Source: Dirinaria sp. TL-2023a
Lineage: Eukaryota
Length of the DNA stretch: 39,340 nt
Assembly (NCBI GenBank): GCA_051941275.1
Contig: JAVEBF010000050.1
Coordinates: forward strand, 1 to 39,340
Reading direction: 5' to 3'
Each line of letters begins with the position of its first letter. The stretch's first letter is position 1. This document shows positions 1 to 39,340 of this stretch, in pieces. A program made the position numbers and the translations under genes. Under the pieces are notes generated by a model. That model was not told the DNA's origin, searched no databases, and saw only the letters and a program-made list of their open reading frames with translations.

Positions 1-102
1 ATACAACCGTGCGGGAGAAGTGCCACGCTCCTTCTCCTCCACGAAGTTCAATTCGACCCACTTCAAAGACTTGCACAAGTTTGTCACATTTATGAACAGA
101 GC

Positions 103-896
103 ATGGCACCACAGCCGAAGCAGCGCAAGATTGCTATCCTGGGCAGCCGATCAGTTGGTCTGGCGTCTCTTTGCGCTTTGGTTTTGTGAAATTCATGGCT
201 GACGGGGATCCGCAGGCAAATCTTCCCTGACCGTCCGATTCGTCGAGGGCCACTTCGTCGAGAGCTATTATCCCACCATCGAGAATACCTTCAGCCAAGT
301 GATCAAGTACAAGGGGCAGGACTTCGCCACAGAAATAGTCGACACGGCGGGTCAGGTAAGCGCTCAGCCAGGAACACTTTAGAGTTACCAAAAACGGCCT
401 GCTGCAGCCTGCCATCGATCGACCGCCTAACACGCCCGTCGTGCTCTAGGACGAATACAGCATCCTAAATTCCAAGCACTTCATCGGCATTCATGGCTAC
501 ATGCTCGTCTACTCTGTCACCTCGCGCCAGTCTTTTGAAATGATCCGTATCTTGCGGGACAAGATTCTCAACCACCTCGTACGTCCAACCCAACCCCTCC
601 GGCCCGTCGCCCCGTGAACAACTGCCAGAGGCATACCTTACTGAACCGGTTCGTAGGGTGCTGACTGGGTTCCTCTCGTCATTGTCGGGAACAAAAGTGA
701 CCTCACCAGCAAGCAGCGGCAGATCGACGAGGTTGAGGGCCGTACATTGGCAGAGGAGTTCAAGTGCGCATTCACCGAAGCCAGCGCAAGGCAGAACACC
801 AATGTGACCAAGGCCTTTGAGTCGATGATTGCCGAGATTGAGAAGTCACAGAATCCGAGCGAGCCGACAGGAGGAAGCAAATGCCTGGTAATGTAA
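103..896 (+). CDS. RHB1: Rheb small GTPase (4 exons: 103-157, 216-355, 450-578, 657-896)
   Basis: Spliced translation MAPQPKQRKIAILGSRSVGKSSLTVRFVEGHFVESYYPTIENTF...DTAGQDEYS...GNKSDL...EASAR...KCLVM*. The G1 box GSRSVGKS has the Rheb-diagnostic Arg, the effector loop is YPTIENTF, and the C-terminal CaaX is CLVM. All introns are GT..AG. Confidence 0.96.
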
Positions 897-1789
897 TCAA
901 GTTTTCGAACTTCTTCTCGAGCGTAAACATTAGATTTGTACGATCAAGGCTGTAGACAATTGGTCTCGGGCGAACACTACAGCACTGCGTTGCGAAATTA
1001 TCATCGCCAATAGGAAGAAGGTGTTTCATGTATGAGTACTAGGTTAGGACCTGGATGTTTTCAGAAGTAATGAACGGTTTTCTTCCGGCCATAGCTGCTG
1101 GCCGCACAACTTTAGCCATTTGCCTCACCATGACAAGACTGCTATTATCATATAGAACCTTAGTCCGCAAGCCTCTGCCAAAGCTTTTCCAGGATAGAAA
1201 TTTGAAAAAGGAATACAATACGACAGGTCTGGTAACACTTACCTTAGTAAGACTCAATTCATGCAGGCGGTACCTCAAGGTACAGGTAAGGCAAATGCTG
1301 GGTGATGCATGCCCATAGGAACTTTACGCTCTTTAGATCTGCAACCGCGGCTTAGTCCGTCATCTTCTTGACCTGGATCTTCTAGGGTCTCATGGTCGAG
1401 GAGGGAGTCGTGAATCAGTGTGGTAGGTAGTAGGTATATGTAGTAACTAAAAGAGCAAGGTGAGGTAGTCCCTACCTACCTTATGGAAGGTAAGTAAAAT
1501 ACAGACTTTGTGCTCTGAAATCCGATACAATTCCCGGTTTCATTACCAGCATTGAATCGTACCTTTCCAATAATGATATGTCGAAATTAGTACCATAGGC
1601 CATCTACATCATGGTGATATGACACATATCGTGTTCTTCGCTTAATGCGGTCAGGTGTATGATAATTGGGCCTTCGTTGCAGCATGCTACAACACCTCGA
1701 TTGACGAGCAGCGCTCATTCCTGCCACACCCAAAATTCCGTAACATCTTACTCTAGTCGGTATCTCGTGAACAGTCAGCGCGTCTCACC

Positions 1790-3556
<1,767 letters not shown>

Positions 3557-4019
3557 TCTCTGAACTTGGTGTCGCTCTTGTCGAGCTACTCCGAGGAGCG
3601 AGAGAGTAGTGTACGCAGACATAACGCATGGCTTCCAGTGGAGAAGCGCCGGTCGAACTGTGCCATCCTGATTTATAGGGGTTTCTTCATTGTTGTTACC
3701 TAACTGCCTTTAAATGCCTCCCAATCATGAGCGGAATAAAGTCAAGTCAAGCAATACAAATGTAAGGTACCTTATCTTGAGGTAAGGTAATGTAGGTAAT
3801 TGTTTACGGCGCCTTGACGTGGAGTAGGGTAGGTATGGATAGGTAAGGTACGTTAGATACTGTATGTACAATTACTGTGTTTGACTCGGGAAGTTCCATA
3901 GCCGCAACCAGTCAAGCTAGTATGTATTGTAATAAAACGTTCGTTCTGGACAGTGACTGGGTGACTGCGCAAGGCTGCAGCCCAAGAGCATCAGAAGCTT
4001 GTCTCCATCGCCACGACAC

Positions 4020-4176
4020 GTGATGATTGAATCCCATCATGGCTCTGTTACGACTTCACTTAGCCGGGGTGAACAGGCAGACTCTTTTGCCCTGGTTCAC
4101 ATATCCGCCCTTATTTCTACATCCACGAGTCATGAACGTTGAAAAATTCCTCCTACCGCTAAGCTGAGCAATCTGA
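4020..4176 (+). ncRNA. Candidate box C/D snoRNA, U13/snR45-like
   Basis: Box C GTGATGA at 4020-4026. An 11-nt TGTTACGACTT (4046-4056) is complementary to the conserved SSU rRNA AAGUCGUAACA. A hairpin lies at 4069-4100 and CTGA boxes at 4164-4167 and 4173-4176. The 5' guide expected of U13 was not found. Confidence 0.3.
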
Positions 4177-4287
4177 TTCCCATGTCATGTCTCTAGACTG
4201 GCTGGGTAATTTCCCTCTCCCCGTGTCCTCAAGGAAGTCCTGAGTATCCCCTTGGGTCTTCGAGTGCGAGTCTTTACTGGCTTGGGA

Positions 4288-6276
4288 ATGGCACCGACCT
4301 TTTACAACTGTCCCTTCTGCACCTTTGCAGACGACGACTCTCGATTCCTCGTTCAGCATGTCGGATTGGCGCATCCCGAAACCGATGACTCACCTTTCGT
4401 TGTGAGGGAACATGACAGAGCCAGGAGAAACAGTGTATTAAGTGTTGAAGAAAGTGCTGGCTCGAGGGGCGCGACTTCCGGAGATGGCTACATTGAGTGC
4501 GAATGGTAGGTAATCTTTTTCCCTTCTGGCAGGAAATTCAGGGCATTGATACCGACGACTCATGCGTCAGTATTGTTGAGATTGTATTCCTGCAATATAT
4601 TATTTCCTTATGTCTCTCGTATTGATAGCCAAAGGCTAATTTGATGCCCTTGGACAGTGGGGAGACCGTTCTCGTATCGGAGTTCTCGAGCCATTCGGAT
4701 TTTCATTTGGCGGAGGGGATGGCGCTTAAAGAAGCCGAAGAGATCGACTCGGGGAAGGATACAACTATTGTCTCTAGGGACCACTCGCCGTTTGCGACCG
4801 CTGGGTCTATGCCATCGAAAAGCGCTCTTCATAACAGCAGTTCACCCCGTAACCGCTCTAGCCCAAGCTCCGCCCCAAATTCGCAGAATCGAAGTCCAAT
4901 TCAGAAACATCCTTACAGTATCAAGGACTGGGCAAATGTACTCCTTGGTTCCGCACCTAACCTTCGCACAAAGACCGCCGCCACTCGAAAGCGTAGAAGC
5001 GCAAGGAGACTAGGTGTACGTGTCTATGTCAGATCTCTGTTGTCGGCTTTTCTTACTGTATGCGTCATAGAAATCGGATCTAGGACCACATGCATATGAA
5101 GAGGAGATGCCGGCATGGCTACGGAGACAACTAGAACAGGGCGCAAAAGTCACGGTCGTCAACAGACTCACTGCCGATGGGCGAACCATACGCCTCGAGC
5201 AGATAGCTAACGAAACTCGAGGTATCCTGCCAGTCCTATACCAGCTCTGCGAGCAGGATCGATCCCTTTCCAAGGTTTACCTGTGCCATCCCCATGTTCA
5301 ACACGTGGTGAAGATGGCTAAAGAAGGGGGGTTTTGTGGCTATCGGAATATCCAGATGATGGTGAGTTTCTTAGCGCCTTGACACTGACTTATTTGCGCG
5401 GGTGCACGAAACGTCGATCTCGCTGACAGCTTCCCTAGGTCTCGTTCATCCAAGACGCAAAAGCTGAGGGACACGAGCATTTTCCAGGAAGAATTCCGTC
5501 TATCTTGCAGCTTCAAGACTTGATTGAGAGAGCGTGGGACCTTGGTTTTAATAGCTGCGGCAGAATTGAGACTGGGGGCATCCGAGGAACCAGAAAGTTC
5601 ATTGGAACACCCGAGGTAGAAACCCGACCTCGACCCCGAAAAATGTATGCTAACCGAAGGAAAAAGGCACAAGCGCTTCTGCAGAGCTTGGATATTGGGT
5701 AGGCCTTATAGTAGACTAGCCTCTCCAATTGGAGACTAATCCCTCCTTTAGGTGTGAAGCAACTGCGTTTGGTTCGAACGGAAAGGGGAATAAGGACTCC
5801 ACTGCTCCACTAGCTCTCGAACAAGTCTCTCAGAGCGTCGAAGACTACTTTATTGGAGGTACCATTGATCCCTCGGAAAAGGTTTGTCGGACATCGCTGC
5901 CACCATTGTATTTCCAACATCCTGGTACGTACTTTCCATCTCTTCGTATACCAGCCCTTGCCATGACCTAACTCCTACAAGGCCATTCGTTGACCATTAT
6001 CGGCTTCGAGAGACGTAAGAGCGGGACGTGCAATTTGCTAGTCTTTGATCCAATGTTTAAGCCTTCGCCTGGCATTATCAACCTGATCGGTACTCGGTTT
6101 CGCTCTGCTGCGCCGGAAAAATTGCTCAAGTCATATCGACGTGGGGAAACTTATCTAGGAAGGCATAAGTGTTTCGAGATCTTAAAGTACCTTGACCACT
6201 ATCTTCGTTGCCCGCACAGCTGATCCTTCTAAGGTTAACGTCACGATCGCCCCCTGTACCAGGATGGAACGGGTAG
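4288..6276 (+). CDS. Zinc-finger peptidase family C78 (Mug105/ZUFSP-like deubiquitinase), multi-exon
   Basis: N-terminal C2H2 finger CPFC..H...H and a second CxC..H motif across intron 4506-4657. Catalytic-Cys motif GGFCGYRNIQM, LQDLIERAWDLG, TRKFIGTPE, YFQHPGHSLTIIG (His) and LVFDP (Asp) are present. The last exon ends GWNG* at 6276. Confidence 0.85.
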
Positions 6277-8172
6277 TGAGCACCATGCATGTTCTTGACG
6301 GTCCCAATCAGCTATGGTGGATTGACTGCTCCTTCTACGATTTCACGAAATCAGGGAATTCGACCGATATGGTTGCCACTTGCATTGACAGATTGCATCA
6401 AGGCAACGTGCGTACGTAATGTACTCTAGACCTCACCCACCTCACCTAGTCATACTTCTTGAGGCCGTGGGAGTCGTCCGTTTTCGACTGTCGGCGTCTG
6501 CGTCCGTAGTTGCTTTTCTGAGTTTGGCTATTGGTCGTCGCCGAACGACCGACTTGCTACCGTTTGCCTGCTTTGACCATTTGCTTTCTATCCCCGCTTG
6601 TTATTCAAACCATTGCACTACCAGAACCGAGTCAAGCAGATACAATGGCTTATTTGTAGCCACCGCCGACAGCAATTACTCCACACTTACCAACGCTACT
6701 CTACTAAAAGCTTCTCCTCCCAGTCAACGTCAAATCCTCACCGCTATGCCTCCATTCCGGGCACTTCCGGGTCCAGGCCACTGCAACGCAACTCACTCGA
6801 ATTAGGGAGGAACAGTCTCACCAGTCCAAGATTTGCTGTCAATCAAATACTGATTCATCCACTGAGCATCCAAAACATTTCATAGCTAAAGTATTTTGCT
6901 GTAAGCAAATCAATCTAGACAGTAAGCCTAGCCGAGAGCGCCTCAAGCATCTCGATTCTGACCTTTTTTGCGGACTATTCTACTCTCAAAAGTGCTTTTT
7001 GTAGATTTTTTGTCTCGAATTGACCACTAATATAATCATAAGCTACAGCACTTACAGGAGGTCAAGCAAGAGAATGAAGACACTTTTCATGAGGTGCTCT
7101 CGGCCAGGCTTACTTTTCGAATTGTTTTCCTCGCCACACTATCTTCATCGTTATTTGGGCCAAAAGTTTCAATAGAATCAAGGGTATCATGTCCTCTAAT
7201 GATACTTCTGCCATTTCCCGAGTTCCCCCTAGGCCCCATTCCCCAAAGGTTTAAGCCTGAATGGACCTTGTGAACGTTTCATGCACTACTTAATTTTGTG
7301 CTTCGATCGGACAAGGAGTCCGATGATGGCTCAATTATTCAAACAGGAGGAACGACTACCGGGGGACGATAGTGCTTTCTTCGTCTCATCTAGGAATGGA
7401 CTCATCAACCTTTATGGGAAAACATGAGGCGGCTTTACTGAGATCCAGACATCACAGTAGTACGATATTTTATATTCTTGTCTATTTATGCAACATGGGT
7501 CCTCAAATAACCGTTTTAAGCTCTATAAAATCCGGCACTTTGCAACGGTTATACATGAGTCTGTCACTAGTCTCTCTCAACATTATGCATTGGAGCGGCG
7601 CTGTCACAAGCATCGACAAGGAAAGCCTAGTAGCCTACAGAAACAGCAAACCAATCAAGCAGGAGTATTAAAAGAAGCAAACCGTGGCCCAAACATGCGA
7701 AACTCAGGCACTGTTCAAGTACGACGCAGACTCGTTGGATCCAAGGATAGCTCAACTTAAGGCGAGTACAGTCTACTAACAAAACCGTTCCAAGTGACAA
7801 AGGTTTGTCCTTGGAATTTCGTCTCATTCAATACCACCAAGCTGCAGCATGAATTTGGCGACGACACGTCGGAAGTCAGGAAAGCTGGACTACCCGGAAG
7901 GGCAAGTAGCCGTAAAGGCTAACTAACTTTCTACACTCAACAAGGGCTGTAAAAAGCATGCACGGTTAAAGGGCGAAGTCACGCCTCTGGAGCTGACTTT
8001 ATGCAAAGCTTTGAAAGGTGGGCTGCATTTATCCTCGAGACTCCCGACATCTCGTCCTTTGGATAATTGATAAGAGGTTTAAGCCCATTCTCGAGAGCCT
8101 TGACGATATCGACTCAGAGACGATAAACTCCTTGAAGGTCCCAAGGAAAAAAGCTCAATCGTATGATTTGAG

Positions 8173-9918
8173 CTACGAGAAGCTCCTGCGCCTTACCCTC
8201 ATTCGGACGTACCTCTGTGGGTCCATCGAACCCGGATATGCTTGATGTTCTGACTCTGTGTGGGCACGAGGTGCTGCTGAATTGAACTCCCACAACGCTA
8301 GTATACCAGCCACGAAGGCTAGGACTTGTTTTTCTACAGATCTCATATCCAAGGGCACTGATTTACTGTCGCCCCAACATAGCAATGAGTCCAAATCTTC
8401 CCCAGGAGTTAAAAACCTGTCAGGCCGGAAGAGATCGAGAGGTTCAAAGCATGCGGCGTCTGGAAGTAGTAAAGCGAATGGAATCGCTATGTACTCTCCA
8501 GCTTTAAGCGTATACGATGCTGGCGGTTCATCACTCTTCGTACTCGCCCGGGTATCTCGCACTTCACAGTCGTTCTCTACCTTCCTCAGCGACACCACAG
8601 AGCTATCCAAACGCACGCATTCCCAGTAGCAGGCCCTGAGTAGCTTGCAAGATTTGAGAAGCCCGTCAGCATCCAGTTCAAGACGTGGAGGCTCTGGGAT
8701 GCTAAAGTCACCTGACGGCTGAGTCACTCTAGCAAAGGGCGCACTCTCAGCTCGAACCTTGTCCAGCAAGGTTGGATCGTCGTAAAGGCGGACAAGGAGC
8801 CAGAAAACGAGGCCAGAGATGGCTGTGCCCAGGCTAACATTATCAGCTTGGTCATTCTAGAGAAAGACTGGGCACCTAGCTATAACATACGACCAAATGA
8901 GATACAGATCCAGCGGACCCTTGACTCTTGGCGGGGTACCTCGTTGCCGATAGAGTGAGCTCCTATCCTTCATAAGCCCACAGACGTCGTTTAAATCTCT
9001 CCACGGCGGGTTGAGATCCTCCCCTATAGCGTCTCTGTCAATCGCTTTATGGAACGAATCGATAGCCATTTCCATCCTGCGCCTAGCAATGCGCGCTCTC
9101 AATAGAGCCTGGGCCGGAAACAGGCGAGGCAGGCTTAGCAGAAGGTACCGAAAGCCCGCGTCAAAATCCGAGAGATCATCGAAGATGCCAGGATATATAT
9201 CCAGAAATTCTCTACCAAGCAGAGCCGAGTAGGTGATATGTTTTACGAAACTTCGGATTAAAGGCAAGAAATCCGTCTCTACGACCTTAGCGTCTAAGCG
9301 GGTTGTGTAGCTTGACCTCTCCCACGCTTGTTGATCTACGAGACTCTCGGCGAATGAGATCAATTTTGGCACACTTAGCTCGATGTTCCTGAAAAATGAT
9401 GTAGGGAGAGAATTCTCTCCTCCGCCAAGAGCATTGATGACTGGAACTGCACCAAAATCTTCCCAAGTAATGCGATGCCTGCGCAGTAATTTACTGTCTG
9501 CCCCGAAAGCTCGGCATAGAAGGGACTCAAGCACCGGTGTAGGATCGAAGAAACCCTCTGAATGATCCAGGATCGACTTAGACAGGCATTTACTGTCTAC
9601 AATATTCCACGTGTAGCCAAAAATGATCAAAGCGAAGATGCCGTGGCCCGAATGCTTGCTGCTGTGGTATCAGCAGTAGATCCACTACTCATTGGTTACA
9701 GCACCAGAAACGAACCTGGTTTTCCGGACGAATGAGCCAGGATCCGCGAGTAACGAAAATGTGTGGCCAAGCCAAGGCACCCAATAGGGTATCCTAGGGA
9801 CTCGTTCTTCAGCTGTGTCTCTGGCTTTTGGGAGGCTAATTTGAGTGATTTGGCGGATGTAGCATGCACCTGCCAACGCCAAAAGCAAGGTGATAGAAAC
9901 AGCTGCAAGAGAGGCCAT
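8173..9918 (-). CDS. Cytochrome P450-fold protein (CYP7-like), heme-ligand Cys apparently absent; 3 exons
   Basis: N-terminal membrane anchor followed by PYWVPWLGH, I-helix region ..GLVFWLL, K-helix ECVR (ExxR) and FRPDRF (PERF). The heme loop reads WGDSKSVPLDMRSVEKQV. Introns lie at about 9715-9662 and about 8890-8834. Confidence 0.85.
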
Positions 9919-10460
9919 TGCTCTGGATTTCAGCTCCTATCAACGGACACTAATCTGAAGACATAAGGTAGGATGATTAGTACTAATAGATACGGAATTC
10001 GCTAGGAGAATATTCGAAAGAGCACCCTGGATCAATAGCAATCGTGCTGTACCTGTACCTGGAGTCTATTAGTTCGAATGATTAGAGCAACCAACAAGCT
10101 TGAAGCACAGAAACTACATGTATTGTGCCGCTTTTAGCTCCTTAGTCAGTGTCCGGGTGCCTTGCCAATCCCCAACTCAGCCTAGTGGGTGTAGACGTTG
10201 GCTAGGGCGGCATTTCCAGGACAAGCGTAATTGTGCGGAGTACGAGGGAGTGGCAGATGGAGTGGCAAAGGGGGCTTTCCTAGGTACGGGCATGTGTAAG
10301 GGGGCAATCCCAATTAGGTAGCCTTAGATGCCATTGGAATCCATTACTTGAGCACCTGGGTGAGTAAGTAACCTAACGTGCCTCCATTACGGTAGTGCTG
10401 TAATAACATTACCTGAAGGAGGTAAAGTAAGAGAACCGAGCATGGGCCATGCATAGAGGG

Positions 10461-10471
10461 AAAATTTTTCA
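10461..10471 (-). promoter_or_regulatory. RRPE-like element upstream of FAP7
   Basis: AAAATTTTTCA reads TGAAAAATTTT on the minus strand, about 240 bp upstream of a ribosome-biogenesis gene. Confidence 0.45.
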
Positions 10472-10711
10472 TTGTGATCAAGTCCCGAAACCCTAGGAAA
10501 ATTCAGGGTTAGACGGCAGATCTAAGGTAACCATCTGTGTGTGCGGGACTTAGAAATCTTTGTTTATTTTTCTCCCCTCTATGCATGACCCATGCTCGGT
10601 TCTCTTACCTTTGAGACTTAAGGTAAGCGCCAAGCAATCACGAAGGTTCTGCACGGACTTCGCGTTCTCCAGACCTCTTAGTCTTAACCTGAGATCCCAA
10701 GAACACTAGTC

Positions 10712-11305
10712 ATGGGAACGAGCGCAAGGGAAAAACCGAACATCATTGTGACTGGTACACCTGGCGTAGGTAAGACCAGTCACTGTGAGCTTCTAGCGCA
10801 AAGTACCGGCCTGAAACACCTCTCAATCAATCATGTCGTTAAGGAACGTGGCTGTCACGAAGGCTGGGATAAGGAACACAAAAGTTGGATTGTCAACGAG
10901 GATGAGGTAATGCAGGTTTCTGTGTGCACCCAGCAGGCCAGAATTCGGCGGCTGATGATTATGCCATAGCTCCTTGATTCTATTGAAAAAGAGCTCTACC
11001 AAGGTGGCTATATCCTTGACTGGCATGCCTGCGACCTCTTTCCAGAGAGCTGGGTTGACCTTGTCATCGTGTTACGGACAGACTCAAAGCATCTTTACGA
11101 TAGGCTGAAAGCGAGAGACTATCCCGAGCAAAAGCTACAGGAAAACATTGATACCGAGATCATGGAGGTTCTGCTCGATGAGGCACGGAATGCCTACGAC
11201 CAGGAGATTGTGATTGAGCTACAAAGCAACGAACCCGAGGATCTTGAAACTAATGTCGAGCGGATTGGAGAGTGGCTTGAGAATTGGAGGATGGACAAAA
11301 CGTGA
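10712..11305 (+). CDS. FAP7: Adenylate kinase 6 / Fap7 (40S maturation NTPase); intron 10907-10969
   Basis: PNIIVTGTPGVGKT (Walker A), ILDWH (Walker B hhhDxH), DLVIVLRT and LYDRLKARDYPEQKLQENID. Confidence 0.93.
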
Positions 11306-11362
11306 AGAACACAGCCTAATTAGATTCCGAGTGGACGGAATGCTTGCGCTTTCCTGGATGTG

Positions 11363-12140
11363 TTAGGTTTGGTCCGTTAACCATTGGCGGAGTTTGCTCA
11401 GCGCAATGGATCGATGGCTGATTGAATTTTTCTTCTGCTTGTCCATCACTGCAAAGGTTTCGCCCTGGCACTCGAAGATAGGGTCCCAGCCTTATGTCGT
11501 ACGTCAACAAATCAGCCCATCTATGGGGGACGCGCTAACACACCAAAGTTCGTTGCGCCCCGCGCAGGGACTATCTTTCCCTAGCCATTCTGAGTCGAAC
11601 TCCAGTAACGGATTATGAAGCCGAACCTACCATAACTCTTCCTTCGAAGATGATCGGATCATGTCCTGGGCTTTCACAGTAAGCGAAGGTACAAACGGCC
11701 TGGGCGCTTTTGTCCTCGTAAGCGACAAGGAGATCGTTCAAGCCGTTGTGACCAAGGGCTTGGAGAAACCATTTACTGTCGGAATCACGGGTCAGCACGA
11801 GTTGACTGCAGCTGTCTGTCGCAGGACGGAGGGGCCGACATATATGGTCCCGGAAGGCCTTTGAGCGCGTTGAAGCATAGACAAGTATCCTCGACGAGGA
11901 CCGGCCCTTGCACCTTGGAAAATCTCAACGTCACGATCGATTACTCATTAGTTCGGACAGGAAACGAACCATTGCAGCTGCTCGTCGACATTTATCTATT
12001 GAGATCTCTTCAATCGTCCCCTGTATCTCGATTATGTCGAGGCTTTGACTTTTAAGCGGAAGAACATCGCCAAGAATCGCCTGAACTTCGGCAAGCTTAT
12101 TTTTGTTGCCTGTGATGAAGTTGAGCTCTTTTGGTGCCAT
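11363..12140 (-). CDS. HAM1: Inosine triphosphate pyrophosphatase (5 exons)
   Basis: [57 protein letters not shown] and NSISHRS. Stop TAA at 11365-11363. Confidence 0.95.
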
Positions 12141-13697
12141 TGTCAGCTTCCAGTCCAAACTGTGGACCAACAGTAATAGAGTAAGCGGTTAAGCGTCACG
12201 ATCTGTGGATTTGGGTTTCGTTTTGGCTAGGGCTGTTCTAGGTTTACAGATTATTCAACGTAAGGTAAGGTAAGCTGCCTCAGGTATTTGGTGAGAGACC
12301 GTACAAAGAGAGGGTCAGATAGAAATAAATTAATAATGTTGAATTGGGGCACTCGGGTACCTTACCTTGTTCCTCAGCTAAAGGTATATTATGCCACCAG
12401 AAAGACCGGAAATGACAAGGAACCATTTTTTCGTTCTTGAACAGCATCCCGGTAAGATTACTTTGCTACAAATTACTGTGCTTTTAGCATTCCAGTTGGA
12501 AGCACCTCAAGCGCGAGAAACTACCTTATGGCATCAAACATGGAGCAAACCGGCCACCCTCTCAAGCTCCAGGAACTGCATCAGGCCATCTGCTTTACAT
12601 CTTACCCTTACCAGACTTAAGCCCCTACACCGCGCTCTACGTTTCCTTCCCTCTTTCGTCCGCGCATTATGACTTTTCACCGAAAGCACGCTCTGCGCCT
12701 CTCGAAAAGTGCACTTTCGGTCATGCTGGTCAGTGCATGTCAGTGAACCCACCAACGAGCAAGCCTTTGCCGGCGTTTCGCTTGATAAGGTGCCGATTAG
12801 AGGACTGATACGAAACATATTGCCTGTAGAAACAATGCTACATATAGTTATTTATGTAAGCTCTCGAATGCGCCCCCGGGAATGTTTGGGGGTGGGGGAG
12901 GAGGGAACCTGCTGCAGTGCTGTAGGATAGTGAGCGAAAAGCTACCCATCGTGAAAACCAAAACAATTGATGGAATTGTCGGGCGCTTCATTTCGGTGTC
13001 GCCCAAAGGAACAAGGGCTTTGGAGCCATATTCCTGTTGTGTGCTGTCCAGGGATGAAATGCAGGACTTTGGGATGGAAACGCAGCTCAGCTAAAGCGCA
13101 TTGCCTTCTGCGACCCGCTTTTCGAAAACATGATCGTGGCTAGAGAGTGGAAGAGCAAATGGGTAAAGCAAAGCGTCATTTCATTGACTCAAAGACTAAC
13201 AGTAAGGATTGGAGAAATGTTCAGTCATGAAAAACGGGTGAATTGTGACGATGTGGCTCTAGTACAAGCATTCGTCCTTGTGACAGAACATGATGCGCGT
13301 TGACTAAGTGGTAAGGTATGGTCACTATCGAAAGAAGCGACAACTGCATCCAATCCATCTATAAAACCATGCACTTCTTGCACTTCTTCGCTGTGCAGCA
13401 TGACTGAGCGCCATCTTCTCCGACGGCGCTTTGCTGCTATCACCGACTGACCCGCCATGCGCTAAAGTCAAATCATGAAAACCATCTACCAGCGCCACTG
13501 CTGAACAATGCTCCGAGCCCATGCATTGCTTCCACTTCCGAAATTTAAAATGCAATCGTCAAGGGAAGCGCCCGCTAAAATCCAACACGCGAAGCACACC
13601 ATCGCCGAACTATACTCGAACATGATATGCGAACATTAGTAGTAACATCCTTCTCACACCTAGGGTAGATCGAAATTAGCGCAGACAAGGCCGCCTG

Positions 13698-16600
13698 TCA
13701 AATTTCCATATCGCTCATCGCCTGATCCGTGCCGTCATCGAGGGACCGAATAGGCAAATCCAGGCTCTGCTTTTCTTGCTGGGCCATAGCTTGTGCAGAC
13801 ACGAGTTCTGCAAGCCGCTTCAATCGTGGCGTCTGCAACCAGGAAGGGGTGTACGTCTCCAGAGCATTAATGACACGAGGCTCGGCGATCTCATACGGAC
13901 CACTATCCTCCATGTCAACAGCTGTAAGGAGCAGTACATCACCCTTCTCGGTAACGCGGGAGGCTACGGCTTTCATGATGTCGCCGTTAATTGGCTGCTC
14001 GTAATCGGCAACGAGATACTGATTCAAGAGCTTCTGGATTTGGTTAGGAGACAGCCTATGTTATACCGCCGTTAGCCAAAGGTACATGAACGGCTAAGAG
14101 GCTCTGCTTACATCCAACAAATATCCTGAATGATCTCAATGTCATTCAACGTCGCCTTCTTGAGCTGCAATAGCTTTGTAGCTTGCTGAAAAATAGTTAG
14201 CGGACGAAAGATTGGCTGTCAAGCTTGTTGGAGCATACCATCAGATGCTCAAGTTGCAGTGTACCCTCTGGCATATCATGGCTCTTACACCATTCCTCTA
14301 TTCGCGTAATGTTGTAGTTGATTTGAAGGCCGCGTTTCCACGACAGGAAGTTGCGCCGCATGAGTAAATCATTGAAAGCAGTCACACCCACAAGCCTTAG
14401 GAGCTCCGTCAAAGTCTGAGTAATTATCGAATCCTCCAGGTAATAAGCCTTCATGGCTTTGAAGACGTTGTTAAGTAAGCTGAGAAGGTTGTCCATGCTA
14501 TATGCCGGCGTGCTGTTAGATTGGAGTAACTTGCCTAGGAACCTGTTGCTTTCACTCGTCACAAATCCTGGAAGTGACTGGGATTCTATGATCGCTGGTA
14601 CTATCATCTTTTGTAATTTTTTCTTTAGTACCTTCATCCAAGTATGGTATATGTTAAATTCAAGACTCTCCAAGTCATGTTTCACGATCTCAAGGAGCCG
14701 ATCATACTCGAAATTATCCGTCTTCTGCGTCTCATACCAGTCCTCTGCGAGGAAGACAAACGAGAGCATCTCATGTACGTTTGATAGCCAAAAAGCGCCG
14801 GGGTTCACCGCGTCTTCACCTTCATGCTGCATAACTTCTTGCTGAACTGACTGCATTACATTGGCAAGAAACTTTTCAGATTCCTTAACAAAACCATTGT
14901 TCCACATCTCAGACGTCACAAGGTTGATCAAATATGCAGGAAACAATATCTCTTTATCTGTTGGAGGTGGGCTCGAGCTTGGAGTCGGGATCTTCAGGTT
15001 CTTGATGAGACCCAAGGTTACTTCTTCGTTCAAGCCCTCTTCGTCCGACAGGAGGTTTTCCAGCTCGATTTCGACATTGTCTTGGGCCAGAGTAGGACTG
15101 AACGTGGAACCGGAAAGGGTTTGAGGGTGTACAAATCCCGTGAAAGCCATCGAACTGGGACGAGGATTGTATGAAGAACTCACGCGCTCAGCTTCGATAC
15201 GTTCCGCACCGGCGCTTCTCCTTTTCGGCTTCTTGGAAGAAACAAGATTGATGAGCCCATTGACCTGAGGCGCTGCAGCATGCCCGTTTTGGAGCTCCCC
15301 ATTCACAGGCGCTGCTCTCTTGGCCAGATCTAATTGATCTTGCAAGTCTGTCAGCTGCTGACGCAAAGACATCTTCTCATTCTCATGGTCAATGCTAGCT
15401 TGCTTGGCATTGCCGACTTCAACACTTGCCAATCGAAGAGACTCTCGAAGACTTTTTGTTTCTTCCTGTAATCTTTTAGTGTTGGCAGTAGACTCTTCAT
15501 AGGCTTGCTGCAGCCGTCTCATGTCGTCCTCCATAGCGAGCAGGCGAGCAGCAGTAATGCCCGCCTGATTTGCTTCGGCCTGGAGTTCTTTGGATCGCGT
15601 TTCCAGAGCATTGTGCCTGCCCTTCCAGGATTTAAGCTGGCTTTCGTAATTCTCAACTTGCGCTAGCAACACCTTATTCTCGCGCTTGATCGTGCCCAAT
15701 GACTGTGTCAGCTCCACGACCTTATTCTCCAGTTTGTAGGAAATTTGCTTGAGGTCCCTGGCTTCTTCCCGTAATTTCTTATAGTCTCGCCTTGCTGTCT
15801 GACCACGCCACAAACTCTGAAGGATAACAACCTTTCGTCGGTACTGTCTCCAAGATCGTAGTTGTCGACGAGTCCGCCACGACCTCTGTATGATCTGCGC
15901 GGCATTGCCGATCCTGGTCTCCATGATTTTTCTTCGGCATAAATAGCCTTTCGTGACTCCTTGAAGAAGGATGATGTTGTTACGGATTTGGTCATATTCC
16001 TTCTTCGACTTGTGACCTCGCCACACTCTTTGTATGCTCGTCGCAGCCTTGGTTCGCCGCACTTCTTGAGCCCGCTGGCGAGAGAAGAAGCCCCTTGACC
16101 AGGCTTGCATATCCAATATCGATTCTCTAGTATCAAGGTACTTTCTCCGATAGTACTTGCAGCGCAAATTCTTCTGAATCATAATAGCGCATTGGTTCAG
16201 TCTTGACGTACGAAGGTTTTCCAAGAATGCTAGCATTCCTGCGCGGAAAAAAATCTTGGTAAGCCCCAGTTGATATTTGTCCAGGCCCCCGTTCGGACCC
16301 TGTCCTAATGCTTTCTTTAAGATGGCATCAGCCATTTGGCGAATATCCGAAGTCCATGATTCAGAAGGTACGAGCATGTAATAACGCATTGCAAATTCTT
16401 CGTAGGTCCAGCGGGTCGGATACCCGGCGCAACTGATCCTCACAGTCTCTAGAACACCACAAGCTCTCAGTTGACTCAAGACCATAGGTCCTTCGAATGC
16501 CCACGCGTCTTTAGCCTCGTTGGGCTTAATACATCGAATATAATGGACATCCGTGGAATTAATCGTACTCATCAGCTCTATGAGAGATGCTTTGAAGATG

Positions 16601-18715
16601 CCGCCCAACGTTGGCTTTCTGTTGGCTGCAACTCCCATACGTCTGCCAGGAGCCGTCACTACCTTGGTGGTTGACGCAGATGCCGAGTCCTTCTCGCGAA
16701 CTAATGACGCGGTCTCGAGGACCTCTTTCAGAAATGGATTAGTGGATAGGCGGAGTACCTCCATGTATTCATCGGGCATAGTGTCTCTATTCTTCTCTAT
16801 AAAGCCGTCCGACTCGTAGGTAACGTCTATGGCGTAATGGCATACCGTGAAAGCGGATTTCCCGAACCGTGGCTTTTTATAATAGCTTGACTTGTCATTG
16901 GAGAAGTTGTGGTGTAGTTTTGTCACAAATTGCTCGTCAGATCCCATGGGCAACCTTGATTCCTCGTCCAAAAGCGAGAGCACGCCAAGCTTAGCTTCGA
17001 TGAGATCTATGCATGGCTGGTTATCTGAGAAATCGATGAAGGTCCAATCAATCTGCTCCCGCAGGTATTCCTCCTGCTCTAACTTGAAGACATGCTGATT
17101 AAACTCTTGTTGTAGCTTTTCGTTTGCATAATTTATACAGAACTGTTCAAAAGAGTTTTTCGCGAAGTGCTCAAAGCCGTAGATGTCTAATACACCAATG
17201 AAACAGCTAGCGCGGCTGCTTACTTCTTCTGTTGAAAGACTGGCATTAATGGTTCCCACGAGCCATTCGAATAAGCTGGAATAGACAAACTTTGCAACTG
17301 AATCTCGAACGACTAAGGCCTGCTGCTGAGTTAGGTTGGACATAATCTTCTCCCCCCGGGTGATTAGCTGCTTCTTGACAATCCACTTAGCAAATTCAGA
17401 GGCGTCAACACCGAGCATTTGGCATGCTCGCGCTAATGAGGGTTCGGCGGGAGACAGCACCGAGTCTGTACGAGTTGCGGTGATTTTAACATTTCCAAGG
17501 TGGAGAAGCGCACCAAGGATACCGAATATTGACGCTTGTTTCTCCTCACTCACTCCGATTGTTGCCAGCGACTGCTTGGTAGCTTTGAACTCCGCTGAAT
17601 CATCCACACCCTCTATTGCAGGGTTACCGCCCTGGTTGAGGTAATCAAAGTGTTCCACAGAGAGTAATCCAAATTGTTCCCGTTCCTCGTTTGTAGCACC
17701 GGCTACCAGTTGGTAAAAAATGTGGTAGTTTCTCTCTTTCAGCGGTTGGAAGACCAATCTCGATCGTTCAAGTAGATAGGTTCGAATACGGGCTCCGATG
17801 ATTTCAGTTTTCTTGTCAAACATTATCTCGATATATTTTCCAAATCTTGAGGAGTTGTCGTTACGCGTGGTTTTCGCATTGCCGAACGCTTCCATGACGG
17901 GGTTCGTAGCAAGAATCTGCTCCTCGGTCTCGCTCATGGCATCAGCTATACCTCTGGCTCTTTTGCCCGGTTGATCAGGGGATTCCCGGGTGGCGAAGTA
18001 TCTCATGATATATTTCGCGCTTACTGTTTTGCCGGCCCCAGACTCGCCAGAGACAACTATGGTCTGGTTCTTGTTGTCCCGCAACATGTCCCTGCTGATA
18101 ATTAGCAAAAATTGCTGTCTATAGCGAAGACATGCCTTACGAAAAAGCTTCTTCAGCAATAGCGAAAAGATGTGGGGCTTGAGAGGACCGTTGCTTTCCT
18201 GCATATACCTGAACCATGCCAGGCACGTATAAAGAGTCAACGCGTGCAAAAGGATTCGTGGCAATGAGAACAATGCCGCTGTATGTGTAGATCTCTTTTT
18301 GCGAATACCGCAACTTGATGGCTTGTAGGACTAGAACGAAATTAGCGTTAGCTTTGCGTATATTGGGATTAATGCAAGCATGCCTGCTGGCTCGTTCAAA
18401 TACGAAAGATTTGTTAGATCATCACTGGCTTCGAGTATGGCCGGGTTCATCAGAGGTGGGAGCTCGGGGGTCGAGTCGTCCGCCAGGGCCGATGTAGTTG
18501 TCTCGACTACCCTTGTCTGTTGAAGCAGCATTGTCAGCCTGTCGAAGCGGTCCAGCCGCTTGTGTGGGAAGATTGTTCACCTCGCCGTTACTTAGTTCGA
18601 AAAGCAGCGTAACTTTGTCTCCATGAACCGTCTTTGATCGCACCTCGGAGGCGACCCATCCTTCCGTAGGATCTGGCTGCCAGGCTCGCGTACCAGCATC
18701 GTAGTTATGAGCCAT
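13698..18715 (-). CDS. MYO2: Class V myosin (MyoE/Myo2), multi-exon
   Basis: Start MAHNYDAGTRAWQPD, DDLTNLSYLNEP, P-loop GESGAGKT, NDNSSRFGK, LDIYGFE, IQ repeats, coiled coil and a C-terminal DIL domain (SWKRGLQINYNITRIEEW). The long ORF-track start at 18273 is an artefact of introns. Confidence 0.97.
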
Positions 18716-19733
18716 GGCCCCTCAGATCGATAGATTTAGGAATGCCGCCAGGGTGCCGGTAGATAAGTCGCGGCCACGGCGGCCTTAGGTTGAGTAGTGT
18801 AGCGGAAAGAGAAGTGACGGGCTGGCCGCGAGGTCCAAAGGGACGGGAGACTGGCAGGTAGAGGACCCCTAAGGAGAGAGTTCGGGCGTCAAAAGAGGGG
18901 TGGATGGAAGAAGAGGAAGAAAAGAAAGAGGATATTGGCAATCAAATGATGTATCATTTGCTGTCGGTGTCGCTCCTCAGTCTTGGATTTCTGCAATGGG
19001 GCCAACTCGCGGCACTAAGCGCGAACCTCCTTTTTCTCCTCGGCTATTAAGGTAAGTATTAGAGTATTATTTCAGGTGGCTGTTTACCTAAGCTCGCTAA
19101 GGTTTCGGGTTGCGGGGGCTCGGGGGCTTGCTGTTTCAAACATACCTTACTTAAGGTATCTTACTTACATGTACCTTACATAAGATATCTAATATACCTT
19201 TTCAGTTAAGATAAGGTCCCTTTAATATTGGGTAACCTGAGGTGGTTGTGTACCTACATTGGGTAAGGTAAGGTAGATCCTAAGGTAAGGTACCTAATTC
19301 ACACAAAGACTCATGACTAAGGTACCTTATGTAGACCGTTGCTCCGGATATTATTACCGCAGTGTTGGAAACCCAAAGAAGGGATACAGCATCACAGGAA
19401 CGAGTCTCTTCAGTCTAGACACCATGGCCATGTGATTGTGCAATGATCACAGTAAAATTGATAAGGACTATATGGGCATGTTGAAGCTCATTAAATGTCT
19501 AAGAAGTCTGGCTCAACTTGTGAACCGGCGGATCCAGGCAGTAATGAATACATTACTCCCCGCCTTTGATCTATCGACCATGGAGAGGAAGTGCAGCCTT
19601 CATTGCGTACTTGCCTTTTGCAGTCATTTTCTGTACAAATGCTGCCCTATCATCTGAGTGGCTTGCGACTTACTCCGCAAACCGTTTTCCTTCGCCCTGG
19701 CGGACACCCTTGCTATATGAAGGGAAGAGCGAC

Positions 19734-21457
19734 CTAATAAAGTACTCTTGTCATGATGCGAGCTGGAAAAAGTCAGCAATCGTCAATGCGTTGCGCCGCA
19801 GGAAAGCCTTTACAGCTCAATGACTCCAAGCTCTGATATATTTCCTTAATCACCGAGCCGCTGACGTCGCTAATGTCTGCCATGAGATATGCAACCTGGG
19901 CGAGGTGAGAATCCAAACAGAAACATCGATGGTTGGATTAGAGGCATACATCGCCACGGCTGTCAGTCATTTGCTTGTCCACATTGTGGTCTCCGAGAAC
20001 TTCATTCACTGTGCGACTTAGCATTAGATTACGGGCGTGGATTGTCCACAGACTTGCCCTTCCGCAGAACGCCAGGTACGTTATGGTGGATGTAGATAAC
20101 GCGTACATGGTTTGGCTCGTCCATTGTGAGTGAGCGAAGATTGACTTCGGGCATATTGACAGCTCCAAGAGTAGCCCCTTCGTTTACATAACGGACGAGC
20201 GCATCCCCGACCTCGGTGCCTATCGCTCTTTGAGCCTCTTCAGTACTGCCTCCAATATGTGGAGTGAGAATGATGTTCTTGAGGCTGCGGAGGTCATCTG
20301 CCCAAGGGTTCAAATCATTCACGAAATAATCTCCGTTACCACTGGGCTCTGCTGGATACACGTCGAGTGCCGCACCAGCGACTTTACCAGCTCTCATTGC
20401 GTCTATTAATGCGGGTATGTCGATAACGCTCCCACGGCTGGCGTTGATCAGATAACTACCATCTTTCATTTGACTGAACTGTTCCGTGCCAATCATCTTT
20501 TGTGTTTCTGGCAGTTCAGGAACATGACAGGTTACGAAATCCGAACACCGGAGGAGGGCCTCAAGAGTTGGCAGCTGCTTCGCTGTGCCCATTGCCATAA
20601 GATTAACTGTGTCGTAGAAATTGACGGTCATGCCCATAGCTTCAGCCAGAACTGACAGCTGAGACCCAATATGGCCGTAGCCAATGATTCCTGGTTTCAC
20701 ATTAGAGGTTCATAGGCCGACTGCTACGAACGCAAGTACCTAGTGATTTTCCACGTATCTCCCAGCAGCCATTGCTAACCTTATTCCAAGTCCCATTGTG
20801 CATCTCGTTCGAGCGATCACCGAGCTGGCGCGCTAAGGCGATGACCTCTGCAATGACCAGTTCCGCAACACTGCGTGAGTTGCTGAAGGGGGAATTGAAG
20901 ACGGCAATGCCATTTTTGGCGGCATACTGCGTATCTACCTGATTCGTACCGATACAGAAGCAGCCAATGACAATAAGGGTTTTGGCCTCCCGTAGAACTC
21001 GGGCTGTGAGCTTGGTCTTTGAACGGATGCCTATGACATGTATGTCGCTATTAATGGATCAATTTTGCAATCTTCGCAGTGTAGAAAGCGACGATCTACC
21101 CCACCGTATTTTGTTGATCAGCTCATCTTCGGACAAGGAGGATTTGAGCGCTTCCACCTGATAACCTTGGGCTCCCAATATATCCTGCCCTGTCTTGTTG
21201 ACATTTTCCAACAACAGAATCTTAATGTCCTCTGTTGCGAACGGCTTCAATTGCTTTGCAAACGAGCTTGTACCCCTTCGTGCCAATGAGGTCCCAGCCT
21301 TGCTCTGACTATGCGAGAAAGAGGAAAGGGTCCCTATCGGGGACGCTGATGTCCCAAGACTGGACGAGACTCTGGTGGCCAGACCATCCATCTCAGGCGG
21401 CATATCCATGTCATTAGGAGAACCATTGAGACCTGTCGAAATCATACTGGGAGGCAT
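19734..21457 (-). CDS. SER3: D-3-phosphoglycerate dehydrogenase with C-terminal ACT domain (multi-exon; start codon uncertain)
   Basis: LKPFATEDIKILLLENVN, GIRSKT, GCFCIGTNQVD, FSNSRSVAE, GIIGYGHIGSQL, NASRG, TPHIGGSTEEAQ and HHNVPGVLR. Ends RIMTRVLY*. Confidence 0.95.
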
Positions 21458-21507
21458 GCCGGGCTGGTATATAGTTTTTCGAAAGTCTCATAATGACGAA
21501 GATAGGG

Positions 21508-21567
21508 TGAGTCATCTTGGTGGTGAGACCTTCCTGATGATTAGGCAACTTGTGGATATGACGTCAT
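21508..21567. promoter_or_regulatory. Gcn4/CpcA site (TGAGTCAT) and ATF/CRE palindrome (ATGACGTCAT) upstream of SER3
   Basis: TGAGTCAT at 21508-21515 and ATGACGTCAT at 21558-21567, 50-110 bp upstream of an amino-acid biosynthetic gene. Confidence 0.6.
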
Positions 21568-22920
21568 TAGATATATTGGTCCGCTTGTCACTCGAGATTG
21601 CAAACGCACGAGAGCTCGGAGGGGTACTTGTACTTCTGTGTACTGAGTGAGGTACATGAACCAAAGGTAGGTACAACCTGTCTATACAGTAAATGTAAGG
21701 TGCTTGAAGTAAGTACTTAAAAAGCAGCAGGTGCTTTTACCCGGCATTGCCGCTGTGTAACCGTACTGTAGTAATAAGATAGACTGGCTTTCGTTGCTCA
21801 TGCAACTTGTTGTCATCCGCCGTAACCCAGTCTTTTTCTAAATTGTACCTCCAATCCAAATGCTTTTGAAACGTACGGAGATATCTGCTCTTCGCTACCT
21901 CCAGCGTCAAGTACCATATCTAGGTATTGAGTCTCACTGCCCCTACGCCACCCTACTCTACTGGCATATCACCCTCCCCATCAGGTTTCACGTGGTAAAC
22001 CATGTGACTTTTTTCATGTCTCAGATATAAGGATTGTCTACTTCTCTGCTTTGAATAGAATGCGAGTTTCAGGCAAAGACGGTTTAACGAAATCACGATG
22101 CGCATTTCCCACGAAAGTGCCAGCATTAAATAGGCAAATTGTTGATGACTAAAGATGTAAAAAAAAATTCAAAATAAAAAAGTTTGTGGGAGCCATTGAG
22201 AGATGAGAACGAGCTGGGGGGAGAGGGGGGTGTGGCAGGAAAGTGAAGGTGTTGGCTGACCAAAGCCAGCTAATTGTACGAATTCGAGAATGTTTAAAGC
22301 GGTATTGTAGATTCCATGATCACTTTAGCATCAAGGTACCTTAGGTTTTTGCTTTGAGTCGCGGCGAATCCTTGCATGAAAATTCGATCGGAGACTCCGA
22401 AGGAGAGATTGACGCGCAGAATATATCATTTTCTGCAGCTGCAGGACACGCGGGTGATGAACAAGTATATCACCTTCAGAATCTTTATGCAATCAGACAG
22501 CTGCTTCACACTACCAATATTGCACTTTGATGCCACTTTTGCGCTACGACAACACATTGAAAGACGCCTATTTCGGAAAATTAGGGGTTGGAGAAAGAGC
22601 TAAAAGGAAAAAACCTTAAGGGCGGAGCTATATTTTATCACAGACATCAATCTAGAATATCCCTAATAAGAATGAGCGGTCTTACTCGTGCCAATGAATG
22701 CACTGGGCTTTCCATGTTCAACGGTATTGATTGCATGCTACTGAGTCGAAATTTCGGCTACGCATGATACCAGCAACGTATGAACATTAATGGCTCGAAG
22801 ACGATATATTACATCCCAGATTGCCAGTGACCATATCCGTGCGGGCTTATTCAAGTACTGGCAGTAACTCTAGGATACCTTCTAAATCTGAGCATCATGG
22901 AGGGAGTGCTGGACCTGAGG

Positions 22921-24372
22921 CTAGCTCTGCTTGCACTCGGCTGCTTCTTGCTTGGGCTTTCCGCCGTCGTCCTAGAAGCGTATTAGTGGCCTTGCAAGCG
23001 ATGATTGATGTCAAATTTACCTCTTCGTCCGACTCCTCATCTTCCTCCCGATCATCGCTTCCATCATCATCATCTTCTTCATCGTCTTCGTCCTCGAAGC
23101 CGCCTACACCCAAATCATCGTCGTCGAGCTCCTCGAATTGCAGCGCCTCACCAGTAAACCAATCAATAGCGCGTGGAATAAGCTTTTCTTTGACGTCTTC
23201 TCCTAACTGATAATCCAGCTCCAGACGCTCCTCAACATCTTCCGGAACGTCTTCGTCTTCACTCTGGGGTGCCTTTGGGGGGTCAAAGAAATTGAAGAAT
23301 GACTCTTTGGGCACAGTCTTCTTCACAACACGAGTTTGCTTTGTGTCTGGAGAAACGGAGCGTTAGATATTACACAGGTGCAGCGTTACATTGGAGTACC
23401 CACTCTTGTTGCGTTGCTTCTTGCTCTCTATGCGCACAGTGAGATCTTTGTCGTCCTTCCAATTGATCTTGTCACCATCAGCGTGGTCGTAAATGAAGTC
23501 GCCACCGTAGCCGCTCTCTTCTTGGTAATAGTAGGTCTTGGTGATAGTCTTGTTCGTGAAGAATTCGTTTTCGGCAAATTCAAAGATAAGTCGAAAACCT
23601 GGTCGCTCAAGATACTCCATGCGAATGTCGGTCAAAGACTTTAGCGCTAGCTGATCATCGTCCGTGATCAGCTCGGCCAGAGAGACCTGATTCTTCATGG
23701 CAGAAAGCCAGAATTCCGGAATGCCTTTAATATCAGCTGCAGACTCATTCATTTCTGATTCTTCTGCCTTGCTCGACTCGGTCTCGTCGTCCTCTTTGGC
23801 TTGTTTACCGGCATTGACTTCCTCTTCGGAAGGCTCTGCGGCACCATTGACAATCCGGGCGCGCTTCTGATAGAGCGGCGTGAATTTAGCAAAGTACTTC
23901 TTCTCCAGTTCCAAAACTTCCTCTTGGAATTGTGCCTCGAGCTTCGAGTGCTCTTTCTGTACACCCTTAAGGCCAGCGACCCGACGACGAACAGGTGCAG
24001 AGAGCGACTCGATGTAGCCCGATGGACGCCCCACGAGCGAACTGAGTTTCCCTTCCATTAACGAGACAAGCTTCGGGTTTTGAGCGAATATCGATGCGGC
24101 CGCGGCACGATCGAATTCCTCTTTTACATGGATCAGTGAGAGGAATGACGAAACCAGAGCATAGCATGACAACTTCGATGCACTTACCTTCCTTGATGCT
24201 GGAAACTCCGGGCTGCTGAGCATGCGAAGATATTGGAGCATTGTTGGCAGGCGTATTTTGGGGTGTGCTACGACGCCACGGTCAGCCAGTGCCTTTCAGC
24301 AGTCAAGACCAGAAAGGTTTTGTACGGTGCAGTCTGAAGGTCAAGCTTCTTGTTGCGAATTGGTTCCGACAT
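22921..24372 (-). CDS. NAP1: Nucleosome assembly protein 1 (multi-exon)
   Basis: [55 protein letters not shown], acidic tail and C-terminal ECKQS* (CaaX-like). Confidence 0.96.
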
Positions 24373-24956
24373 CTTGACAGGACTCAGCTACTGAAACCCC
24401 GCTATTTGAAAGTGGGAGAAGGATGCAAGTTGAGGCAAGGCCAGAAAATTTTAAAAATCTTGATGAAGATGTTGAACAAACAACACTAAAAATACCCTAT
24501 TCCGCCGAAATGCCCCTCCTGTCGCGTCCGCTTAATGTGCCTTACATAAGGTAACCATTGACCCCACTCAGCCTTAGCGCTTTCTTACGCAGTAGTACTG
24601 TAAGGTACCTAGAGTTAAGGTACTCGTACACCTTACCTCAGTACCATAAGCTCAAACACCTCATTTCAACACCGCTCACCATGTTTCAACCCTGGGTAGC
24701 GAGATAAATCAGATCCTATCCATCCACCACGACTTAGGAGCTTTCAAGGCTTGTACATCTACTTTCCATGCTAAATCGCCCAAATCGTTGCTTACGGCTT
24801 GGAAAAGTTGCCTAATGCGCATGGGATCTGCGGCAGTAATGGAGCCTGAAAAATAGCTCATACGAAGGATTCTCGGCCTTAATGGCTTCGTTCGGGTCGA
24901 CTCCAAATCCGAGGGAAATATGGAAACGGTAGCTTTCCAGAAAGCCATCCAGATCT

Positions 24957-27900
24957 ATGCTAGAGAGGGGCCAGAATAGCAAGATGAATGGCAGCAGCCC
25001 CCACCCCGTAGAATCACGCCGCAGCGGCGAAAGGAGCTATAGACGGACGAGCACAACAAGTAATAGCTATTTCAATATGCCATTATATCGACACAATTCC
25101 AATATGAGCCAGTGAGATTCCTTGACCACTTCATAATCTCAAATTTTCTATAACCCATTCTGATCGTCTCACAGCGTCAGCTTTGTGTCCGAAGTTGAAA
25201 TGGCCCACGATGAGGTCTCAGGCTACAGATGCTCGGCTACCTTGTCGCCTAGAAGCTGACGGAGGTCAGGTATTTGCTGGTCCAATGTCAGAAAGTGTGC
25301 CCTCGAGTATCACAAGTTTTGTGAACCGCCGTTCACACGCAGACTCAGTAACGAGTTTTACATACTTTCAAGAAGAGGACGAGTCTCCCGAATATCTTAG
25401 CGATCAGGCGATTATTGATGAGAGCGATGATGAAACTGATAGCAGCAAGCAAATCAATGATGATTTGGCCTCGAGCATCGTCCTACCACGCCGAAAGCAA
25501 TCATCTGCCATGTCACGTATGTCAGCTGAGGATCCTCTTCTCCAGGGTCATGACTCGCCCGAAATCCAAGCGACCGTTCGTGGTCATGCCGCACGGACAA
25601 ATCAGAAGATTAGCATCGAGACTGAAGGTCTTCTCATCGTTATTGCAGGTTTCAAAACGAGAATATCTGGTTATACCGCTTATATCACGCTTTGCGTATT
25701 AACTTTAGGCCTCTGCTATCTCCTGCTTCGCTGGCTGCCTCGTTGGCGAGTATGGATGATTGGGTGTCCTAAGCCGTTGCAAGAGTGTGCTTGGGCGGTG
25801 ATTGAGGTATAATTACCCTCTGATCAGGAATCAACGTGACGTCGCTAAAAAAAAAAAAAAAAAAACAGAATCAATGGGGCGAGTTTACGGTACAGGATAT
25901 AGATCGACTGTCGTATGGCCATAGCTTGTCTACTGTATTTGGCACGCTAGAGAAGACGAGCTTCGACGATAATGATGAAGATGATGACCCAGTCGTGGCG
26001 GTCTTGAGGTTTTTAGACTATCGATACATACGATTCTGCTTCCACCCCCTTAAAGATAGGTTTGTACCTTGCAGTAATTGGAAAGATCCTGCTTGGACCG
26101 ACGTCAGGAAAATGAGGACAGGTCTTGACAGTGAAGAGCGGTCTAGGCGGGAACAGGTTTTTGGTAAAAATGATATCGAGATACGTCAGAAATCTAGTCT
26201 GCAGTTACTTGTCGATGAGGTGAGTTGTGATTCTTCACAAGCTGGTGGCTTTCTAATATCTCCCTCAGGTCTTCCACCCATTCTATGTCTTCCAGATTGC
26301 GAGCCTGACACTTTGGTCACTGGACGAATACTACTATTATGCAGTATGCATCTTTCTGATCTCGGTCGTTAGTATTATCACTACTCTAATGGAAACGAGG
26401 AATGTATGCTTCCACACCAACCTATATCATCGCTCGCTTCGCTAATCAGATACTAAGACAATGAAACGTCTTCGCGAGATATCTCGGTTCCAGTGCGAGA
26501 TCAGGGTCTTGCGTAATGGATTTTGTGAGCTTGTGGGTCATCTACGTAGGTCGAGCTTTGCTGAGACGTCGTAGGGCGTCAAGTGCTCAGTAGTGAACTT
26601 GTTCCCGGCGATGTCTTCGAAGTCTCAGACCCTTCTCTGAGTCAGATCCCTTGCGATAGCTTGCTACTAGCCGGCGATTGCGTGATGAATGAGAGCATGC
26701 TTACTGGTGAGTCTATACAGCTGATACTAAGGGAAACTACTATAACCTTTCAAAGGCGAGTCAGTACCGGTATCAAAAGTGCCAGCAATAAATGATACTT
26801 TGCACCTCTTAGATTTAAGAGCGAATTCGATCAGCGCAGAAGTTGCCAAGCACTTCTTATACAGTGGCACGAAACTCATTCGTGCTCGGCGTCCACAAGA
26901 AACTTCAAACGATGAAGCCGCGGCCCTTGCCATCGTTGTACGGACTGGTTTTAACACAACCAAAGGGGCTCTCATTCGTTCAATGCTATTCCCAAAGCCT
27001 TCCGGTTTCAAGTTTTACAAAGACGCCTTTCGTTACATATCCGTCATGGCTGTAGTCGCTGGGATCGGCTTCATTGCTTCTTTCATAAATTTTTTCCGGC
27101 TTGGAGTAAGCTTACAACTATATTTTCTTCTTTCAAGCTTACTTGTTGTAGTTGGCATGGCATCTGATCATTGTGCGAGCGTTGGACTTGATTACGATAG
27201 TGGTGCCTCCCGCGTTACCTGCGACACTGACCATTGGGACGAATTTCGCACTTTCTCGTCTGAAAAAAAAGGACATATACTGTATCAGCCCTCAACGGTA
27301 ATACCTGTCGGTCAGTCAGCGAACGTCGCTAACCTTCTTAAGGGTCAATGTCGGTGGAAAATTAGACATTGTCTGTTTCGATAAGACAGGTACTCTCACT
27401 GAGGAAGGACTAGATGTCCTGGGACTTAGAGTTGTGAATCGTCCAGCGATGAGGTATGAAATCTTTCGCTCAGCGCGATAACGGCGTCTTACAATATTCA
27501 AGGTTCAGTGACATACAGCTTGGTCCCACAGAGCTGCTTCCTAGCGCCGCCTTTGAGCGGGATCCTACCGTTGACTATGAGCTTCGTAAGGCCGCTTTGT
27601 ATACAATGGCGACTTGCCATTCGTTGCGTGTCGTAAATGGCGAGGCGATTGGAGACCCTTTAGATATTAAAATGTTTGAGTTCACTGGCTGGCTGTTCGA
27701 AGAAAACGAGCGAAAGACCAGTGAAGTTGATTACGATGAGCAGAACGATATGCCTACTTCAATAGCCAGACCGCCTGCAGGTTCAGAATATGACATCAAT
27801 GATCCTACAGAACCTAGCTCCGTGAGACCTCCAAATTCGAGGCCTCTTGCAACGCTAATTAATGACCCTAGTACTCTCCAATCGAACTCCGCGTTCTGAA

Positions 27901-30024
27901 GAACTTTGAATTTGTTACCCAGTTACGCCGGGCTAGCGTAATTGTACGGGAAGCCCAAGACTCAGGTGGAGCCGTTTACGTCAAAGGTGCTCCTGAGTGT
28001 ATGGTGGATATTTGTAACCCAGCCAGCTGTACGTATATCCTCGAGGCCCAACTTAGCATTCCACTGATCACCACGATATCCACAGTTCCAACAGATTATG
28101 AGGATCTTCTAGCATTTTACACTCATCGGGGCTTCCGTGTCATTGCTTGCGCAACCAAACGCTTCCAAAAACTTACTCCGAAGATGGTCAAAAAGGTGAA
28201 GAGATCCGACGCCGAAAAGGATTTAGAGTTTATCGGCTTTATTATCTTCGAAAATAAACTGAAGCCATCAAGCGAAGGAGTTATCAAAGAGCTTCATGAA
28301 GCAAACATTCGACAGATCATGTGTACTGGAGACAACATACTTACTGCGATATGCGTCGCAAGGGAGAGTTCATTGATCGACCGAACAGCTCATTGTTTCG
28401 TCCCACATTTTGTTGAGGGTATGTATCTTGTTATAGATGAGACCTACGACGCTGACGCTCAGTGAGGTGGAGTGCAAGACTTCAAAACTCGTCTTAAATG
28501 GCAGAGCGTGGACAACCCTTTGTTCGAGCTAGACGACGAAACCCTGACTGTAAGCTCTCTGCTGGTTATCGAGTACACCGTTGACATCTGTAGCCGTTGC
28601 CACCACCAGTGGAAGGTGACGCGTCGCTGCCTTACGAAATGTCAAATATCCGAAATTATACCCTTGCCGTGAGTGGTGATGCTTTCAGGTGGATCATCGA
28701 GTATGGCAGTGACGAAATGTTGCAGAGGGTAGGTATCGCTCGCTGAACCAACGATGATATGGGCTAATAATGATCAGATGTTGGTTTGTGGTCAAGTGTT
28801 TGCGAGAATGTCACCTGATGAGAAACATGAATTGATCGAGAGACTTCAGAGCATAGACTATTGCTGTGGTTTCTGTGGCGATGGTGCTAATGACTGCGGT
28901 GCTTTGAAGGCAGCAGACGTTGGGATCTCTCTATCCGAAGCAGAGGCGTCAGTTGCAGCTCCCTTCACAAGCCGTATCTTCAACACCTCTTGCGTTCCTC
29001 AAATCGTCCGGTAAATGGAAAGCCAGCTCTCTTTCGAAACTTTCACTAACAATTGTATAGGGAGGGACGTGCAGCGCTTGTAACGAGTTTTTGCTGTTTC
29101 AAGTACATGAGCTTATATTCAGCAATTCAGTTCACCACTGTGAGCTTTTTGTATGCTTCAGCATCTAACTTAGGGGACTTCCAAGTATGAAAGCCACGAT
29201 GTCGTCGCCCAAAAAGACTAACGCTACATTCTAGTTCCTTTACATTGACCTGTGCTTGATTTTGCCCATTGCAATTTTCAGTAAGCGGCCTCCTATCTCA
29301 TCGATGCACGCTTACATCTCTGACACTACGCCAGTGGGCTGGACAGGTCCTTATCCCATTCTGTCCCGCAAGCGACCGACTGCAAGCCTCGTGTCTCGGA
29401 AGATCCTCATCCCATTGCTTGGACACGTTGCTTTCTGCATCTTGGTACAGCTTATTGGCTTCAAATCTGTTCAACGACAAACATGGTCAGATCAAATGTC
29501 AATGTAGGTTTAAAGGAAGTTATGCTGACTTATCTTAGGTTCATACCTCCAAAATTGGACAAGGAACATTCGAATATCTCCAACTCGGAAAATACAACCC
29601 TTTTCCTGCTGTCCTGCTATCAGTATATACTGTCCGCTCTCATTCTCAGCAGTGGTCCACCATTTAGACAATCGATGACAAAAAACCGTAAGATTTCTAT
29701 TGGACGCTAAGGGATGTAAGAGGGCTAAATTATGTAGTGCCCTTGGTCGTGACTATCGTAACAACTGTTCTCTTCTCCTCCTATATGCTTTTCGATCCAG
29801 CAAAAGCGCTCGCCAGTTTCATGCAGCTGACTCGTATGAGTGCTGAGTTCGAGACATTTGTTCTTGCATTGGCACTAGGAGGATTTGCATGCGGTTGGGT
29901 AGGGGAGCGAAGAGTCTTTCCTTGGCTTGCGCGCGTAGTGGGTAGAAGGCATATCATCCGATGGACTGGTCGTAGGCAGCAACGGAAGCGATACAAGACT
30001 CTATTGGAAGGCATGCGAATATAG
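24957..30024 (+). CDS. YPK9: P5B-type ATPase (Ypk9/ATP13A2-like, putative polyamine transporter), many introns; start approximate
   Basis: [10 protein letters not shown]4 VPPALPATL (P5B signature), phosphorylation site [28 protein letters not shown] and [21 protein letters not shown]. Confidence 0.93.
25847..25865 (+). repeat. A19 homopolymer at the 3' end of an ATPase intron
   Basis: GTCGCT-A19-CAG directly before the exon AATCAATGGGGC. Confidence 0.9.
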
Positions 30025-30624
30025 ATGGTTGCAGCCAATGCCACAGAAGAAATTATAGAAAACAATTTCAGGAAAAAGGACCAGGGCAAGGCGCCGAATC
30101 AAAACGTGGCCGTAGTTGTTCAAGATAACCCTTTATGAGGTGGACCCGAATTGTGCATATGCTCGCAACATGTCAACAATAGCGCATTTGAAATATTTGA
30201 ATATGAAGTATCGAGCTATCACTATATGATAACAGATGTCCGTAGTAAACTATGTCAGAGTCATTGTTTCTATCATATCCATGCTAATCTTTCGGTTCGA
30301 TAGAAAACATCACTGCATCATAAATTTCGCTTAGAGGTTCGTACGAGAGCATACAGTATCATGGATAGCGATCAGTTGAATGTACAATTTTGCTTGTCTG
30401 CCATCGTTTATTGCTGTAGACTCGCCTTAGCCACCGGCTCTAGAAGAGATTCTCCCTCCACCTCACAAACATATCTAACAGAAAAAGGTTATCGAGGGAG
30501 AAATTGTTCAGATGATCAAAGCGACAGCAAGATTGAAACTACTACCTAGGGCTTTAGATTTCGGATTAGAGCGCATTCGATGCAGAGACTATTCAGATCA
30601 TTTATAACTATATGTGTGTATATA

Positions 30625-31135
30625 TAGGTAACCACTATAGCCACACCACCCCCTCTTTGCATATACACCACCTTTGCTTTGCTCATACACCACCCTCTTC
30701 ACTAGATCTATCTAGACAGGATCTATGTCTTATAAAGTAAGCATTTCGCGCTTCGAATCATTACTCTACGCAAAATTCTGCATGTACTTATAGTGACGCT
30801 CTGAGAAACTCGTATTATGGATTTTCCATGTCTTAGCACGGTGTATTGCGAAAGGCATGCTAAATATCTAGAGTTTAGCGTCGATCATAGAGCTTATCCC
30901 CGACCCACGACACTCAGATCATCATGTAACTAGCATCCTCATCATCTATACAGTTTACCCACATTACTAGACATCATCGACCCCATCATTGTTAGTCTCT
31001 AACATTTAGTGACCATACTCGCGCTGTTATGAACTGATTATCATGTTAGACATAGATCCTCCCTAAATAGCTCTATCTACTGAAGAAGGTGGTGTATATG
31101 CAAAGAGGGGGTGGTGTGGCTATAGTGGTCACCTA
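30625..31135. mobile_element. Non-autonomous TIR DNA transposon (MITE-like, Tc1/mariner-pogo type)
   Basis: About 50-bp terminal inverted repeats (30625-30674 versus 31086-31135) with one mismatch. Both ends abut TATA runs (TA target). ACACCACC is repeated three times at the left end. No intact ORF. Confidence 0.88.
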
Positions 31136-31287
31136 TATATATAGTATGTGGAGATTTGATGGTGAGAAATGTTCTGATACGATCCTACCTACCTTAGGTA
31201 CTCGCACGGTACCTTCCTTACCTCCTTACATTACTTTGCTCCTTAGGTACCTACCTTAGGTACCTTACCTCGCCTACTGTTTAACAG

Positions 31288-31614
31288 CGGGAGGGTCCCT
31301 TCAAAATGATCTTGTACCGCAATCGTATTAAATAGTCCTGGCAAAAATATATCCTGAGCTTTGAAATATTCTGATGACGTTCTCAGTAAATTCTCAATTT
31401 GAGCGCATCTCAGTCTTGAGAGATCTCAAGATACCATGAGGTTCTGAGATGTCTCGTATTAAGCTGTAATGTACAAAGTTTTCAAAAAAATCCGTGTTCT
31501 TCAAAGATTTTAAATTACTCGACTGTTTTACTGCTGATCATCTTAGTATGCTTTCCATTTCAATTTGAGACGCCCTAAAATCATCCTAGGATTATTTTGG
31601 GAACTCCCTCTCCG
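31288..31614. repeat. Degenerate palindrome-rich element (possible old MITE)
   Basis: Imperfect terminal IR (GGGAGGGTCCCTTCAAAATGATC / GATTATTTTGGGAACTCCCTCTCCG), internal hairpin TCTTGAGA-GA-TCTCAAGA, stem CATCTCAG/CTGAGATG and near-palindrome AAAATCATCCTAGGATTATTTT. Confidence 0.4.
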
Positions 31615-31643
31615 GCCCCCCGGGGCCCTTAATGTACATACCC

Positions 31644-31785
31644 TACTCGTACTCACCTACTTTCTTGGGAGGGTTAGGGTTACCACCCACCAAGCCTTTT
31701 CCAACCCTACCTTACTTAGGGTTATGGCGCTGTTGGTGTGGTAACCCTAACCCTCCCAAGAAAGTAAGATAGGTGAGTACGAGTA
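31644..31785. repeat. 142-bp foldback element carrying telomere-like GGGTTAGGGTTA
   Basis: The left arm TACTCGTACTCACCTA-CTTTCTTGGGAGGGTTAGGGTTACCAC is the exact reverse complement of the right arm apart from a 5-nt bulge. An inner AACCCTA/TAGGGTT stem is present and both ends are TA. Confidence 0.85.
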
Positions 31786-32077
31786 CCTTTTCTCAAACGC
31801 GTCTGTGCCTTGGCGATTGACTCCAGCTACTTACCTTTAGTCCAGGGCGTCTCGCCACTATTAGAAGTATCGCAGAAGGAGGGATCGACTCGGCAAATAC
31901 GATTCCTCATAACGAAAATCGATAGTAAAGTATTGTGGCGATGTGTACTTACATTGATGAGTTTCAAGTATACTTTTAATCTCGGTCTCATCTCATTTAT
32001 TCAAGCAATGATGGGTTTACTATCCGTCTCATCCTCAAATTTGCCTTAGTCTGGACCAAGATCATTGTCACGTAGAT

Positions 32078-33269
32078 ATGGACTACGGTGATCACACATC
32101 TTAGGCATGCTTATAGGGTATCTAGCTAATCCGGCCAGTAAAGATTGGATCCTGGACCGCGGTTACCTACCTCAATGTGTCATTCGATATGGGATTCGTC
32201 GCCAGCTTACAGAGCGCCTCCGATCAATCCAATGTACTTCGCTCGAGGAAGTCTACAGAGTTAAGATGCAATACGTTCAGAGGCTACGTAACCGTCCGAT
32301 TGCCATCGAGACGGCAAAAGCCAACGCGCAGCACTATGAGGTCGGAACAGGTATTCTGCAAGCTTGCTTAGGGCCTCGAATGAAATACAGTTGTTGTCTC
32401 TACCCCACAGGCAGAGAAAGCCTTGGCCAGGCTGAGGTAGAGATGCTTGATAGTTATATTGAGAAGGCGGGCCTGGCGAATAGACAAAAGATACTGGACC
32501 TTGGGTGTGTGTCTTGAAATTATCGCGTGGTATAACAATTGCTGATGCTTGATCTCTGAAGTTGTGGCTGGGGTTCCTTAGCATTGTATATTGCCGAAAC
32601 CTTCCCCACAGCGCATGTCACAGCATTCTCGAACTCACAAACACAAAAGCACTACATCGACAACCAAATTAGTGAGAAAGGACTCACAAATATATCGGTC
32701 ATAACAGGGAACGTGGTTGACTACGAGTTTGAACCTGCGAGCTTTGACCGAGTTGTATCTATTGAGCTTTTCGAACACATGAAGAACTACGAGCTACTAA
32801 TGGCGAAGGTAGCAAGGGCGTTGAAGCACGGAGGAAAGCTGTTCCTGCATATATTTGCGCACAGGACCATGCCGTATGATTTTGAGGAGGGCTGGATGAG
32901 CACTCATTTCTTCACCGGTGGGACCATGCCGAGTTCGGATCTGCTTCTTTACTTTCAAGGAAACCTCCAAGTAGAAGAGCAATGGTGGGTGAACGGGAGA
33001 CATTATGCACAGACCTGCGAGGTAAGAAGCAGCGGTGCAGCAGCAGTACATACCTATAACCAGAGCTAATTTGCAGCAAGGATTGGCTCTACAAAATGAA
33101 CGTAAATAAGAAGGAAATTTGGCCACATCTGGAGGAAACATATGGAAAAGGCAATGCTTCGACATGGTTTTACAGATGGCAAATCTTCTATATGGCGTGC
33201 GCGGAACTTTTCGCTTGCGGCCGGGGAGACGTTTGGGGAGTGACACATTACTTATTCCGAAAAGCGTAG
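32078..33269 (+). CDS. SAM-dependent methyltransferase, CFA-synthase / coclaurine N-methyltransferase-like (4 exons; start 32078 or 32107)
   Basis: [31 protein letters not shown] (motif I across an intron), [25 protein letters not shown] and [13 protein letters not shown]. Ends YLFRKA*. Confidence 0.9.
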
Positions 33270-34178
33270 TGAAAATTTAGTCTTTCTATCCCTTCTCGCA
33301 GGCTGCGAAATGCAGCCCTGGGCCTCTTTATGCCACTGGACGTAAACTTGAATGGCCTTCTCCATATCAAATTCCCCTATGATACACCTATGGATTGTCG
33401 GCTTTAATGCCTCATGTTCCACCAGACCCTTGCTTAGATCACGTTCTCTCACATTCGATGTTGTCGGTACACCACGGCACCCATTTTCTTCGATATTGCT
33501 TCAATGGTCCCAAGGGTGTTTCCAGCCTAGCAGTACGGCGCCGTCCTTCTTTGCACGATACATCAGCTATTAATTGTCAGTGAACACTCTGGGAGGGCTA
33601 GCTGGTCAAGTCGCACAAAAAACCACATTGAAGCCCCTAATACTGTTGCAGAGTACCTGTATAGTGGGCGCACCTGTCAAATGATATCCAGTAAGCTTCG
33701 CCAATGACAATAAAACCCGTTGGAGGTCGAACAAGCATGCAGATGGACTTGAAAATTTATAATGATAAGCCACGTACGGGATGGATATGGATGGGGTGGT
33801 CGCCATGCTCATGCTTGGTGGCGAAATCTCGCTTCAGGACTATTTTTGTCTTAGCGAACGGACTTATTCGCGTTCGCAATTGTATGTTCCACACTGCGAG
33901 AGGTGTCCTAGGAGACATTTGGAGGGCACAAACTGCTGGAGATAGACCAGCTTGCTGGATTACTTAACATAAGGTAAGGTACCTAAGGATCTGCGAAGAA
34001 TTGATGCCGTAAGATAATTTACCTTACGGTACCGTACCTACCTTACATTAGCTTCATCTCGGGCCGGCTATTGACGCTTCTGGTCTAGTTCTCCAATTCT
34101 CGCTAAACTGGGATCGACTCCCACAAGTCGGTCTCTGAGTCTCAACAGTCGATCTATAATCTTCTAATACTTACTGTC

Positions 34179-35200
34179 ATGGCTGTCGGAAAGTGAGTAG
34201 CTGGAGAAATCGTTCTCTACATACCTTCACTTAGGTGCAGCGGCATATGGGCCCCAAATGCTAACTCCGGCCCAGGAACAAGCGCCTTTCCAAAGGCAAG
34301 AAAGGCCTCAAGAAGAAGACCCAAGACCCCTTCACCCGTAAAGACTGGTACTCAGTCAAAGTAAGTCTCAAGGATCATTACCAAGGACCGAATCCCTAAC
34401 ATATCGACAGGCGCCTTCCACTTTTCAGATCCGGGAGTATGATCAAAATTAAGCCAATCAAAAACCTAAAACTGAATTTCGAGCAGTGTCGGAAAAACGT
34501 TGGTCAACCGAACAACAGGTCTCAAGAACGCAAACGATGCTCTTAAAGGGAGGATATTCGAGGTCTCTCTCGCCGACCTGCAGAAGGATGAAGATCATGC
34601 TTTCCGCAAAGTCAAGCTTAGGGTAGACGAGATCCAGGGAAAAAATTGTCTCACCAATTTTCATGGCCTCGATTTCACCTCCGACAAACTGCGATCTCTC
34701 GTGCGCAAGTGGCAGACTCTGATCGAGGCCAACATCACGGTCAAGACCACGGATGACTACCTGCTGCGCCTTTTTGCCATTGCATTTACGAAGCGGCGGC
34801 CCAACCAGATCAAAAAAACCACGTACGCACGCTCGTCGCAAATTCGGGCCATCCGCAAGAAGATGGTGGAGATCATTCAGCGCGAAGCATCAAGCTGCTC
34901 CCTATCGCAGATGACAACGAAACTCATCCCCGAGGTCATTGGTCGCGAGATTGAGAAGGCTACCCAGGGCATTTACCCCCTCCAGAATGTACGAACATAT
35001 GGCCCCCGGTCTTTATCGGAAAGTTATCTCTTTGATTATCTACTGACGTTTGCAAGGTCCATATCCGCAAAGTCAAGCTACTGAAAGCCCCCAAATTCGA
35101 CCTTGGTGCACTTCTGAACTTGCACGGGGAGTCAACCACGGACGAGCAAGGTCAAAAGGTAGAGCGGGAATTCAAGGAGCAGGTCTTAGAGAGTGTCTAG
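34179..35200 (+). CDS. RPS1: 40S ribosomal protein eS1 (S3a), 5 exons
   Basis: [84 protein letters not shown] and EQVLESV*. Confidence 0.98.
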
Positions 35201-35691
35201 GTACTACAACACAGGCGGTAGTAGCATTCGGCATTCTGTGGTTGCTATGATCCAAGCGTAGTTGAAACCATTACATTACAACGAACCTAACCGCAAGCAA
35301 GCGTGAAGTAGAGACGCTTTCCACCCGTCAGATCCTCCGTAAATTGATTTGATTCATGGTACCAAAGCGAATGTTCTTAGTCGTGGCTGTCGATCAACTT
35401 TGACCATTAGCGTCTCGTTATAATTCTAGGCTAACCTAATGTTTATGCCTTCAGACATTTGGCACTGAAGATGGGAAAACATGCGCTCAGCACTCGACGC
35501 TACCGGCGCATGCCTTCTTAACTGTATTGTAGCAGCCCATCATATTGCTACATCCGACCGCGATCTTCATGCACAGCTCGATCGGTGTACCAAAACGGTG
35601 GGCCTTCGGGCTCGCTCCTACTAACCATCAATTCCGGGCAAATCACGATAATCGATTCATGGAGCACCTTACTGAAGAGAGGGTCCTTTTT

Positions 35692-36861
35692 CTATTGATT
35701 GACAATCGAGTCATTACGCTTCACGAATTCTACAACGGCTGCGGTTTTTAGGCATGGACCAGGTTGTATTAAGAGAGCAAATACCTTGTCTGAAAGCCTC
35801 TGGCTTTTCTGACATCACCCAATGACCAGAATTGATATCCTTCAGTTCGAACCTTGGAAAAAACTGTCCGATCAGGGGTAGCGCCTCGTCGGCGACGTAG
35901 TGGCTTTTAGTACCTCTTATGAATAATGTAGGCCTATCATACCGTGCTTCGTCCGGATTTTTGAAGGGGAAGTCGCCCATATAATCCAGGCTTACGGCGA
36001 GTGTCTTCAGAGGGATACGTAGGCGGAGATGCTGACTCTTGGGAGATCGGACGAGATTCGTCAAAAGGAATTGACGTATTGGTAAGGCCTGCACACATTT
36101 TATTGAGAAACGGAATGTCCGCAGCCAACGCTGGGAGATGGGACTTGCGACCGACCTCAACATACTTCTTTAGCATATCGTCCGCATCAGCTTGCTTTCT
36201 GACATTAGCATTGTCGATGTCTCTCATGCCCTGTAGATACTTGACGAAATCGCTTGTTAGATTGGCATCAACTGGCGCATTGTCGACAGATATCAATGCG
36301 CCAACAGAATCAGGCGAACGTAAAGCAAGAGTCATCGCTGCCTTCGCGCCCCTTCAAGTTCGTTGGTATCGACACTGATATCGATAATTTTGGTGGTAGC
36401 ATACATCGAATGACCTATCAGTGTAGGCTTCACCAGGTTTTGATTCCACATGAATTCCTCCACGTCATCTGCCATTGACAAGTAGTTGTGCGCAGGGTCA
36501 TGAGGTGAGTCGCCATGATTACGCAAATCCTAAAAACGTTCTAATGTCCTCCTGTCCTGGGAGGGATGCGGTACCGACCAGAGCGTAGACAGGTCTTTCA
36601 AGATCTCGTGCAAATGCTCTAAACAAGTGTGTTGGTGCCCCGTCCTACGATGCAGCTAGGGAAGGAGCACGCGTACTTACTGATACTCCTGTTATTTTGT
36701 TTGGAGCCAAAAAGCCCGTGAAGAATAACTAGTGGAGCGTGCTTAGTTTGTGCTGTGTGCGGAGGCCGATGAAGGGCATAAGCCAAATTGAGACGACGTC
36801 TAGCTACTACTGACAGAGACAGTTTATGGAAGCGGATGCTAACACGGGTTTTAGAATGCAT
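35692..36861 (-). CDS. ABHD11-like alpha/beta hydrolase, probably mitochondrial (multi-exon)
   Basis: Basic/hydroxylated N-terminus, PLVILHGLFGSKQNNRSI, DLRNHGDSPH, nucleophile GHSMG across an intron, VDNAPV, IRQFLLTN and SGHWVMSEKP. Confidence 0.9.
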
Positions 36862-37204
36862 TATTCTAAAAACACTTTATCTCGTCGATGCTCAAAGCTG
36901 TTATCTAAACCACAGCTTCGAGCTCTTACTCCTAAATAGACGGGTTGCAACCACCTCTTGTCCTTTCTTGTCAGGGTTAGGGTTACGGAAAACTTTTTTT
37001 CACCCCACCGAATACCTTCCATCATCACCTATTGCTCAACTGTCCAATAATATACTGCTTCTGGCTGTCTAAAATGTATTATTAAAAAAATCTAAAATGA
37101 TATCTTTTTTAATACGCAAATTTAATGTCAAATGACGCTTCAATTACATTATATACATAGATGATCGGGTCTTAGAAACTCTTAGGACCTGCACAGCACT
37201 CAAT

Positions 37205-37422
37205 TGTTAGGACCGGTGCAGAGCTCACGTCAATGCAGGTATGATTAACTAAGGATATTATCACTGAGGAAAGAAGAAGAGAAGCTAGATACAATAGGGG
37301 GCCCCGAGTTTATATGCGTGTGTGCGGGTGTCGGGTAAACACCCAGATCAGGTTAGCGCATTACCCCCGAGAACCCTGGAAGGTGTTGCCCCAGGTAGTA
37401 TACCAGGTGCATGCTCGTAACA
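37205..37422 (-). mobile_element. Solo LTR (218 bp), probably Ty3/Gypsy type
   Basis: Termini are TGTTA...TAACA, with an exact 5-bp TSD TCAAT at 37200-37204 and 37423-37427. On the minus strand it starts TGTTACG and has a CATATAAA TATA-like box followed by a pyrimidine tract. Confidence 0.85.
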
Positions 37423-37708
37423 TCAATAACATATGGGTACAAATAGACTAGGACACTGTCTATAAAAAAGGAAAGAAAATGAAATCTATCTACAGACAGA
37501 TTTAAATGTGAGCTCGAAACAACATCGATTCGAGAGCGCTAAATCTAATCAGACAAAAACATAATATTTTTAACAAAATATTTAATATAAGACGTATTAA
37601 TCTATTTTATTAGCAGGCATCAATGCGAATTATTATTGAGGAATTCGATCATATTATCAATTAAAACTACCTTTGAATTCGAAGAGCTACTGAGGATTAT
37701 CACTGACG

Positions 37709-39340
37709 ATGAGGTCCGCGATTCACTCTGATCGTCGCGACAAGATAAACGCGATCGACGCGACGTCGACAAATGAACGAGACATCATCGAGACGTCTTC
37801 GCAGAGAAAGATATCAAAATCGAACGAAATATTGAATGAGATAAATAAAATTGTGAGACTCTATGAGTCTAAGAGAATCTATGTCAGCGAAATAATGTCG
37901 ATGACTAAACTGCACAATCTGTTCGACATGATTCGCGCAAAAACGCGTCAGAGCGAAGTCGCAATTATCTCGATCACACAAAATGATAACGACGCGATGA
38001 TTGCGCGACTTGAGAAAATGATCAGCAGATTTGAAAAAGCTGTACAAAAGAAGAAACACGTGCAGAAAAAGAGCAATTGAGCGAAAATAACGATCATGAG
38101 CATCGCGAGCGCACAGAGAACAACACGCGTTAACGTTACTGCTATATCGTCGAAACGTCAGCTGAGCAAAGAACTGAAAATTGTGATCTGAATCAAAGAA
38201 AACGCGAAAACGAAAAAAATACAGAAAATGAGTATAGCAGAGATAATCGCACTGACACAAAAGTTCAACAGCGTCAACACGCTGTCGACGCGCAAAAATA
38301 TATTGAGAATTCGAAAATTCAAAAGCATGATAGTTTTTCGCGTCGACTCGAAAACTGTTAGAAAAACGCTGAAATCGAGCGATTATTGAGTCAAAGATGT
38401 ATTTAAAACGATCACTCTGCGTCAGAAACGCGCAGACGTACTGATACACGAAATACGAGTCAAAAAAATGTCAGTAGATATGACGAAAAGTTCAAAATGT
38501 CAAAGATTCAATTTTGATTAAATAGATTTCTCAATGATAAAAGTTTCGACAGCGTCAAAAGATTAACTAAATCAAATCAAAAGATTTGATGTCTATTTTA
38601 CTATTTAAATATTTCAGAATCGTAACACAAAGATCATTGAAGAAATCTGCGCAAAAACACATTCGAGACTTAAAATGAATAAAACAAAGTGATTTACGAA
38701 GAATATCGACAAAAAAGATTATTCGTTTTTGATCGTGTGAGTCACGAGCGCTGAAATGACAAATCGTCTGATTCAATGAGATATAACGATTGAATTCGAC
38801 ATCAAGACGATTCAGTATTACGACAAAGAGAGCAGACTGAAGCAGTGTTTGAAATGTCAAAAATATGAGCATCTAATCTACGCGTGCAAGAATAATCAAC
38901 AATGCGCTCACTGCGCACAGAATCATCGCACAGAAATCTGCTCTAATATCAAGAAAGAGAACAGCTGAAAATGCGAAGCATGCAAGAGCAAGCATCGAGC
39001 GTTTGATCTCAGATGTTCTAAAAGACAGACTAAAAAACAAAAAATCAGAGTCGTCGAAAGAGTGAGATCGACGCTACACGCGATGCGCGTCACGACGACG
39101 AATAGATTAACGACAAATTTCATCTTGAGAAACATATCAACGTCGTCAGTCGTACTGAAGAAGACAGATAAACGAAAAGTTTCATCGATCTCGAGCTCAA
39201 GCAAATCATCGACGACGAGCAAATTTCAGAACGCTTCGATAGTTGCTGAGAATAGCGTGACAGTTAAACTACTTAAGAAAAATCGATCGAATGACTCAAT
39301 CGAGAGTCAAACGACATTGACGAGTCAGCGTAACGACGAC
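37709..39340 (+). mobile_element. Inactivated non-LTR retrotransposon (Tad1-like LINE) ORF1/gag, hypermutated; runs off the window end
   Basis: One reading frame from 37709 to the window end, broken by TGA codons and an AT-rich insert. Three Cys/His knuckles at 38846-39016 (CLKCQKYEHLIYAC, CAHCAQNHRTEIC, CEACKSKHRAFDLRC) are typical of fungal LINE ORF1. Confidence 0.85.

Follow-up and report, generated by a model that had tools for sequence, protein, structure and literature searches.

We analysed a stretch of 39,340 nucleotides from Dirinaria sp. TL-2023a (assembly GCA_051941275.1, contig JAVEBF010000050.1), referred to below as the window, at the far end of which lies a degenerate reading frame interrupted by stop codons. 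Its homologies identify it as the gag-like ORF1, with zinc knuckles, of a non-LTR retrotransposon that resides in the nuclear genome of a Lecanoromycete. The features of the locus are:

37470..37716, no strand assigned: AT-rich flank 5' of ORF1, with 6 CC/GG against 11.4 expected
37709..39340, + strand: degenerate gag-like ORF1 of a non-LTR retrotransposon, 544 codons, open at the window end
37717..39340, no strand assigned: tract free of CC and GG, 1624 nt, 38.5% G+C
38078..38968, + strand: seven in-frame TGA codons, formerly TGG (first bases 38078, 38189, 38387, 38690, 38738, 38777 and 38966)
38495..38629, + strand: AT-rich insert of 135 nt, 24% G+C, a gap in alignments with P0273 and intact ORF1 proteins
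38846..39016, + strand: zinc-knuckle region, from CLKCQKYEH to FDLRC, delimited by alignments with relatives

The degenerate ORF1 and its relatives

The frame can be read through its 544 codons, without any frameshift, only if TGA is taken as tryptophan. A HMMER search with the ORF1 recovered 1579 relatives at E<=1e-3, and the predicted product can be aligned along ~500 residues to complete ORF1 proteins 511-541 aa long (P0123, P0125, P0130 and P0132). In P0239, a distant relative whose prediction is fused, Pfam recognizes Exo_endo_phos_2 (endonuclease) and RVT_1 (reverse transcriptase) domains. A Pfam search with two pieces of the window's ORF1 gave nothing above threshold. The LINE label is drawn from homology of the ORF1, the window stopping within ORF1 or just past it, before any ORF2. 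By analogy the element might belong to the Tad1 clade: the Tad1-clade LINEs of filamentous ascomycetes similarly have an ORF1 with CCHC-type knuckles, and unnamed proteins of fungal type include many members of the family. Unlike Tad1 LINEs, however, the element shows ORF1 alone in the window, with no reverse transcriptase seen there. According to the accessible part of a study of another lichen, Xanthoria parietina, LINE/Tad1 elements account for almost half of the repetitive fraction of its genome (bioRxiv 10.1101/2025.11.25.690456).

Within the knuckles all conserved cysteines and histidines are retained, and the knuckle glycines have become glutamate or serine; in the conserved columns of a consensus of 17 relatives, 9/9 Cys and 5/5 His are kept as against 0/7 Gly. 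Counting from the ATG at 37709, TAG is absent from the frame, and TAA occurs three times (38519, 38564 and 38606), solely inside the 135-nt insert. This insert is not present in any relative, and a repeat search of 37400-39340 offered nothing to explain it. Protein homology to the relatives begins at ~37700-37709 (tblastn), and the AT-rich flank preceding it may represent the element's 5' UTR. By eye, element homology seemed to continue in a different frame for ~80 nt upstream of the ATG, but tblastn lent this no support and the idea was discarded. Scans of the window for Rfam families and tRNAs found none, and blastn against phage and plasmid collections returned zero matches.

An earlier note on this DNA, made from its letters, had reported that neither CC nor GG occurs from 37719 or so to the window end, and the counts bear this out: both are zero across 37717-39340, where ~120.9 are expected from base composition. 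The lowest CC/GG count among 2000 mononucleotide shuffles was 90, and 708 stretches of 1624 nt taken elsewhere in the sequence have a minimum of 123 and a median of 174. The second-longest CC/GG-free gap in the window measures 146 nt (37470-37616), and no other dinucleotide class shows a gap longer than 216 nt anywhere in it. Profiles of dinucleotide observed/expected ratios, a check proposed in the same note, confine the loss to the tract, the combined CC and GG ratio being 0.94 over the other 37 kb, where the single-copy genes have a normal CC/GG content. The visible edge is sharp, the final CC/GG ahead of the tract lying within GAGGTCC (37712-37716), and the tract is open at the window end (39340), giving one locus with one visible edge. 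The tract contains none of the single-base changes that would create a CC or GG, although these make up 22.6% of all those possible.

The other dinucleotides of interest remain plentiful, as the note had observed: CA, TG and CG are still common (117, 82 and 125), and TCGA, which it had called conspicuous, occurs 27 times against 5.2 expected. TCG is abundant with 44 copies. TC (114) and GA (185) are enriched; in the bin 38001-39000 the observed/expected ratios are 1.56 for TC, 1.30 for GA, 1.87 for CG and 0.52 for TA. The drop in G+C is modest (38.5% vs 47.6%), and the classic indices for RIP (repeat-induced point mutation) score the tract as un-RIPped, with TpA/ApT = 0.50 and (CpA+TpG)/(ApC+GpT) = 1.14, just as the note had anticipated in suggesting that standard indices would overlook it.

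Direction and sequence context of the changes

To orient the changes we compared the tract codon by codon with P0273, a close relative that still has its glycines and prolines. P0273 is a relative rather than the ancestor itself, and since ancestral states are taken from a protein, synonymous changes are invisible and some contexts ambiguous; a 3' neighbour that is now T, for instance, may once have been C. Among 382 aligned codons 240 are identical and 142 different; reading the latter from P0273 to the window, 110 involve only C>T/G>A, 13 only the reverse and 19 other changes. None of 21 glycine and none of 20 proline positions is retained, and all seven tryptophan codons are TGA (TAG 0, TAA 0), in agreement with the note's description of a frame devoid of these residues; the seven stops outside the insert stand exactly where it had placed them, each aligned to a Trp of P0273. 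By contrast, CAR codons are retained at 16/16 glutamine positions, in line with the intact CAA/CAG codons that it had remarked upon, and TGY codons at 9/10 cysteine positions. Its decoding of three motifs as products of GG to GA and CC to TC changes also finds counterparts in the reference: CQKYGH to CQKYEH (CQEYGH in P0273 vs CQKYEH in the window), HGIRV to HEIRV (VHGVRV vs IHEIRV) and HPGL to HSRL (IHPGLK vs THSRLK).

The outcomes at individual codons are highly structured. Proline codons (n=20) have become TCN in 16 cases and TTC, CTC, ACA and GCT in one case each, and glycine codons (n=21) have become GAN (9), AGN (7), AAN (4) or GTC (1). The fate of the latter depends on the preceding base: after C or T (n=7) they yield GAN 5, GTC 1 and AAC 1, and after G (n=6) AGN in 5. 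This is what a rule applied sequentially to each G that follows a G predicts. Arginine AGR codons have become AAR at 9/16 positions. Examination of single positions points in the same direction: an ancestral G at the first position is now A in 36/36 cases after G, as against 1/31 after C, 4/13 after T and 15/38 after A; and an ancestral C at the second position is now T in 12/12 cases before C, as against 0/23 before G, 3/20 before A and 4/12 before T (Fisher tests on these contrasts, p = 1e-9 to 3e-18). In all, 86 G>A and 41 C>T changes can be assigned to the sense strand (n=127); the base 5' of the mutated C is variously T (44), G (33), A (26) or C (24), and at 31/127 the 3' neighbour is now T, which leaves CpC and CpT as alternative ancestral contexts.

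With P0273 standing in for the ancestor, this comparison shows that the tract was derived from a P0273-like ORF1 through C>T and G>A changes on both strands. It likewise shows that the 5' C of CpC, or on the other strand the G preceded by G, was mutated on both strands to saturation, and that CpT was a partial second target, with CpA and CpG almost never converted. The part of the earlier note that had a saturating, both-strand C>T process acting on the 5' C of CpC is consequently upheld relative to P0273; the exclusive specificity for CpC that it implied is not, CpT being partly targeted. Ordinary decay of CpG was rejected as a candidate, given the 0/23 conversions of second-position C before G, the 1/31 of first-position G after C and the CpG observed/expected ratio of 1.87.

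Candidate agents and comparison with known systems

We consider it probable that a RIP-like, transposon-directed hypermutation of cytosines with an unusual sequence context inactivated this non-LTR copy in a lichen-forming Lecanoromycete. The agent would act after integration on double-stranded genomic DNA, recognizing the element through its being repeated, and mutation would recur through many sexual cycles until saturation, as in RIP. The enzyme might be a RID/DIM-2-type cytosine methyltransferase-like protein or another deaminase with the preference CpC > CpT >> CpA, CpG, and its activity is likely to have been recent, because no single-base change recreating CC or GG has accumulated. The tract is confined to one member of a large, multi-copy family of retroelements, from which HMMER recovered the 1579 relatives.

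The likeness to RIP, which depends on RID and DIM-2 and is known from N. crassa and other Pezizomycotina, extends to several features. In both cases the changes are almost only C:G to T:A transitions, affect both strands and leave a transposon ORF riddled with stops; they strike a member of a repeat family and leave the single-copy genes in the window untouched; and the preference is set by the base 3' of the mutated C. The order of that preference is, however, inverted. The accessible part of PMC5496416 gives it as CpA>CpT>CpG>CpC for N. crassa and as CpA~CpG, CpT>CpC for T. reesei, whereas here CpC (all sites) comes before CpT (part), with CpA and CpG far behind. The inverted order accounts for the missing gain of TpA, the lack of TAA or TAG arising from glutamine codons, the small loss of G+C and the retention of CpG. 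The tract accordingly shows neither the CpA preference nor the TpA gain by which RIP is usually recognized, and the view of the earlier note that it departs from canonical CpA-directed RIP holds, with all 16 glutamines kept and TpA/ApT at 0.50. RIP as so far described in Lecanoromycetes takes the form of GC-poor tracts of 10-20% G+C (Cladonia rangiformis), unlike the CpG-rich tract of 38.5% G+C found here. This difference counts against our explanation, as do the last place of CpC in measured RIP and the lack of a precedent for a RID-type enzyme of opposite preference.

Departures from the CpA preference have been reported elsewhere in fungi. The accessible text of Amselem et al. 2015 (PMC4352252) describes CpT-biased RIP signatures in Magnaporthe oryzae, Botrytis cinerea and Sclerotinia sclerotiorum, and credits the CpT signature to a specialised RID/Masc1-type protein. 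Judged by that text, the CpT-biased form resembles the present one in that the target is a C followed by a pyrimidine, CpT being the second target here, and differs from it in that here CpC is dominant and saturated; signatures of CpA, CpT and CpG are reported in it, and the term 'CpC' never occurs there. Similarly, the accessible part of Horns et al. 2012 (PMC3318451) reports a TpCpG hypermutation in the Pucciniomycotina Microbotryum and Puccinia. As presented there, it parallels our case as a strict, lineage-specific and transposon-directed C>T target other than CpA, but it contrasts in its TCG target, given that CpG is spared here (0/23, 1/31) and TCG remains at 44 copies. No case of CpC-dominant hypermutation was found in the literature searched.

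An alternative, which we regard as unlikely yet which fares best among the rivals, is that transposon heterochromatin is methylated at CpC and CpT and that the 5-methylcytosines then deaminate, the element being targeted through chromatin or small RNAs and not through homology (a MIP-like or heterochromatin-directed process). The footprint expected of it is identical, with transitions only, on both strands and confined to the transposon; the accessible literature includes DIM-2-type and heterochromatin-linked C>T mutation in Neurospora, and the features of the window fit either mode of targeting. Nevertheless, that ~120/120 sites were converted and none has been recreated, although 22.6% of single-base changes would recreate one, implies mutation at a much higher rate than spontaneous deamination provides, and CpG, the usual site of methylation decay, is spared (0/23 and 1/31, observed/expected 1.87).

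It is improbable that the changes were instead coupled to retrotransposition, with an APOBEC-like single-strand deaminase of CC preference editing the RNA or cDNA before or during integration. CC is a recognised target pair of APOBEC3G-type enzymes, which act on the 3' C of CC and on the minus strand only, giving GG>AG and turning TGG into TAG. The present tract resembles such editing in its CC/GG target, the conversion of Trp into stops and a retroelement as victim, and its start lies near the onset of detectable protein homology (~37700-37709). It differs in that the 5' C is mutated, with TGG becoming TGA in 7/7 cases and Pro becoming Ser in 16 as against Leu in 1, the opposite of what GG>AG predicts; the earlier note had set the pattern apart from APOBEC3G-type editing in the same way. 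Furthermore, C>T (41) and G>A (86) coexist on one strand, both saturated, a 100% conversion in a single event is implausible, and a copy with seven ORF1 stops could not cycle autonomously. CC and GG are also missing from the 135-nt insert, a sequence foreign to the element, an absence of little weight because only 3.8 are expected in it.

We see very little room for a sequencing, base-calling or assembly artefact in a heavily modified repeat, to which the extension of the tract up to the window end might otherwise point. The frame runs through 544 codons without a frameshift, the changes obey a codon-level logic relative to the independent protein P0273, the other 37 kb of the window are normal and at least 11 further proteins in the databases, belonging to different subfamilies, bear the same footprint at the protein level. 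Collapse of homopolymers in particular was rejected, the A and T runs of the tract being intact. Even fainter is the prospect that an active element evolved an adaptive avoidance of CC and GG in order to escape a host nuclease or mutator, an idea with a precedent in the proposal of Hood et al. that Microbotryum transposons avoid RIP target sites (as cited in the accessible part of PMC3318451). The retention of knuckle Cys and His and of Gln, and a frame open except for TGA, would be in keeping with it; but the standard code reads 7/7 conserved Trp codons as stops, 21/21 Gly and 20/20 Pro are replaced, the conserved knuckle glycines included, and ORF1 is broken by the insert with its three TAA. 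Finally, although CC counts among the dipyrimidines and the lichens concerned belong to a group that grows in full light, damage by solar UV in an exposed thallus can be practically dismissed, since UV transitions affect the 3' base of the dipyrimidine and include CC>TT tandems, whereas here the 5' C is mutated after any base, and the effect halts abruptly at the edge, leaving the DNA beyond it in the window untouched.

The probable RIP-like origin of the tract bears upon the chemistry of RIP, which is still unresolved and on which context preference offers the sole handle obtainable from sequence data. An inverted and near-absolute preference would represent a naturally occurring change of specificity in the enzyme responsible, and comparing the RID/DIM-2 homologues or deaminases involved with their counterparts in CpA-type fungi could pinpoint what determines the choice of neighbour. 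According to the accessible part of a kingdom-wide k-mer survey, RIP-like defences share a CpA preference (PMC12543289); a CpC-mutated tract would be an exception to that generalisation as it is stated there. Surveys relying on TpA/ApT-type indices or on AT-rich isochores would call such genomes RIP-poor. Moreover, when mutation is deterministic, independently mutated copies converge in sequence, and this convergence can distort estimates of transposon age and of identity between copies.

More tentatively, and at somewhat less than even chances, lichen-forming Lecanoromycetes, or this lineage of them at least, may run a genome-defence mutator enzymatically distinct from canonical RIP, namely a cytosine deaminase or methyltransferase that acts on double-stranded DNA, reads a 3' pyrimidine (CpC, then CpT), converts practically every site, is active now and has been missed by index-based surveys because G+C is barely lowered and TpA stays low. 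If so, surveys under-report RIP-like defence in lichens, and its relics supply public databases with 'proteins' that lack Gly and Pro and were called with TGA=Trp.

Database relatives with the same footprint

Within the set of 152 relatives considered, 11 have neither glycine nor proline (P0121, P0126, P0127, P0129, P0131, P0133, P0135, P0182, P0209, P0212 and P0251), and at least these 11 further database relatives, from various subfamilies, carry at the protein level a footprint matching that of the tract. Searches for DNA loci were conducted with several queries: scans of metagenome contigs with the C-terminal part of ORF1 and with P0273 gave no confirmed locus, a scan of viral and genome contigs with P0273 gave none, and a degenerate 30-letter knuckle pattern was unmatched in the genome and viral contigs. 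In the 11 proteins, methionine is followed by V, A, D, E or G in 0/69 cases (11.6 expected), and tryptophan by the same residues in 5/42. From these protein patterns we infer that the genes are probably also GG-free in their DNA, with TGA read as Trp. Metagenome gene callers seem to adopt genetic code 4 when faced with a Trp to TGA footprint of this kind and to deposit spurious proteins as a result. When the set is extended to the 15 relatives in which Gly and Pro are absent or nearly so, the columns occupied elsewhere by proline contain Ser 40, Leu 8 and Phe 5 times.

A tract devoid of CC and GG in a retrotransposon relic

From 37717 to the window end at 39340 (1624 nt) we counted no CC or GG dinucleotide against 120.9 expected from base composition, in agreement with the absence claimed by the earlier note. 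Across 2000 shuffles of the tract the CC/GG count never fell below 90, and elsewhere in the 39-kb sequence 1624-nt windows (n=708) have a minimum of 123 and a median of 174. In the whole window the next-longest gap without CC or GG is 146 nt, and no other dinucleotide class shows a gap longer than 216 nt. The signal is real and far beyond chance. Outside the tract the observed/expected ratio of CC+GG is 0.94; the last GG and CC before it lie at 37712-37716, in codons 2 and 3 of the frame described below, while the 247 nt of AT-rich DNA upstream (6 CC/GG versus 11.4 expected) decide nothing. The sole other 300-nt window with less than half the expected CC+GG is 30151-30450 (10 versus 22.4; 39% G+C), a mild deficit that is probably compositional.

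The tract is enriched in TC (114) and GA (185), has a great many CG (125) and has few TA. TCGA, which had been called conspicuous, occurs 27 times versus 5.2 expected, and this excess fits a conversion of CCGG to TCGA. The observed/expected ratio of CpG in 37717-39340 is 1.87, an enrichment showing that methyl-CpG decay is absent from the relic.

The tract is occupied by the following degenerate coding frame and insert:

ATG at 37709 onward, plus strand: ORF1 frame of 544 codons, interrupted only by seven TGA and the three TAA of the insert
38495-38629: AT-rich insert of 135 nt (24% G+C) carrying three TAA

The seven TGA codons fall in this frame exactly where the earlier note had placed them, so that its observation holds in full. 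With the C-terminal 240 codons as query (TGA read as Trp), HMMER recovered 1579 proteins at E<=1e-3; full-length relatives measure 511-541 residues, and their alignment spans the entire frame, with protein-level homology detectable from about 37700-37709. The zinc knuckles retain 9/9 conserved Cys and 5/5 conserved His but 0/7 conserved Gly, and one distant relative is a fusion that includes endonuclease and reverse-transcriptase domains. Judged by this homology, the relic is the ORF1 of a non-LTR retrotransposon, the window stopping before any ORF2; a Tad1-clade placement may be proposed by analogy with a report on Xanthoria (bioRxiv 10.1101/2025.11.25.690456). The insert is missing from all intact relatives, including P0273 (see below), and a search of 37400-39340 revealed no repeat, target-site duplication or source for it. 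Opposite the relic, on the minus strand, 37814-38470 is an open frame of 218 codons, which probably arises from the skewed composition.

Direction and sequence context of the changes

A word-index search with the whole read-through frame returned a single protein, the 411-aa P0273 encoded on an ENA contig, a close relative in which Gly and Pro are still present. It is identical to the relic at 240 of 382 aligned codons, and for 110 of the 142 that differ C>T and/or G>A alone suffices in the direction from P0273 to the window; 13 require reverse changes only and 19 need something else. Since the two are about 92% alike once the 110 transition-type differences are removed, P0273 is close to the progenitor. 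Relative to it the relic keeps none of 21 Gly and none of 20 Pro, but 16/16 Gln, 9/10 Cys, 5/5 Tyr and 33/37 Lys; Trp is "kept" at 7/7 positions, every one of them a TGA. The earlier note decoded three motifs, and P0273 matches each decoding: its CQEYGH, VHGVRV and IHPGLK correspond to CQKYEH, IHEIRV and THSRLK in the window.

All seven Trp codons went from TGG to TGA and none to TAG or TAA, and Pro codons (CCN) became TCN in 16 cases, TTC in one and CTC in one. Where Gly codons follow C or T (n=7) the first G is kept in six, the outcomes being five GAN, one GTC and one AAC; of the six that follow G, five became AGN, the second G having been protected because the first, itself a G after G, had already changed. 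These patterns all fit one stepwise rule: the 5' C of CpC is converted to T and, on the other strand, G after G to A.

We then took sites where P0273 has Gly, Glu, Asp, Val or Ala as ancestral first-position G, and those where it has Thr or Ala as ancestral second-position C. Such a G is now A at 36/36 sites after G, 1/31 after C, 4/13 after T and 15/38 after A (some of these A may be former G), and such a C is now T at 12/12 sites before C, 0/23 before G, 3/20 before A and 4/12 before T (Fisher tests, p from 1e-9 to 3e-18). Because GG and CC are absent, the all-or-none values beside G or C are in part inevitable; the information in these tables lies in the low rate elsewhere and in which of the two adjacent bases was altered. 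For the 127 inferred non-synonymous transitions (sense strand: 86 G>A, 41 C>T) the base on the 3' side of the mutated C was C 86 times, T 31 times, A 8 times and G twice, and any base is allowed on the 5' side (44 T, 33 G, 26 A, 24 C). Additionally, Arg AGR became Lys AAR at 9/16 positions, which, as the G follows A, amounts to CpT>TpT on the other strand, and (CpT+ApG)/(TpT+ApA) is 0.49 in the tract versus 0.94 outside it; these two observations therefore put CpT second. The order of preference is thus CpC, with every site converted, then CpT, with about one third to one half converted, and far behind them CpA and CpG. The CpC specificity claimed earlier is right in the main but not absolute, CpT being a partial target (AGR to AAR at 9/16).

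The same footprint in related proteins

Eleven of the 152 relatives P0121-P0272 have zero Gly and zero Pro in 71-384 residues while retaining Trp:

P0121, P0126, P0127, P0129, P0131, P0133, P0135, P0182, P0209, P0212, P0251

In these eleven a Met, whose codon is always ATG, precedes a residue with a G-starting codon in 0/69 cases (11.6 expected) and a Trp does so in 5/42 (7.1 expected); for Met in the other relatives the figure is 415/953. Most simply, the DNA of the eleven would also be free of GG, and their "Trp" would be TGA, translated in code-4 metagenome gene calls. When 15 relatives with zero or near-zero Gly and Pro were aligned to their best intact partners, Gly columns held, among others, Glu (34), Lys (27), Asn (26), Asp (25) and Arg (12), Pro columns Ser (40), Leu (8) and Phe (5), Trp columns Trp in 36/41, and Arg columns Lys (83) and Arg (76). 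The Gly/Pro-free relatives have the look of mutated relics of this kind, called with TGA as Trp. As the aligned relics fall in several ORF1 subfamilies, the process acted many times. If this reading is true, such entries are spurious proteins in public collections.

A probable RIP-like process with a non-canonical context, and the host locus

Changes that would create CC or GG make up 22.6% of single-base changes and 25.9% of transitions in the tract, and none is present. Taking about three unseen events as an upper bound, at most about a dozen substitutions (<0.8%) have accumulated since the last conversion, and hence we infer that the mutating agent was active recently or even is so now.

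With the evidence consisting of one locus and protein-level footprints in relatives, we favor, with somewhat better than even confidence, a RIP-type process as the most likely cause of these saturating, local and recurrent transitions, which demonstrably affect both strands in a defined context. In this view an enzyme would attack repeated elements as double-stranded genomic DNA, over successive cycles, and in the end exhaust its preferred sites; its targeting may depend on homology, its action may be premeiotic, and it could be of the RID/DIM-2 type or another deaminase. The earlier note's reading of the mechanism is supported, qualified in that CpT is a partial second target and that we infer repeat dependence. 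The main rival, chromatin- or small-RNA-directed methylation in CpC/CpT context followed by deamination, is equally compatible with the window data, and we consider it rather improbable. Editing during retrotransposition is contradicted by saturation on both strands and by its expected target, the other C of the CC pair. A sequencing or assembly artefact is at odds with the intact reading frame, with changes that obey codon logic and with the same footprint in other database proteins. Adaptive avoidance of CC/GG is contradicted by seven stops at conserved Trp and the loss of every Gly and Pro, and UV damage by the sharp tract edge and the dipyrimidine member changed.

By classic indices the tract looks un-RIPped, as had been anticipated: TpA/ApT is 0.50 and (CpA+TpG)/(ApC+GpT) is 1.14, the usual cut-offs being about 0.89 and 1.03. 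By comparison, (CpC+GpG)/(TpC+GpA) is 0 in the tract versus 0.77 in the rest of the window. We class the process as RIP-like in its action, yet it lacks the canonical context feature. RIP measurements in one study rank the contexts CpA>CpT>CpG>CpC for N. crassa and CpA~CpG, CpT>CpC for T. reesei (PMC5496416), and another study shows the same partition (bioRxiv 10.1101/344036); CpC, dominant in the relic, is thus the least used there. Likewise, comparative work describes CpA, CpT and CpG signatures with CpC unmentioned (PMC4352252), Pucciniomycotina show a TpCpG signature (PMC3318451), RIPCAL provides a CpC>TpC class and index and found CpA dominant (PMC2621366), a kingdom-wide k-mer survey finds a CpA preference common to RIP-like defences (PMC12543289), and lichen genome papers report RIP as GC-poor tracts or RIPper calls (PMC12542154, bioRxiv 10.1101/2025.11.25.690456). 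CpC is also unmentioned in PMC7882544, and among the papers brought up by full-text literature searches there was no CpC-dominant case.

The locus belongs to the nuclear genome of a lichen-forming ascomycete (class Lecanoromycetes), and the window carries six long host frames:

14197-18330, minus strand: myosin-5, identity confirmed by protein matches
8173-9669, minus strand: ordinary fungal gene with introns
20029-20709, minus strand: ordinary fungal gene with introns
23363-24295, minus strand: ordinary fungal gene with introns
25126-28465, plus strand: ordinary fungal gene with introns
34476-35084, plus strand: ordinary fungal gene with introns

The myosin-5 product shares 92% identity with JGI fungal proteins and 86-87% with proteins from metagenome-assembled genomes of Teloschistales (e.g. 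Squamulea, Teloschistes and Caloplaca). The other five resemble, by eye only, cytochrome P450, D-3-phosphoglycerate dehydrogenase, NAP1-type histone chaperone, P5-type ATPase and ribosomal protein S1/S3a. All six have a normal CC/GG content.
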